64,000 bases of DNA from an uncultured Gammaproteobacteria bacterium. Its GTDB lineage: Bacteria; Patescibacteriota; Patescibacteriia; SBBC01; CAIJZX01. This document shows, in pieces, positions 1-64,000 of this stretch. The notes below the pieces were generated by a model that worked only from the letters and a program-made list of their open reading frames with translations, did not search any database and was not told where the DNA came from. The stretch is taken from positions 100,998 through 164,997 of the forward strand of contig CAYLHT010000001.1 in assembly GCA_964383765.1 (NCBI GenBank), written 5' to 3'. Positions within the stretch are counted from its first letter, which is position 1, and every line of letters starts with the position of its first letter. A program made the translations under genes and the position numbers.

Positions 1-1190
1 TGGTGACCAATCGCTTGGTAGGCAACCTCTTCCGGTAGGTTGTACTTCCGCATGATTTCGTACCCAAGCTGTGGGTGACCCCCTTGGACTTCGTGGTCGA
101 TAGCCTTACCAATGTCGTGGAGTAGTCCGCCTTTTTTGCAGACCGCGACGTTCGCGCCGACCTCTTCTGCGATCAATCCAGCCAGCAAGCCGACTTCTAT
201 GCTGTGCCGCAGTACATTTTGTCCATAACTCGTTCGGTATTTGAGGCGACCGAGGAGTTGCAGTAATTTCGGATCAAGCCCGGCTACGCCGACTTCGTAC
301 GCCGCCTCTTCGCCGGCCTTCTTCATGTCGCTCGCCATTTCTTTCTTGACCTGCTCAACCGTGTCTTCAATTCGACCGGGGTGAATTCGACCGTCGGAAA
401 TCAGTTTTTCCAAGACGCGCTTGGCTAAGTGTCGACGGACTGGGTTGAAACCAGAGATGACAATTGATTCCGGCGTTTCATCGACGATAATTTCAATCCC
501 AGTCAGCGCTTCGAGCGCCTTAATGTTCCGGCCTTCTTTCCCAATAATCCGACCTTTCATTTCTTCGTTCGGTAAATCGACGACCGTGGTTGAACTTTCG
601 GTGGATTGACTCGAGGCAATGCGTTGCATGGCGGTCGCGATCATCTTGCGCGCCTCTTTTTCGACTTCTTCTTGGGCTTGGCCCTGGACTTTCCGGATCC
701 GTGCGAGCAATTCTTCCTTCATGCGTAGTTCCGTATTCTCGACCAACACGCGCTTGGCATCGTCTTGAGACAAACCGGCGATCGTTTCCAACTTTTTCAT
801 CTGATCTTCGCGAATTTTAGCGACTTCGCTCTTGAGTTGGTCAATCTGAGCTGATTTCTCTTCGACAGTTTTTCGTTCGCGTTCAAAATCCATCAACTTT
901 TGATCGAACATGGATTCACGCTTCTCCAACCGTTCTTGCAAACGCCCCAACTCAGCGTGACGGTTCGTTTCCTCGCGCTTGGCGTCGTCGATAATCTTCA
1001 AAGCCTGGTCCTTGGCTTTGATCAGGACCTCACGTTCTTCCGACTTAGCTTTTTCGAGCAGGACTTGCGCCTTGGCTTCAGCTGACTGCGCTTCGCGAAC
1101 GGCCCACGCGCGACGCAAAAAATAACCCGATAAGATGCCGGCCGGAATCCCGACCAGCGCGATCAGCGCCCAGAGTGCTGCGGTTGACAT
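1..1190 (-). CDS. rny: Ribonuclease Y (N-terminal ~396 aa; C-terminus lies beyond window start)
   Basis: Manual minus-strand translation from ATG 1190-1188: TM helix MSTAALWALIALVGIPAGIL, long coiled coil, KH motif GRIIGKEGRNIKALE, HD motif LLHDIGKA. The ORF stays open to position 1 and is not in the ORF track because it is truncated. Confidence 0.9.
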   Translation of the reverse strand, partial: MSTAALWALIALVGIPAGILSGYFLRRAWAVREAQSAEAKAQVLLEKAKSEEREVLIKAKDQALKIIDDAKREETNRHAELGRLQERLEKRESMFDQKLMDFERERKTVEEKSAQIDQLKSEVAKIREDQMKKLETIAGLSQDDAKRVLVENTELRMKEELLARIRKVQGQAQEEVEKEARKMIATAMQRIASSQSTESSTTVVDLPNEEMKGRIIGKEGRNIKALEALTGIEIIVDETPESIVISGFNPVRRHLAKRVLEKLISDGRIHPGRIEDTVEQVKKEMASDMKKAGEEAAYEVGVAGLDPKLLQLLGRLKYRTSYGQNVLRHSIEVGLLAGLIAEEVGANVAVCKKGGLLHDIGKAIDHEVQGGHPQLGYEIMRKYNLPEEVAYQAIGH

Positions 1191-1422
1191 GGAAATGTAT
1201 TGAAGTAAATGAAGGAACAACGCCGCCAACAGCCGCACTGTGTCGTGAAGCGGAAAGGAGACTGGCGTGGTTCAACATGAGAGTCATGCTGGCGCCACGA
1301 TACCATGAGAGATTGTTTTGTGCAAGGTCAGCTAAATATTGGGAAAGAAAAGGCGCCGCCAGTCAGGGACTGTGCGGCGCGGGTTGATTGGACGATCGTG
1401 AGATCGCTGGGAACGGGAGCGG

Positions 1423-1734
1423 CTAAGCCGCGTAATGCTTGTACGTCAGCTGCAGCTCGTTGATCACCACTTGGTGCCCGCTGGCGACTCTCGTCACTGT
1501 GTCCCGCACGCCGTGAAGGAGGTCGCGGAACTGCCGTCGCTGGTCGACCTTGAGCTGATCGCGTTGAGCCCTGAGGCGTTCACCTTCCTTGCGGAGGGCG
1601 TGCTCGGCGACTCGACGCTCATCTGCGCTCGCAGCCCGCAAGCAACGGCAGGCGGCCGACTGCAGAATGGACACCGGGTGGGTGGGAATGGATGGCTCCT
1701 TCTTCGGCCGTGTGACTTCGCTGGTTAGCGTCAT
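1423..1734 (-). CDS. Hypothetical protein (103 aa)
   Basis: ORF only, in a GC-rich stretch with mirror ORFs on the other strand. No recognisable motif. Confidence 0.3.
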   Translation of the reverse strand: MTLTSEVTRPKKEPSIPTHPVSILQSAACRCLRAASADERRVAEHALRKEGERLRAQRDQLKVDQRRQFRDLLHGVRDTVTRVASGHQVVINELQLTYKHYAA

Positions 1735-2063
1735 GCTAGTCCAGACCTTTCAGACTCCCGACGCAACGGGAGGGGTTGCGGCGAACAGCGTGAACGAAGG
1801 AAAAGCAGCTTAAGCTGCGATGTGTGGATCCATCAAGGGGATTCCTTTCGGATCAGAGGTTGGCAAGGGGCATCGGGAAGAACAGGGAGTGGGCGCACGT
1901 ACAGCGCGCTGGAGATGCGCTGCAGCGCCCGCGGACCAACGGAGGAGTACTCCGTTTGCGTGTGGTCCCGTGGCCCACTCCGAATCGTGATTGAGACGAG
2001 TGTGCCATGGGCACCATCTCGGTGTACTCTAAAGCTCCGCGCCTGTCAAGGCACGGAATTTTG

Positions 2064-2663
2064 TTACTTCTTAGCGATAATCTGGTCGACCAAGCCGTAC
2101 TTCTTGGCTTCGTCGGCGTTCATGAAGAAGTCGCGGTCAGAGTCCTTTTCGATCGTCTTGAGTGGTTGGCCAGTATGTTTAGCGAGAATGGCGTTTAGTC
2201 GGTCCTTGATTTTCAAGATGTGTTCAGCTCGAATTTTGATATCGGTTGCCTGACCTTCCGCCCCGCCCATAATTTGGTGAATCATGATCTCCGCGTTCGG
2301 TAAGGCTAAGCGTTTGCCTTTAGCCCCAGCCGCGAGCAAAACCGCTCCCATGGAGGCGGCCATACCGACACAAATCGTGGAGACATCGGGTTTCACAAAT
2401 TGCATGGTGTCGTAAATCGCCATGCCGGCGCTGACCGACCCACCAGGCGAGTTGATGTACAATTTAATGTCCTTACTCTTATCTTCGCTGTCCAAGAACA
2501 ACAATTGGGCGATAATCAGATTCGCTAAGTGGTCGTCGATCGCGTCACCGACGAAAATGATGCGCTCTTTTAATAATCGCGAGTAAATATCAAAGGCGCG
2601 CTCGCCGTAGGTCGTTTTCTCGATAACGGTCGGGATCAAAAATTGGTCAATCGGTTGTTTCAT
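2064..2663 (-). CDS. clpP: ATP-dependent Clp protease proteolytic subunit
   Basis: 199 aa. Typical ClpP sequence ([37 protein letters not shown]) with the Ser-His-Asp context. Confidence 0.97.
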
Positions 2664-2748
2664 ACGGCCAGCCTAGCAAACCCTCGAACATTTGACTAGG
2701 CCCAAGCCCCAAAAGAAAAACCGCACGCGGGGTGCGGGGTTGGCAACG

Positions 2749-3186
2749 CTACTCTTCAGGACGCGATCGCGTGCTTTCGCGGTTCGGCTTATGCATGGCC
2801 TGACGCGGGTCGATCCAGCCCACGAATTGGATCAGATCAATCGCCAGGTCAAGACGACCGAGGCAGAAACAGCTGGTGGCCAGCTGTTGCCACAGCCGCG
2901 TGTCATAGATGGCGTACGTGACGCCATCCATCGCGGTCAACAGTGCATGCCGGTGCTTTCCGCGTTGCGAGAAGTCGAGCGATCGCTGGAGCCGGTCATC
3001 AGCCATGGTCTGGTTCGAGGCGGGATACAGACCCGGAATCTCACGCTTGAGATTCTGAACTATGGCTCGAACCTCAGGGGTGATGTACGCCGGTAGCGGC
3101 CGGCTTTGGTCTGCCCGGAGACGCGTGGCTAAACACTCAAGGCTGATCGCAGCGATCTGCAGAACCTCCGGAAGATCGTTCGACAC
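2749..3186 (-). CDS. Hypothetical protein (145 aa)
   Basis: ORF between clpP and the DHH gene on the same strand. No motif recognised. Confidence 0.4.
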   Translation of the reverse strand: MSNDLPEVLQIAAISLECLATRLRADQSRPLPAYITPEVRAIVQNLKREIPGLYPASNQTMADDRLQRSLDFSQRGKHRHALLTAMDGVTYAIYDTRLWQQLATSCFCLGRLDLAIDLIQFVGWIDPRQAMHKPNRESTRSRPEE

Positions 3187-3233
3187 GATAACCTCCGCAG
3201 TGAATGGTGATGAGGTGAAGAGCTGGAGTGACC

Positions 3234-4238
3234 CTACGTGCTTGCCGAAAGACTGTCAACCACTTTCCAACCGCCGCCAGATTTGATTATTTTCCCACGC
3301 ATCCGAAATCCAGCGGCTTTGGTGTGCCCGCCGCCCCCGAATTGTTTGGCAATCGCGGCGACGTCAATCTCGCTGGTCGTGCGCAGGCTTCCCTTAATGA
3401 ATCCCCCGCGTTCCTCCTTTACTACCAAAGCGACTTTCCCATCACTCAAACTGTTGAGGAAATTAGAAATTCCGGTTGCCGCTCGATCATCCACGCCGCA
3501 CTCATGAAAATCTTGCAGGGTCAGCACCGTGGAGACGACGCCGGTCGCTGTGTTTAAGTTGAGACGCGATAGCGCCCGGCCCCATAACTGAAGTGTGCCA
3601 ATTGATTTATTGCGCATGGTGGCGGCGGTGATCGTCCGGTGATCCGCACCATAGCGCATCAGCTCCGCCGCGATTTCCATTGACTCTTGATTCGTATTCA
3701 AATGGGCAAAATGTCCGGTGTCCGTCAGAATTCCGGTCAGCAACGCCGTGGCCACGTGGGGCGTGAGCGGAACACCAAGGTGTCGTAGCAAACGGAACAT
3801 AATAATTGTGTTGGAACTAGCGCTAGCATCAATAAAATTATGATCAACCGCGGATTGGCCTTTGTGCTCGATCACGGTTGGATGATGATCGATGTTGACG
3901 ACGCTGGTTTTTGTTTGGTCACGTTGAATAAGCTCGTCAGCCAATGGACTGCGTTTAATGTCGCCGGTGTCGAAAATAATTACGAGTGGAAAGGCGTGAA
4001 CGCTGTCCGGCAACTCCGACATAATCCGATGGGGTTTCGTGAGGTACCCAAACATAGCCGGAATCGGGTCAGGCGAATACAGAATTGATTCCTGGCCGTA
4101 GTGCCGGACAACGTGATCCATGGCCAGCATTGAACCGAGGCTATCCCCGTCCGGCTGGGTGGTCATGGTCAGCAGCACACGTGGACTGGCTTTCAACAGT
4201 CGGTCGAGGGTTTGGGCGAAATGTTGGTCGGGGGGCAT
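3234..4238 (-). CDS. DHH/DHHA1 family phosphoesterase (NrnA-like oligoribonuclease/pAp phosphatase)
   Basis: 334 aa with DGDSLGS, FDTGD, IDHH and a C-terminal GGGH motif. Confidence 0.85.
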   Translation of the reverse strand: MPPDQHFAQTLDRLLKASPRVLLTMTTQPDGDSLGSMLAMDHVVRHYGQESILYSPDPIPAMFGYLTKPHRIMSELPDSVHAFPLVIIFDTGDIKRSPLADELIQRDQTKTSVVNIDHHPTVIEHKGQSAVDHNFIDASASSNTIIMFRLLRHLGVPLTPHVATALLTGILTDTGHFAHLNTNQESMEIAAELMRYGADHRTITAATMRNKSIGTLQLWGRALSRLNLNTATGVVSTVLTLQDFHECGVDDRAATGISNFLNSLSDGKVALVVKEERGGFIKGSLRTTSEIDVAAIAKQFGGGGHTKAAGFRMRGKIIKSGGGWKVVDSLSAST

Positions 4239-4402
4239 TGGGGAAATAAAAGCCTGGGACTGTACCTGAAACAGGACTAATCGTCAAGGATTGCTTGACC
4301 GTGGGTCCCTCCGGGCGTATCGTGCCGATAACGCGAGGAGGGGCGACGTTCCTTCCATTCCGAATATCGAAACCGCAAGTGGGCCGCACGGAAAGCGAGG
4401 CT

Positions 4403-4696
4403 ATGATGGAGGCTCATCGAGTTGAGATAACACGCGTTGTCCGACCGCAGCAGAAAATCGTCACCGATCCCCGCCAGATCAAGACAATTCTGTCGGCAAT
4501 CCAAGCCGGCGACCCGATCGAACGCTTCATTCCCTCACCGTGGGCAATCCGAGACACCTTTCATCTGAACGATGACCAGGGGAACATCATAAGGACGGTC
4601 CACGTCATCGGGTGCAACGTTGTCTGCGATGGCAGAAGGCATTATACCCTCGATGCATCAGCCTACCGGGCGATCATCGAACCCCTCATCGGCTAA
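4403..4696 (+). CDS. Hypothetical protein (97 aa)
   Basis: Trimmed from ORF 4295..4696 to the internal ATG preceded by GGAAAGCGAGG. First gene of a same-strand cluster of small genes. Confidence 0.35.
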   Translation: MMEAHRVEITRVVRPQQKIVTDPRQIKTILSAIQAGDPIERFIPSPWAIRDTFHLNDDQGNIIRTVHVIGCNVVCDGRRHYTLDASAYRAIIEPLIG

Positions 4697-4709
4697 TTCA
4701 AGCCGAACC

Positions 4710-4955
4710 ATGAAAGCGAGGTTGAAGATGGCAGTGTCTAGAGTCACTCGGGTTCACCGCGAATCTGAACGAATGGAAGCCCGACGGGTTCGGCTGCTTG
4801 AACGGCACAGGATTCCGCACCAACTCTTGGGTGACTGGCTGGCCGAATCGACCCACCATTGGCATCGGATTTCACCCTCGGCTCGCCGAGCGGTGCGGAC
4901 ACTCCTGACGCATCTCGAACAGACGCGACGACCAACGTACCCCGCTGAGGATTGA
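4710..4955 (+). CDS. Hypothetical Arg-rich protein (81 aa)
   Basis: Trimmed from ORF 4620..4955 to the ATG at 4710, just after the upstream stop. No motif. Confidence 0.3.
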   Translation: MKARLKMAVSRVTRVHRESERMEARRVRLLERHRIPHQLLGDWLAESTHHWHRISPSARRAVRTLLTHLEQTRRPTYPAED

Positions 4956-4987
4956 TCAGGACGATCCGCCGAAAGTGAGGTGAATGA

Positions 4988-5191
4988 ATGCCCAGGCGTA
5001 ATCGACGACGTCCGGGCATCTACCGGACTGCGTTGCGGTGCAACCGCTGTAGTTTGGTACAGACCATCTTCCGCAAGTCGAACCGCCGCCAACAGCCGGG
5101 GCATATCAAGACCATGTGGTGCTTCCGGTGTAAGTGTTCAACCCAGCACACCGAGCTGCGGTCGCTCAGATCGAAACCAAGCCGAAAGTGA
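4988..5191 (+). CDS. Small zinc-ribbon protein (2x CxxC, 67 aa)
   Basis: CNRC ... CFRC(KC) pairs about 24 residues apart, basic N-terminus, and RBS GAAAGTGAGGTGA upstream. Confidence 0.45.
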   Translation: MPRRNRRRPGIYRTALRCNRCSLVQTIFRKSNRRQQPGHIKTMWCFRCKCSTQHTELRSLRSKPSRK

Positions 5192-5200
5192 GGTGAGAGC

Positions 5201-5470
5201 GTGTTCACAAGGTACTTCACCGGCATTTTCCTCGTTGGATGTGCCATCTTGTTTCCCACCATCTTCCGCAGCCAGCCATACACAACGCGCTGGAGATTGG
5301 GAGGGGCCCTGATGCTGCTAGTGGCGGGCAGCATTGTTCTCTTCAACCCACCGCCGGAAGTTTTCATCTGGCTGATCTTTGTGGGCGCCGCAGCAGGGCT
5401 AGTTGCGGTCTGGCCGGTTCACAAGACGCTTCCCTTGTTCCTGCGGGACACTTTCAGATGGCGGTCGTGA
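5201..5470 (+). CDS. Small membrane protein (89 aa, ~3 TM)
   Basis: GTG start preceded by the same GAAAGTGAGGTGA leader as the previous gene. Hydrophobic segments throughout. Confidence 0.45.
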   Translation: MFTRYFTGIFLVGCAILFPTIFRSQPYTTRWRLGGALMLLVAGSIVLFNPPPEVFIWLIFVGAAAGLVAVWPVHKTLPLFLRDTFRWRS

Positions 5471-5662
5471 CTGTGATCTTTGGACAGGGAACGACATTCG
5501 TCAAAACCGGGGTGGGTACCGGTGCGATGGATGCTCGTCTCCCTGTCTTTTTCTTTTCTGCATAAAAGTCGTTTGCAAAAACGTAGCTCGCCCATTCATG
5601 GGCGATCGTTTTTGCCGATGAATCGGCAAGCTACCTGAACCGGAAAAGGGCCGCTTATTTTT

Positions 5663-5782
5663 TTGTCATTTCGAGCCAGCCAGCGAGAAATCTGCTTTGA
5701 TAATTTATCCGGCCAGATCTCTCCCTTCGCCAAGCTTCGGTCGAGGTGACAAAGAGTAGGCGGTCGGGGTTCGAAATGACAA
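5663..5782. repeat. Imperfect long hairpin repeat (TTGTCATTTCGA ... TCGAGGTGACAA ... TCGAAATGACAA)
   Basis: 12-bp perfect inverted repeat at 5663-5674 / 5771-5782, an inner variant arm at 5741-5752, and GAGAAATCTG / CAGATCTCTC inner arms. It lies immediately downstream of the rbfA stop. Confidence 0.6.
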
Positions 5783-5786
5783 TTGA

Positions 5787-6245
5787 TTACCGCCGCGGCT
5801 TCCGTGGATTTAAGGCTTGGCCGGGTTGCTTGCCGAGTGCTTCTTTTTGCTTGTCGCGCTCAAGCCGCTCGTCTTCAACCGTTTTGGCGTCGAGGCTTAG
5901 GCCTAAATCCTGCGAGGTCATGGCGTCGAGCACTTGGGTGATATGCTGGGCGCGTTCCTGTGATCGATCCAGCACGAACGTCAGCTTCGGCACGAATTTC
6001 ATGACCAACCGCTTGTTCAGAATGCTTTGAATGTCAGTTATCCGGTCGGTTACAATTTTCAATGCCTCATCTTCGTGGGTGGCCGGTAACACCGACAACC
6101 ACACCTTCGCGCTTTCCGCGTCGACCGCCACTTCAGCCTTACTGACTGTCACAAACATTCCCGACGGAAACTCAACTTCTCGCGACAAAATCGTGGCGAC
6201 TTCTTGTTGGACTAAAGAGTTGAGTTTTGCGATCCGTTCGCTCAC
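5787..6245 (-). CDS. rbfA: Ribosome-binding factor A
   Basis: 152 aa. N-terminal RbfA-like sequence (RIAKLNSLVQQEVATIL ... VTVSKAEVAVDAESAKVWLSV). Overlaps the infB stop by 4 nt. Confidence 0.9.
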   Translation of the reverse strand: MSERIAKLNSLVQQEVATILSREVEFPSGMFVTVSKAEVAVDAESAKVWLSVLPATHEDEALKIVTDRITDIQSILNKRLVMKFVPKLTFVLDRSQERAQHITQVLDAMTSQDLGLSLDAKTVEDERLERDKQKEALGKQPGQALNPRKPRR

Positions 6246-8065
6246 TTGGCCTCCTGAAGTGTCCGTTTCTTCGTGGTTACGACCGAGGCGATCACGGTAT
6301 CACCCACGGCCGCGCCAGTCACGCCCTCAACCTTCATGCCGCACTCGTTCCCACTCGCCACAGCTTTGATATTCTGCTTGTTCTGTTGCAATTGGGTAAT
6401 GGTACCTTTGGCCACGGATTGATTATTCCGCAGCACCTCAACTGCCGCGCCCATCGTCATCTCGCCATCGCTGACCTTTCCGCCAAACACTTGGAAAGTG
6501 TTTTCATTGCGGAAAATCGCTAATATTTTCAAACGGCCGATTTCCTTAGTCTCTGCCAGCGGCGCTAGCATGTCTTCCAAGCGCTGGGTGACGTTATCAA
6601 TCAAATCGTAAATGACTTTTGAGGTGACAATGTCAATCCCTTTGGTGCGGCCGAGTTGCTCGGCCTTGGGCGAAACCTGGACATTGAATCCGTACACGAC
6701 CGCTTTAGCCGCTTCGGCACGGAGGATGTCCGCTTCCGACACAATTCCCAATCCGCGCTGCACGATTTCCACCGCGACTTCTTGACTGGGAAGTTTTTTG
6801 AGTGACTCGAGAATAGCTTCAGCTGAACCAAGCGTGTCGGATTTTAAAATTACGAATAACTTCTGGATTTTCTTTTTTTTCTCTTCTTCAGCTTGACGCT
6901 CCTCCTCGGTCGCGGCAATCGTGACGGGTGTCGACCGACCGGCCACTGTGTAGACGTGTCGGGTGAGTTGATGTGATTTCACTTTCTTCTTCAAATCTTT
7001 CACTTCATCCGGCGCCACACGCAAAATATCGCCAACTTGCGGCGCAGCCTTCAACCCGAGAATTTGCATCGGAGCTGACGGCGACGCCTGTTTGACCGTT
7101 TCGCCGCGATCGTTCTTCATCGACCGTATTTTTCCGAAGACTTGTCCGACGACGACGTCATCCCCCACTTTGAGCGTACCCGTGTGAATCAGCACCGAAG
7201 CCATCGGCCCTTGCTTCGGGTCAACGTGTGATTCAATAATCGTGCCAATCGCCGGACGGTGTGGATTGACGTTCAGTCGCGCAGCATCAACGTCCGCCAG
7301 TAAAATAATTTGTTCAAGTAAATCATTGATGCCGTCTTTGGTTTTGGCTGAGACGGCGACAATCGGTACTTTTCCGCCGTACTCCTCAGCCAACACTCCG
7401 GCCTCCGCCAACTCTTTTTTCACGCGTTCAACATTCGCTTCAGGTTTATCGGCCTTGGTGATGGCGACGCCGTACGGTAACTTGGCCGCTTCAATCATTG
7501 ACCGCGCTTCGGTAGTTTGGGGTTTGATGCCATCGTCCGCCGCCACAACCAAAATTGCGACGTCGGCGATTTTTGCACCGCGCGCCCGCATTTGCCCAAA
7601 GGCCTCATGGCCGGGCGTGTCGATGAATGTCACCGGCCGGTCATGGGTGTTAATCTGGTAGGCGCCGATTTTCTGGGTAATACCGCCGGCTTCTCCAGCC
7701 GTTACATTGGTAGATCGAATCGCATCGAGCAACGAAGTTTTTCCATGGTCAACGTGACCCATGACCACGACGACCGGCGGGCGGGCTTCAAGTTTGGCGG
7801 CCGGATCTTCTTTGAGATATTCTTCAATCGGACTGCCGGTTGTTGAATCGCTCGTGGTTTCGATGTCTTCAGTTTGCGGCGCGACCGACTTTCCGAGATC
7901 CTCAGCAATGATCACCGCCGTGGCGAAATCAATTTCTTGATTCATGGAGGCCATCACGCCGTTTTTGATCAGCTCCGAGGTGACGGTCGTGATCGGTAAG
8001 CCAAGCTTGTCCGCAAAATCGCGGACGATGATAGTGGGTGGGATTTTGACCGGCGCGTCAGGCAT
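6242..8065 (-). CDS. infB: Translation initiation factor IF-2
   Basis: 607 aa. G domain GHVDHGKTSLLD, DTPGH, and the C-terminal IF-2 domains. Confidence 0.97.
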   Translation of the reverse strand: MPDAPVKIPPTIIVRDFADKLGLPITTVTSELIKNGVMASMNQEIDFATAVIIAEDLGKSVAPQTEDIETTSDSTTGSPIEEYLKEDPAAKLEARPPVVVVMGHVDHGKTSLLDAIRSTNVTAGEAGGITQKIGAYQINTHDRPVTFIDTPGHEAFGQMRARGAKIADVAILVVAADDGIKPQTTEARSMIEAAKLPYGVAITKADKPEANVERVKKELAEAGVLAEEYGGKVPIVAVSAKTKDGINDLLEQIILLADVDAARLNVNPHRPAIGTIIESHVDPKQGPMASVLIHTGTLKVGDDVVVGQVFGKIRSMKNDRGETVKQASPSAPMQILGLKAAPQVGDILRVAPDEVKDLKKKVKSHQLTRHVYTVAGRSTPVTIAATEEERQAEEEKKKKIQKLFVILKSDTLGSAEAILESLKKLPSQEVAVEIVQRGLGIVSEADILRAEAAKAVVYGFNVQVSPKAEQLGRTKGIDIVTSKVIYDLIDNVTQRLEDMLAPLAETKEIGRLKILAIFRNENTFQVFGGKVSDGEMTMGAAVEVLRNNQSVAKGTITQLQQNKQNIKAVASGNECGMKVEGVTGAAVGDTVIASVVTTKKRTLQEAK

Positions 8066-8124
8066 AGAATTGCTTGGCGATTTTACAAAAAAACAACTGG
8101 CGTGTCAATCGGCAGCCGAGTTTG

Positions 8125-8754
8125 CTAACTCGTCGCCTGTGTCAAAATCCGGACTTCAATCTCGGCCGGAACCAGGGCTTTGAACTTCTCAGCGTCAGCC
8201 AACGATCCAATAATTGAACCGTAGTGCATCGGAATCACGACGTTGGGGTTGATCCGTTTGACTGCTTCCGCCGCCTCTTCGGCTGTCATCACATATGTGC
8301 CGGACACTGGTAACAAAGCAATATCACAACGAAAGTTTTCCATCTCCGGAATCAGATCCGTGTCACCGGCGTGATAGATGCGTTGGCCGCCGAGGGTCAA
8401 GATGAAACCGACTCGAACATCTCCTGGCGGATGAAATTCTTTGTTGGTGTTATACGCCGGCACGGCCTCAATCTCAATTCCGGCGACGCTCACCTGATCA
8501 CCCGGCTTGACCAGATGAACATTGGGGTTGGAAAATTTGTCTGCACACGAATTGGCCACGACCATCTCGGTACTCGGCTGGGAGATGGCCGCGACATCGT
8601 TTGGTGAACAGTGATCAAAATGCTCGTGACTAATCAAGATTACGTCGGCTGGCGTGACATTCGGTGGGAGTTTCCACGGGTCAATGAAGACCGTCTTTCC
8701 ATCGCCGAAGATTTTGAAAGCGCTGTGACCGTACCAGGTAATGGCTGGGGTCAT
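8125..8754 (-). CDS. Metallo-beta-lactamase fold hydrolase (UPF0173-like)
   Basis: 209 aa with the SHEHFDH motif. Confidence 0.85.
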   Translation of the reverse strand: MTPAITWYGHSAFKIFGDGKTVFIDPWKLPPNVTPADVILISHEHFDHCSPNDVAAISQPSTEMVVANSCADKFSNPNVHLVKPGDQVSVAGIEIEAVPAYNTNKEFHPPGDVRVGFILTLGGQRIYHAGDTDLIPEMENFRCDIALLPVSGTYVMTAEEAAEAVKRINPNVVIPMHYGSIIGSLADAEKFKALVPAEIEVRILTQATS

Positions 8755-8756
8755 GG

Positions 8757-9515
8757 TCAGAAACGTCGGTTCGGGCCAACAATGACCGACAATTTTTTCG
8801 GTAACGTTTCTACGGTCAGCGGGGCCTTCACGACCGTCTGACCGTCTAACAGTAGATTCGTGGTGGCCGCCGCACCCTCAATTTTCGCCCGCCGAATCGG
8901 AAAGACGCTGGTGCGGCTGAAATCGTTACGCCAGCGACTAAACATACCGCTCGGCTGACTGGGGCGGACGACGAGTTCCAAGCGTCCGTCATTCGGTTGA
9001 CCAACGCCCACCTCCGAACCGAGGTTGGTGATTTCAAGCTGACCCTCGGGGTCAAGTGAGGAGACCGTGTATTTCCCGTCGCACGTAACCGAGGTCATAC
9101 CATTGGCGGATAATCGCAGTAAAAAGTAATTGCCGTTGGCTTGGCCAACATCGACGCGTTGGATAATCCGCCGCGACAAACAGTCACAGGCCGCAACACC
9201 GTGGGGTATGCCTAAGGCTTCAGCAATAAATTGGTCTGGGCCAATCGGCAGTAATCCGAGCGTCACACCGCGATCGACGATCAAAGGCAAAATTTTCGTG
9301 ACGGTTTGGTCGTTGCCCACCGCGATTACGGTCGTGGCGCCACGTTTAATCGCATCCGCGGTGGCGTCGCGCAAACTTTTCAGAATTGTCATCTTCTCCC
9401 AACGTCCTGGCAATCCTAAGCCAGCCATCCGGCTTTCAATTCGGATCAGCTCAGTTTGATATTTTGGATCATTGACAAAGGCGTCGACGACGTACACGTA
9501 ACTAGCCGTCGTCAT
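8757..9515 (-). CDS. Diacylglycerol/lipid kinase catalytic-domain protein (YegS/BmrU-like)
   Basis: 252 aa. VIAVGNDQTV in place of GGDGT, followed by LGLLPIGP. Domain assignment is from memory of the family. Confidence 0.65.
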   Translation of the reverse strand: MTTASYVYVVDAFVNDPKYQTELIRIESRMAGLGLPGRWEKMTILKSLRDATADAIKRGATTVIAVGNDQTVTKILPLIVDRGVTLGLLPIGPDQFIAEALGIPHGVAACDCLSRRIIQRVDVGQANGNYFLLRLSANGMTSVTCDGKYTVSSLDPEGQLEITNLGSEVGVGQPNDGRLELVVRPSQPSGMFSRWRNDFSRTSVFPIRRAKIEGAAATTNLLLDGQTVVKAPLTVETLPKKLSVIVGPNRRF

Positions 9516-9524
9516 ACACCGAGG

Positions 9525-15933: not shown

Positions 15934-16547
15934 CTTGAGCTTGGAACTACTTGTTGCTCGTAGTAGTGAAACGAATGCACAAGTGTACGGTAGGTGTCAT
16001 CTTCAGTGGTTGAGGGCCCAATTCCCGATCCATCTGGACCGTTTTTCTCAATTTGGAATTCACGACCAGATACCTCGATGTAGGTGACAGCATGGGTTGA
16101 CGACTGCAAATAGCAAATTTGTCCCGCGAACTTCCCGGGGCAGATCATTGATTTTCCCTCAGCTGTTTCCCGATCCGACTTACGTTGGGCGGCGTTGGTA
16201 ATGGCAATGACGGAACGAGTGACGCTATAACTAGCGTCGCCAAAATCAAATTGCCATTCATCGTCAAGCCCTTGGGGATTCTCTGTCAGTTGGGCGCTGG
16301 TTGGATGCGCAAACGAATACCCGACACTCGGATCAGTGTCAGGGATAGTGAAGACCGTCCAGGTACTTGGAATCGAAGCGGCGACTGTGTTCGTGACCGT
16401 CGCCTGTTCGGCTGCCGCGTTCGCATTGGCTTGCGATTGTAAATTCGTAGGAGGCTTGAGATTCGGCACAATTAACGCCCAGATGACCAGGCCGGCAATG
16501 ATAATAATGACGATGATGACACCGATGACGAGCGTTCTTTTGTTCAT
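15930..16547 (-). CDS. Membrane-anchored hypothetical protein (205 aa)
   Basis: N-terminal TM helix VIGVIIVIIIIAGLVIWALIV followed by a soluble domain. No motif recognised. Confidence 0.55.
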   Translation of the reverse strand: MNKRTLVIGVIIVIIIIAGLVIWALIVPNLKPPTNLQSQANANAAAEQATVTNTVAASIPSTWTVFTIPDTDPSVGYSFAHPTSAQLTENPQGLDDEWQFDFGDASYSVTRSVIAITNAAQRKSDRETAEGKSMICPGKFAGQICYLQSSTHAVTYIEVSGREFQIEKNGPDGSGIGPSTTEDDTYRTLVHSFHYYEQQVVPSSS

Positions 16548-16668
16548 AGCATTTTTTTTGCAATTGTTGTCAAACGTAACCCCATGGTTAGGTTATCAAG
16601 TTTAGGATAATTAAACAATCTCGATACTTGGTCTATGAAAAATCCAAAAAAAGCGATAAACTGCAGGT

Positions 16669-17217
16669 ATGGCTGAATCTGGATATCTTGACCCGTCAGC
16701 ATTGATCTCGCGGCTCGGTTTAGTTCCGGGCCAAGCGGTTGGTGACTTTGGAGTTGGCGGTGCCGCCGCGTTCGTCGGCGAACTCTCAACCCGGGTTGGG
16801 GCCGAGGGAAAAGTTCTGATGTTCGACGTGCTCAAGACAGCTTTGTCGGGCGCCCTGTCCCAAGCGAAATTGAAAGGTTGGCAGAATTGTCAGGCCGTCT
16901 GGTCGAACCTGGAACTTTACGGTGCCGCCACGGGCGTCAACGATGGCAGTCTTGACGCGGGAATTCTCGTCAACGTTCTCGACCAAAGCACCAAAACGAA
17001 AGATATTATGGCTGAGGTTGGTCGGATGCTAAAGTCGAGCGCAAAATTATTGGTGGTCGATTGGAAACCGGATGTCGAACTTCCAATCGCGCCCGACACT
17101 AAGCGTCGGCTCTCTGATGCCCAGGTTGCACAAATGGGAAAGTCCCTTGGTTTTGCCATGGCTGAAACGTTTGAGGCTGGGCCGTATCACTGGGGAGTCG
17201 TGCTCGTCAAAACCTAA
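16669..17217 (+). CDS. Class I SAM-dependent methyltransferase-like protein
   Basis: 182 aa. VGDFGVGGAA is a glycine-rich motif I-like sequence, followed by an acidic residue after beta-2 (LMFDV). Confidence 0.6.
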   Translation: MAESGYLDPSALISRLGLVPGQAVGDFGVGGAAAFVGELSTRVGAEGKVLMFDVLKTALSGALSQAKLKGWQNCQAVWSNLELYGAATGVNDGSLDAGILVNVLDQSTKTKDIMAEVGRMLKSSAKLLVVDWKPDVELPIAPDTKRRLSDAQVAQMGKSLGFAMAETFEAGPYHWGVVLVKT

Positions 17218-17576
17218 TGCCATCGGAGCGGCAGATATTCGGAACCGAGGCCGAACACCGCGCGGCAGATTTTTTGCAACGCAAGGGTTTTGTGATTCTC
17301 GATCGCCATGTCACCTCGCGCTACGGTGAAATTGATATTCTCGCTCAAGATGGTGATACGATAGTCGCCGTCGAAGTCAAAAGCCGTCGCAACAAATCAA
17401 AATTCGGATCGGCCGTCGAATCCGTGACCGACCTGAAACTGGAGAAACTTGAAGCGGCGCTGCACGATGTGCTCGAGAAACGAGGATGGCAAGATCGGCC
17501 GATCAGAATTGACGTCGTGACGATTGAGCCGCAGGGGATTAAGCACCTCGTCGGCGTTGGGTCGCAGGCTGAGTGA
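17217..17576 (+). CDS. YraN family (UPF0102) endonuclease-like protein
   Basis: 119 aa. GTEAEHRAADFLQRKGFVILDRH ... GEIDILAQDGDTIVAVEVKSRR. Confidence 0.85.
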   Translation: MPSERQIFGTEAEHRAADFLQRKGFVILDRHVTSRYGEIDILAQDGDTIVAVEVKSRRNKSKFGSAVESVTDLKLEKLEAALHDVLEKRGWQDRPIRIDVVTIEPQGIKHLVGVGSQAE

Positions 17577-18312
17577 GTTCGTTCGGCTTTTTCGAAACCA
17601 TCCAGGTTGCTTCAAACATTGTCCGAAACCCGTCGGCAATCGCTTTATCGGTAATCACCAGCATGTACCGTTTAGGATTTGAGAACAGTGCCACCGAATC
17701 ATTCCAGAGGGAGATGTCGATGTCGAAGTTCATGTTTTTTGGCAGAATCCGTATTTCTCGATGCGGGGATTTCGTGACTTGAGCGAACTGAATACTCTCC
17801 GGCGTGGCTGGGTGGATTTCCCGTTGCCGTTGAACCACCCCTTTTTCGAGTTGACGTACTGATTTGGTTTCTAGGTCGGGAAAAAGCTTTAAGGTATCCA
17901 GGTAATGCGAAATGTACAAGTTCTCTTCAGCTTGAAAGGTTTCTTCGACCCAGACTCGCTCGATATCTTTGAGTTGGTCAAAGTATCGGATCAAGGGTTT
18001 TTTGCCATCGCGGTTTTCTAAAGCGCGCAAATGTGGCAAGAGCTCTCTAACGGCTTGCTCTTGTTGCTGGGCGCGTTGCAAAAGACGAGAGGGTGGATCC
18101 GGTGCGTACACCTGCTTCTTCCCTCGCGGCACGAGTCCGACGAGTTGTTTCCGTCGCAACGACTCCAGGTCAAGATAGATGGTTGGTCGTTTGAATCCCG
18201 TCCTTTTGGCGAGCGACAACGGTGTCCCTTCACCCAATTCCAGCAGAGAAGTGTAGATTTGGGCCTCGCGTGGCGTCAGGTTGAGTTCGGTTAGCGCTTC
18301 TTGAAGTTGCAT
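17539..18312 (-). CDS. TrmB-family HTH transcriptional regulator
   Basis: 257 aa. N-terminal LTPREAQIYTSLLELGEGTPLSLAKRTGFKRPTIYLDLESLRRKQLV. Confidence 0.75.
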   Translation of the reverse strand: MQLQEALTELNLTPREAQIYTSLLELGEGTPLSLAKRTGFKRPTIYLDLESLRRKQLVGLVPRGKKQVYAPDPPSRLLQRAQQQEQAVRELLPHLRALENRDGKKPLIRYFDQLKDIERVWVEETFQAEENLYISHYLDTLKLFPDLETKSVRQLEKGVVQRQREIHPATPESIQFAQVTKSPHREIRILPKNMNFDIDISLWNDSVALFSNPKRYMLVITDKAIADGFRTMFEATWMVSKKPNELTQPATQRRRGA

Positions 18313-18501
18313 AAGAATAGTTTATCAGGAAATTAAATATATGTCAATAGTTGTGACAAAAAAATAAACTACTCTGAATATTGGCTAAGAATAGATAACA
18401 AAAAATTATTTTATAGTCAATAATCTTGACTAAATACTCATTTTAGGATATTATTGCTGGCTCTTGAAGTTAATCACGGACCTTACAACTGGAGAAAGAA
18501 T

Positions 18502-18687
18502 ATGTTCCACCTCATTGGACTTGGGCTTATTGCCTACTGGGCGGTGACGTTGCTCTATTTTGTCTACAACCAGCCCAAGATTGAGTGGCAGCGACTTTGT
18601 GCCACGAGTTTCTTTGGGTGTTTTGGGCTTCTCGTGCTGATCGTTGGAATCGGGCTATCCATCACCGGAAATTTTCCACCACACTAA
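18502..18687 (+). CDS. Small membrane protein (61 aa, 2 TM)
   Basis: ATG at 18502 preceded by GGAGAAAG. Two hydrophobic helices. Confidence 0.4.
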   Translation: MFHLIGLGLIAYWAVTLLYFVYNQPKIEWQRLCATSFFGCFGLLVLIVGIGLSITGNFPPH

Positions 18688-18697
18688 CGGAGGAAAT

Positions 18698-19111
18698 ATG
18701 ATCAGAGTCCTCGCTGTTTTGATCGGGCTTGCACTGTTGGGGCTCGAAGTGAGAGTGTTCATACAGATGGACCAAGGGAACAGACAGCTGATTCGTGAAT
18801 ACCGAACTTGGGAGGCGAGCATCCAAGATGTCACAGTTCAGCAAAAGACCGAGATCGTGACTGGTCCTCAACGCGGCTGGGATCAATTCCGCATAACGCT
18901 TGAGTACGACCGTCTTCCAAGCCCAGGCGCGCAAGAATGGCAACACTACTATCCGCCCGGACCGGTCAAAGCCTTCGACATCGCCGACCGCCATGCATGG
19001 GATGAGTTGAGGATCGGCGGACGATATCGGATGCGCTATTCTGAACTGGTTAGCGACCTGTGGGCTGAGGGCTCGAAGGACACAATTCCTCTACTTCCAG
19101 TCAGAGAGTAG
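18698..19111 (+). CDS. Membrane-anchored hypothetical protein (137 aa)
   Basis: ATG at 18698 preceded by GGAGGAAAT. N-terminal TM helix VLAVLIGLALLGL. Confidence 0.5.
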   Translation: MIRVLAVLIGLALLGLEVRVFIQMDQGNRQLIREYRTWEASIQDVTVQQKTEIVTGPQRGWDQFRITLEYDRLPSPGAQEWQHYYPPGPVKAFDIADRHAWDELRIGGRYRMRYSELVSDLWAEGSKDTIPLLPVRE

Positions 19112-19167
19112 AACCTTGACCATGCCGCTGGGCTGAAGAATCCAGATCGAGACACAAGAGGTTGACC

Positions 19168-19335
19168 ATGAACATCCAACACGCCCTTCGTCATATCTTT
19201 GTTGATACATTGGTAGGGCAAGTGACGTTTAACTTCTTGTACTTTGCCGCCTTGTGGTGGCTTGGTCGAGGCAATAAGGAGTTCGACCGGATTCGTCTGT
19301 TACACGAAGGCCGTGTCCGGCATGATGAAGATTAA
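19168..19335 (+). CDS. Small hypothetical protein (55 aa)
   Basis: Manual ORF below the track cutoff (MNIQHALRHIFVDTLVGQVTFNFLYFAALWWLGRG...). Followed by a terminator hairpin. Confidence 0.3.
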   Translation: MNIQHALRHIFVDTLVGQVTFNFLYFAALWWLGRGNKEFDRIRLLHEGRVRHDED

Positions 19336-19347
19336 GAAATGGGTTTG

Positions 19348-19381
19348 CCAGTTGTCCCTCAACAACTGGTTTTTCTTTTTG
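19348..19381. terminator. Rho-independent terminator between convergent genes
   Basis: CCAGTTGT (19348-19355) pairs with ACAACTGG (19362-19369), followed by TTTTTCTTTTT. Confidence 0.7.
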
Positions 19382-19407
19382 AAAAAGACCACCCAGGCTA
19401 AGGATGG

Positions 19408-19671
19408 TCAGGACTGCGGACCACGGACGCTGGTATACCAGTCAACGAACTTCTGGAAAGCCCGGGCTGCGTACGAATCCAGAACCGTGTCTGGCGTGGT
19501 CGTGAGCGCTGACAGTAGATGGTCGTGGGCGAGCGCATTGTAGAGCGTAGTCGTACGCCGCTGGAGTGATTCTCTGAAGTACGCTTGATCAGGAATGGAC
19601 GTTGAGTCCTGTTTGATGTATTCCTGAAACCTCAGGATATCCCTAAAGGTCACGCTTTTCGGGGGAGGCAT
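19408..19671 (-). CDS. Hypothetical protein (87 aa)
   Basis: Trimmed to MPPPKSVTF, preceded by GGAGACCC. Lies 22 nt downstream of the previous gene. Confidence 0.4.
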   Translation of the reverse strand: MPPPKSVTFRDILRFQEYIKQDSTSIPDQAYFRESLQRRTTTLYNALAHDHLLSALTTTPDTVLDSYAARAFQKFVDWYTSVRGPQS

Positions 19672-19693
19672 CGTTTGGGTCTCCTGTGAAGAG

Positions 19694-20128
19694 CTAACTC
19701 CACGGCCAGATATTCGTAGACTCGGCTGAGAGACGTTCCGCGCCCCGCACACGCCCTTGTTTGAGCATGAGTTCGGGTCGAACGAACGCGTCGAGTTGCA
19801 GCAAGCTGCGGAGCAAAACGACCAGCTGTGCTTTCGTTACTCCGAAGTCACAACCCGCGCATATCAAGCGCCGGTCCAACGGGTAACTCCCGGTGGCGGA
19901 AATCAGATGTCCTTGCCAGCGCGACCGAACCCAATGCGCAAAGTGGGTGGCCTCGACCGGACAATCCACATGTCCGATGACGATGGCACCGTTGGTTCGA
20001 TCTAGCGGGAGAATCGACTCTGATACAGCCAGCACAGGCTGCCACATGAAGTGAGCCAGGGGCTCGACCTTGGGCCGGAGGAATCCAGCCCGTTCAGCGA
20101 AGCGGTCAAGATAGACCACGTTGGGCAT
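19694..20128 (-). CDS. Hypothetical protein (144 aa)
   Basis: Trimmed to MPNVVYLDRF, preceded by AAGGAGGACCT. Confidence 0.45.
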   Translation of the reverse strand: MPNVVYLDRFAERAGFLRPKVEPLAHFMWQPVLAVSESILPLDRTNGAIVIGHVDCPVEATHFAHWVRSRWQGHLISATGSYPLDRRLICAGCDFGVTKAQLVVLLRSLLQLDAFVRPELMLKQGRVRGAERLSAESTNIWPWS

Positions 20129-20210
20129 AGGTCCTCCTTGGAAAAGGGGCGACGGACTGACCATCTGTATCAAGTCCGTGTTCACCCGTCAAGTTCAGCC
20201 AAGATTTTTC

Positions 20211-20239
20211 TTGACACCCACCGCAGGGTTTGGTAGTCT
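20211..20239 (+). promoter_or_regulatory. Candidate sigma70-type promoter for nusA
   Basis: TTGACA (20211-20216), a 17-nt spacer, then TAGTCT (20234-20239). Confidence 0.4.
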
Positions 20240-20297
20240 GGTTCTACGACCAATACTTGACTGTATTGGTGATTTGACTATTCACCTTTCGCCGTCC

Positions 20298-21692
20298 ATG
20301 GCCCAATCCGACCTCAAACAAGCGATTCAGGAAATCTGCCAAGAGAAAAATATCCCGTACGACTCGGTGATTGAAACGATCGCGGCCGCTTTAGCCGTCG
20401 CCTATCGGAAAGACTTTGGTGAGAAGAATCAAAATATCGTGGTTGATTTTCATCCAGAAGACGGGACCAATCGGGTCTGGGATGTGAAGACGGTCGTTGA
20501 CGACAAACTTTACGATGAGTTTTTGGCTGAACAGAAAGACCGTGAGCAAGCTGAAGCCGATGGCAAACTGGAAGAATACTTGGAGAAGAAACGACAAGAA
20601 GAAGAGGCGAAGCGCACTGCGATGATGGCCCCCTCGGCGTCGCCGAGTGGCGCCGCCACTCCCCCTGGGTCCCCCCCGGTGCCCCCCCTTGTTCAAGGGG
20701 GGGAGACAGGGGGGGTAGAAGAGCGCTTTGATCCGAAAAAGCATATTGCTTTGACGGAAGCGAAAAAGCTCGACAAAAAACATGAACTCGGCGATGAAAT
20801 TAAGACCGAATTATTTCCGCCAGCGGCGTATGGCCGGATGGCTGCTCAAACCGCCAAACAAGTCATCATCCAGCGCATCCGCGAAGCCGAACGCGACACC
20901 GTCTACAAAGAATTCAAGGGTCGTGAAGGTGAAATGCTGACAGCTATGATCCAACGAGTCGAAGGTCGGATGGTGTTGATTGATTTGGGTCACGCGACGG
21001 CCATCATGCCGCCGCCGGAGCAGATTGAACGTGAACACTACCGACCGGGCGATCGCGTGAAAGTCTACATTTCGACGGTCAACATGACGCCCAAAGGCCC
21101 GGAAATTGTGGTGTCGCGCACCCATCCGGAAGTTGTCCGACAACTCTTTACGGTGGAAGTGCCAGAACTGCAAAACGGTTCAGTCCAGATTAAAGGTATT
21201 GCCCGTGAAGCTGGACTGCGCACCAAAATTGCCGTCTGGTCAGAAACCAAGAACATCGATCCGGTTGGCTCACTGGTCGGTCAACGTGGCACGCGCGTCC
21301 AAACCGTGATTTCAGAGCTCGGCGGCGAAAAAATCGATATTATTGAATGGTCTGATGACCCGGTGAAATTTATCACCAATGCCTTGTCACCGGCCAAAGT
21401 CATCTCGATTAAACTCGATCAAACCAACCATGCCTGCACGGTCGAAGTTAAAGACGACCAACTCTCACTCGCCATCGGAAAAGCCGGACAGAATGTCCGC
21501 CTCGCGGCAAAGCTGACCGGCTGGAAAATCGACTTAGTCGGTGAATCCGGCGCCACGCCGGAGTCGGTGACGACTGAGGGCGGCGAGACCGGTGAAGCTG
21601 CCAAAACTGAAACTCCCGCGGCCGAGTCGACTGAAGCTCCTCCTGAAACTCCAGCCGAGGAAACAAAGCCAGAAGCAGAAACAACTGCCTAA
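20298..21692 (+). CDS. nusA: Transcription termination/antitermination factor NusA (with low-complexity insertion and acidic tail)
   Basis: Trimmed to MAQSDLKQAIQEI. N-terminal domain, S1 region (GEMLTAMIQRVEGRMVLIDLG), two KH domains (GQRGTRVQTVISELGGEKIDII, LAIGKAGQNVRLAAKLTGWKIDL). Confidence 0.95.
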   Translation: MAQSDLKQAIQEICQEKNIPYDSVIETIAAALAVAYRKDFGEKNQNIVVDFHPEDGTNRVWDVKTVVDDKLYDEFLAEQKDREQAEADGKLEEYLEKKRQEEEAKRTAMMAPSASPSGAATPPGSPPVPPLVQGGETGGVEERFDPKKHIALTEAKKLDKKHELGDEIKTELFPPAAYGRMAAQTAKQVIIQRIREAERDTVYKEFKGREGEMLTAMIQRVEGRMVLIDLGHATAIMPPPEQIEREHYRPGDRVKVYISTVNMTPKGPEIVVSRTHPEVVRQLFTVEVPELQNGSVQIKGIAREAGLRTKIAVWSETKNIDPVGSLVGQRGTRVQTVISELGGEKIDIIEWSDDPVKFITNALSPAKVISIKLDQTNHACTVEVKDDQLSLAIGKAGQNVRLAAKLTGWKIDLVGESGATPESVTTEGGETGEAAKTETPAAESTEAPPETPAEETKPEAETTA

Positions 21693-21725
21693 TACTTTTA
21701 CACGAATTACTGATTACACGATCGT

Positions 21726-23795
21726 ATGTCATTTCTCTACTTCAGTCTCGTCGTCAGTTTACTCGGTTTAGCCGCTACCTGGGTGCTGGTGCGACTCGTG
21801 AACAAACACCCGGACGGTAATGAGCAAATGCAAAAAGTCGCCAGTGCGATTCGTTCAGGCGCGAATGCGTTTTTGAAGCGTCAGTACACCACCATCGGTT
21901 GGATCGCAGCCGGCGTCGCGGCCTTGATAGCAATTGTCTACACGGCCACTGGTAAACCGACGGAAGCCTGGCACACTGCTTCAGCGTTTTTGCTCGGTGC
22001 GATTGCTTCGGGCATCGCCGGATATATGGGCATGTACGTCTCGGTTCGCGCCAACGGTAAAGTCGCGGCTGCGGCTGATCGTCAGAGCTTAAATGGTGCG
22101 ATGTCCATAGCCTTACGCGCCGGCGCAGTTGAAGGCGTGCTCGTGTCTTCGCTATCACTGCTTGGTTTATCTGCATTATTCTTGTTCTACCGCCAAGTTT
22201 TGCACGTCGATCCGCGCGAAATTCCGGGCGCGATTATTGGTTTCGGTTTCGGCGCATCACTTGTAGCCTTGTTTGCCCAACTCGGCGGCGGTATTTATAC
22301 CAAGGCCGCTGACGTCGGTGCTGACTTGGTTGGAAAAGTTGAAGCTGGAATTCCGGAAGATGACCCACGTAACCCGGCCGTGATCGCTGACTTGGTCGGT
22401 GATAACGTGGGTGACTGCGCTGGTCGCGGAGCCGACTTGTTTGAATCGACGGCAGCGGAAAATATCGGCGCCATGATTCTCGGGGTGGCTTTGTTCTTCC
22501 CATTTGGATTAAACGGCATGCTGTTCCCGTTGGTAGTGCAAGCAGCAGGCATGATTGCCTCATTCATCGGCGTGTTCTCGGTCAAGGCTAAAGAAAACGA
22601 AGATCCGATGTCCGCTTTGAATCGCGGCTACTACATCACGGCCGCGCTCGGCGTGGTGGCGCTGTATCTCGTCACAAAGTTTATGCTGGGCGATCATGCC
22701 ATGTGGTTTTTCGCGGCTGGCGTGGTCGGGGTGTTGATGGGCGTGGCCTTTCTGCTCTTGACCCAGTACTACACAGATCATAAATTCCGACCAGTCATGT
22801 CGATCGCCCGCGCCAGTGAAACCGGTCCGGCTACGAATATCATCGCCGGGCTCGCCGTTGGTTTCGAAAACGTGGCCTTGCCGGTGCTCGTCATTGGTCT
22901 GGCTCTATTTGGTTCGTTCTGGTTCGGTGAAAAATCCGGATTAGCGCATGGCGGATTGTATGGCACGGCCGTGGCGACGATCGGCATGCTCGTGACCTCG
23001 ATGTACGTCTTAGCCATGGACACCTTTGGTCCAATCACAGATAACGCAGGCGGGATTGTAGAAATGTCGAACGGTTCGGAAGCAACGCGAAAAATTACTG
23101 ACCGCTTGGACAGCGTTGGCAACACCACCAAGGCATTAACCAAAGGTTACGCTGTCGGTTCTGCCGCGCTGGCCGCATTCCTCTTATTCTCAGCGTATCT
23201 TGAACAGGTCCACATTACTGTTGTTGACCTGGCGAACATCAAAGTCTTCATCGGCGCGTTTATCGGCGCCATGTTGGTGTTCTTGTTCTCGTCGCTGGCG
23301 ATGCGCGCGGTTGGAAAATCCGCTGGCTATATTATTGAAGAAGTCCGCCGGCAATTCCGCGAGAAACCGGGCATTATGCAAGGTACCGACCAACCTGATT
23401 ACGGCCGGGCAGTCGATATCACGACCCGCGGTGCCTTGAAGAACATGGTGTTACCCGGCGCGATTGCGATCGCAGTGCCGATTCTGGTTGGTGTCATTCT
23501 TCGAGCAGAAGCTGCAGCCGGGATGTTGATGGTCGGCACGATCGCAGGTGTGATTATGGCTCTGGTCATGAATAACGCCGGCGGCGCCTGGGATAACGCC
23601 AAGAAGTTTATTGAATCTGGTGACTTCAAAGACTCGCAGGGCAACGTGCAAGCTAAGAAAACTCCGGTCCATGCGGCCGCCGTCGTCGGCGACACCGTTG
23701 GTGATCCCTTTAAAGATACTGCTGGGCCGAGCTTACATGTGTTAATTAAGTTACTGGCGACCCTGACACTGGTGTTGGCAGCGCTGTTTGTCTAG
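21726..23795 (+). CDS. hppA: Membrane-bound proton/cation-translocating pyrophosphatase
   Basis: 689 aa, polytopic. Contains GGGIYTKAADVGADLVGKVE and DNVGDCAG motifs. Confidence 0.97.
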   Translation: MSFLYFSLVVSLLGLAATWVLVRLVNKHPDGNEQMQKVASAIRSGANAFLKRQYTTIGWIAAGVAALIAIVYTATGKPTEAWHTASAFLLGAIASGIAGYMGMYVSVRANGKVAAAADRQSLNGAMSIALRAGAVEGVLVSSLSLLGLSALFLFYRQVLHVDPREIPGAIIGFGFGASLVALFAQLGGGIYTKAADVGADLVGKVEAGIPEDDPRNPAVIADLVGDNVGDCAGRGADLFESTAAENIGAMILGVALFFPFGLNGMLFPLVVQAAGMIASFIGVFSVKAKENEDPMSALNRGYYITAALGVVALYLVTKFMLGDHAMWFFAAGVVGVLMGVAFLLLTQYYTDHKFRPVMSIARASETGPATNIIAGLAVGFENVALPVLVIGLALFGSFWFGEKSGLAHGGLYGTAVATIGMLVTSMYVLAMDTFGPITDNAGGIVEMSNGSEATRKITDRLDSVGNTTKALTKGYAVGSAALAAFLLFSAYLEQVHITVVDLANIKVFIGAFIGAMLVFLFSSLAMRAVGKSAGYIIEEVRRQFREKPGIMQGTDQPDYGRAVDITTRGALKNMVLPGAIAIAVPILVGVILRAEAAAGMLMVGTIAGVIMALVMNNAGGAWDNAKKFIESGDFKDSQGNVQAKKTPVHAAAVVGDTVGDPFKDTAGPSLHVLIKLLATLTLVLAALFV

Positions 23796-23854
23796 ACTTA
23801 TAAAAATGCGAGGCCGACCCATCGGGGCGTCGGCCTCTTGTTCATTTTCTCAAG

Positions 23855-24166
23855 CTACTCAGGTTGGTCTCGGACGGTCATCGTGCCCTGTCGGGACGTG
23901 ACATAGAACACTCCGCTAACCTCCTGCGCTTTAGGCCGATATCTCGCCATGCTCATGATACCGCGAGAGTGGCCAGTGAATTTGAACGACTTCCCATGTC
24001 GGTCAAGCCGCTCCAAAGAGCTCAAGGCGACGAAGAATTGTTCGCCATACTTGGTCAAGAAGACGACGAAGTGTCGGTGGTTCGGCTCTCCATCGAAGAG
24101 AGAAACTGCAAGGTCCCACTTCGACGGTCCGCTAACTAACTCGTACGTCGTTTCATCGAGTGCCAT
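23855..24166 (-). CDS. Hypothetical protein (103 aa)
   Basis: The 216-aa ORF is trimmed to MALDETTYELV, preceded by GGAGGTG. Confidence 0.45.
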   Translation of the reverse strand: MALDETTYELVSGPSKWDLAVSLFDGEPNHRHFVVFLTKYGEQFFVALSSLERLDRHGKSFKFTGHSRGIMSMARYRPKAQEVSGVFYVTSRQGTMTVRDQPE

Positions 24167-24330
24167 TCGGCACCTCCAAATCCACAACTTCGCACTTCTA
24201 CGGCGGCGACATGCCCTGCTCGGTTTCCCAAGGGTCCGATCATACGATCGGACAAGACAAGCTAGCACAATTTTAAGGTTTTTGTCAATGGATTGGAGGG
24301 AAGACTGTTGGCGGCGTTGTTTGTGTAAAT

Positions 24331-24372
24331 CTAAAAAGAAAAGCCGCGGTCGAGCCGAGCTCGACCGCGGCT
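24331..24372 (-). terminator. Rho-independent terminator
   Basis: 13-bp stem AGCCGCGGTCGAG (24342-24354) / CTCGACCGCGGCT (24360-24372), with a T-tract on the minus strand (24331-24341). Confidence 0.75.
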
Positions 24373-24381
24373 GTGTCATGA

Positions 24382-24582
24382 TCAGAAACCATAGAACGGC
24401 TGGTCTGAGGTGAAGAACTTCACCCGCGTTCTTCCCTGCCACAAGAAGTGAAGCAGGGTGAAGGACACAGCGAACAAAGTCATGGCCACCTTTGAGAAGC
24501 TCCACCCCATAAGGTGGGAGAGGGCCAGGGAGAGAAGAAGAACCACTCCGCTACAGATCAAGCTTATCGCCAGTCTTCTCAT
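24382..24582 (-). CDS. Small membrane protein (66 aa, 2 TM)
   Basis: RBS AAAGGAGGTGA upstream, two hydrophobic helices, terminator immediately downstream. Confidence 0.5.
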   Translation of the reverse strand: MRRLAISLICSGVVLLLSLALSHLMGWSFSKVAMTLFAVSFTLLHFLWQGRTRVKFFTSDQPFYGF

Positions 24583-24724
24583 GTCTATCTCACCTCCTTT
24601 TATAGAGTAAACAAGATTGTCAATTTACAATGACAGGTAATAATACTGTTCTTCATGCATAAGTCAACGACTTTTTATTAAGGTGTTGTAAAAAAATAAC
24701 AACTAATATATTCTAAGACTGATT

Positions 24725-25492
24725 ATGAAAGACCTAAGAAAAACGCTTTCCGGCATAGGCCTTGATCCCAAAGAGGCCGAAGTCCTGAGTATCTTGTTCA
24801 AAAGTGAAAGCGTCCGCGCCTCGGAAATCGCTCGCAAATCGCACCTGAATCGCTCGACAGCGTACGTCGTTATCAAATCGCTGCTCCACAAGGGGTTAGT
24901 CACGTCGAGTCAGAAATATGGTGTGACAGAGTTTAGCGCCATTGAACCTCGATTGCTGGTCAGTTATCTTGATCGTCAACAGCAAGCGCTGGAAGAGGAA
25001 AAAAATTCTGTGCAGCGTATTTTGCCGGAGCTGGAACAGCTCCGCGCTAATTTAGACGTGCTCCCCAAAGTAAGTTTTTTTGAAGGCCTCGAAGGCGTGA
25101 AACAAGCTTACGAAGACACGCTAGATAATAACCGGGGGAAGGTCATCTACGTTTTCAGTGGCCCCGACATTGTCTTTCAAGAAATGGGCGAAGACTATGT
25201 AAGTTACTACATAACTAAACGCACACGGCTCGGCATCCGCTCATTCCAAATTGCTCCTCGCACACCCGGTGGTGAAATCATACAATCTAAAGACAAAAAT
25301 GTTTTGCGGATAACAAAATTAATCCCCAAAGAATTTTCTTTTGATTCCGAGATGATCATCTATGATAACAAACTAGGGATATTCTCATTCGCCAAAGATA
25401 AACTCATGGCCGTGATTATTGAAGACCAATTGATTGTCAATACGATGATGGCGCTCTTTCGATACATCGACCAAACAATGAAGCCTAAATAG
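24725..25492 (+). CDS. TrmB-family HTH transcriptional regulator (paralog of 17539..18312)
   Basis: 255 aa. LDPKEAEVLSILFKSESVRASEIARKSHLNRSTAYVVIKSLLHKGLV. Confidence 0.75.
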   Translation: MKDLRKTLSGIGLDPKEAEVLSILFKSESVRASEIARKSHLNRSTAYVVIKSLLHKGLVTSSQKYGVTEFSAIEPRLLVSYLDRQQQALEEEKNSVQRILPELEQLRANLDVLPKVSFFEGLEGVKQAYEDTLDNNRGKVIYVFSGPDIVFQEMGEDYVSYYITKRTRLGIRSFQIAPRTPGGEIIQSKDKNVLRITKLIPKEFSFDSEMIIYDNKLGIFSFAKDKLMAVIIEDQLIVNTMMALFRYIDQTMKPK

Positions 25493-25553
25493 TTTTGGTT
25501 CTCTTTGCTCAAGAATATCTCAAATGAGGTTGACATAATTAATGATTTGAATC

Positions 25554-25892
25554 ATGCGCCTCTTCCCCCGCAAATCGAAACAGACTCCCGGTGCATTTTA
25601 CTTCGGCGAATTCGACGACAAACCACTAGCACCATTCAGCATTAGCCTAGCCGAGTTCGGCGCGGACTTTTCCGGTGAGCCAGTACATTACCACGCTAAG
25701 AATCAGAAAGTATTTGTGACCCTTGAGGGTGAGGGCGTGTTGGAAGTGAACGGCCAGGAGGTGCCGATGACTCCCGAAAACATGATTCACATTGAACCGG
25801 GAGAACGGCACAGAATTGTTCGTGTGACCAAAGCACCGCTGAAGTTCATCGTGGTCCTTTCGGCCAAGGAGAACGATAAAGTTGTAGAATAG
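25554..25892 (+). CDS. Cupin domain protein
   Basis: 112 aa. HYHAKNQKVFVTLEGEGVLEVNG ... IEPGERHRI. Confidence 0.7.
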   Translation: MRLFPRKSKQTPGAFYFGEFDDKPLAPFSISLAEFGADFSGEPVHYHAKNQKVFVTLEGEGVLEVNGQEVPMTPENMIHIEPGERHRIVRVTKAPLKFIVVLSAKENDKVVE

Positions 25893-25960
25893 GTCGACCT
25901 GATTGCGCCGCAGCTAATCTCGACCTATACTACACACACTCAATCGAAGACTACTTTTCT

Positions 25961-26341
25961 ATGATGAAAGACTTTAAAACCTTTATCGCTCGCGGAAATG
26001 TGATTGATCTGGCCGTTGGCGTGATCATCGGCGGTGCTTTTGGAAAAATCGTGACCTCACTCGTGACCGACATCATCACCCCGGTGATTGGACTGATCAC
26101 CGGCGGCGTAGACCTGAGCGGACGACAAACCCGAATAGGGGGAACTGACGCGGCGCCGGTCTATATGCACTGGGGGTCGTTTATTCAATCGGCTGTTGAT
26201 TTTTTTATCATCGCCGTCGTGATTTTCTTGTTCGTCAAAGTCATCAATGCTATGCGTCAACCCACACCGGAGCCACCGCCGTCCATGACCAAGGACCAAG
26301 CGTTATTGACCGAAATCCGCGATGAGCTGAAACGGCGCTAG
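25961..26341 (+). CDS. mscL: Large-conductance mechanosensitive channel
   Basis: 126 aa. FKTFIARGNVIDLAVGVIIGGAFGKIVTSLVTDIITP. Confidence 0.93.
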   Translation: MMKDFKTFIARGNVIDLAVGVIIGGAFGKIVTSLVTDIITPVIGLITGGVDLSGRQTRIGGTDAAPVYMHWGSFIQSAVDFFIIAVVIFLFVKVINAMRQPTPEPPPSMTKDQALLTEIRDELKRR

Positions 26342-26409
26342 GGCTGTTTGTTGACGTTTGACACCACACAAAAAAATCCAGTACACTCACCGACATCAAC
26401 CCACTCTCT

Positions 26410-27468
26410 ATGGCCGCCTCAACGACGAACTACATCGATAAGATCTTCACGACAGCTGTTGAGAAGGGTGCGTCTGATATCCATATTGTCGAGGGTTTAC
26501 CCCCGATTTTGCGTATCGACGGTGAGTTGCAAAAAGTTTCCGGTGAGCAACCGCTGACGCCAAAAGATACACTCGAGATCTGCTACAGTTTATTAGTCGA
26601 TTCTCAAAAGGAGGTCTTCGACGCCGAACGCGAACTTGATCTTGGGTACGAAATCAAGAACCTATCACGGTTCCGGGTCAACTTGCACTGGGAAAAGGGG
26701 AGCGCCGGCTTGGTGGCTCGGGTCATCTCCAATAAAATTCCGACCATGGAGGACCTCGGCATGCCGCCGATTACCTATGACCTGGTGCGCTTGAAACAGG
26801 GCTTGATTCTTGTCACCGGTCCAACCGGCATGGGCAAATCCACCACCTTGGCTGGCATGATTAACCTGATTAACTCCGAACGCTCAGCCCATATTGTGAC
26901 CTTGGAAGACCCGATTGAGTTCGTCTACAGTCCCAAGAAGTCGGTCATCAAGCAACGCCAGCTCGGAACGGACATGATGTCGTTCGCGCAAGGCTTGAAA
27001 CACGTTTTGCGCCAAGACCCGAACGTGATCATGGTCGGCGAAATGCGCGACTTGGAAACGATTGCTTCGACGATCACCTTAGCTGAAACTGGTCACTTAG
27101 TGTTAGCCACCTTGCATACCCTGAACGCCGCTCAAACGATTGACCGGATTATCGACGTCTTCCCACCGTACCAACAAGCCCAGGTGCGGTTACAGATTTC
27201 ATTGTTCTTGAAAGGCATTATTTCCCAACAGCTCCTACCCGGCGCCAATGGCGGACGGGTGGCTGCCCGGGAGGTTCTGATCAACTCCCCGGCCATTGCC
27301 AACTTGATCCGCGAGAACAAAGTCGCTCAGATTAAAACCGCGATTCAGACTAGCGCCGAGGACGGGATGTTCACCATGGATCAAAATATCAAAAAACTCT
27401 TCGGCGACAACATCATCTCGGAAGAGACGGCGTTGGCCTATATGGTCAATCCGTCTGAATTGAAGTAG
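26410..27468 (+). CDS. pilT: Type IV pilus retraction ATPase PilT
   Basis: 352 aa. Walker A GPTGMGKST, Asp box, Walker B, His box (TGHLVLATLHT), and the AIANLIRENK motif. Confidence 0.92.
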   Translation: MAASTTNYIDKIFTTAVEKGASDIHIVEGLPPILRIDGELQKVSGEQPLTPKDTLEICYSLLVDSQKEVFDAERELDLGYEIKNLSRFRVNLHWEKGSAGLVARVISNKIPTMEDLGMPPITYDLVRLKQGLILVTGPTGMGKSTTLAGMINLINSERSAHIVTLEDPIEFVYSPKKSVIKQRQLGTDMMSFAQGLKHVLRQDPNVIMVGEMRDLETIASTITLAETGHLVLATLHTLNAAQTIDRIIDVFPPYQQAQVRLQISLFLKGIISQQLLPGANGGRVAAREVLINSPAIANLIRENKVAQIKTAIQTSAEDGMFTMDQNIKKLFGDNIISEETALAYMVNPSELK

Positions 27469-27586
27469 TCAGTACTTCCCTTTCAGAGATGACAGGGTGA
27501 TTTTGGATTGACATTTTTTTGAGTACCTGGTAGCGTCTCCTCTCGTTCATTTGTTCATCGAAAAAACTGTCCTTCCGGAGGTCCGG

Positions 27587-28240
27587 ATGCCGAAAAACGG
27601 TTGGCGTTGGCTGGTGAAGTGTTTGATGTGCTGCATCTATGCCTGGTTGGCATGGCGCGGAGGTTTCTTCAAAGTTCTTCCTGAGTTGGGTGCCTTCCTT
27701 TCAGTTCAGCCATGGGTCGCCAGTCGCGGTTCAACCTTTTCAAGGTCTACGATAAGCGTTCTGCTTGGGCTGGCCGTGATTGACTTCATGGTCACGGTGG
27801 GGATTGCCAGGGCCATGTACTTCATCACCCAACTTCGGCGCGAGAAGTTCCCCACAGGCCGCGTCTTGCCCGAACAGTTTCCGAAACGGATGCTGCCGGT
27901 GATCGCGGTTGTGTGTGTGGTGTGCGAGGAGCTGATCTTTCGCGGGTTGTTGCTCGGTGTCGTATGGGGTATCCCTAGACTTCACACCCTGTCGATGTTT
28001 TGGATCTTGATGGTCATCGGAAATCTCTGCTGGGGGTTACTCCACCTCCCGAACTTCGAATTCAGCGCCGGTTGGCAGAAAGTTCCGACGGTGTTGATTC
28101 ACTGGGTCGCTGGATTCTGGTACAGCTTCGCATTTGTGAAGTATGGCTTACTGTCGGCCATCATCCTGCACCTGGCATACGATGGCATGTTGTCCGTCAG
28201 CCGGATCATACCGGCTGATAACGCCCCTACGAAAAGCTGA
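27587..28240 (+). CDS. CPBP family intramembrane glutamic endopeptidase (CAAX protease-like)
   Basis: Trimmed to the ATG after GGAGG. Contains EELIFRG, LLHLPNF and ILHLAYD motifs; polytopic. Confidence 0.8.
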   Translation: MPKNGWRWLVKCLMCCIYAWLAWRGGFFKVLPELGAFLSVQPWVASRGSTFSRSTISVLLGLAVIDFMVTVGIARAMYFITQLRREKFPTGRVLPEQFPKRMLPVIAVVCVVCEELIFRGLLLGVVWGIPRLHTLSMFWILMVIGNLCWGLLHLPNFEFSAGWQKVPTVLIHWVAGFWYSFAFVKYGLLSAIILHLAYDGMLSVSRIIPADNAPTKS

Positions 28241-28253
28241 AGGGGCGTTTTTA
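28223..28253 (+). terminator. Rho-independent terminator
   Basis: GCCCCT (28223-28228) pairs with AGGGGC (28241-28246), followed by GTTTTT. The stop codon lies in the loop. Confidence 0.55.
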
Positions 28254-28280
28254 TAAAAACCATCGGCTGTCGCCGATGGA
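28252..28280 (-). terminator. Rho-independent terminator for the convergent gene
   Basis: CCATCGGC (28260-28267) pairs with GCCGATGG (28272-28279), with a T-tract on the minus strand. Confidence 0.5.
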
Positions 28281-28294
28281 TACTTGTGTTCTGC

Positions 28295-28852
28295 CTAGTG
28301 CCCCCGTAGCTCCGGCGGGCGTTTGGGTAGGTCACGCGCGGCCAAGAACTTGGCGTCTTCGTAGTCTTGCCAGTCGGCCCAGTCACCCGGCGCTTGCAGG
28401 TGCTGTAACGGTTCTCGAATCAGCCGACGGCCCGAGAGCGGATAATGAGCTACGATTCGGTCGATCGTGACCTTCATACGTGAGGGGTCGATGGTGGAAG
28501 GCATCTCAGACACCAACCGGTCATGGATCGGCCCACGCGCGTCACGCTGATACTCGCCGTGGTTATCGAACGCGGTGAAACGCCCAATGTCGAGATACCA
28601 GACGTCCTCGGTCTGACTGGTGCCAATCGGTTGACCGGCGTAGATGAGGGTGTCGCTCAGCTCGGCGGTGACGATGGCGCTACTGTGCCGCTTCGGCTTG
28701 ACCACGCTCGAGGTGACCGACTCCGTCACGGGTCGACGCAATTCCGCTTGCGGAGCGAGCAAGTGGCTAACCGGTCGACCGGCCAGCAACCCAAACCCGA
28801 TCACCAGCGTGGTCAACATCGCAACTCTGATATTCGTGTTATGATCACGCAT
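28295..28852 (-). CDS. Membrane-anchored hypothetical protein (185 aa)
   Basis: N-terminal TM helix VAMLTTLVIGFGLLAG. No motif recognised. Confidence 0.5.
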   Translation of the reverse strand: MRDHNTNIRVAMLTTLVIGFGLLAGRPVSHLLAPQAELRRPVTESVTSSVVKPKRHSSAIVTAELSDTLIYAGQPIGTSQTEDVWYLDIGRFTAFDNHGEYQRDARGPIHDRLVSEMPSTIDPSRMKVTIDRIVAHYPLSGRRLIREPLQHLQAPGDWADWQDYEDAKFLAARDLPKRPPELRGH

Positions 28853-28984
28853 GGCGACCCCTTTCTGAGTGTCAGAGGAGATTCAAGGTGCTGCAAATTA
28901 CCCTAGTCCTACACCCGGGACCGAGGCATGTCAAGAATTTTCAAACTGGTCCCGAGAGCTGGGACCTATTCACCAACTCGACAG

Positions 28985-30433
28985 TTAAAGTCCCGATAAA
29001 TCAGTCACCGCTGCGGGCGGGGTTTGATCGAGACCGTTATATCCGAAATTAGCGTCGGTCACTTTCGTATCCCCGGTATTAACGAATTTGATGACGGTGG
29101 GCGTAGTGGGGCTAAACCCAGTCAGGGGCGGCGTGCCATAGTCGAGCGTGTCTGGCTCAACTTGCACCCACATGGTTGTCGAGGGGAGTTCCCCAAAGAA
29201 GAAGGATATCGGAATCCGGTAAGTACCGTACACGGGGTGAGCCCGGGTGCCCGTCATTCCGGTTTGGGTGGACATGAAGACGGTGTCGGTATTCGGGTCG
29301 AATTGTCCATCACCATTATCGACGAACAGGTTCACCACCAGATCACTCGACCCATTCTCCCAGGAATCAATTTTGCCATTTGAGTTTTCATCAATCCAGA
29401 CTCGACCCGAGACCTGAGCGGTTGATGTCGGTGAAAGAGTAAAAACATTATTCGGCCATGTCAGTCGTTCGAAGTCTAACCACCCACCACCCGAGCCGAC
29501 TCGGCCAAAATATTCAGTCCCAGCTTCATCGGTAAAGTATTCGGATGCATATTCATCGCCGCCGACAGCCGGTAAGTCGGTGTAGCCGGTGTACGGGCCA
29601 GTGATTGATGGTGCGGTGGCGTACTTCAAGCATTTAGAACTACGCCAAGCACAATTACCGGTCCAGACGAGCCACCAGGTTCCGTTGTGCTGAAAAACAT
29701 GAGGGGATTCAGCGGTGTACCCGCCAGTCGTGAAAATATATCCAGCATCAGACCAGGTGGTCAGGTCGGGCGAAGTCAGCAAACCCACGATGGCGGGGTT
29801 GGCGATCCCGGTCAGCGGATCCTGGTTGATCGTCTTCGCCCGAGTGGTGTAGAACATTAGCCACTGATTGTGTTCCGCGTCCCAGGTGACGTACGGATCA
29901 CGACATTCCGTGTTGTACCCGTTGGTATTCGGGTCCCAGTACACCCAGCTGACGGTTGAGCAATCGACCACCGGATTACCACTATCTTTTGTCCAGGTGG
30001 TGCCGTCTGGTGACGTGGCGTGACCGATTTGCTGGATTAAATGATTATTGCTGAGCTTCACCCCGGCGTACCACAAGTGATACACCCCCTGCGTCTGTAC
30101 CGTCGCGGGTGCCCAAACGTCATACGAATCCCAAGCACCGGTTGGACCGACCGGAATGGCTGGCCCAATATCGTTCCAGAGGATTAAGTCTTTGGAGGTC
30201 GAATGAATCAACCCTGGGCTACCCGGCCCGGCTGGATCGGGGTTGTAGTAGGCGTGAATGCCAATCAGATGCCAGGTATCACCGACCTTGAAGATCGTAA
30301 AGTCTTTAGTGCGGGTTCCATCCGATGCATAGTACGATCCGGCGTTGGCTGATCGGTCTCCGCCGAAGATGACAACCGAACAGACGAAGGCGAGGATCGT
30401 CAAAGTGATTCCAGTTCGTCGGGAGCTTTGCAT
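28985..30433 (-). CDS. Secreted glycoside hydrolase-like five-bladed beta-propeller (GH32/43/68-like) with C-terminal SdrD-B/Cna-B-like domain
   Basis: 482 aa. Signal/TM sequence, repeated W-rich blades, RDP motif (CRDPYV), ESP acid motif, then GRVWIDENSNGKIDSWENG. Confidence 0.65.
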   Translation of the reverse strand: MQSSRRTGITLTILAFVCSVVIFGGDRSANAGSYYASDGTRTKDFTIFKVGDTWHLIGIHAYYNPDPAGPGSPGLIHSTSKDLILWNDIGPAIPVGPTGAWDSYDVWAPATVQTQGVYHLWYAGVKLSNNHLIQQIGHATSPDGTTWTKDSGNPVVDCSTVSWVYWDPNTNGYNTECRDPYVTWDAEHNQWLMFYTTRAKTINQDPLTGIANPAIVGLLTSPDLTTWSDAGYIFTTGGYTAESPHVFQHNGTWWLVWTGNCAWRSSKCLKYATAPSITGPYTGYTDLPAVGGDEYASEYFTDEAGTEYFGRVGSGGGWLDFERLTWPNNVFTLSPTSTAQVSGRVWIDENSNGKIDSWENGSSDLVVNLFVDNGDGQFDPNTDTVFMSTQTGMTGTRAHPVYGTYRIPISFFFGELPSTTMWVQVEPDTLDYGTPPLTGFSPTTPTVIKFVNTGDTKVTDANFGYNGLDQTPPAAVTDLSGL

Positions 30434-30582
30434 ATAATTATTTTACAGCATTTGCCACACTTCCCGAAATTGTCAGGATGAGATGAGTGCACGGTGCCCC
30501 CATCCTAATTGCAAAAACTCAAAAATCACAAGTTTTTGCGTTTCCTGTTCTCGGATTAAAAATTTCGAAGGATTTTCTCTGT

Positions 30583-30658
30583 TGGTCGGGGTACCGAGAC
30601 TCGAACTCGGGACCTCCTGCTCCCAAAGCAGGCGCGCTTCCAGGGCTTCACCGTCCCG
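30583..30658 (-). pseudogene. Degenerate/chimeric tRNA-Pro(TGG) copy with encoded CCA
   Basis: The 3' two-thirds is perfect: GCGCG-CCTGC-TTTGGGA-GCAGG-AGGTC-CCGAG-TTCGAGT-CTCGG-TACCCCG-A-CCA. The 5' strand CGGGACG-GT-GAAG pairs at only 4 Watson-Crick positions plus one G:U of the 7 acceptor positions, and at 1 of 4 D-stem positions. Confidence 0.55.
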
Positions 30659-30759
30659 ATTACGGGACAGGGCTCAGCCCGTCTCGGCGGTCGCGAGTGA
30701 AGCAGTTCACTCGCTGTTTCCGCCTCGACCCAACTTCGCTACTCGACATATGCCCGCAG
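30659..30759 (-). other. Hairpin-rich spacer between the two tRNA-Pro copies
   Basis: Read on the minus strand: a 9-bp hairpin GCGAGTGAA-CTGC-TTCACTCGC (30693-30714) enclosed by CGAGGCGG/CCGCCGAG; GGGC-TGA-GCCC; and GTCCCG-TAAT-CGGGAC, which sequesters the 5' end of the degenerate tRNA. There is also a tRNA D-arm-like TAGCGAAGTTGGGTCGAG. Confidence 0.5.
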
Positions 30760-30832
30760 TCGGGGCGGCGAGACTCGAACTCGCGGCCTCCTGCTCCCAA
30801 AGCAGGCGCGCTACCAACTGCGCCACGCCCCG
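30760..30832 (-). tRNA. tRNA-Pro (anticodon TGG)
   Basis: CGGGGCG-TG-GCGC-AGTTGGTA-GCGC-G-CCTGC-TTTGGGA-GCAGG-AGGCC-GCGAG-TTCGAGT-CTCGC-CGCCCCG-A. Confidence 0.92.
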
Positions 30833-30855
30833 ACAGCGGGCACTTACACGTGCGG

Positions 30856-30929
30856 TGCGCCCTGAGGGATTCGAACCCCCGGCCTTCTGGTCCGAAGCCA
30901 GACGCTCTGATCCGCTGAGCTAAGGGCGC
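30856..30929 (-). tRNA. tRNA-Arg (anticodon TCG)
   Basis: GCGCCCT-TA-GCTC-AGCGGATCA-GAGC-G-TCTGG-CTTCGGA-CCAGA-AGGCC-GGGGG-TTCGAAT-CCCTC-AGGGCGC-A. Confidence 0.92.
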
Positions 30930-31023
30930 AAGCGTGGCGTACCGTACCATGAATTATTTCTTTTTTCAAGACGAGGGCCGCCGCGTAACACGCGGCGGCC
31001 CAATTTCGAAGTATGATCTTATG

Positions 31024-31470
31024 TTATTTCCACGCCCCCAAGATCAACCCCATCACAATCAAGGTCACGAGTTGATTAAAGTAATTGATCCACAATAACT
31101 TCCACGGCCGGCCCTCGAAGACGTAAGCAACTTTCATGACTGGCAAAATAATGCCAATCCCGATCGCGAGCGCCAGCATCACGCCGTCCATGGCCGTCGC
31201 GTCCGTATAAATCTTGTGAATGAACCACGACAGTGTCAGAGCCTCGACAAAAGCGCCAATGATGGCAACTGCATAGCCCTTGGATGCGCCCTTTTTTAAG
31301 TCAGCTTCTTGCTTGCCAATCAACGCCATCCAGGCTTTGGCAAACCCAACCTTTGAATACCAGGCTGCGCCGATGACCATAGCGCTGATCATCGCCACCA
31401 GCACCGCCAAATAATTTATGGAAACGCCGTACAACATATGTGCTAATGAGTAAATAAGCGCCTTCAGCAT
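31024..31470 (-). CDS. DUF1761-like membrane protein
   Basis: The ORF 31024..31563 is trimmed to MLKALIY so that it does not overlap the divergent gene. Contains VIGAAWYSKVGFAKAWMALIGK. The start is uncertain. Confidence 0.6.
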   Translation of the reverse strand: MLKALIYSLAHMLYGVSINYLAVLVAMISAMVIGAAWYSKVGFAKAWMALIGKQEADLKKGASKGYAVAIIGAFVEALTLSWFIHKIYTDATAMDGVMLALAIGIGIILPVMKVAYVFEGRPWKLLWINYFNQLVTLIVMGLILGAWK

Positions 31471-31512
31471 ATCGTGTTTGCCGGGGAACCACAAACCTCG
31501 TAGAATGTCAGC

Positions 31513-31866
31513 ATGGAGGCTGACAAAAACCAAGCTGAATACAAGCGCTACGTTGAAGAACATTTGGCTGACTTAATGCCGGTTTTTGCCAACGCCTCGG
31601 TTGGAGATTTTTCGAAAGACGTGAAACTTCCGGCGACGGATGACGCCTTCGCCGAGATGTACGCCGGGGTCCAGATGATGTTGGACGTGATTCGAGAAAA
31701 AATCAGTGATCTGGAAAGGGCCAATGCCGATTTAGCGAACAAAATTCATGATTTGGAACGCCTGAATAAGTTCATGATTGGCCGGGAGTTACGCATGCGA
31801 GAGCTCAAACAGGCTTTGGCCCTCGCGCAGCAAGAACTGCAACGTTTCAAGTCTCCATCGGCATGA
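31513..31866 (+). CDS. Coiled-coil signalling-associated protein (117 aa)
   Basis: LERLNKFMIGRELRMRELKQAL coiled-coil motif. Its stop overlaps the start of the downstream kinase (ATGA). Confidence 0.55.
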   Translation: MEADKNQAEYKRYVEEHLADLMPVFANASVGDFSKDVKLPATDDAFAEMYAGVQMMLDVIREKISDLERANADLANKIHDLERLNKFMIGRELRMRELKQALALAQQELQRFKSPSA

Positions 31867-34058
31867 CGCGCCCTAAATACATCGCCGCAGTGCTCGGATT
31901 GGCCGCGGTCTACATCGTGGCAGCGAAGTTAGGTTTGTCGTTAGCATACACCACCAAACAAGTCACGACCGTTTGGCCCCCGACAGGAATTGCATTAGCG
32001 GTACTGTTACTTGGTGGACGTCGTCTGTGGCCCGGGGTGTTTATTGGCGCACTCGTCAGCAACTATCTCACCCATGAACCGCTCTGGGTCGCGATCGGGA
32101 TTGCCATCGGGAACACACTCGAGGCGTATCTCGGCGCAACCTGGTTGCGGCAATTCCGTGGTTGGCGCGATCAACTTGACCGGATCCGCGACGTCTTCGC
32201 TCTGCTCATTTACGCTGGGTTATTTGCCACCGCGGTCAGCGCCACCTTCGGCATTTCCAGTTTGATGTTGGGCGGACTGCTGAGCAGTCAGGCGGCGTTT
32301 AGCGCCTGGATCACGTGGTGGTTTGGGGACATGGCTGGGGCTTTGATCATCGCTCCACTCATCTTGATCTGGTCAAACTCGACCGCCCGGAAACGTTTAG
32401 GCAAGTCCACCATCGAAACCGTGATTTTATTCGTGATGCTCAGCCGCTTAACCTTCGTGATCTTTACTCGTAACGTCCACCAACAAGTCTTACTGGTCCC
32501 GGCCTACCTGATTCCGTACGTGATCTGGGCGGCGTTGCGACTACGACAAATTGGCTCGGTCACGGCGACGATGTTGATCGCGGTGGTAGCGGTCATCGGT
32601 ACGACGCACGGGCTGGGCCCGTTTTCGGTCCAGTCGCAAGTTGAAGTTAATTTACTTTTGTTGCAAGTCTTTATGCTGGTGATCAGCATGACCGGCCTGG
32701 TGCTTTCGGCGGCGGTGTCGGAACGTGACCAAGCAGAAGCGGACTTGCGGGAAGACCGGACGGAACTTCGGTTAGTCAACGAACGTTTGCAACAAGCCCT
32801 CTCGAGCGGAAAACACAACGAGCAGCACCTGTCCCAAACGGTCAAAGAACTGGAACGCACCAAAAAAGCCATGATGAATATCATGGAAGATCTTGAGCAC
32901 GACCGCGCCAGTACGGCCAAGGAACAATCCCAAGATGAAGCCATGCTGATGGCCATCGGAGATGGATTGGTGGTGATTGATGAAGACGCCAAGGTGGTGC
33001 TCGTGAATGAAGCCTTTGAACACTTGACCGGCTGGAGCGGTCAGGAGGCGCTCGGCAAGCCGATTTTTGAAGTTCTGCCAGCCCAAAATGAACACGGCGA
33101 CGCGGTCGCGAATGATCGTCGGCCATACACCAAGGTGCTCGAGACCGGGAAAACCGTCACGACCCGACTCGACGCCGCACCGTACTACTACGTGCGCAAA
33201 AACGGAGAGCGTTTCCCGGTGGCCATCACCGTCACGCCAATGATGCTCGGCGGAAAAATCGCGGGGACGGTCAACGTCTTTCGAGATATTACCCACGAGC
33301 TTGACATGAACCGCGCCAAAAGCGAATTCGTTTCGCTCGCTTCCCATGAGTTGCGGACCCCCCTAACGATCGTGCGCTGGTCAATCGATATGCTCAAGAG
33401 GTACACCGGAAAACTCAACCCGGCCCAACTGAAATATGTGAATGCGATAGAACAGACTGGATTGGATATGGTTAATCTGGTCGATGCGCTGCTCAACGTC
33501 TCAAGGATTGAGATGGGTACCCTGATGATCGAGCCCGAACCAACAAAACTCGATGAGCTTCTCTCCAAGGTCCTGACCGAATTCCAGCCCTTGATCGCAT
33601 CCAAGCGATTACGGATCCGCCAATCTGTTCCCCCATCTCTGCCGTCGATCCGACTTGATCGTCAACTGGTCCGGATGGCGATAACAAATTTGTTGACGAA
33701 CGCCATCAAATACACACCCGCCGGCGGGCAGATTACGATTGAAATTGAGATCGAGTCCGACCGGGTGGTGGTGACCGTGACGGACACTGGGTATGGGATT
33801 CCGACGAAAGAGCAGCCCAGGATTTTCGAAAAATTATTCCGGGCCGACAACATCAAGGAGTTTGAACCCCACGGGACTGGGCTGGGGTTGTACATCGCCC
33901 GGGCCGTGGTCGAACAGTCCGGCGGAAAAATGTGGTTTGAATCGGAAGAAAATCGAGGCTCCTCGTTTCACTTTTGGCTGCCACGCACTGGGGTAGCTGC
34001 CCGAGCCGGTTCCAAAACCTTACAGACGAGCTCACCCTCACCGAAATTACCGACCTGA
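31863..34058 (+). CDS. Sensor histidine kinase (MASE1 membrane domain-PAS-HisKA-HATPase_c)
   Basis: 731 aa. MASE1-like N-terminus (VWPPTGIALAVLL), a PAS region, H-box FVSLASHELRTPL, N box and G boxes (DTGYGIP, GTGLGL). Confidence 0.9.
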   Translation: MTRPKYIAAVLGLAAVYIVAAKLGLSLAYTTKQVTTVWPPTGIALAVLLLGGRRLWPGVFIGALVSNYLTHEPLWVAIGIAIGNTLEAYLGATWLRQFRGWRDQLDRIRDVFALLIYAGLFATAVSATFGISSLMLGGLLSSQAAFSAWITWWFGDMAGALIIAPLILIWSNSTARKRLGKSTIETVILFVMLSRLTFVIFTRNVHQQVLLVPAYLIPYVIWAALRLRQIGSVTATMLIAVVAVIGTTHGLGPFSVQSQVEVNLLLLQVFMLVISMTGLVLSAAVSERDQAEADLREDRTELRLVNERLQQALSSGKHNEQHLSQTVKELERTKKAMMNIMEDLEHDRASTAKEQSQDEAMLMAIGDGLVVIDEDAKVVLVNEAFEHLTGWSGQEALGKPIFEVLPAQNEHGDAVANDRRPYTKVLETGKTVTTRLDAAPYYYVRKNGERFPVAITVTPMMLGGKIAGTVNVFRDITHELDMNRAKSEFVSLASHELRTPLTIVRWSIDMLKRYTGKLNPAQLKYVNAIEQTGLDMVNLVDALLNVSRIEMGTLMIEPEPTKLDELLSKVLTEFQPLIASKRLRIRQSVPPSLPSIRLDRQLVRMAITNLLTNAIKYTPAGGQITIEIEIESDRVVVTVTDTGYGIPTKEQPRIFEKLFRADNIKEFEPHGTGLGLYIARAVVEQSGGKMWFESEENRGSSFHFWLPRTGVAARAGSKTLQTSSPSPKLPT

Positions 34059-34197
34059 GTTGCCCAGCCCCACTTTTCGAAAAAATGGCTATTGATCAAA
34101 TCGAAATATGTTGAAGTGACCTTCCAAAATGTACTTATCAGTTCATCAGAAAGTCGAGCTGGGTTGACCCTGATACATTGTATGCTACACTCGTGAT

Positions 34198-34584
34198 ATG
34201 ACAACGACCAACGGAAAAACCGTCTTAATTGTTGAGGACGAATCCCTGCTCTTGCAGGCGCTGGTCGATGCGTTTTCAGCCGAAGGTTTTTCCACGCTCG
34301 GTGCCGGAGATGGGCAAGAAGGATTATCCGTCGCGCGGCAAAAGCATCCCGACATTATTCTGCTGGATGTGATTATGCCGAAGATGGATGGAATGGCGAT
34401 GTTGAAAGAGTTGCGAACGGACGCGTGGGGTAAGGCCGTGCCGGTCATTATCTTGACGAACTTGAGTGATTACCGAACAGTCGCGGATGCGCTTGGTCAC
34501 GGGGTCCACGATTTCCTGGTCAAAAGTGATTGGGAAATCAACGATGTCGTTACGGCGGTAAAGCAAAAATTAGACATTAAATAG
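34198..34584 (+). CDS. Response regulator, receiver domain only
   Basis: 128 aa. VLIVEDE, phosphoacceptor context ILLDVIMPKMDG, and LTN/K motifs. Confidence 0.88.
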   Translation: MTTTNGKTVLIVEDESLLLQALVDAFSAEGFSTLGAGDGQEGLSVARQKHPDIILLDVIMPKMDGMAMLKELRTDAWGKAVPVIILTNLSDYRTVADALGHGVHDFLVKSDWEINDVVTAVKQKLDIK

Positions 34585-34692
34585 ACCGGCGCGTGACAGC
34601 TGCTCTACCCCCGGTTCGCCAGGGCGCTTTGTGGTCAGCTATGCTATTGTCTACCAACTTGTAAGAGTTATCCACTCCCTGCGTCTTCTACT

Positions 34693-35196
34693 ATGTCCGA
34701 CTCGGCTAATCAACACTTTCGCCGGCTGTACGAGTCGTACAGCGATGCTATTTTCCGCCATTGTTACTACCGGTTGAACGACCGGGAACGGGCCCTCGAT
34801 TTGGTCCAAGATACTTTTTTGCGGACCTGGCAGTACCTCGGCGCCGGCCATACCATCGACAATATGCGTGCCTTCCTCTACCGGGTAGCCAACAACCTCA
34901 TCATTGACGACCGTCGCAAGAAACAGTTGCTGTCGCTTGACCAACTGAAAGAAGACGGATTCGAACCGGCCAGCAACGCCGACCAGCGATTAAAAAATAC
35001 CATCGAAGCTGGCGATGTTTTGTCGACGCTCAATCGGCTTGAGCCGAACGAGCGGGAGGTTGTCCTCATGCGCTACGTCAACGATTTGAAGCCCAAAGAA
35101 ATCGCCGAGATTCTCGACGAATCGCCCAACGTCATTTCCGTGCGCCTCCATCGCGCCGTTAAACATTTACGTGAAATCCTCCGAACCCATGAATAA
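34693..35196 (+). CDS. ECF-type RNA polymerase sigma factor
   Basis: 167 aa. Region 2 (DLVQDTFLRTW) and region 4 (REVVLMRYVNDLKPKEIAEIL). Confidence 0.88.
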   Translation: MSDSANQHFRRLYESYSDAIFRHCYYRLNDRERALDLVQDTFLRTWQYLGAGHTIDNMRAFLYRVANNLIIDDRRKKQLLSLDQLKEDGFEPASNADQRLKNTIEAGDVLSTLNRLEPNEREVVLMRYVNDLKPKEIAEILDESPNVISVRLHRAVKHLREILRTHE

Positions 35197-36169
35197 TCTC
35201 AACCGCTGGTTTTCCCCGCTGCGGGCTGCGAAGCTCACGTCTGATGAACGTCAAAAGCACTGGGCGGTACTTCGTGCGGCCATGCACACCACGCCGCTTG
35301 ACCGTTGGCCAAGTTCACCAATTTGGTTGCGGTGGTCACTCTGGCGAGTTGCGGCCGTGACTGCCGCCGTAGCGATGGTGTTTGATGTTGGCGCTGGCTT
35401 TGCGATTGCGGCTAGTCGGAGTTTACCCGGCGATCGACTGTATGGGGTTAAAGTCAACGTCCTGGAACCGGTCGAATCAACCCTAGCCGTGACTCCGGCC
35501 GCCCAAGCTCGTGTAGCGTTGCATCAAGTTCAACGTCGCTTAGATGAGGCCGAACAATTGCAGCGGCAAGATAAGTTAACCGAGCAACACGATCATGACT
35601 TATCGGTTCACATCACCCAACGCAGCCAAGCCCTGGAGCGGGCCGCGGCTGAGTTAGAGGTGAAAGACAAGACCGACGTGGCCGATGACGTGACGCAACA
35701 GCTCCAGGTGACCCTCGAGAAACATGCCAAGGATTTGAAGGGTGATGAGCATCCTTCGGTCAACCCACCGGTGACCGTCAATGATTTGTCTAACGCCATT
35801 CAACATCAACAACAAGCTTCGGTGGATGGCAAGTGCCAAGCCGCGAAGAATAAACTCAGCGAGGTCCAACGGTTGCTTGATCGCCAATCGAGCGATCTCA
35901 AAGTTGAGACCGTGGCAAACCTGACTGCCCAAATCACAACACTGACGTCGAACATTGCTGATATTACGCAAACGATCCAGTCCCAAGGTTTGGCCGCCAC
36001 CTTCCGGCAGTGCCAGCAAACCCTGCGTTCCCTCCAAATGATTCAGAAAACGATTCAGCATAGCAAACAGCCGGCGACCACGGTCAATCAGAGCATCGAC
36101 AGCCACGCCAATGAAAATGCTTCGGTCAGTCTTAATCTGAACGTCGAAACCAAGCGGCAGAACGACTGA
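35189..36169 (+). CDS. Putative anti-sigma factor / DUF5667-like membrane protein
   Basis: The ATG overlaps the sigma gene stop (ATGAATAA). One TM helix, the DRLYGVKVNVLEPVES motif, and a long helical Gln-rich C-terminus. Confidence 0.55.
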   Translation: MNNLNRWFSPLRAAKLTSDERQKHWAVLRAAMHTTPLDRWPSSPIWLRWSLWRVAAVTAAVAMVFDVGAGFAIAASRSLPGDRLYGVKVNVLEPVESTLAVTPAAQARVALHQVQRRLDEAEQLQRQDKLTEQHDHDLSVHITQRSQALERAAAELEVKDKTDVADDVTQQLQVTLEKHAKDLKGDEHPSVNPPVTVNDLSNAIQHQQQASVDGKCQAAKNKLSEVQRLLDRQSSDLKVETVANLTAQITTLTSNIADITQTIQSQGLAATFRQCQQTLRSLQMIQKTIQHSKQPATTVNQSIDSHANENASVSLNLNVETKRQND

Positions 36170-36188
36170 GGTGTGCTAGACTTCGGGA

Positions 36189-36521
36189 ATGCCCCGGGGT
36201 CAAAATCTATATTTCAAAATCTACACCCAGGTTCGCCGAATTCCCAAGGGTAAAGTCGCGACCTATGGCCAGATCGCCGCGCTCTGCGGTTCACCGCGGG
36301 CCGCGCAAGTCGTGGGTTGGGCTTTGCGTGCTCTCAAACCCAATTCGAAAATCCCATGGCAGCGCGTGATTAACCAGGCGGGCATGATTTCGATTGAGAA
36401 CATGGATGCGCCGAAGGAGCTGCAAGTGAAATTACTACAACAAGAAGGCGTCGATGTAACCCGGCGCGAAGGAAATTTTTGGGTTGACTTGAAAAAATTC
36501 GGCTGGCAACCTACAGTGTAA
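36189..36521 (+). CDS. MGMT-family DNA-binding protein, alkyltransferase-like (active-site Cys replaced)
   Basis: 110 aa. IPKGKVATYGQIAALCGSPRAAQVVGWAL, with IPWQRVI in place of the PCHRV active site. Confidence 0.75.
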   Translation: MPRGQNLYFKIYTQVRRIPKGKVATYGQIAALCGSPRAAQVVGWALRALKPNSKIPWQRVINQAGMISIENMDAPKELQVKLLQQEGVDVTRREGNFWVDLKKFGWQPTV

Positions 36522-36525
36522 TTCC

Positions 36526-36596
36526 GCGGGTATCGTATATCGGTATTACCTCAGCTTTCCAAGCTGATGAGAGGAGTTCGACTCTCCTTACCCGCT
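36526..36596 (+). tRNA. tRNA-Gly (anticodon TCC)
   Basis: GCGGGTA-TC-GTAT...ATTAC-C-TCAGC-TTTCCAA-GCTGA-TGAG-AGGAG-TTCGACT-CTCCT-TACCCGC-T. The D arm is weak and AT-rich. Confidence 0.82.
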
Positions 36597-36715
36597 CCGC
36601 GCGTCATCGCGCCCATCGGCCTACGCAAACTCGTGTTGCGAATTTGCTCCGCCCTCCGAGCGCGTGCTGCTCTTCCCCGCCAAGCAAATCCTTGGCGGGG
36701 ACCCCAAGAAAAACT

Positions 36716-37441
36716 ATGGCTGAATACCTTTTCCCACTTAAGGATCGAAAGGACGTCTGCGAAGGAACGATGGCGTTTTGGTTTGACACCTCCAGCGCAC
36801 CAGATTTTACCTTTGAACCGGGTCAGAATGCTGATTACACATTGGTTGACCCACCGGAAACCGATCAAGAAGGCAATATGCGTACGTTTTCGTTCGCTGC
36901 CTCGCCGAGCCACAAAGGAACGATCATGATCACCACCCGGATGCGTGATACAGCTTTTAAGCGGTCGCTGAAAACTATGCCACTCGGTACGAAGGTCAAA
37001 GTTGTGGCGCCGCTCGGAAACATGATTCTGCACAGCGACACAAATATCCCGGCGGTGATGTTGGCCGGGGGAATTGGCATTACCCCGTTTCGGAGTATGA
37101 TCGAATGGGCGGCCGAAACCAAAGATCAAAACCAGATTCACTTGCTCTACTCTAACCGCACGCTGCCGCTAACCGCTTTTCACGAAGATTTATTGGCCTG
37201 GTCAACCTCCAACCAGAATTTTCACTACCACCCAATTCTGTCTGATGAACAACCCCCAAATTGGACTGGTGAATCCGGCCGAATCGATATGTCGATGATC
37301 AAGAAATTTATTCCGGACGTGAATGCGGTGATATTCTATTTGGCTGGACCAGACCCGATGGTCTTAGCGATGCGGAAAATGCTGATTGAAGGCGGAATCG
37401 TTAAAGACCATATCAAACTCGAAGCCTTTACCGGGTATTGA
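36716..37441 (+). CDS. Ferredoxin-NADP reductase-like FAD/NAD(P)-binding oxidoreductase
   Basis: Trimmed to MAEYLFPLKD. RTFSFAS FAD motif and GGIGITPFRSM NAD-binding motif. Confidence 0.8.
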   Translation: MAEYLFPLKDRKDVCEGTMAFWFDTSSAPDFTFEPGQNADYTLVDPPETDQEGNMRTFSFAASPSHKGTIMITTRMRDTAFKRSLKTMPLGTKVKVVAPLGNMILHSDTNIPAVMLAGGIGITPFRSMIEWAAETKDQNQIHLLYSNRTLPLTAFHEDLLAWSTSNQNFHYHPILSDEQPPNWTGESGRIDMSMIKKFIPDVNAVIFYLAGPDPMVLAMRKMLIEGGIVKDHIKLEAFTGY

Positions 37442-37442
37442 G

Positions 37443-37784
37443 ATGGACGAATCCTTACTGCAGAAGCATTGTCGACCGTGCCAGGGCCAAGAGCCAACGT
37501 TGACGTCAGAAGAAATAGCGCGGCTCAAACCGCAAGTCCCAGGTTGGTACGTCACCACGGTCGATGGGCACCCGCTGCTTAGTCGAGCCTTCAGGTTCAA
37601 GGACTTTGTCGGTTCGATTGACTTTGTGAATCAGGTTAAAGCCGTGGCTGAGCAGGAAGGGCATCACCCGGACGTGCATATCCACTGGAACATTGTGCGC
37701 TTGGAGAATTGGACGCATGCGATTGGCGGGTTACACCAAAACGATTTTATTTTGGCTGCGAAAATCAACCAGCTGGTGACATAG
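37443..37784 (+). CDS. Pterin-4-alpha-carbinolamine dehydratase (PCD/DCoH)
   Basis: 113 aa from the ATG at 37443. Contains EGHHPDVHIHWNIVRLENWTH. Confidence 0.88.
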   Translation: MDESLLQKHCRPCQGQEPTLTSEEIARLKPQVPGWYVTTVDGHPLLSRAFRFKDFVGSIDFVNQVKAVAEQEGHHPDVHIHWNIVRLENWTHAIGGLHQNDFILAAKINQLVT

Positions 37785-37877
37785 CACCCACGCGAAAGTA
37801 GAAATCCCAAATTTTTTGGGAGCGGCGAACATGGATGTTTTGAGAAAATTCAATTTTTTTGGTCCCCGGCCTCAGTA

Positions 37878-37906
37878 TTGACTTTCTTGCGAAAATCTGA
37901 TATCCT
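37878..37906 (+). promoter_or_regulatory. Candidate promoter for the orphan gene
   Basis: TTGACT (37878-37883), a 17-nt spacer, then TATCCT (37901-37906). RBS AAAGGAG lies before the ATG at 37982. Confidence 0.35.
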
Positions 37907-37981
37907 TTTCCGTTTGGCAGAGTAAAGCTCAACGGTAGCACATTCCACAACCCGAAGACTCGAAAGGAGTCTAGACTGGTC

Positions 37982-38875
37982 ATGATCGACCAACTGATGA
38001 GAGTCGGTGATGGAGTCGAGATCACGATCCCGCAGGAGAGTCGGGAATGGGGTTACAATCCCTGCCCCGATGGCACTCAGGCGACGATCCTTGGCTTTTC
38101 CGAGATCCACTACGGTCGGCTCGGCAACTTCGGCTTTAAGCCGGGAGTCTACGTCAACCGCGCGTGGGTTACGGTCCGGCTTCCGAACGGCCAGGAGTAC
38201 TCGGAGTTCAGCGATCGTCTCGAGCTGACCGACAAGGACGAACACGCGCGTCGTCTCGCGGCCTTTCGCAAGCTCCAGCAGGAGCAGCCGGACAACTGGT
38301 ACAGCAAGGAATTCCTTCGGGATCTCCCCGAGACGCCTTTTTGGGAGGGCGACTTCGTTCGCGTCCGTGGCCATGCCGGAGTCATGAGCGTGTACAGCGA
38401 GATGCCGCCCGATCGCGACCCCGAGGTCTTCCAGATCATCGGGATCGACTACCACTACCTCACCGAACGGACGCAGATCGGGACTATGTACCCCGCGTAC
38501 AAGATCTCGAGCAAGCTCGGCGCAGGGTGGCACACGTCGGCGAGTGAGGTCGACATGGTGCTCGTCGAGCGCGGCCCCGTCTGGAAGTTCTACCATGACG
38601 AGCGGCTCGAGTTCGGCGACCTTAAGGAGGAAGCACAGTTCTTCGAATCACTCGGTCACACGGAGGAAGTTCGCAATCCCGCGAACAACCTCTACAGTTG
38701 GACAAAGGACGAAGTGCTCGAGGCTATCAAGAGCGGCCTCGTCCATGGTTTCTCGGTGTCGAGCGGCTTCTTCGGTGGCGAACCCTCGATCAGCGCCAGG
38801 CGCTTCAAGAATGAAGATCTTGGCCGGCGCGTCGCGCGGGCCACGCTGGAGGGGTTCGGACTGACTCCGGCCTGA
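37982..38875 (+). CDS. Hypothetical protein (297 aa), GC-rich orphan
   Basis: Good RBS, its own promoter-like sequence and its own terminator. GC looks higher than the flanks by eye, with long mirror ORFs in other frames. No motif recognised. Confidence 0.6.
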   Translation: MIDQLMRVGDGVEITIPQESREWGYNPCPDGTQATILGFSEIHYGRLGNFGFKPGVYVNRAWVTVRLPNGQEYSEFSDRLELTDKDEHARRLAAFRKLQQEQPDNWYSKEFLRDLPETPFWEGDFVRVRGHAGVMSVYSEMPPDRDPEVFQIIGIDYHYLTERTQIGTMYPAYKISSKLGAGWHTSASEVDMVLVERGPVWKFYHDERLEFGDLKEEAQFFESLGHTEEVRNPANNLYSWTKDEVLEAIKSGLVHGFSVSSGFFGGEPSISARRFKNEDLGRRVARATLEGFGLTPA

Positions 38876-38902
38876 GGCGCAATTCTTGGGTGTTGATGGT
38901 TT

Positions 38903-38936
38903 AGGCGCACGACCTTCGGGTACGGCGCCTTTTTCT
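38903..38936 (+). terminator. Rho-independent terminator
   Basis: AGGCGC ... GCGCCT stem with an inner ACC-TTCG-GGT, followed by TTTTTCT. Confidence 0.6.
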
Positions 38937-39099
38937 ATGTGTTTGCTCGAATGTGAACGACTAGAATCTTCGTGCATTTGTTACGCTATTGCTAAAAAAG
39001 CTGACAACACAGCAATCAAAATAGGGAAGACATAAGCGTTCGCGCCCAGCCCGGGGCGGTGCTATACTATCTACAGTAATTTTTAATACACGCAAGCAT

Positions 39100-39534
39100 A
39101 TGACAACCGCAGAAAAACGGGCGCGACTGGATCAAAACCAGACTGCCAAAATTATTTGGGTGGTGTTGATTGTTTTGCAAGCGATCGGCGCGTTACTCGT
39201 CGTGATCGCGCTTTTGGCGCTGACCGTGCTCGCCGGAGTGCTGGGCGGGGCGCATGGCGGGATCTTGGCCGGCATTGCAGTGACGGTTGCCATCTTAGGG
39301 CTTGGCCTGACGGCGCTGATCTTTATTGGGTTACTGCGCTTAGAAAAATGGGTGGTCTGGTTGATGTGGGTCAACGTCGCGTTATCGTTGCCAGCCATCT
39401 TCAGTAGCAGTCGAAGCTTTTTCCAAAGCTTGTTACCAATTTTGGTTGCTGTTGGCTATACGTACGTTCTGCGCCAGGTCTACCCGAAAACTCCGGCTGC
39501 CCCGATGCCGACACCAACGACGCCAACTGTGTAA
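39100..39534 (+). CDS. Polytopic membrane protein (144 aa)
   Basis: Four hydrophobic helices and a Pro/Thr-rich C-terminus. Confidence 0.55.
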   Translation: MTTAEKRARLDQNQTAKIIWVVLIVLQAIGALLVVIALLALTVLAGVLGGAHGGILAGIAVTVAILGLGLTALIFIGLLRLEKWVVWLMWVNVALSLPAIFSSSRSFFQSLLPILVAVGYTYVLRQVYPKTPAAPMPTPTTPTV

Positions 39535-39588
39535 GCTGAAATCCGGACAAAAAACACCGCCGGAGCAAATCGGTGGTGTTTTTTACTT

Positions 39589-40125
39589 TTAGATATGGCC
39601 GTCCATTTTGACGTCGCCTTCTTTGGGACGCCGAATTTCAATATCGTGAGTAAAAATTTCAGCTAAGCGATTATTCCAGTCTGCGTTTTGCTCATATTCA
39701 TCTACAACCAGGCCAGCCTTACGAAGGTAATCGACACAGTCAGCATTTCGATAGACCTTACCGTAAACGACTCGCACAATCCCAGCGGCCACAATATATT
39801 TTGCGCAGTGAATGCAAAACGTGTATTTGGTGTACATCGTCGCACCTTCAGTTGAAGCGCCAGGCATAGTGGCGGCTTGTAGAATCGCATTGTGTTCGCC
39901 ATGAATTGTGCGGACGCAGTGCCCTTCTTCCATTAAGTGTCCAACTTCATCGCAATGTGGTAATCCGGGCGGCGATCCGTTGTACCCAGTGGAGATAATC
40001 CGCTTGTTTTTGACCAGCACCGCTCCAGCTTCAAGCCGGTCACACGTACTGCGCGTGGCCACAATTCGGGCGATGGCCATGAAATAATCGTCCCAAGATG
40101 GTCGGGTGTGGCGGGTCTCAGGCAT
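39589..40125 (-). CDS. dCMP/CMP deaminase family zinc enzyme (ComEB-like)
   Basis: 178 aa. HGEHNAI (the HxE motif) and CIHCAKYIV (a CxxC metal motif where the family has PCxxC). Confidence 0.85.
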   Translation of the reverse strand: MPETRHTRPSWDDYFMAIARIVATRSTCDRLEAGAVLVKNKRIISTGYNGSPPGLPHCDEVGHLMEEGHCVRTIHGEHNAILQAATMPGASTEGATMYTKYTFCIHCAKYIVAAGIVRVVYGKVYRNADCVDYLRKAGLVVDEYEQNADWNNRLAEIFTHDIEIRRPKEGDVKMDGHI

Positions 40126-40210
40126 AGGTAGGTTGTTTCAAATGTGGAAATTCGTTATACTCAGCGCTCGCAGCATAGCATGCCAGAATTCGATTCTCAA
40201 TCCTGTCTTC

Positions 40211-40879
40211 ATGTCTGTCACTGATATTTTGCTTCACCCAGCTTCCAGCCTCGGTTCGCTCGGTCAGCTGACCGCCTACATTGTCGTCACGGCAATCATT
40301 TTCGCCGAGTGCGGATTGCTCATCGGCTTTTTCTTACCCGGTGATAGTTTGCTGTTTGCGGCCGGAGTCTTAGCCGCCGAAGGAACGTTCAGTCTGGGCC
40401 TGATTATGATCCTACTGCTGGTGGCCGCGATCGCCGGTGTCAGCGTCGGTTACGCGTTTGGTCGGCGCTGGGGTCGAAAACTCTTCAACCGACCGGACTC
40501 ACGGTTTTTCAAGCATGAAAATTTGCAGCGGGCCGAAGAGTTTTATCACCGCCACGGCGGGAAAACCATCATCCTGGCTCGGTTCATTCCAATCATCCGG
40601 ACCTTTGCACCGATCGTGGCTGGAATTGGACAGATGTCGTACTCGAAATTGGTGCTTTATAATGTGATCGGCGGAGTCATCTGGGTCGGCGGGTTGGTTG
40701 GCGGCGGATATTGGCTGGGGCACCGCATTAAAAACATCGATCATTACCTCTTGCCCTTGATCGCGGTGATTATTGTGTTGTCAATCCTACCAGGCATCAT
40801 TCACATGCTGCGCGCGCCGGAACGTCGGCGTTCGGTGTGGAGTGTGATGATAGGAATGTTCCGCCGCCGCGTCGACTAA
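40211..40879 (+). CDS. DedA family membrane protein
   Basis: Trimmed to MSVTDILL. Contains FAECGLLIGFFLPGDSLLFAAG and ARFIPIIRTFAPIVAG. Confidence 0.88.
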   Translation: MSVTDILLHPASSLGSLGQLTAYIVVTAIIFAECGLLIGFFLPGDSLLFAAGVLAAEGTFSLGLIMILLLVAAIAGVSVGYAFGRRWGRKLFNRPDSRFFKHENLQRAEEFYHRHGGKTIILARFIPIIRTFAPIVAGIGQMSYSKLVLYNVIGGVIWVGGLVGGGYWLGHRIKNIDHYLLPLIAVIIVLSILPGIIHMLRAPERRRSVWSVMIGMFRRRVD

Positions 40880-40888
40880 CTGGCATTG

Positions 40889-40930
40889 ACCCAGTCCCAG
40901 TTTTTGTTATAACAAAAACTGGGACTGGGT
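40889..40930. repeat. 42-bp perfect palindrome flanked by TTGAC on both sides
   Basis: ACCCAGTCCCAGTTTTTGTTA | TAACAAAAACTGGGACTGGGT. Confidence 0.9.
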
Positions 40931-41018
40931 TGACACAACTCTCAATCCATGTTAAGTCTGGGCCGGAAGTTACGTTTCTCGCTCTTCACATCCTGGCCTC
41001 GACCTGGAGGATTGACGA

Positions 41019-41621
41019 ATGCGTCGACTGATGATGGCGGTCCTGCTCGTGGTCGGGGGTTGCGCACCCCATTCGGTGGCCTGGCCGCCGCAGTCTATTC
41101 AGCTAGTAACCCCAACTGACACAAGCCAAGTAGTCTGGGACGTGAGTATCGACTCGACTCGGACTGAGGCTGAGTCACCGGAATCGATGGATTCAGATCA
41201 GCCCCAAACGGGAGTCTGGACCACGCCGGCGCCGAGTACACTGGAGTTACGGATGATGTCGCCGAACGACATTCCCTACCGGGTGGTCGAACGGCGTTGG
41301 GTCTGGTTGACCGTTTACAATTCCGATCCGAAGCAGACGGATGACACGCCCTGGACCGGAGCGTCGGGTCGACTGATGATTCCAAACGACGCGGCGAGTA
41401 ATGGTTTGCCGATCGGTACCCGTTTCCGAATCCCGGCCATCTTCGGCCAGCAACCCATCACCGTCGAAGACCGGATGAAGCAGGACAAGGGCCCGAACGC
41501 GCTCGACTACTGGACATACCATATCCGCGACGCCTATGAGTTGAGTCGCAAGTATGATCTGAAGCATAAGCCAGTCTTGATCGAGATTCTGGGCGCACCG
41601 AGTACAACCGCTCCACGCTAG
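41019..41621 (+). CDS. 3D-domain (DPBB fold, cell-wall associated) protein
   Basis: 200 aa. Signal-like N-terminus, then DDTPWTGASG ... NGLPIGTRFRIP ... VEDRM. Confidence 0.6.
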   Translation: MRRLMMAVLLVVGGCAPHSVAWPPQSIQLVTPTDTSQVVWDVSIDSTRTEAESPESMDSDQPQTGVWTTPAPSTLELRMMSPNDIPYRVVERRWVWLTVYNSDPKQTDDTPWTGASGRLMIPNDAASNGLPIGTRFRIPAIFGQQPITVEDRMKQDKGPNALDYWTYHIRDAYELSRKYDLKHKPVLIEILGAPSTTAPR

Positions 41622-41856
41622 TCCCGGCAGCTTGCTGACCGGGATTTTTCTTGGGCTTAAAATGCCAGTAAATAAGGGCCTTTTTCGTCATTTTGAGGCC
41701 ACGGGACTTGACAAAATCCTATAATCTGTTACCCTGTCTCGTTCCCAGCCGCCCTACGTCGTCAGTAGGGTGTTTCGTTTTCGGCTGACCGGCTGGGCGG
41801 TCACCCCGTAGCCCTTCGACAATTCCGCGCTACGTTTCACCATTCACCTTTGGTGC

Positions 41857-42348
41857 ATGATTCGTCGGAAACACCGCGAGCAACTTCGCCATGTCCTCGG
41901 ACTGGCCGCGCTTGCTCTGCTCGTCAATCTGACCCTTCCCAACACCAAACCAGTCAACGCGCAACCAACTCCAGTTGATCAACCGGCCGTGACGTCAGTG
42001 GCCACCCAGGTCTTACCGTCACTACCATCGGTTGGAGATAAGCCGGTCAAAGTCACCAAGACCTTGACGGTCCGGGCAAGTGCCTACACCTCGTCTCGAG
42101 CCGAAACGGACAGTGATCCGTTTACTACGGCCTCGGGCACGAAGGTCCGCGACGGCATTATCGCCGCTAACGGACTACCGTTCGGCACCAAAGTCCGGAT
42201 TCCCCAAATTGACCATGACAAGATTTTCGTGGTCCAGGATCGGATGAACGCCCGCTGGGGTAATCGCAAAATCGATATTTGGATGACTCATCGCGCCGAT
42301 GCCCTCAATTGGGGCGTTCGGACGGTCACTCTGGAAATCGTTTCGTAA
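41857..42348 (+). CDS. 3D-domain protein (paralog)
   Basis: 163 aa. TM/signal sequence, then TDSDPFTTASGTKVRDGIIAANGLPFGTKVRIP ... VQDRMNARWGNRKIDIWM. Confidence 0.65.
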   Translation: MIRRKHREQLRHVLGLAALALLVNLTLPNTKPVNAQPTPVDQPAVTSVATQVLPSLPSVGDKPVKVTKTLTVRASAYTSSRAETDSDPFTTASGTKVRDGIIAANGLPFGTKVRIPQIDHDKIFVVQDRMNARWGNRKIDIWMTHRADALNWGVRTVTLEIVS

Positions 42349-42361
42349 CAAACAAGCATGG

Positions 42362-42391
42362 TCCAGCCCCAGTCACCTGACTGGGGCTGGA
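42362..42391 (+). terminator. Strong terminator-like hairpin
   Basis: 14-bp stem TCCAGCCCCAGTCA-CC-TGACTGGGGCTGGA. The T-tract is weak. Confidence 0.5.
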
Positions 42392-42442
42392 TTCATATTG
42401 AAAAAAAATATCATTCGTGCTACAGTTCCGTCCGCCTTGCGC

Positions 42443-42517
42443 GGCCACGTAGCCAAGTGGTAAGGCACGGGTCTGCAAAACCTGTATTCGGCGGTTCGAT
42501 TCCGCCCGTGGCCTCCA
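42443..42517 (+). tRNA. tRNA-Cys (anticodon GCA), CCA encoded
   Basis: GGCCACG-TA-GCCA-AGTGGTA-AGGC-A-CGGGT-CTGCAAA-ACCTG-TATTC-GGCGG-TTCGATT-CCGCC-CGTGGCC-T-CCA. U73 discriminator and an A13/A22 mismatch as in tRNA-Cys. Confidence 0.88.
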
Positions 42518-42533
42518 GAAGAAAATAACACAT

Positions 42534-42608
42534 GCGGGTGTAGTTCAGTGGTAGAACGCTTCCTTGCCAAGGAAGAGGTCGCCGGTTCGATCCCGGTCGC
42601 CCGCTCCA
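42534..42608 (+). tRNA. tRNA-Gly (anticodon GCC), CCA encoded
   Basis: GCGGGTG-TA-GTTC-AGTGGTA-GAAC-G-CTTCC-TTGCCAA-GGAAG-AGGTC-GCCGG-TTCGATC-CCGGT-CGCCCGC-T-CCA. Confidence 0.92.
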
Positions 42609-42624
42609 ATCAGAATTGAAAATA

Positions 42625-43167
42625 ATGCTGAAACGCGAAAGTAATAAAAAATCATCACGCACAGCCCCATCAGACCAAAGCCGAGTTGCGTTTTTGGGTG
42701 ATGTTTTGGGTGGAGCGAGAACGAACGCCCACCAGATGGACCAGCAAATAAATATCCTGATTGGCGTGAACACGGCAATATTTCTCTATGCTGCTGGGCA
42801 ACTGTTGGTCAGACAAAGTTTAGCATTTCTTATTCTGGCGCTATCTTCCGCTATTTCCATTCTCATTGGATTGCTTGGCGTTCATCCTCCACGGCGATGG
42901 AGAAAGCAGGGACAACAAGAAAGTTTGTTGTATGCTTCAAGAATTTTTAATGCCAAGAACAGTTTACAGTATGCAAAAGAGTTAACCGCAGTCACCAAAC
43001 GTCTTGACTCAATTGAACAACAGTATGCAATTGAAACCTACAACATCAATCGATTTTACTATCGTCCAAAAAAAGAATTGTTCCACTTGGCTCGGCAGAT
43101 ACTTATCATCGGTGTGGTAGCATCAACTTTAGTCGTCATCGCGGAAACGTTTATACATTTAGTGTGA
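42625..43167 (+). CDS. Membrane protein (180 aa, 3 TM) flanked by tRNA genes
   Basis: ATG at 42625. Cytosolic N-terminus, two adjacent TM helices, a helical linker, and a C-terminal TM helix. Confidence 0.55.
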   Translation: MLKRESNKKSSRTAPSDQSRVAFLGDVLGGARTNAHQMDQQINILIGVNTAIFLYAAGQLLVRQSLAFLILALSSAISILIGLLGVHPPRRWRKQGQQESLLYASRIFNAKNSLQYAKELTAVTKRLDSIEQQYAIETYNINRFYYRPKKELFHLARQILIIGVVASTLVVIAETFIHLV

Positions 43168-43220
43168 TCAAAGGATTGCCGGAATCACAACTTTTGTTTA
43201 TACTGCAGCCGTAAAAACTT

Positions 43221-43306
43221 GCCGGAGTGGCGGAATGGTATACGCAAGGGACTTAAAATCCCTCGCCCGCAAGGGATTGAGAGTTCGATTCTCTCCTCCG
43301 GCACCA
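43221..43306 (+). tRNA. tRNA-Leu (anticodon TAA), CCA encoded
   Basis: GCCGGAG-TG-GCGGAATGGTATACGC-A-AGGGA-CTTAAAA-TCCCT, a long variable arm (CCC-GCAA-GGG), then GAGAG-TTCGATT-CTCTC-CTCCGGC-A-CCA. Confidence 0.92.
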
Positions 43307-43323
43307 CAACTAACCCTTGAGAT

Positions 43324-43722
43324 TCAACGCTTAGGCGCGAATCCCTGGAGCTCGGCCGTGATCATACTGACGACCTTTTCAAGTTTGGTCAGGGCTTTGG
43401 TGTAGTACTGATTGATCCCAAGCTTAATGTACTTATTCACGACCTCGGGGTTAATTGAGTTGGTGACGAGGTAGACCGGAATGGATTTCAAGTTCTCCTC
43501 TTTACGCATGGCGGTGACCAGCTCATCCCCGGTCTTGCCGGGTAAGTAATGGTCGAGCCAGACGGCGTCAACCGGACCAATGTCGTGGAGGTAATCCCAA
43601 GCTTGGTCGACGGTCCGAGCCGTCAAGACTTTAAACCCAACATTGGTCAGTTTGATTTTGATGGCTTCAGCCAGCAATTCCTCATCTTCAACCACGAGGA
43701 TGGAGTGAGTAGTAGGACTCAT
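43324..43722 (-). CDS. Response regulator, receiver domain only
   Basis: 132 aa. ILVVEDEELLAE and the phosphoacceptor context AVWLDHYLPGKTG. Confidence 0.85.
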   Translation of the reverse strand: MSPTTHSILVVEDEELLAEAIKIKLTNVGFKVLTARTVDQAWDYLHDIGPVDAVWLDHYLPGKTGDELVTAMRKEENLKSIPVYLVTNSINPEVVNKYIKLGINQYYTKALTKLEKVVSMITAELQGFAPKR

Positions 43723-43740
43723 ATGGAAAGTATAGCGAGT

Positions 43741-45426
43741 TTAGGCGGCTGAAGCCAGTTGCCGGGTACCGGCTTTTGGTCGCATGCCTGATAGCGGGAA
43801 CCGCATAGTAAAGGTTGTACCACGTTTTTCAATTGAACTGAATTGAATCGATCCGCCGGTGGCGTCGGCAATGGCTTTCACAATAAATAAGCCTAATCCG
43901 TTCCCATTTGGTACCTCAAGCTGGGCGTTTGTCGCCCGAAAGAATTTTCCGAATATTTTTTCCCGATCAGCCGCTGGAATACCAATCCCGGTATCCGTGA
44001 CGTCGAGTTTCAACCAACGGCCATCGCGCTGGAGCGCTATCTTGATCCGGCCGGTTGGTGGTGTATAGCGCAGGGCGTTGGTCAGGAGGTTTTGGAGCAC
44101 GATTCGAAAGAGGTTGGGATCGAGTTTGACCGACGGCAAGCCGGACTCCATCGTCACCGTCATCTTTGCTCGCCCTGGGTGAGCGGCGCCGACTTCCTGC
44201 ATCAACTGTTTCGTGAGTTGACCGACTTGGGTGGGGACTGGCAGGATCGCGAAGGTTCCTAAGTCGATCCGTGAAACATCCAGCAATGCGTTGACGAGCG
44301 AGACCATCTCTTGGTTGGCTTGTTCGATCCGGCTGAGTAAATGTTGTTGTTTGAGCGGGAGCTTGCCGCTGGCCGGATCATGCATCAACTCACCAAACCA
44401 GCCGATCGCCGAAAGCGGGGTCGTTAATTGGTGCGAAGCCAGAGATACGAATTCGGTCTTGGCGCGGTCGATCGAGACGCGTTCGGTGATATCTTGTTGT
44501 AGTTGTACAAAGAACAGATTTCGGTCGGCCGACCGAATGGCAAAAAAATGGACTTGGGCGTTATACTCCCGGCCGTCTTTGCGGCGATTGATAAATGCTT
44601 CGGAAGAAAATGGTCGGCCGGCATTTAAGGCTTTCCACATTTTCTGATATTCCGACGTCGGCGTCTTTCCGCTCTTGATTATTCGAGGGTTCTTCCCCAC
44701 CACGTCCTCGGATCGGTACCCCGTCAGTTTTTCCCAGGCCCGGTTGACGTACACAATGTTGGCATGGTGATCAGTCATGACCACGCCATCGGTCGCTTGG
44801 TCAGCTACCAATTTAAACTTTTCTAACTCATGCTCTTGGCGCTGCAACTCACTTTCGTACCGTTCCGTAATTAGTTCAAACAGTAGAATCATTACGCCCA
44901 CCGTGATCACCCCCACCAAAATTTGATTGAGTTCTTGGCTGGTGTAGGCGGTGTGAACGAGATTCGCACCTTGAAGAATATTGAGAAAACCAATTTCGAA
45001 CACGACCGCCACCATCCAAACCGCACCCCGGCTAGCACCATCGAGAAAAAAGGCCAAGATGGGAATGGTAAAGACCCACAAAAACCCTGTGCCCACGAGT
45101 CCGCCGGAGGTGAAGAGATACCCGGTCAGGACCAACATCGCGATCAGCACGATGCCAGTCGCGACCGACAATCGACCATGTCGTCGCAGGGCTAAAACAT
45201 TACTCAGCGCCAAGAGGCCGAAGAGAAAATCGACAGCGGCGTGTTGAAAGACGCCCTGGATAAGGTAGAACCAGCCATAGGCAATCACGATCGACGATCC
45301 GATCAACGAAAAACCATAGGTAAACGCCAGTTGACGGGTGCGCCGATCAGTGAAATTCAAATCCGGGCCGACGCCTAAGCGTTTAGCGATCAGTTGGCGA
45401 ATCGATAACTTCAGAAATGGTTGCAT
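43741..45426 (-). CDS. Sensor histidine kinase (multi-TM-PAS-HisKA-HATPase_c)
   Basis: 561 aa. H-box FVSLASHQLTTPL, and DTGIGIP / GNGLGL boxes. Confidence 0.9.
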   Translation of the reverse strand: MQPFLKLSIRQLIAKRLGVGPDLNFTDRRTRQLAFTYGFSLIGSSIVIAYGWFYLIQGVFQHAAVDFLFGLLALSNVLALRRHGRLSVATGIVLIAMLVLTGYLFTSGGLVGTGFLWVFTIPILAFFLDGASRGAVWMVAVVFEIGFLNILQGANLVHTAYTSQELNQILVGVITVGVMILLFELITERYESELQRQEHELEKFKLVADQATDGVVMTDHHANIVYVNRAWEKLTGYRSEDVVGKNPRIIKSGKTPTSEYQKMWKALNAGRPFSSEAFINRRKDGREYNAQVHFFAIRSADRNLFFVQLQQDITERVSIDRAKTEFVSLASHQLTTPLSAIGWFGELMHDPASGKLPLKQQHLLSRIEQANQEMVSLVNALLDVSRIDLGTFAILPVPTQVGQLTKQLMQEVGAAHPGRAKMTVTMESGLPSVKLDPNLFRIVLQNLLTNALRYTPPTGRIKIALQRDGRWLKLDVTDTGIGIPAADREKIFGKFFRATNAQLEVPNGNGLGLFIVKAIADATGGSIQFSSIEKRGTTFTMRFPLSGMRPKAGTRQLASAA

Positions 45427-45539
45427 GTTAGAACTTGGTGTTGGATGTTTCGAAATCGTACTGGCGTGTCAACTGTACACGATTAGTATACACTGCCGCG
45501 GTTGGAAGAAACAACTATGTTGACTCAGGTTCAAGCCTC

Positions 45540-47318
45540 TTACGGCAATCGGTACACCCGAATCGTCGTACCAATTATTATTTGCGCTTGATAGGCTTTG
45601 AGCCAATCAAATCGACCGCTGCCATCTTCCGCATCAACAATGCTGACGGCCACGTAGCCATGCGGCAGTCCTCGCGTTGCAAGTTGCTGGGTAGTTGGCA
45701 AAGTAGTTGGTTGGGGGAGGTACTTCGTGATATCACCACGGCCATAGTAATCAACCGCCACGGTGGTGGCCTCTTGTTGACGCAAATATTGACCCAATTG
45801 GTAAAGACTTTGACCCCAGTCAAAATTCGAATCGTTCAGAATCTTGTACCCATGCTGACTTCCTCCAGAGAAACCATTGAAATACGCCAGCTCGTTTGGA
45901 AAAGTTCGTAGTTGTGTACCAATCGCCAGAATCACCCATGCCACCAAGAAAATATTTCCCCACCTTTTCGATGTCCGGAGCAACCACGGTGCAAACCCCC
46001 CAGCGAGGATGAACATGAATGGATAAATCGCTAAAATATACCGCCAACCGAGATTCAGGTGCGAACCAAGACTAATCAAGAAAAAAACCAAGGGCGGAAC
46101 TCCATACATCAGCCACCTAACATCGATGTTTTGAAGCCACGCCGTGAATGTTCTCGAGGCTCGTCGAGCACGAGTGATGACAACCATGCCAGCGCTCACC
46201 ACGACCAGCCATCCAAGCAACGTCGCCGGAGGGGATTTGGTTGCGATGGCCACCGGGAAGTAATACCACCAGCCCAAATCACTGCGCTTGCCAAGCAAGA
46301 AGCTGGCTTGTCCGGCATCGGAATGTCCAATCACCGTCATCACCCCCCGAAAAAATTCATACCCGGGATATCGATGTAAGGTTAACTGAAAAACAAAATG
46401 ACCGAGCGGTTTTGACCGATTGCCGAGGTCACCGACGACCCAGCGTTCCAAGGGGCCGTAATTATTCAGCACACCTCGATCGAGCACGTTTTGACGTTGC
46501 TGGTACAACAACGTAATCCGTGGGTCATCAATCGGTCGATGGACATCAAAATTGTACAACGCCCAGGTCATGATTGCTCCCAGGCCAATGAACCATAGGG
46601 CGAACCTGCGGAGCGCGCGCCACTGTACGACAGGGTGACTTGGATCGCGCCATTTGAGCAGCAGCCACAGCCCACCCAGACCGACGGCCCACGGAAAAAA
46701 AGAAAATTTTGTCAGCATCGATACCCACAGCACGATACCAAACACGATGGCTCGGTCTCTTGATGGTTGTCGCCACCAGCGTTCGAAGCACAGCACCATC
46801 ACCAGTGCCATCAACCCAAACGCTAAATCAGTCGTGACGTACCGGCTGTGCGCGATGATGTTTGGATCAAAAGCGTATAACCCAAGTGCCACCAAGCCGC
46901 CAGCGGATCCGAAAAATCGTGTGGCGGTTCGCCAGATCAACCATCCGAGCACAAGGCTCAGGATCATGATCGGCAAGCGACCAAGGAACAAGAGTGTCTG
47001 CGGCGACAGCGTGTTCGAGTATAAAAATCTGTCGCCAAATACCCACTCATCGACCTGTTGCCAACTTGGGTCATTGATGGGAACAGTGGCCCGTGTGAAG
47101 AGCAGTGGCACGGCCGCCAACATTTTTACCAGCGGCGGATGTTCGGGATTAATCCGAAAATCACCAGTCCGCCAGTAACTCAGCCCGGCCGCGAGGTGAA
47201 TACCCTCGTCGTTGGTTTGTGACTCTTGCCGACTTGAAAGAATTTCCAGCGTGAACATGCTGGCCAACATTAGCCCGCCTATGATGAAAACCACTCGAGA
47301 TGATCGCTGAACAGTCAT
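45540..47318 (-). CDS. GT-C fold glycosyltransferase (PMT/ArnT-like, family 39/83)
   Basis: 592 aa, polytopic. N-terminal loop DEGIHLAAGLSYWRTGDFRINPEHPPLVK. Confidence 0.8.
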   Translation of the reverse strand: MTVQRSSRVVFIIGGLMLASMFTLEILSSRQESQTNDEGIHLAAGLSYWRTGDFRINPEHPPLVKMLAAVPLLFTRATVPINDPSWQQVDEWVFGDRFLYSNTLSPQTLLFLGRLPIMILSLVLGWLIWRTATRFFGSAGGLVALGLYAFDPNIIAHSRYVTTDLAFGLMALVMVLCFERWWRQPSRDRAIVFGIVLWVSMLTKFSFFPWAVGLGGLWLLLKWRDPSHPVVQWRALRRFALWFIGLGAIMTWALYNFDVHRPIDDPRITLLYQQRQNVLDRGVLNNYGPLERWVVGDLGNRSKPLGHFVFQLTLHRYPGYEFFRGVMTVIGHSDAGQASFLLGKRSDLGWWYYFPVAIATKSPPATLLGWLVVVSAGMVVITRARRASRTFTAWLQNIDVRWLMYGVPPLVFFLISLGSHLNLGWRYILAIYPFMFILAGGFAPWLLRTSKRWGNIFLVAWVILAIGTQLRTFPNELAYFNGFSGGSQHGYKILNDSNFDWGQSLYQLGQYLRQQEATTVAVDYYGRGDITKYLPQPTTLPTTQQLATRGLPHGYVAVSIVDAEDGSGRFDWLKAYQAQIIIGTTIRVYRLP

Positions 47319-47906
47319 TTACACAGCCGCAAGTTTCTTGAGCACGAGTGGAATCTTCTTGAAATCGTACAACAGCGTCTGCCGCATGGATCCGTTGTAG
47401 AGCGCCGCTGCCGGATGATAGAGCGGTAAGACCACTCGGCCTTTGACTCGTTTCGGTTGTCCGTGGATCTGACTGATCCGAAAGTCAGGCGGAAAGAAAA
47501 TGCCCATCGAATGTCGACCGAGTGTGCAAATGAGCTTTGGATTGATCAGCTCAATTTGCTTCCACAAATACAGATCGGTGCAGGTGGTGATTTCTTCTGG
47601 TTCGGGATCGCGGTTTTGGGGCGGCCGGCACTTGACGACATTGGTGACGAAGACATCTGACCGCTGTTTGTGAATCGCCGCTAAGAGTTCGTCCAAAAAC
47701 TTGCCGGCCGCCCCCACAAACGGGTGCCCGGTCTGATCTTCTTTTTGCCCCGGTCCTTCGCCGATAAACAAAACTTCGGAGTGTGGGTCACCGTCGCCAG
47801 GTACAGCCGTCAAGCGGCCTTTCGCCAGAGGACAAGCAGTGCAATCATGAACCGCGGTTTCAATTTCGGCCAGCGAGGTTAGCGCTTCCGCCCGTGGGAC
47901 GGTCAT
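47319..47906 (-). CDS. Uracil-DNA glycosylase, family 4
   Basis: 195 aa. CTACPL Fe-S cysteines, GEGPGQKEDQTGHPFVGAAG, and HPAA. Confidence 0.9.
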   Translation of the reverse strand: MTVPRAEALTSLAEIETAVHDCTACPLAKGRLTAVPGDGDPHSEVLFIGEGPGQKEDQTGHPFVGAAGKFLDELLAAIHKQRSDVFVTNVVKCRPPQNRDPEPEEITTCTDLYLWKQIELINPKLICTLGRHSMGIFFPPDFRISQIHGQPKRVKGRVVLPLYHPAAALYNGSMRQTLLYDFKKIPLVLKKLAAV

Positions 47907-48799
47907 GGTCTGACGACGAAGAACAAACCAATCAGCATGATGACTGAAGCTGCCATCTTTTGACGCAGGCCGCGCTCATGAAACAGCCGCCCACTCAAGA
48001 CGACATCAATCAAGGTCGACAATCGTTTGACGGCTAAGACTAAACCAATCGCCATCAGTCCGGTGGCCCGGGTTTGGGTGACGTTCGACAATAAGTGTAC
48101 GCCCGCGGTCAAAGCAATTGCCCACATCAAGGTCCGGCTGCCGGGCCGTAAAATCTGAAGCGCGCTTGGTTTTCGAACAAAGATGATGATGGACAGGACA
48201 GCAATGGTCGGGAGTACATAGGCTAAATAGGTGGTCGAGCTGACCGTGGTGAGCACCGAACGGTCAACCACGCCGGACAACGCAAAAAAAATCATGGCCA
48301 AGAGCGCGTAGATTCCACCAGGCGTCCGCCATAAATTCTGAAACGGTTCAATTAGGCGTCCCAGGCGACTGTCGCGGGAGCCGGAGGCGGCGTGTCGATG
48401 AAACTCCAGGGTGTACGTTCCGATCACCATCAATCCCAACCCGAAGGCTTGGCCGCCGGACAACCGTTCTCCCAAGACCAGGAACGCGATGACTGATCCC
48501 AGGGCTGAATCTAAGGTCAGCACCGGCGAGACAATTGACAGGTCGAGCCGGCGCAAGGCCTTCGTCACAAAGAAAAAAGCAAATCCGGCCAGGCACCCGG
48601 TCAGCAGGAGCAGCCCGAGTTGTTGAGTCGTAACATTCCAATCGATGGCGTGTACGAAGAGTAGGAAGAGTCCGGTCTTGATCACGCTAAAGACCATAAA
48701 GTACTCGGTCGAATGTTCATTTTGCAAAGTTTTTTTCTGCAAAATGCCGACCAAAGCGATGGTCAAGGCGGTCAAGAGTGCGTATCCGTACCAGGGCAT
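47903..48799 (-). CDS. EamA/DMT family transporter
   Basis: 298 aa with about ten TM helices in two repeats. Confidence 0.75.
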   Translation of the reverse strand: MPWYGYALLTALTIALVGILQKKTLQNEHSTEYFMVFSVIKTGLFLLFVHAIDWNVTTQQLGLLLLTGCLAGFAFFFVTKALRRLDLSIVSPVLTLDSALGSVIAFLVLGERLSGGQAFGLGLMVIGTYTLEFHRHAASGSRDSRLGRLIEPFQNLWRTPGGIYALLAMIFFALSGVVDRSVLTTVSSTTYLAYVLPTIAVLSIIIFVRKPSALQILRPGSRTLMWAIALTAGVHLLSNVTQTRATGLMAIGLVLAVKRLSTLIDVVLSGRLFHERGLRQKMAASVIMLIGLFFVVRP

Positions 48800-48802
48800 G
48801 GG

Positions 48803-49297
48803 TTAGAGTTTCAGATCAACGAATTCATGTCGAAGTTCAAGCACCTCGACCAGGGCAAAGCTCGGGTAGCCAAACATTCCCCCCGCCGTGCCGGGATTCA
48901 AGAGCCGGCAGGCACCTTTCATTTCCCAGCGTTTGAGGTGGCTGTGTCCATGGCAGACCAGATCAAATTCGCCGGTCGCGGCCATAGCCTCAGCCACCTC
49001 AGGGTAGTGAACGAAGCCAATCCGTGTGTCGGCCAGGTCGACGCCACCCCGATCTCCATGATGGGTGACATTCGTGAGCGTCTGCGCCACCTGTGTTTCT
49101 AAATCGCGATCGGCATTGTTGCCAAAGACAGTGTGTATTTGACCGGCGAATGTCTGCGAGATGCGTTGCAGCATGGACGGTGCCACCGTGTCTCCACAAT
49201 TGATGAGCACACGAATATTTCGGTCAGACAAAATCTTCACCATCAGGTCCCAGTCGGCGACATTGTCATGGAGGTCGGACATGACGGCGATAAACAT
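48803..49297 (-). CDS. YfcE/MJ0936-type metallophosphoesterase
   Basis: 164 aa. SDLHDN, GD, GNND-like and GHSH motifs. Confidence 0.8.
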   Translation of the reverse strand: MFIAVMSDLHDNVADWDLMVKILSDRNIRVLINCGDTVAPSMLQRISQTFAGQIHTVFGNNADRDLETQVAQTLTNVTHHGDRGGVDLADTRIGFVHYPEVAEAMAATGEFDLVCHGHSHLKRWEMKGACRLLNPGTAGGMFGYPSFALVEVLELRHEFVDLKL

Positions 49298-49984
49298 TTA
49301 CAGCTGTCCTTTCGCCCAATTGTAGATAATCGCACCGTATTCGCGAATAACCGAACGGGTGTCCCAGAAATGTTCGGCGAAGGAGTTGGCTGGTACGAGG
49401 TTAAATGGCGCGGCGATACACCGGACATTCGCATGTTGCAATCGGAAAATCCGACACGCCCGCCAGGTGTGGTAGGGGCTGGTCACCACTAAGGCCGTAT
49501 GCCAGTCATGCTGGTCCATAATCGCCAGCGAGTTCTTGGCGTTTTCAAAGGTGTCCTTTGAGTAGCCTTCGGGCGTAATTTTGGTGACCGGGAACCCCAA
49601 GGTTTGGGCGTAGGCCAACATTTCCGTAGCCTCAACCTCGTTGGTCTTTTGATCAAGTCCACCGGACATAATGATGTCCGGAGCCCAGACCTGATCGTAG
49701 AGTTGGATACCTTTGACGACGCGTTGCTGAGCTTGGGGCGGTAAGTGCGGTACGGTCTTGCGTGTTCCAGAACCAAGCACGATAATCACGTCCGATTTGA
49801 CCGGCGCTTCATCATGCGTCAACGGCCAGGCTAGCGCGTCACGGATCCAGGTGGTGGCGCCGGCTAGGACCACCAGTCCAGCCAGCAAGCCGATTACCAC
49901 CAGCCACCGGCCCAAGCGCCAGCGCCGGACTAACCGCGTAGTTTCTTCAGAATTTTGATATCCTGGCTGTACGTCTGGTCCCAT
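49298..49984 (-). CDS. YdcF/ElyC (DUF218) family protein
   Basis: 228 aa. N-terminal TM helix, then IIVLGSG ... ALVVTSPYHTWRA. The annotated start overlaps the nfo end by 55 nt, so the true start may be later. Confidence 0.7.
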   Translation of the reverse strand: MGPDVQPGYQNSEETTRLVRRWRLGRWLVVIGLLAGLVVLAGATTWIRDALAWPLTHDEAPVKSDVIIVLGSGTRKTVPHLPPQAQQRVVKGIQLYDQVWAPDIIMSGGLDQKTNEVEATEMLAYAQTLGFPVTKITPEGYSKDTFENAKNSLAIMDQHDWHTALVVTSPYHTWRACRIFRLQHANVRCIAAPFNLVPANSFAEHFWDTRSVIREYGAIIYNWAKGQL

Positions 49985-50775
49985 GGAGTTTCGATAATAA
50001 CATCAATTGATGTGAGTTTTGGGTGGCGCATCAGGGTGGTAAATCCAGCTAGGCCGATTTCGCCTTGGCCGATATGTTCATGCCGATCGCGGTGATCGCC
50101 GAGGCCGAACTTCGAATCATTGCCGTGTAGCAATTTCAGGCGCTTTAGTCCGACCACCTGATCGAACTTTTTCAGGGTGGCATTCACCTCGGCCGGTGTT
50201 CGCAAATCATAACCGGCGGCAAATACATGACAAGCATCTAAACAAATATTAACTTTATTTTTATACTTGGCGGCGCCTTCAATTTTTTTCAGCAATTCTC
50301 CCAATTGCTCAAACGTCCCGCCGACTTGATCGCCCGCGCCGGCCGAACCTTCTAACAACAACTGCGTCGTACCCTTGTAGCCATCCAACACGCGCTGAAT
50401 TCCGCGCCAGGTTTTATGGAAACCGAGTTTTGGTCCGGCGTCTTTCGTTGAACCGAGGTGCGTCACGACGTAAGAAGCGCCCAGTAAGGTTCCGCGCTCA
50501 AGTTCATCTCGTATGACTGAAATTGATCCGTAGCGAATCCGCGGCGTGGTTGAAGCATAGTTAATGTAATATGGCGCATGAATTACAAATTCCGAAAACT
50601 TTAACCGCTTCATCTCGGATTTGAATTGTGCGACAACCTCAGTCGTTAATTTAGGCGCCGGGCCGCCTTGGGGGGATCGTGAAAAAACTTGGAACGTTTC
50701 ACAGCCAAGCTTCGCCGCATTCGCCGGGGCATTGAAGATCCCGCCGGCCGCGGAAACATGGGCGCCGATTTTCAT
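49930..50775 (-). CDS. nfo: Deoxyribonuclease IV (endonuclease IV)
   Basis: 281 aa. MKIGAHVS, HAPYYINYAS, and CLDACHVFAAGYD. Confidence 0.93.
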   Translation of the reverse strand: MKIGAHVSAAGGIFNAPANAAKLGCETFQVFSRSPQGGPAPKLTTEVVAQFKSEMKRLKFSEFVIHAPYYINYASTTPRIRYGSISVIRDELERGTLLGASYVVTHLGSTKDAGPKLGFHKTWRGIQRVLDGYKGTTQLLLEGSAGAGDQVGGTFEQLGELLKKIEGAAKYKNKVNICLDACHVFAAGYDLRTPAEVNATLKKFDQVVGLKRLKLLHGNDSKFGLGDHRDRHEHIGQGEIGLAGFTTLMRHPKLTSIDVIIETPWDQTYSQDIKILKKLRG

Positions 50776-50809
50776 TCGGCTATTTTAGCACACTTAACAA
50801 CCCCCGTCT

Positions 50810-52099
50810 TTAGCTCCGCGATGCAAAATCTTTCAACTTCTGCACCACTTTCCGATTGATAATCAAACTCCGGACATAGTCGCGGTAGTCGTCGCTGTCA
50901 ATCCGTTTCAGAATATCGGGCTGTCCTTGGTAGAGTTTCAGGGTCTGCTTCACTTCTGTTTCAATTTCACCCGGCTCAGCCTCAATCTTCTCTTGTTTGG
51001 CAACTTGCCGAATCAGTAACGCCGCTTTAACCCGCTGCTCGGCCTTGGGCCGGAAATCTTTCTTTAATTCATCGACAGTTTTTTTCAAACCCTTGAGGTA
51101 ATCCTCAAACTTAACGCCGCCTTGTTGCGTGACCTGATCTTCAAGCTCGTGCAGCATTTTTTCTACCTCATTGGTGACGAGTACCTCAGGCAGTTCTCCA
51201 AATTTCGATTTGGCAATCAAAGCATCAACGACTTCACGTTCATACGTGGCGTCGAGTTTTTCGGTAGCTTCGTCAAGCAGGTTTTTCTCGAGCTGGGCTC
51301 GCAATTCAGCCACGTTTTGAAATTTTCCCGCCCGCTGAGCGAATTCATCGTTCATGTCCGGAGTGGTGACGTTGAATACCGATTTCATCGTGACGGAAAA
51401 CTCGCCGTTTTTTCCGGCCACCTGTTGATTGTGGTAGTCTTTTGGAAATGGCAGTGAAAATGTCTTGCGCTCGTCTTTTTTCATCCCCACCAATTGATCT
51501 TCAAACCCCGGGATAAAGTTTTTTGAACCGAGTTTGATGGGGTGTTGTTTGCTTGATCCGCCCTCAACCAGTACCTGATCGATGTGCAGGTCAAAATCAA
51601 CCTCAACCTTGTCTCCCATCTGAGCCGCGCGATCAACTTGAGCCTCGGTCGCGAACATCTCGCGCAAGTCAGCAAGCGCTTTATCGGTTTCAGCTGGCGT
51701 CACCTTGGCGGTTGGTTTTTTTACCCGCAACTGCTGATACGCGCCAAGCGTAATCTCAGGCAAGACTGCGATTTCGGCCGTGAACACGAACGGGTTATCG
51801 GCCGCTAACTTTTGAATATGGACGTGCGGCGTGCCTATGGTTTGCAATTTGTGGTCCATTACTGCCTGGACAAAGCTTTTCCGAACGGCGAATTCAGCGG
51901 CGGCTTCCCAAACGACCGCGGCGCCGAGTTTTTGAATCACGATGCCGAGACTGGCCTTGCCCGGTCGGAAACCTTGGATTTTATATTCGGAGGACAACGA
52001 CTCTGCCGCTTTCTGCAGGTGTGGTTGCATCTCCTCGACTGACAATTCGATCGTCAGTTTTAGTTCTGATTTCGGCTGTGATTCAACAGTAACGTTCAT
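50810..52099 (-). CDS. tig: Trigger factor
   Basis: 429 aa. N-terminal ribosome-binding region GFRPGKAS, a central FKBP-like domain, and a C-terminal helical domain. Confidence 0.93.
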   Translation of the reverse strand: MNVTVESQPKSELKLTIELSVEEMQPHLQKAAESLSSEYKIQGFRPGKASLGIVIQKLGAAVVWEAAAEFAVRKSFVQAVMDHKLQTIGTPHVHIQKLAADNPFVFTAEIAVLPEITLGAYQQLRVKKPTAKVTPAETDKALADLREMFATEAQVDRAAQMGDKVEVDFDLHIDQVLVEGGSSKQHPIKLGSKNFIPGFEDQLVGMKKDERKTFSLPFPKDYHNQQVAGKNGEFSVTMKSVFNVTTPDMNDEFAQRAGKFQNVAELRAQLEKNLLDEATEKLDATYEREVVDALIAKSKFGELPEVLVTNEVEKMLHELEDQVTQQGGVKFEDYLKGLKKTVDELKKDFRPKAEQRVKAALLIRQVAKQEKIEAEPGEIETEVKQTLKLYQGQPDILKRIDSDDYRDYVRSLIINRKVVQKLKDFASRS

Positions 52100-52154
52100 A
52101 GTACGTAAGATAACAAGACCGCCATGCTAACCTAGTCAACCGGGAATGTCAATT

Positions 52155-52188
52155 CAAGAAAAAGCCCTCACCTACCTTCAGTGAGGGT
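52155..52188 (-). terminator. Rho-independent terminator
   Basis: CCCTCAC (52165-52171) pairs with GTGAGGG (52181-52187), with a T-tract on the minus strand. The stop codon of the upstream small gene lies in the loop. Confidence 0.65.
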
Positions 52189-52492
52189 ATCCATCATTGA
52201 CACATCGCACCCGACACCGCCAGCCGGTTGAGAGGCTCCCGTTCTTAGGGCGAAGCGTTCTCCAGCGTCCGGCAGTGTCAGCCCGTTGACCCAGCCATTC
52301 GATGGCTGGCTCAGCACCGGGAGGTTGAAGCACTACGTTCAGGGCCCGGTGACCACTCGCGACAAGTATGTCGTACTGTCGGCGACTATGCTCGAGCGCG
52401 AAGGTGACGTCGTCATAGGTGTGGAGAACCAGGTTCAGATGTTGGAGCCTGATGTTTCTGCTCTCGAGGAGTAGTTCGAGATCAATGATCAT
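52178..52492 (-). CDS. Hypothetical protein (104 aa)
   Basis: RBS GAAGGAG upstream. The N-terminus MIIDLEL resembles that of the upstream neighbour. Confidence 0.5.
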   Translation of the reverse strand: MIIDLELLLESRNIRLQHLNLVLHTYDDVTFALEHSRRQYDILVASGHRALNVVLQPPGAEPAIEWLGQRADTAGRWRTLRPKNGSLSTGWRCRVRCVNDGYPH

Positions 52493-52502
52493 CCAATCTC
52501 CT

Positions 52503-52799
52503 TCAGGCCGAACGCAGTCGTAGTCGGCAGTTCCAGCGTCTCCGCGTGCGGCTCCAGGGCGATTCTAACCATCGCCACTCTGAACTGAGCTGCACGAGGA
52601 GTTGGTACCAGCGAGTCGTCCGCTCAGCATCGTCGATCTCGGCTGCGGTCAAGACGAGCAATGGCGCCACCTTATTCATGCGCAGATCCAACTGATGGGG
52701 TGGGTCGCCGATGCGGTGGCTACGTTCCCCAGTGTCATCAACAACGACACTGTACAGGCGCAAGATCGTCGCGCCATGCAACTCTACGTCAATGAGCAT
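52503..52799 (-). CDS. Hypothetical protein (98 aa)
   Basis: RBS GAAGGAG upstream. N-terminus MLIDVEL. There is a 10-nt gap to the next gene. Confidence 0.5.
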   Translation of the reverse strand: MLIDVELHGATILRLYSVVVDDTGERSHRIGDPPHQLDLRMNKVAPLLVLTAAEIDDAERTTRWYQLLVQLSSEWRWLESPWSRTRRRWNCRLRLRSA

Positions 52800-52950
52800 T
52801 CAAACTCCTTCACGACCTCAGGGTGAACAACGGGGATGTCGATGCGGTCGATCGTAGAGAAAACCTAGGCCGTTTATCGCGCTATGTCAATACAAAGAAT
52901 CAAGCACGGTGGGCGGGCTGTGGAACTGACCTACCTCAGATACTCTGGAC

Positions 52951-53145
52951 TTAGGTTGACGATCGTCGCCGGAGTGGCGGCACTTTTTTACCCTCGCGCC
53001 GGGCTTGCGATAAGGCAATGGCGATTGCTTGTCGCCGACTGGTCACGATCGTGCCGCTCCGGCCGCTATGGAGCTTGCCGGCTTCGAACTCTTTCAGCAC
53101 CCGGTCAACTTTGCGCTGGGCGGCTGGACTGTAGCGTTGGGCCAT
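52951..53145 (-). CDS. Small basic conserved protein (DUF6496-like, 64 aa)
   Basis: YSPAAQRKVDRVLKEFEAGKLHSGRSGTIVTSRRQAIAIALSQARREGKKVP resembles this small-protein family. The family name is from memory. Confidence 0.5.
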   Translation of the reverse strand: MAQRYSPAAQRKVDRVLKEFEAGKLHSGRSGTIVTSRRQAIAIALSQARREGKKVPPLRRRSST

Positions 53146-53179
53146 ATGTATACGATGACGCGCCCAACCTGTAACTCTG

Positions 53180-53581
53180 TCAACCGGGGCTGCCTGAAGA
53201 GAACACGGCGTGACCGACGAGCAGGATGACGAGCAGACTGAGCGCGCCGGCTAGCGCAACGAACCGGCGCGGGAAGAGTCGTGGCCACGGTCGGGATTGC
53301 CGAGCCAAGATTAGGAGTTCGATCCCAACGACAGTTAGGTAGACACCCAGGTTACGACAAAACACGAACAGGCTGCCGCTCTGTCCGGTATTGAGCCAGT
53401 GAATTAGTGATAATCCTGATCCAGTCAGTACTTGCCATACCAGCATCAAGGACAAACCCCTTGCCACAGTCGAAAAGCGTTGGAATTTCCGCTGCAGGAT
53501 AGTGACAACACCCAGAATCACAACCGCGCCCGTCAATCCAGCCCCGAGGAGATGGAGAATCAGCAGGAAGTTTGCAAACAT
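53180..53581 (-). CDS. Membrane protein (133 aa, 4 TM)
   Basis: N-terminus MFANFLLILHLLGAGLTGAVV is paralogous to the upstream gene. Confidence 0.55.
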   Translation of the reverse strand: MFANFLLILHLLGAGLTGAVVILGVVTILQRKFQRFSTVARGLSLMLVWQVLTGSGLSLIHWLNTGQSGSLFVFCRNLGVYLTVVGIELLILARQSRPWPRLFPRRFVALAGALSLLVILLVGHAVFSSGSPG

Positions 53582-54009
53582 TACTTTCCGGTTTCAACCA
53601 CGATAATCCCGAGAGCGGCAATCAGCAGAACCAAGAACGCCTGGATGAGCAACGAGTTGGGAAGACCGCGCGTCGGTGTTTGTCCGTTCGCTAACGCGAC
53701 GCCAGCTTGCTTGGCTTGCCGGCTAATGACGAGCGACGCGAGCGTTCCCTCAATCACCCATAAAATGATTTTCGTCCAGACGAGTGGGTTATGCCCAAGC
53801 TCATCCCACTCGGTTGCCATCATGATCGCGCCAGTAATGAACTGCGCGCCGGATGCGCCCATGCCCAACCGGGCCACGAAACTCAAGCGGTCCATCCCTA
53901 CTTTCGTGATCGGCGGTTTGATGACCGCCAGTACCGCTAAAACACAAATCCCGATTAGTAATCCGGCACCGAATAGATGCAAAATCATTAAAATAAGATG
54001 GATTGTCAT
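53581..54009 (-). CDS. Membrane protein (142 aa, 4 TM)
   Basis: N-terminus [21 protein letters not shown]. Start/stop overlaps with both neighbours. Confidence 0.55.
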   Translation of the reverse strand: MTIHLILMILHLFGAGLLIGICVLAVLAVIKPPITKVGMDRLSFVARLGMGASGAQFITGAIMMATEWDELGHNPLVWTKIILWVIEGTLASLVISRQAKQAGVALANGQTPTRGLPNSLLIQAFLVLLIAALGIIVVETGK

Positions 54010-54335
54010 GGCGCTGTTTTTTGATTATTGAAATGATGTTCCCATTTACGTTCAATGTACACCCAGCGCCACCACACTCGCCCAACCAGGAATCCTCCGA
54101 TGACACCAACGACTGGCAACAGAATTTGCAACCACAGCGGCAGGGAACATGTGCCAAGAACGGTAGTCCATGTGATCGTGAGCCCATGCTTTTGTGCATA
54201 CGACAACCACCACAATTCAATCAAGACGTGTGCGCCGATGCTCAGCAGCAATCCCAATAGTGCCGACAACGCTAAATACGTCGGTCGCATCCAGGGAGAT
54301 ATTATTTGGGGGACGCGGAAGAACATTATTTCCAA
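54006..54335 (-). CDS. Membrane protein (109 aa, 3 TM)
   Basis: Hydrophobic. Overlaps the NUDIX gene end by 10 nt and the next gene by 4 nt. Confidence 0.5.
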
Positions 54336-54784
54336 CGTTTACTATTCAGATTGATACGTACACCGTCAACAAAATTCTGAAGTGTTTGATGGGCCCGAAT
54401 CTCGATTTCTCCTGCTAGCCACGTCTCAGCTTTTTGCCAGCGGTAGTTCTTCAGCTCACTGGGGTCAAGTGTAACATGTTCGGTTTTCGCTTGACAGAGC
54501 ACATGGAAGAAGATGAGCTGAGCTTTGCGTTCGAAGGACGGGTCAAAAATGAGTTCACCGATGTTGACACTGTGCTGTGGTTCTACCTCAAGCCCGGTTT
54601 CTTCCTTGGCTTCACGCACTACCGCTTCAAAGATTGTTTCGCCGTACTCTACATGTCCGCCTGGCAGTAACCATTGATCACCCCATTTATGAGATTGGAT
54701 CAGTAATACTTCGCCCTGACCATTGACGATCAGGGGTGCGGCCACAACTTCAACCTGCCCGTCGTACTTTGATTTTTTATTCAT
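54326..54784 (-). CDS. NUDIX hydrolase
   Basis: 152 aa. Nudix box [26 protein letters not shown]. Confidence 0.88.
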
Positions 54785-55358
54785 TGCCTTCCTGGCTATT
54801 ATGGGGCTGGCGCAAAGTTCCGAGTAAAGACTTAATCATCTTTCTCAACACAGCCACCTGGCTTGGTTCAAGATTCGGTAGTTCAACCTGTTCTAGACGT
54901 TCATGAATTTCACCAATATTTTCGGCTGTCATACTCTCAAATGGGAGTACCTCGCGAACCGTTTCAAGTAACAATGACTTCACCTCTTCCGGAACTTCAT
55001 CAGCGAATTCCTTAATTTCTTCCTCAGCGATCACCGGAATACCTTTTAACCTTGCGTAAGCCATTTCGGTGGCGACGCTCTGTCCGACTCGCCCGTCGAG
55101 ATCGGCGATGTAATGAAAGCTCGCGTTGCGGATGTCGCGGAGAAAATTCTTCTCATGTTCCACCCGGGCCTGGCTTGGATCATCAGTCAGCAACACAACA
55201 AAGGCAGCTTCGCTATCTCTAGCGAGTGCCGATTTGGGGGCACGTACAGTAATCCCTACTCGTTCGAAATGTTCTCGTATCTGCCCAATATGCTCCAGGT
55301 ATTTTTCTTTGAAACTCCCTGAAATAACCGTTTCGGGATTACTACCCCTTTTAATCAT
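54777..55358 (-). CDS. Hypothetical protein, possibly nucleoside 2-deoxyribosyltransferase-like Rossmann fold
   Basis: 193 aa. [28 protein letters not shown] ... [19 protein letters not shown]. The fold assignment is tentative. Confidence 0.4.
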
Positions 55359-56809
55359 ATCTTTGGCCGATTATCGACGATTCGCTTTTCTTTCAGTTCC
55401 GTCTCCATCCCCAACTTCTCAATCAACTGCTCGGTGGTTTGTTCCTCAACCTTCACGCCAACTTGCATATCTGCATGCATGTGCTTTTCGATTTCGGATT
55501 TCACCTTTGAAAAGTCGGCACCGGCTTTTGGAGAAGCGTGAACCACGATTTCATCCAAATCAAATTTGTCATTATTCCGTTTGCGAACTTCCAATTGCCA
55601 CTCATCTAAGCCCTTGATCGAGGACATGATGGGAAACACGTTGTTGAGATTGACTAATTCGCCCTTGATTTTCGTGAGGTTGAACTCTTTCATGTCGCTG
55701 CGGCGCTGGATGTCCGGCAGAATGCGCGGCACGGTGCGGTGACAGTGCGGACACGGGCCGTACTCAATCCCTTGGGCCAGGTCACCGGTGCGATAACGGA
55801 CAACGACCGTGCCGCGCCAGTCGAGCGCGGTGTAGACGACCTCGCCCGGTCCGTCGTTGACGCGTTGGCCATTGTCATCGACTAGCTCAATGAATTCCAA
55901 ATCAGGGTAGAGATGATAGCCAGTGGATTCGGAACACTGGAGCCAAGCGGTTTTGGCTTCGGTGGAAGCGTAGGTCGCGAAGATTTGAACCTCGCGACAA
56001 CCAACTTGAGCCAGCATTTCTTTGACTTTATCGCGGAAGGCCGGTGAAACGCGTTCAGCGCCGAAGACGACGTACTTCAGATTTGAGAAATCGCGAACTT
56101 GTTTCACCGCTTCGCGCAACAAGTGATAGAAGTAACCGGGAATGACGGCGACCAAGGTGACCTTCAGCCGCTCTAATGAATCCATGATTTTCTGTGAACC
56201 CATGACCTTGCCGCCGCCGGTGGCTAAGCTCGTCATGCCGGATTCAACCATGGCGTAGTAGGCGAGCCAGAAGCCGAGGTGCGGTGAGTATGGGAAAGCA
56301 TTGAGTGCGACGTTGTCGCTATTGAAACCACCAACATCAAACAGACGTCGTCCGGTTTCTTTTAAGAGCATCAAATCGTAGCGGGAGTAGGTGAACGGCG
56401 TCGGCAGAGCAGTCCGACCAGTCGTGAAATGGATGTGGGCCGGTTTGTACTCTTTTTCCAGGGTTGGTTTTGGATCTTGCTTACGGATTTTCATACCCAC
56501 CAGATGCAACAATTCTTGTTTGGTGGCATGTTTTTTCAACAGATGTTCGTCCGGTTGCAAGATGAACTGCCGTGGTTTGGCCGGGTCTTCAGACGTCGGC
56601 GCGATATCAGCTTTTGAAATCAGCGGGAGCTTTTGAAGATCATCGGTCGTTTTGAAATCGCTCCAATGCAGGCGTAAACTCTCCAGCTTTTGTCGAAAGA
56701 ACGGCGAGTAGGGAAGCTTATGTCGAAAAAACCAACGCAGTTTCTGGTTTTGTAAATCAGCCAGTTCACTTCTTGAAAAATGTGAAACTTTTTTCCAATC
56801 GAGATACAT
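55355..56809 (-). CDS. Adenylate-forming ligase (phenylacetate-CoA ligase / coenzyme F390 synthetase-like)
   Basis: 484 aa. TSGTTG-equivalent region FTTGRTALP, then YASTEAKTAWLQC and YRTGDL motifs. Confidence 0.75.
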   Translation of the reverse strand: MYLDWKKVSHFSRSELADLQNQKLRWFFRHKLPYSPFFRQKLESLRLHWSDFKTTDDLQKLPLISKADIAPTSEDPAKPRQFILQPDEHLLKKHATKQELLHLVGMKIRKQDPKPTLEKEYKPAHIHFTTGRTALPTPFTYSRYDLMLLKETGRRLFDVGGFNSDNVALNAFPYSPHLGFWLAYYAMVESGMTSLATGGGKVMGSQKIMDSLERLKVTLVAVIPGYFYHLLREAVKQVRDFSNLKYVVFGAERVSPAFRDKVKEMLAQVGCREVQIFATYASTEAKTAWLQCSESTGYHLYPDLEFIELVDDNGQRVNDGPGEVVYTALDWRGTVVVRYRTGDLAQGIEYGPCPHCHRTVPRILPDIQRRSDMKEFNLTKIKGELVNLNNVFPIMSSIKGLDEWQLEVRKRNNDKFDLDEIVVHASPKAGADFSKVKSEIEKHMHADMQVGVKVEEQTTEQLIEKLGMETELKEKRIVDNRPKI

Positions 56810-56853
56810 AGTCTCAGTATAGCGCCTGTACGAAAAAAATCTATGATGCTTAT

Positions 56854-58266
56854 TTATTCTTGAGGTGGTTTAGAAACGGACGGAGACAAGATTGCTTGCA
56901 CTTGTTCGGCACCGTATCGATGTTCTAATAAAGAACGAAGGTGATGGTATTGTGTCGGTCGTAGGATATGAAGTGCACCGTCAACGACATCTGAGGCTTC
57001 GCCTCCAATTTTTTCGGCTACCCGCAGCCCCACGGCGATCTGTTCAATCATGGCGGTGAATTTTTCTTGGACTTCCTTTTGGACTGTGAACAATTTTTTT
57101 TGGGCCGCAGGGAACTTCACCTCTTGCGCTAAGTCGTCTAGTTCTATAAAAACTTCCCCAACGTTGTTGCCAGCTGTGGCAAACAGCTTGGCATATTCTT
57201 TAAACAAGGTCAGTTTCCAGCTACTCATTTTTGCCCTACCCCCACCCGCCATATAGTGAACGTATGACTTTGCGTAAATACCATCAAGTCGTTGAAGAAG
57301 CTGATGATGATCAACCGAACCAAGAAATGCCAGTACCTCCCCTTGGAGCGCATTGACCATAGAATCAGCATTCAGACGTTCAACCCTTTCAAAAAAACGT
57401 TCTTTCTGTTCGGCAAAAGCTTCATTTGTTGAATACTGTTCAATCAGCCTGTACTGAGACCTGAGTCCAGCCAGGGGTAGCTGAGGAGAATAATCAATCA
57501 CGCCAGGAGCCCCTTCGAGCAGGCTATGAACTTGTTCGTGGCGAAGAGTAATATCCTGCTCTTTCTGGTTCCGCTGTTTGATCAGGATAACACCGCCGGG
57601 CGTGTACCGTCCGTAGGAATCTTTTTCATCAGTTGTTTGTTCATACCCAGCAGCTGTCATAGTCACCGTTAGGTCGAATGGATGGCGTTCGATTGAAAGA
57701 ACTCCTTGGGGATCCGATAATCCACTCTCTTCATCGATGACCCGCCGAACGTAGGCGAGGCGGTCTTCTGTGGTGATTAGTTGTGATAGTCGTTCGTGAC
57801 GTTGGGTTAAATTATCAGCTATTTTATGCAAATTTTGCGCAAAAAATGCGGGTTCATCTTTTGCCAGCTGCCAGTATTCTCCCAAGAGAAGAGATAACTG
57901 TTCATCCGTGGCTTCCCATTTTTTTAAGTCTTCACTCGTCGGAGAATAGTCCTCTGTGTCCTCTTCTGGTGTGTGCCATAATTCCCGAAGTTTCTGCGCC
58001 TCAGAATCCAGGTCACGCATCTGTTGAAGTTTTTTCTGTGACGATTCGGAGAGTTCGTCAGTTACTCGATGAGTGAAAGTTTCAAAACTGCTTTTGATTT
58101 GTTCAGTTGTGACGTCATTTGGAAAAGCTTCAATAAGCTTTCGAGCTTCGAGTAGGGTGTCCACACGACCGTTCAATCCCTCGATGAGGGTTTCCTTTCG
58201 ACTCTCCCAATCCTGACCTAATTCCTGAAAGTGCTGGCTCCAGTTGGCTTCTGAACGAATACTCAT
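56854..58266 (-). CDS. Hypothetical helical protein with HExxH motif (470 aa)
   Basis: A single HEQVH motif in TLRHEQVHSLLEG. Acidic helical N-terminal half. No TM or signal sequence seen. Confidence 0.55.
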   Translation of the reverse strand: MSIRSEANWSQHFQELGQDWESRKETLIEGLNGRVDTLLEARKLIEAFPNDVTTEQIKSSFETFTHRVTDELSESSQKKLQQMRDLDSEAQKLRELWHTPEEDTEDYSPTSEDLKKWEATDEQLSLLLGEYWQLAKDEPAFFAQNLHKIADNLTQRHERLSQLITTEDRLAYVRRVIDEESGLSDPQGVLSIERHPFDLTVTMTAAGYEQTTDEKDSYGRYTPGGVILIKQRNQKEQDITLRHEQVHSLLEGAPGVIDYSPQLPLAGLRSQYRLIEQYSTNEAFAEQKERFFERVERLNADSMVNALQGEVLAFLGSVDHHQLLQRLDGIYAKSYVHYMAGGGRAKMSSWKLTLFKEYAKLFATAGNNVGEVFIELDDLAQEVKFPAAQKKLFTVQKEVQEKFTAMIEQIAVGLRVAEKIGGEASDVVDGALHILRPTQYHHLRSLLEHRYGAEQVQAILSPSVSKPPQE

Positions 58267-58273
58267 ACAATCC

Positions 58274-58891
58274 TTATTGTGTAGCTATTTGCTTACCACA
58301 CAGCGGCGCGATCGCGGCCATGAGACGCTGTGTTTCTTGGTGCAACCACTCATTCGTGATTTCCCCGCTCGGTTTGGTGAACATCAGTGGGGCCCCGATC
58401 TTCAAGCGGACGGAATAGTCCTTCGACAAAACTTTTTGAATTGCGTACCACATACTCTTCGTAGGTTCACAGTCCAAGCCGAGCGGTATGACCGGTACTC
58501 CGGCCATGATCGCCATCCTGACCGTTCCAGTTTTGCCGGGCAGAAGTGTTTGCGTGTGGTTGCGTTGGCCTTCAACAAAGTTGCAAATGATGCCGCCGTG
58601 CTTCAAGTGCTCAACCGCGGGGGCAATCGCTTCGCCGGGTTTGTCCGGCAGTGGAATCGTCACGCCGCTCCACCAGTAGTTGCTCGAAGAGGTGATGAAG
58701 TTGATTGGACGTTTGAGACCTTCGGCTACTCCGGAGCTTATGTAAAATCCATCCAGCCAGTCGACATGGTTGGCCGCTAGAATGAAACCGCCAGTCTGCG
58801 GCAGGTGTTCAAGACCATTCACGTCACGGAGCCTGGCTCGGAATTTCGAAAACACCCAAGCTGAACACCAGCGGTAGATGGCTGACGGCAT
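58274..58891 (-). CDS. plsC: 1-acyl-sn-glycerol-3-phosphate acyltransferase family protein
   Basis: 205 aa. NHVDWLD (the HX4D motif) and FVEGQR. Confidence 0.8.
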   Translation of the reverse strand: MPSAIYRWCSAWVFSKFRARLRDVNGLEHLPQTGGFILAANHVDWLDGFYISSGVAEGLKRPINFITSSSNYWWSGVTIPLPDKPGEAIAPAVEHLKHGGIICNFVEGQRNHTQTLLPGKTGTVRMAIMAGVPVIPLGLDCEPTKSMWYAIQKVLSKDYSVRLKIGAPLMFTKPSGEITNEWLHQETQRLMAAIAPLCGKQIATQ

Positions 58892-58893
58892 AG

Positions 58894-60204
58894 TTAATAC
58901 GGATACTGGTAATCAGCCAAATCGGCCACCGGTCGCATGATCTGCCTCATCATCTCGTCCAAATCAGCTTTCGAAGCCTGCTCAAGTGAGGGTGGAATCT
59001 GGTGGAATTGAATTGGTGGTCCGAAGCGGACGCGGAAGAAATTCCAGGGCAGAATTCCCTTGATGACCGATTCGAGAACCCCTAAACCTTTCGGGGCGCG
59101 GATCGCGGCCGGGACGACGGTCGCCTTGGTCATGATTGCGAGTCGAGCCGCTCCAGTTTTTGCCCGCAGCATCTGGGTCTGCCAGTTTGGATTCAGGCTT
59201 GGTTTATTGCGTGTGCCCTCCGGAAAAATCCCAATCACCCCGCCCCGTTGAAGATGTTGAGCCGCGGTTGTCAAAACATTTGCGCGGTTGGTTTCATCGA
59301 GCGGTAGGTAGCCGAGTCCGTTGACCATCGCCTGACCAAACCAGCGCCGGAAGGCGGCCGCGACGGTGGCCTTCGTCAAGAACATAGGCTGAAGGCCAGT
59401 CGCATGGAAGACGGCCATGGCTAAGGTCGGGGCATCGAAATAGCTGTTATGATTGGCCGCCACAATGAACGGGCCGGCTTGCGGTAAGTTTTCAATTCCG
59501 CTCATCCGCACCCGCCACTGCACCAGCGGTCGAAACAAGCGCCAGAGAAAAAACCAGACAAAACCGCGTCGGCCCAACACCGGACCTTCGCCGGGCATCG
59601 GTTTTCCGGAAAGTTCACTAATCTGTCGCAAGATGTCATCAGTGGTTGTGCGCAACAAATCTGATTCTCCCGGCTCAATCTCTGTTTTCGGGAAACGCAG
59701 TGGCTGACCAATTTCGATATGGCACGGCGCGAGGAGCGTAAAAAACCACATCGCTGACTGCCAGGCAATCGTCCCGCGCGTGCCGCGGATGCCGACCGGA
59801 ATGACGGGTAATCCGGTGCGCAGGGCCAGTCGCGCTACCCCGGTTTTCCCGACTCGCAACTCGGGATTGTGGTTGCTGTTGCCTTCTGGAAAAATCACGA
59901 TCGGGTATCCCGCCGAGAGCGCCATCACGGCTTGGTCGACCACCCCGCTACGATTATTGGGATCAATCGTCAGTCCGCCGAGCCAGCCATACCGATGCGA
60001 TTGGGCGATGAACTTGAGTGGTTTCGGTAAGCGTCGGTACACCGCGGCAGCCACGATCGCCGAGTCAATCCAACTCTGGTGGTTTGGCGCAAGAATAAAA
60101 CCGCCACTGGCCGGGATATTCTCGAGACCGCGCACAGTCCAAATTCGCGAGCGGATGAACGGTAGCAGCCACCAGCGCAACGAGGGATACGGGGAGGGCG
60201 TCAC
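58894..60204 (-). CDS. Tandem double-domain PlsC-type acyltransferase
   Basis: 436 aa with two HX4D motifs (NHQSWIDS, NHNSYFDA) and two FPEG(N/T) motifs. Confidence 0.75.
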   Translation of the reverse strand: MTPSPYPSLRWWLLPFIRSRIWTVRGLENIPASGGFILAPNHQSWIDSAIVAAAVYRRLPKPLKFIAQSHRYGWLGGLTIDPNNRSGVVDQAVMALSAGYPIVIFPEGNSNHNPELRVGKTGVARLALRTGLPVIPVGIRGTRGTIAWQSAMWFFTLLAPCHIEIGQPLRFPKTEIEPGESDLLRTTTDDILRQISELSGKPMPGEGPVLGRRGFVWFFLWRLFRPLVQWRVRMSGIENLPQAGPFIVAANHNSYFDAPTLAMAVFHATGLQPMFLTKATVAAAFRRWFGQAMVNGLGYLPLDETNRANVLTTAAQHLQRGGVIGIFPEGTRNKPSLNPNWQTQMLRAKTGAARLAIMTKATVVPAAIRAPKGLGVLESVIKGILPWNFFRVRFGPPIQFHQIPPSLEQASKADLDEMMRQIMRPVADLADYQYPY

Positions 60205-60292
60205 TTGCGCAGTATAACGTACAACTCGACCCTAGCGCCACACAGCGCGGATATGATCCGCGCTGTGGGTTGATTGGTTGAAGTGTCGTCTG

Positions 60293-61087
60293 TTAGGATG
60301 CCTGACTGAGCGCCTGGTCGATGAAGGTTTTGACCTGGCTATACGGATAGGCGCCGGGGATCGAAGTAATGTAGTTCCCTTTATTGTCAATCACGATCGT
60401 GGTCGGCGTACCACTGACCCCAGCGGCCGTGCCGTCAGCAATCTCCGCCTGGACCGCCGCTTGCATGTCGTTGCCATCCAAACAGTTCTTAAACTTTGTT
60501 TCGTTAACGCCGACCTCTTTGGCTAAGCCGGGGAGCGCATCCAAGGCAAACCCTAAACCATTTGATGTCGTCCGTTCAAAAATCTTGTCACTGAATTCCC
60601 AGAACTTATCATTCCCACCCAGTTTCCCGACACACAGACCAGCTTCGGCTTCCTTTTCGGCGTTCTGGTGAAACGAGAGTGGGAATTGCCGGTAGACCCA
60701 GCGCACCTTGTCCCCGTAATCTTTCAAGACATTATCTTTCATGGTTGGATGAAACTGTTTGCAGTAGGGGCACTCGTAGTCAGAGAACTCAACCAGGACA
60801 ACTTTGGCATTCTTGTTACCGCGGCTATAGTCGGCGTCGGTCACGGCTTTCGGAGCAGTGTAGGTTGGAGCGGCGGCAGTGTTTGTAGTCGTTGGGGTTG
60901 TAGTCGTCGTAGTAGCGGTTTTATTTTTACCGGCACCGTACGCTCGGGGCAGAATGATCGCCAGACCAATGATGGCGGTGGCGGCCACGCCGGCGATCAG
61001 ACCGAAAATGAAAGTCAACTTTGGCGAAGCGCCTTGGAACATGCCGGAGGGCATCATTGGGGATGGGGGCGGAGTGGGATTGTCCAT
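60293..61087 (-). CDS. DsbA-family thiol:disulfide oxidoreductase, membrane anchored
   Basis: 264 aa. TM helix, Thr-rich linker, and a CPYC active site (ECPYCKQFHP). Confidence 0.85.
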   Translation of the reverse strand: MDNPTPPPSPMMPSGMFQGASPKLTFIFGLIAGVAATAIIGLAIILPRAYGAGKNKTATTTTTTPTTTNTAAAPTYTAPKAVTDADYSRGNKNAKVVLVEFSDYECPYCKQFHPTMKDNVLKDYGDKVRWVYRQFPLSFHQNAEKEAEAGLCVGKLGGNDKFWEFSDKIFERTTSNGLGFALDALPGLAKEVGVNETKFKNCLDGNDMQAAVQAEIADGTAAGVSGTPTTIVIDNKGNYITSIPGAYPYSQVKTFIDQALSQAS

Positions 61088-61242
61088 GTGGTGGGGATAA
61101 TGTCAGTTAGCTACTACAGCGTGTAGTATACAGTAGCGTAGATGTGGGTCAAGCGCTGCTCCCTCGTGACTGCAGGAGGGGCGAAGGGGTGGCTGCTCTA
61201 GCCCTCTTACACCTCCCCTCCTTCGAGGGGAGGGCAGCATTG

Positions 61243-61485
61243 TTATTCTGGGTAAATGCGTTTTCCATCCTGGCCATACAGGTAAATTGCTAAGACCGGG
61301 CAGGATTTCGCAGCATTCAAGAGTTGTTCGTCGGTCAGTTCACTCCACTTTGGCTTAAGGGAGGCTTTGTTTTCCCCATCCAGCTCGAAAGCGTCCGGCG
61401 CCAACGTCACGCAGGTAGCCGCGCCGATACAGAGCTCGCGGTCAATCTCAATCCGGGCAATCTGCCCGGCGGGCGTGTCAGCCAT
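61243..61485 (-). CDS. Small ferredoxin (single 4Fe-4S/3Fe-4S type)
   Basis: 80 aa. IDRELCIGAATCVTLAPDAF ... AAKSCPVLAI. Confidence 0.8.
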   Translation of the reverse strand: MADTPAGQIARIEIDRELCIGAATCVTLAPDAFELDGENKASLKPKWSELTDEQLLNAAKSCPVLAIYLYGQDGKRIYPE

Positions 61486-61739
61486 TACTCGTCTTCGAGT
61501 ACGTCAGTTTCGTGCCCGGTCGTCAGCATGGCTTCCGCCTCCGGCCAGCGCGTGCGCAACTGTTCCTTGATTTCCTCGGTGTCCTCATCGACGTCGAGTT
61601 CACCCCGCTCGATCTTGTGTTCGATAATTTCATCGATTAAATCAGCGTAGGCTTCCCGCGAAAAAGCACCGTCGTCTTCCATCCGGGTGACGGCTTCGCG
61701 CATAACTTCGTTGGGGTTGAAAGTCAGGTTTTGTTCCAT
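61485..61739 (-). CDS. Small acidic hypothetical protein (84 aa)
   Basis: The 180-aa ORF is trimmed to MEQNLTFNP. The ferredoxin start codon shares one base with this gene's stop codon, which suggests translational coupling. Confidence 0.5.
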   Translation of the reverse strand: MEQNLTFNPNEVMREAVTRMEDDGAFSREAYADLIDEIIEHKIERGELDVDEDTEEIKEQLRTRWPEAEAMLTTGHETDVLEDE

Positions 61740-61881
61740 GCCGGGAAGTATACCGATGTTTTGAAAAAAGCCAAGTCTGGCCGGTTGACAGTGGTCTCTT
61801 AGAATGTTAAGACGTTCGAATCGAACCTTGCAAACTGAATATCCAACCGTGGTTAGTGTACTGACCTGAAGGAGGAACGTT

Positions 61882-62451
61882 ATGCCGCATGTCCTGTTGT
61901 TGATCATGGGTCTGATGTGGGGTGACGGCACGTCGGCCGAATTGGGCCATGTCAACTGCCACTTCCCGATCTCTGGATATGCAAATCTGGAGGTTAACGA
62001 TTTCGCCACGATGCAGATCAAGTTCACGTACGTCGGCCCGCAGGACTACATGACACCTAGTCGATTCGTGCTGTGCGACAGCAACGCGTACTTGTCCATC
62101 TTACATTCCTGCCGCGGTCCGGCCAACTACATCAACGATGCGATCACGGATCAGTCCGGCCATCTCATCCGATTGGTGATCGCCTCCCCGGAATCGCTCG
62201 GACAGGCAGTCCGAACGATCATTCGAGACTTACCGAACGGTAGTCTCGATTACGGCTCGGACCCCATGCAGGTGGTCTCGATGACGATCGCCCACCGCCA
62301 TGGGAAAGACGTGAGAGTCACCGAATTGTTCCTGCGTCGGAAGACGATGCAGCACGTCTACCTGATCTTGGCGCGATACCTGAGCGCCGGCGACCGTGAC
62401 GAATTGTGTGATTTTCTTCGTCACATCCACGCCCGGTGTCCAAATCGGTGA
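61882..62451 (+). CDS. Hypothetical protein (189 aa)
   Basis: RBS GAAGGAGG upstream. Several Cys and His residues. No motif recognised. Confidence 0.5.
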   Translation: MPHVLLLIMGLMWGDGTSAELGHVNCHFPISGYANLEVNDFATMQIKFTYVGPQDYMTPSRFVLCDSNAYLSILHSCRGPANYINDAITDQSGHLIRLVIASPESLGQAVRTIIRDLPNGSLDYGSDPMQVVSMTIAHRHGKDVRVTELFLRRKTMQHVYLILARYLSAGDRDELCDFLRHIHARCPNR

Positions 62452-62479
62452 CGGTGTGCGTCAGAATGCGGAGGCAAGG

Positions 62480-62827
62480 ATGCGCCAGATAATAGCAGTA
62501 GTCTTGATCCTCGTGAGCTCCATTCTTCCGGCTACGCTCGGAGCGCCAGAGACCGTCGCGTGGCGGATTGAGGCCACCGAAAACACCGCCCGACTCACGT
62601 TGATGGTCGGCGATGACAGTTCGGGTGTGATCATCCTGCAGTCCGGTCCGACCCACGCCTACAGTGGGGTCTTCACTGGGTTAGCGTTGACACCCAGCCA
62701 GCTGACCGCCTGCTCCCGGGCAACCCAAAAAGGGTTGTCGGGTCCACAACTTTTCGGTGCTATCGCTGAAAGCCTGGCCCTAGCCCGCCCACTGCCGGCT
62801 GACGGCACTCGAGAATATAGGTTCTGA
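62480..62827 (+). CDS. Secreted hypothetical protein (115 aa)
   Basis: Trimmed to the ATG after GGAGG. Signal peptide MRQIIAVVLILVSSILPATLGA. Confidence 0.5.
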   Translation: MRQIIAVVLILVSSILPATLGAPETVAWRIEATENTARLTLMVGDDSSGVIILQSGPTHAYSGVFTGLALTPSQLTACSRATQKGLSGPQLFGAIAESLALARPLPADGTREYRF

Positions 62828-62878
62828 CACGAACTCTCCCGCGGAGTGATCTAGCGAGAAAGCATTAAGGAGGACACA

Positions 62879-63097
62879 ATGAATCAAAAAAAGCGCAAAC
62901 GCCGGACCGCCATCCAATTCTCCATTCCTAATCATGTGAGCCTCAATCGGTGGGCGGTGCAACTGCAACGCGAAGGTTTCCGATCCTATAACATCAAGAC
63001 AGGTAATGATGCCATTCGTCGGGCGAAGCGGCTGCCGCGCCCGACCCTGATCTGTTACCGGTTTATTAGTACGGAAGTCAACCTTGCAACAGCATGA
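62879..63097 (+). CDS. Small basic hypothetical protein (72 aa)
   Basis: RBS TAAGGAGG upstream. N-terminus MNQKKRKRRTAIQF. Confidence 0.45.
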   Translation: MNQKKRKRRTAIQFSIPNHVSLNRWAVQLQREGFRSYNIKTGNDAIRRAKRLPRPTLICYRFISTEVNLATA

Positions 63098-63227
63098 CAG
63101 ACATCAAGTAGTCCAAGGCTGTTCCCGACATCACCAACATTCTTGTCGTCCTAAAGGAGTGGGGGGGGCAGGATAAGGAATATCAACCAACTCGCGCCCG
63201 GATGAATTCTAGGCGAGTGGAGGCACC

Positions 63228-63377
63228 ATGGGATCGTACGCCTTTTTTCCTCTCGTGCTCCTCTGTATGTTCGCAATCTTCATCGTGATTGAACGGGAAG
63301 AACGTAAGAAGCGCCAACCCCAGGATCCGAATCCTGATGGCGGAGAGCAATCACCGGACGATCAACCTGCAGCCTGA
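63228..63377 (+). CDS. Small single-TM protein (49 aa)
   Basis: Manual ORF below the track cutoff. RBS GGAGG upstream, TM helix FFPLVLLCMFAIFIVI, terminator downstream. Confidence 0.4.
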   Translation: MGSYAFFPLVLLCMFAIFIVIEREERKKRQPQDPNPDGGEQSPDDQPAA

Positions 63378-63399
63378 ACGTTGAGACAACGACAAGTCA

Positions 63400-63432
63400 C
63401 CCGCCAGCCCAGCGCCGGCGGGATTTTTATTT
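63400..63432 (+). terminator. Rho-independent terminator
   Basis: CCCGCC (63400-63405) pairs with GGCGGG (63417-63422), followed by ATTTTTATTT. Confidence 0.7.
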
Positions 63433-63512
63433 AGATCAGAGGTGGCCGAGCGGTTTGGTTTACCACCCCTAACCCCTCCTCATATGAGGAGGGGAACTCA
63501 TTGGCTCGACCA

Positions 63513-63995
63513 CTAGTAAATTTCCTCCCGCTTCTCTTTCAAAAACCCGAAAAATCCTTCTGTTGCTTCCAAAAAAGCTTTGAATGGCGCTTCGATGATG
63601 ACGTCGAGGAAGAAAATCAGGACGTTGATTTTCGGCGCACGTAAGCTAATCCAGCGGCCGACTTGGACGATCGGAACGGTGATGAAGTCGAACAAAACCG
63701 TGAAGACATTTTCGCGGTGATCAACGACCAAGAGCTCCCGCGCCAAATTGCGAATGCGAATTCCGAAGAAACTCACCAGGGTTAAGAACAGTAAGAAAAT
63801 CAACTGGTCGAAAACGGTAAAGTGGAGCCGTGTCAGAATGGAAATCAAACCCCCAAAGACGACAATGAAGAGGAGGGCATAGATCACGCGGTACACGTAG
63901 GTGAAGACCGCGTTGCGGCGGATGGGCTTCCGAGGCTTGACCAGGGCGTGCCGTTCATCACCGCGGTAGATTAAATCCTTGATTTTTTCAATCAC
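63513..63995 (-). CDS. Polytopic membrane protein (at least 160 aa; may start beyond the window end)
   Basis: GTG at 63995 with no upstream stop before position 64000. Several TM helices. Confidence 0.5.
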   Translation of the reverse strand: MIEKIKDLIYRGDERHALVKPRKPIRRNAVFTYVYRVIYALLFIVVFGGLISILTRLHFTVFDQLIFLLFLTLVSFFGIRIRNLARELLVVDHRENVFTVLFDFITVPIVQVGRWISLRAPKINVLIFFLDVIIEAPFKAFLEATEGFFGFLKEKREEIY

Positions 63996-64000
63996 TCCAG

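What the first reader, a model, noticed from the sequence alone, without database searches (positions are those of the whole stretch)
30583..30759. Chimeric tRNA-Pro(UGG) copy with perfect 3' two-thirds, broken 5' strand and a hairpin-rich upstream spacer
On the minus strand, an intact tRNA-Pro(TGG) (30832-30760) is followed by about 100 nt of nested hairpins and then a second 73-nt Pro-like unit (30658-30586) plus CCA.

The two copies are identical over 26 nt (the D-stem 3' strand, the whole anticodon arm and the first three variable-loop bases). They differ in the T stem by compensatory changes: GCGAG/CTCGC versus CCGAG/CTCGG.

In the second copy the 3' acceptor strand TACCCCG cannot pair properly with its own 5' strand CGGGACG, which gives only 4 Watson-Crick pairs and one G:U. 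The D stem is also destroyed. The 5' strand instead pairs with the spacer (GTCCCG-TAAT-CGGGAC).

The spacer also contains a D-arm-like TAGCGAAGTTGGG fragment. This is the third tRNA locus in the window with a same-identity duplication. That could reflect integrase-type recombination scars at tRNA genes, or a regulated alternative fold.
Basis: partly seen in the sequence, partly recalled or inferred. Interest (0 to 1): 0.6.

Follow-up and report, generated by a model that had tools for sequence, protein, structure and literature searches.

The report
Broken tRNA-Pro gene beside its replacement
The second "tRNA-Pro" is most likely the wreck of this bacterium's original proline tRNA gene, split by two inserted hairpins and made redundant by a different proline tRNA gene just upstream, and the same invade-and-replace pattern recurs at other tRNA genes of this little-known bacterial group.

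Summary
On the minus strand an intact tRNA-Pro(UGG) (30832-30760) is followed by about 100 nt of hairpins and a second Pro-like unit ending in CCA.

The window comes from a Kerfeldbacteria-like member of the Patescibacteria. Positions 21-76 of the second unit are identical to the genuine tRNA-Pro(UGG) of another Kerfeldbacteria genome. The second unit is therefore the lineage-typical gene, and the intact upstream copy is the unusual one.

The "spacer" consists of:
- a tRNA 5' fragment (30748-30730);
- an 87-nt insert in the D loop (30729-30643) that folds as exactly two hairpins (z = -8.2).

The acceptor 5' strand is damaged, so the unit is most likely a pseudogene.

The intact copy sits on an inverted repeat that extends its acceptor stem. 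The same window holds tRNA-Arg(CCT) and tRNA-Ala(CGC) genes, each on such arms, nested inside broken genes of the same anticodon. Syntenic relatives carry the "outer" gene uninterrupted.

No integrase lies within about 6 kb of the locus, so a classical att scar fits poorly. The insertion mechanism is unknown. No relative was available for the Pro locus itself.

The parts
30856..30929 (-). tRNA-Arg(UCG), the intact upstream neighbour (context; probably the same transcription unit)
   Evidence: ARAGORN and Rfam, 71.6 bits
30833..30843 (-). Left arm of the inverted repeat flanking copy 1 (GTGCCCGCTGT). With the right arm it extends the acceptor stem by about 10 bp.
   Evidence: Inverted repeat I10, 17 nt, 94% complementary. 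The fold shows a cloverleaf on an extended helix, z = -4.5. The arms resemble those around the tRNA-Pro(CGG) of Kerfeldbacteria L055 (CTCCCCGCAGT / CTGCGGGGAG).
30760..30832 (-). Copy 1: intact tRNA-Pro(UGG) with acceptor CGGGGCG/CGCCCCG, T stem GCGAG/CTCGC and no encoded CCA. This is the functional, probably incoming, gene.
   Evidence: Rfam 71.4 bits and ARAGORN. The exact 73-mer is absent from 185,579 species genomes. It matches the Kerfeldbacteria-type gene at 17/20 and 48/53 positions.
30750..30759 (-). Right arm of the inverted repeat flanking copy 1 (CTGCGGGCAT)
30730..30748 (-). F1: tRNA 5' fragment TGTCGAG-TA-GCGA-AGTTGG. It has a damaged acceptor 5' strand, U8 and A9, the D-stem 5' strand, and the D loop up to G18 G19.
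   Evidence: TAGCGAAGTTGG matches the D arm of tRNA-Pro(GGG) genes in L050, L053 and L054 at 12/12, and the native TAGCGCAGTTGG at 11/12. GTCGAG-TAGCG resembles the outer 5' end GTCGAGGTGTAGCG of L055 minus 3 nt.
30681..30729 (-). H1: 49-nt hairpin module (GTC GA GGCGG AAACA GCGAGTGAA CTGC TTCACTCGC GA CCGCC GA GAC). It is the first part of the 87-nt insert in the D loop.
   Evidence: MFE -27.3 kcal/mol, z = -4.9. Together with H2: -53.6 kcal/mol, z = -8.2, every base accounted for by the two hairpins.
30643..30680 (-). H2: 38-nt hairpin module (GGGCT GA GCC CT GTCCCG TAAT CGGGAC GGT GA AGCCC).
   Evidence: MFE -24.3 kcal/mol, 82% of the ensemble, z = -5.7.
30583..30642 (-). O3: the 3' part of the resident tRNA-Pro(UGG). 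It runs from the D loop (TGG-AA) through the D-stem 3' strand, anticodon arm, T arm and acceptor 3' strand TACCCCG to A73 and CCA.
   Evidence: Positions 21-73 are 53/53 identical to the genuine tRNA-Pro(UGG) of Ca. Kerfeldbacteria JACRFO010000043.1 (L046 2846-2921), and the CCA also matches. The Rfam tRNA local match scores 29.1 bits.
10305..10486 (+). Sister locus: tRNA-Arg(CCT) nested in tRNA-Arg(CCT). Outer 5' part 10305-10327, arm 10328-10346, intact inner tRNA 10347-10419, arm 10420-10437, outer 3' part 10438-10486.
   Evidence: Sequence. With the 110-nt insert removed, ARAGORN calls the outer a normal tRNA-Arg(CCT). The fold shows a cloverleaf on a long helix, z = -5.1. The nesting is also present in relative L091. 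The outer type is uninterrupted in relatives L093 and L097.
10717..10886 (+). Sister locus: tRNA-Ala(CGC) on a 16-bp helix inside a decayed tRNA-Ala. Outer 5' part 10717-10745, arm 10746-10763, inner tRNA 10764-10839, arm 10840-10853, outer 3' part 10854-10886.
   Evidence: 25-nt inverted repeat. Fold z = -7.6. The outer type is the only, uninterrupted tRNA-Ala(CGC) of relative L097, and the inner type is the only one of L094.

Best explanation
The second unit is the remnant of the lineage's resident tRNA-Pro(UGG) gene, and it is no longer a working tRNA gene.

Its body is split in the D loop, after G18 G19, by an 87-nt insert made of two self-contained hairpin modules (H1, H2). Its 5' acceptor strand has lost 3 nt and carries a G3-to-A change. 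Everything from position 21 to the encoded CCA is still the unaltered Kerfeldbacteria-type sequence.

Proline decoding is provided by copy 1, about 100 nt upstream. Copy 1 is a tRNA-Pro(UGG) of a different sequence type, and short inverted-repeat arms prolong its acceptor stem.

The locus is one case of a recurrent invade-and-replace process in Kerfeldbacteria and other Patescibacteria:
1. A complete tRNA of the same anticodon, carried between palindromic arms, or the arms alone as an 'empty' hairpin, lands in or next to a resident tRNA gene, usually in a loop.
2. The resident gene becomes redundant.
3. It decays, and in some lineages it is finally purged.

What is shown: the anatomy, the identity of the 3' part with a genuine tRNA, the defective acceptor stem, the recurrence of the pattern, and the uninterrupted 'outer' genes in syntenic relatives at the Arg and Ala loci.

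What is inferred: that the Pro locus has the same history, that the remnant is non-functional, and that the hairpin modules are DNA-level insertions by an unidentified agent acting in trans (a small palindromic mobile element is the best guess).
For: 1. Taxon. IF-2 homologues with names are Ca. Kerfeldbacteria or Patescibacteria.

2. Origin of the 3' part. The T arm plus acceptor 24-mer of copy 2 occurs in 15 species genomes. All but one occurrence lie in genuine tRNA-Pro genes, about half of them named Patescibacteria. L046 tRNA-Pro(UGG) is identical to copy 2 at 53/53 positions 21-73 plus CCA, but only at 8/20 positions 1-20.

3. The insert. It folds as exactly two hairpins, z = -8.2. Its borders coincide with the points where tRNA homology stops (AGTTGG|...|TGGAAGCGC).

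4. F1 is a tRNA D-arm fragment, 12/12 to real tRNA-Pro genes.

5. Neither reading gives a tRNA. ARAGORN calls nothing for copy 2 as read or for F1+O3 spliced. Either becomes tRNA-Pro(UGG) after a 3-nt repair of the 5' acceptor strand. Rfam gives 29.1 bits against 71.4 for copy 1.

6. Same architecture elsewhere. It appears twice more in the window and in L045, L050, L054, L055, L091, L093 and L097.

7. Comparative evidence. L093 and L097 have the window's outer tRNA-Arg(CCT) uninterrupted. L097 has the outer-type and L094 the inner-type tRNA-Ala(CGC) as its sole gene.

8. Outer genes are usually defective. The window Ala outer lacks its anticodon loop. The L091 Arg outer lacks C56 and one acceptor base. 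The L097 Lys relic has a broken anticodon stem.

9. Enrichment. Same-tRNA fragments lie within 300 nt of 6/22 tRNAs in Kerfeldbacteria relatives, against 5/422 in viral contigs.

10. Arms recur with conserved termini. CCTGCC...GGCAGG occurs at the window Arg locus, in L091, and three times in L097 (four with a diverged Leu-side variant), there always inside a tRNA relic. TCCAGC...GCTGGA occurs at the window Ala locus, in L093, and as an empty hairpin at 42362-42391.
Against: - No relative could be obtained for the Pro locus itself, so 'resident' and 'incoming' rest on more distant Kerfeldbacteria (L046, L048, L049, L055).
- H1 and H2 have no second copy in the 64-kb window or in any fetched locus. 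Their membership of a mobile family is therefore by analogy.
- There is no consistent target-site duplication. The Pro locus may have a 3-nt TGG; the Arg locus has none.
- The Pro locus is not a clean nest. Copy 1 lies upstream of the broken gene, not inside it.
- The 3' 56 nt of the remnant show no substitution at all.
- The window's outer tRNA-Arg is structurally perfect. Its halves and arms are 100/109 identical to L091, although four-fold degenerate sites are near saturation (38-47% identity). That argues for purifying selection or for very recent horizontal spread, not for old neutral junk.
- There are no expression data.
Confidence: 0.65

Rival explanations
1. Classical att-site scar. 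A tyrosine-integrase element that targets the anticodon-loop sublocation of tRNA-Pro(UGG) integrated here and was later lost. It left a direct repeat of tRNA positions about 22-76.
For: - Homology of the second unit to tRNA-Pro starts sharply at position 21/22 and runs to the 3' end, as expected for an attP-type identity block.
- A viral contig (L035) carries a partial tRNA-Pro(UGG) copy that starts at the same position.
- Clear 3'-partial copies of tRNA-Arg of the att type exist in the metagenome contigs L064, L073, L074 and L089.
Against: - No integrase, recombinase or transposase domain was found in the ORFs tested within about 6 kb or in the ORFs of at least 250 aa that were scanned.
- Only 101 nt separate the copies.
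- A 5' tRNA fragment (F1) is present, and att duplication does not create one.
- Copy 1 is internally coherent. Its 5' acceptor strand matches its own 3' strand, so it is not a host-5'/element-3' hybrid.
- The 24-mer and 32-mer of copy 2 are absent from 2.9 million viral contigs.
- The sister loci are nests with both halves present.
Confidence: 0.1
2. A functional, interrupted tRNA gene. H1 and H2 would be an intron-like insert removed from the transcript, as archaeal non-canonical tRNA introns are, giving a second working tRNA-Pro(UGG). By extension, the nested outer tRNAs would also be functional.
For: - F1 and O3 joined at the shared TGG give a good D arm (TA-GCGA-AGTTGGAA-GCGC).
- The insert is exactly two closed hairpins.
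- The 3' 56 nt are unmutated.
- The window's outer tRNA-Arg(CCT) is a perfect cloverleaf once the insert is removed.
- That outer gene is far better conserved against L091 than synonymous sites are.
Against: - The acceptor 5' strand of the spliced product cannot pair with TACCCCG (2 Watson-Crick pairs and 2 G.U of 7), and ARAGORN rejects it.
- The insert borders lie at the bases of two separate hairpins, so no bulge-helix-bulge motif can form.
- There is no group I intron match, and 87 nt is too short for one.
- Most other outer genes are clearly defective.
- No bacterial enzyme for such splicing is known (established knowledge).
Confidence: 0.08
3. A structured non-coding RNA with its own role. 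The hairpins plus the tRNA-like 3' domain ending in CCA would act as a processing or stability element for the tRNA operon, a decoy for a tRNA-binding factor, or a switch between the H2 hairpin and an acceptor-like stem.
For: - The structure is very stable and well defined (z = -8.2, MFE 41% of the ensemble).
- H1 and H2 share an architecture: basal stem, symmetric GA/GA internal loop, second stem, tetraloop.
- The anticodon arm, T arm and CCA are intact.
- The unit probably lies in the same transcription unit as two tRNAs. No terminator-like site separates them.
Against: - No Rfam family matches other than tRNA.
- No homologue of the spacer was found in any fetched locus, in viral contigs or in metagenome contigs.
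- The parts are explained more simply as tRNA fragments plus inserts, as at many other loci.
- The alternative acceptor pairing needs a 3-nt bulge.
Confidence: 0.07
4. Simple tandem duplication of tRNA-Pro followed by ordinary neutral decay of the downstream copy.
For: - The two copies are direct repeats 174 nt apart.
- In L097 an intact tRNA-Lys is followed by a relic that shares its trailer, which looks like a tandem duplicate.
Against: - All five differences in positions 21-73 are ones at which copy 2 equals the genuine L046 gene. Two of them form a compensatory T-stem pair. Copy 2 is therefore not a decayed copy of copy 1 but a different functional allele.
- The damage is confined to the 5' 20 nt and consists of indels and inserts, with no point changes in 56 nt. 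That is not how neutral decay looks.
Confidence: 0.05

Closest known systems
tRNA gene fragments left by integrase-mediated integration (att duplications at tRNA and tmRNA genes; Williams 2002, from my own knowledge)
   Same: A partial tRNA copy lies next to an intact gene of the same identity. Its homology starts near the anticodon arm and runs to the 3' end. The functional gene is kept intact while foreign DNA enters.
   Different: There is no integrase and no island, and the spacer is only 101 nt. 5' fragments are present as well. At the sister loci a complete second tRNA is inserted between both halves of the resident gene, and the resident gene is not reconstituted. Function is replaced by a whole new gene instead of a restored 3' end.
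Archaeal non-canonical and transposable tRNA introns, and split tRNAs (Fujishima et al. 2010, cited in PMC10714607; Sugahara et al. 2012, PMC3293823)
   Same: Short structured inserts sit at many tRNA positions, including the D arm, anticodon loop and T loop. Related inserts occur in different tRNA genes. Long helices bring the two halves of a tRNA together. tRNA fragments are linked to mobile DNA.
   Different: The organism is a bacterium. No bulge-helix-bulge motif can be drawn at the insert borders. Most interrupted genes are structurally defective, and an intact gene of the same anticodon always lies beside or inside them. Some inserts contain a whole tRNA.
[quoted passage not shown] 2026, PMC13011429)
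   Same: Same phylum, and tRNA genes interrupted in a way that standard annotation tools miss.
   Different: Those introns are self-splicing ribozymes of a few hundred nt in the anticodon loop (position 35/36) of tRNA-Asn and tRNA-Asp. Here the inserts are 30-110 nt hairpins or hairpin-borne tRNAs, and they give no group I match. The paper does not mention tRNA-Pro, nested genes or pseudogenes.
Small palindromic repeat elements (REP/BIME and MITE-type elements; from my own knowledge)
   Same: Short GC-rich palindromic modules with conserved termini and variable interiors, present in several copies (CCTGCC...GGCAGG, TCCAGC...GCTGGA), encoding no protein.
   Different: As far as seen here they are confined to tRNA genes and their remnants. 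Some copies carry a complete tRNA in the hairpin loop. There is no consistent target duplication. H1 and H2 of the Pro locus have no second copy in the data available.

Membership tests
Functional bacterial tRNA | Cloverleaf with a 7-bp acceptor stem, detected by tRNA finders well above threshold | tested here: not met
   ARAGORN makes no call. Rfam gives 29.1 bits, a local match to model positions 4-67, against a gathering score of 29 and 71.4 bits for copy 1. The acceptor has 4 Watson-Crick pairs plus 1 G.U as read, or needs a 3-nt bulge.
Functional bacterial tRNA | Conserved core nucleotides U8 and A14 and a normal D loop | tested here: not met
   As read, positions 8 and 9 are AA and the D loop is the 5-nt TGGAA (alignment). 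The F1+O3 splice restores U8 and an 8-nt D loop, but not the acceptor.
tRNA pseudogene or gene remnant | Clear homology to a genuine tRNA of the lineage | tested here: met
   53/53 identity at positions 21-73, plus CCA, with L046 tRNA-Pro(UGG). F1 matches tRNA-Pro D arms at 12/12.
tRNA pseudogene or gene remnant | Disabling lesions, and an intact gene of the same anticodon available | tested here: met
   There is an 87-nt insert in the D loop and a 3-nt defect in the 5' acceptor strand. The intact tRNA-Pro(UGG) lies 101 nt upstream.
tRNA pseudogene or gene remnant | Not expressed as a mature, charged tRNA | not testable with these tools
   No transcriptome or tRNA-seq data are available.
Integrase att-site duplication at a tRNA gene | Direct repeat of the tRNA 3' part from the crossover point to the 3' end | tested here: met
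   58-nt repeat at 90% identity. Homology starts at position 21/22.
Integrase att-site duplication at a tRNA gene | Integrase gene and an integrated element between or beside the repeats | tested here: not met
   Pfam scans of the neighbours and of 26 of the 27 ORFs of at least 250 aa find no integrase, recombinase or transposase. The spacer is 101 nt.
Integrase att-site duplication at a tRNA gene | The intact gene is a hybrid of host 5' part and element 3' part, and there are no 5' fragments | tested here: not met
   The two acceptor strands of copy 1 are mutually complementary and both differ from the native type. The 5' fragment F1 is present.
Archaeal-type (bulge-helix-bulge) tRNA intron | Both insert borders lie in 3-nt bulges separated by a 4-bp helix | tested here: not met
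   The borders lie at the bases of two separate, fully closed hairpins. No helix joins the two borders.
Archaeal-type (bulge-helix-bulge) tRNA intron | Removing the insert gives an intact tRNA | tested here: not met
   ARAGORN does not call F1+O3. For the sister Arg(CCT) locus in the window this feature is met.
Archaeal-type (bulge-helix-bulge) tRNA intron | A splicing endonuclease is encoded in the genome | not testable with these tools
   Only 64 kb of the genome are available.
Group I intron in a tRNA gene | Match to the group I ribozyme core, length of about 200 nt or more | tested here: not met
   No Intron_gpI match at E up to 10 in 30400-31000. The insert is 87 nt.
Palindromic mobile repeat (REP/MITE-like) | Palindromic or terminal-inverted-repeat structure | tested here: met
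   H1 and H2 are near-perfect hairpins. Copy 1 and the inner Arg and Ala tRNAs are flanked by arms of 10-16 bp.
Palindromic mobile repeat (REP/MITE-like) | Several related copies in the genome or lineage | tested here: inconclusive
   H1 and H2 have no other copy in the window or in any locus. Arm families with shared termini do recur. CCTGCC...GGCAGG is found at the window Arg locus, in L091 and three to four times in L097. TCCAGC...GCTGGA is found at the window Ala locus, at 42362-42391 and in L093.
Palindromic mobile repeat (REP/MITE-like) | Target-site duplication, and a transposase acting in trans | tested here: inconclusive
   The Pro insert may have a 3-nt TGG duplication. The Arg insert has none. 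No transposase was seen in the window, and the rest of the genome was not available.

The most novel reading that the evidence does not exclude
Kerfeldbacteria and other Patescibacteria harbour small, protein-less palindromic insertion modules that home to the loops of tRNA genes. Some copies carry a complete tRNA of the same anticodon in their hairpin loop. The invaded gene is destroyed but its function is replaced on the spot, which produces 'Russian-doll' tRNA genes and a rapid, partly horizontal turnover of tRNA alleles. The Pro locus would be one such event, with two empty modules in the old gene and one loaded module beside it.
Probability: 0.4. Interest if true: 0.8.

Novelty: new variant of a known kind. 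Interest (0 to 1): 0.62.

Why it matters
Remnants of tRNA genes are usually read as footprints of integrases. Here the footprints have a different shape: whole tRNA genes on palindromic arms sit inside or beside broken genes of the same anticodon.

This occurs at three of the nine tRNA genes in one 64-kb window and in several independent Patescibacteria assemblies. In relatives the same gene is still whole.

If this is a dedicated insertion mechanism, three things follow:
- It would be a new way for mobile DNA to use tRNA genes as safe landing sites, by bringing a replacement gene instead of repairing the target.
- It would explain how tRNA alleles are exchanged among these reduced, single-copy-tRNA genomes.
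- It would show why standard tRNA annotation in these genomes can both miss genes and overlook pseudogenes.

Some interrupted copies are very well conserved. This leaves open, and makes testable, whether any of them are still used.

Tried and rejected
1. Synteny through the flanking proteins. Homologues of the GH43/32 protein (L001, L002, L006) and of DUF1761 (L005) lie in unrelated contexts without tRNAs. The two Logan contigs that carry the identical DUF1761 gene stop at or before the anticodon of copy 1.

2. Exact-pattern scans.
- The copy-1 73-mer is absent from the species genomes.
- The copy-2 53-mer is absent from the metagenome contigs.
- The copy-2 32-mer and 24-mer are absent from the viral contigs.
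- BLAST of the locus against phage records found only ordinary tRNA-Pro genes.

3. A scan with the tRNA-Arg(UCG) 3' end in metagenomes gave 32 loci, none a close relative. It showed an Arg...Pro(UGG) order in other Patescibacteria and some att-like partial Arg copies.

4. An in-silico search for a single deletion that turns the region into a tRNA (26,325 constructs). ARAGORN accepts too many weak acceptor stems, so the scan did not discriminate.

5. A search for a separate native 5' half in the window found none. Only the 5' part of copy 1 matches, at 3 mismatches. A split gene within the window is therefore rejected.

6. Rfam at permissive thresholds over the Pro locus, the Arg/Ala cluster and the L097 relics gave nothing but tRNA and chance hits. 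One was a sub-threshold YrlA match caused by tRNA likeness.

7. A sigma-70 promoter and terminator scan found nothing.

8. L035, the viral contig with a partial tRNA-Pro, has no integrase next to the copy.

9. Assembly artefact was considered and rejected. A chimeric join at the shared 26-mer would give one hybrid gene, not two units 174 nt apart. The same architecture also appears in assemblies made by different groups and assemblers.

10. Five literature searches found no description of nested tRNA genes or tRNA-borne hairpin modules in bacteria.
Full report

Yes. On the minus strand, ARAGORN and Rfam find tRNA-Arg(UCG) at 30929-30856 and tRNA-Pro(UGG) at 30832-30760 (71.4 bits).

A second Pro-like unit lies at 30658-30586, followed by CCA. 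It shares a 26-nt identical run with the first copy. Its T stem is CCGAG/CTCGG instead of GCGAG/CTCGC, and its acceptor 3' strand is TACCCCG.

The repeat finder reports 58 nt at 90% identity, 174 nt apart. ARAGORN does not call the second unit. The Rfam tRNA model reaches only its gathering score (29.1 bits, a local match at 30652-30590). The 177 nt are more stable than shuffled sequence (z = -3.75).

**2. What organism is this?**

The window encodes bacterial housekeeping genes, including IF-2, NusA, trigger factor and a proton-pumping pyrophosphatase. The named IF-2 relatives are Candidatus Kerfeldbacteria or Patescibacteria. Unnamed relatives reach 72-79% identity. This is a sparsely sampled lineage with small genomes.

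**3. The 26-nt identity does not indicate recent exchange.**

The 25-mer GCGCGCCTGCTTTGGGAGCAGGAGG occurs in 37 viral contigs. In 36 it lies inside a complete tRNA-Pro(UGG) gene with quite different acceptor and T stems; the remaining one (L035) is a 3' partial copy. It is simply the conserved core of this tRNA.

**4. Which copy is the native one?**

The T arm plus acceptor 24-mer of the second unit occurs in 15 species genomes. All but one occurrence lie in genuine tRNA-Pro genes. About half of the genomes are named Patescibacteria, four of them Kerfeldbacteria.

One of them, L046 (Ca. Kerfeldbacteria, JACRFO010000043.1), has a tRNA-Pro(UGG) whose positions 21-73 are 53/53 identical to the second unit, and its CCA matches too. 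Positions 1-20 match at only 8/20. Every one of the five differences between the two window copies in positions 21-73 is a position where the second unit equals this genuine gene.

The second unit is therefore not a decayed copy of copy 1. It carries the lineage-typical sequence. Copy 1 is the unusual allele, and its exact sequence is absent from 185,579 species genomes.

**5. Anatomy of the 'spacer'.**

tRNA homology reappears upstream, at 30748-30730. The sequence TA-GCGA-AGTTGG there matches the D arm of real tRNA-Pro genes at 12/12 (L050, L053, L054) and the native TAGCGCAGTTGG at 11/12. By my own estimate, such a match is expected about 2 x 10^-4 times by chance in 100 nt.

Between this fragment (F1) and the point where homology resumes (TGG-AA-GCGC, 30642 onward) lie 87 nt. 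They fold into exactly two closed hairpins with no base left over:
- H1, 30729-30681;
- H2, 30680-30643.

Together they give -53.6 kcal/mol, 41% of the ensemble and z = -8.2.

Joining F1 to the 3' part at the shared TGG restores U8, A9, a 3-of-4 D stem and a normal 8-nt D loop. The seven bases ahead of it (TGTCGAG) cannot pair with TACCCCG.

ARAGORN rejects both the unit as read and the spliced version. Either is accepted after a 3-nt repair of the 5' acceptor strand. F1 resembles the 5' end of a broken tRNA-Pro in Kerfeldbacteria L055 (GTCGAGGTGTAGCG) with GTG missing.

The unit is best described as a resident tRNA-Pro(UGG) gene split in the D loop by two hairpin modules and damaged in its acceptor stem.

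**6. Copy 1 sits on arms.**

The flanks of copy 1 (GTGCCCGCTGT ... CTGCGGGCAT) form an inverted repeat that prolongs the acceptor stem by about ten pairs. They resemble the arms around the tRNA-Pro(CGG) of L055.

**7. The same thing occurs twice more in this window.**

- *Arg(CCT), 10305-10486.* An intact tRNA-Arg(CCT) (10347-10419) stands on a long imperfect helix (CCTGCCCGCCATTGCCTGA / CTGGCGAAGGCAGGCGGG). The helix sits inside the D stem of another tRNA-Arg(CCT). When the 110 nt are removed, ARAGORN calls the outer gene a normal tRNA.
- *Ala(CGC), 10717-10886.* tRNA-Ala(CGC) stands on a 16-bp helix inside a tRNA-Ala. The outer gene keeps the G3.U70 pair but has lost its anticodon loop and the 3' strand of the anticodon stem.

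**8. Relatives show the direction of change.**

Contigs syntenic for the region from IF-2 through the tRNA cluster to thioredoxin were obtained from four relatives.

| Locus | IF-2 identity to the window | tRNA-Arg(CCT) | tRNA-Ala(CGC) |
|---|---|---|---|
| L091 | 79% | nested as in the window; outer lacks one acceptor base and C56 | outside the contig |
| L094 | 75% | one gene, inner-like type, no remnants | one gene, inner type, no remnants |
| L093 | 74% | outer type, single and uninterrupted | three-layer nest; outer helix TCCAGCACCTT/AAGGTGCTGGA shares its termini with the window's |
| L097 | 72% | outer type, single and uninterrupted | outer type, single and uninterrupted |

The simplest reading is invasion of a resident gene by a second gene of the same anticodon borne on palindromic arms, followed by decay of the resident halves, and finally their loss.

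**9. The pattern is widespread.**

- L045 (Saccharibacteria) has three tRNA-Pro(GGG) genes nested like Russian dolls.
- L055 has tRNA-Pro(CGG) inside a tRNA-Pro split at the anticodon, and the outer gene also carries two empty hairpins.
- L050 and L054 have tRNA-Pro fragments with hairpin inserts.
- L097 has an armed, intact tRNA-Lys followed 8 nt later by a tRNA-Lys relic with inserts after G18 G19 and in the T loop. This is the closest parallel to the Pro locus. L097 also has relics of Ala(UGC), Val and Leu genes.

In L097 the palindrome CCTGCCT[A/G]CCGGCAGGCAGG occurs three times, plus a diverged Leu-side variant, always inside tRNA relics. It shares its termini with the window's Arg arms.

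| Set of loci | tRNAs with a fragment of themselves within 300 nt |
|---|---|
| Kerfeldbacteria relatives | 6 of 22 |
| Genomes found with the Pro 24-mer | 6 of 27 |
| Window | 2 of 9 (3 with Ala, which fell below the threshold) |
| Metagenome contigs found with the Arg 29-mer | 5 of 90 |
| Viral contigs | 5 of 422 |

**10. What does not fit neatly.**

- Between the window and L091, four-fold degenerate sites are only 38-47% identical, which is near saturation. The outer Arg halves plus arms are nevertheless 100/109 identical, while the DNA just outside the outer gene cannot be aligned. If the nest was inherited vertically, the remnant is under selection. If not, the module has spread horizontally, using the tRNA halves as homology. 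I cannot tell which.
- The Pro remnant has no substitution in 56 nt. Its lesions are all indels or inserts.
- The Pro locus is not a clean nest, because copy 1 lies upstream of the broken gene.
- H1 and H2 have no second copy in the data I could reach.

**11. Rival explanations.**

- *Classical att scar.* The sharp start of homology at position 21/22 fits, and a viral contig has a partial copy with the same start (L035). Against it: no integrase in the ORFs tested within about 6 kb or in the ORFs of at least 250 aa that were scanned, the 101-nt spacer, the 5' fragment, and the coherent acceptor stem of copy 1.
- *Intron-bearing functional gene.* The broken acceptor, the lack of any bulge-helix-bulge or group I features and the defective state of most other interrupted genes count against it. 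The perfect outer tRNA-Arg keeps this reading alive for that locus.
- *Independent structured RNA.* No homologue was found anywhere, and no Rfam family matches.
- *Plain tandem duplication with decay.* Excluded by point 4.

**12. Verdict.**

The second unit is most likely a disabled resident tRNA-Pro(UGG) gene next to its replacement, one instance of a recurrent and apparently undescribed kind of tRNA gene turnover in Patescibacteria.

The mechanism of insertion is not established. A relative for the Pro locus itself, and expression data, are the missing pieces.

Noticed in passing
window 10305-10486 (+): tRNA-Arg(CCT) is nested inside another tRNA-Arg(CCT). The outer gene is split in its D stem by a 110-nt insert made of a long helix plus a complete tRNA. 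It reads as a perfect cloverleaf once the insert is removed. Annotation tools see only the inner gene.
   Followed up: yes
window 10717-10886 (+): tRNA-Ala(CGC) with CCA sits on a 16-bp perfect helix (TCCAGCCCCACTTCTG / CAGAAGTGGGGCTGGA) inside a decayed tRNA-Ala. The outer gene keeps G3.U70 but lacks its anticodon loop.
   Followed up: yes
window 10623-10718 and 13687-13718 (+); also L093 about 3560-3625, L094 about 4935-5010, L097 about 1080-1150: Three tandem 32-nt units, each with the palindrome ATGTTCC-NCGNG-GAACA, lie between the two tRNA-Ala genes. A fourth copy lies 3 kb away. The palindrome is conserved between the Ala genes in all syntenic relatives, which suggests a protein-binding or processing site.
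   Followed up: partly
window 42362-42391 (+): A perfect 14-bp hairpin, TCCAGCCCCAGTCA-CC-TGACTGGGGCTGGA, lies just after a stop codon and about 50 nt before tRNA-Cys. Its first and last 10 nt equal the arms around tRNA-Ala(CGC). It may be an 'empty' copy of the same module or a terminator.
   Followed up: partly
window 40889-40930: A perfect 42-nt palindrome (ACCCAGTCCCAGTTTTTGTTA / TAACAAAAACTGGGACTGGGT) lies directly after the VTT-domain gene.
   Followed up: no
window 20658-20716 (inside the NusA ORF 20121-21692): A run-rich inverted repeat (CCCCCCCGGTGCCCCCCC ... GGGGGGGAGACAGGGGGGG) lies inside the N-terminal part of NusA. The Pfam NusA_N match there is split in two, so this may be an insertion in the gene.
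   Followed up: no
L045 (Saccharibacteria MAG CAZGLK010000054.1), minus strand offsets about 2025-2460: Three tRNA-Pro(GGG) genes are nested like Russian dolls. Each outer gene is split after the anticodon. The inserts begin with a hairpin that has the loop AAATGTCTTT, and they are bounded by CGGGAATTTT / AAAATTCCCG.
   Followed up: partly
L097 (GCA_043784045.1) 13600-15450 (-): A cluster of tRNA relics. An armed, intact tRNA-Lys is followed by a Lys relic with two inserts. Ala(UGC) is nested, and there are Val and Leu relics. The repeated modules CCTGCCT[A/G]CCGGCAGGCAGG and GTTGCCAG[C/T]GGCAAGTCG.CGCTGCCC are shared between different relics.
   Followed up: partly
L050 1040-1285 compared with L053 5370-5390: Two related genomes differ at the tRNA-Pro(CGG) locus. 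L053 is clean. L050 has three extra upstream units, each a 5' half of the tRNA (broken after U32 U33 C34) with hairpin inserts plus the leader. Two of the units are identical 103-nt tandem copies.
   Followed up: partly
L064, L073, L074, L089 (metagenome contigs): These carry 3'-partial copies of tRNA-Arg whose homology starts at the anticodon loop and whose upstream sequence is unrelated. They are ordinary att-type remnants and make a useful contrast to the nested type.
   Followed up: no
L090 about 2790-3100 (-) and L059 about 3080-3200 (+): Downstream of tRNA-Arg(UCG) lie partial copies whose T loop (GGGGATTCGA | ... | AATCCC) is interrupted by a structured GC-rich insert.
   Followed up: no
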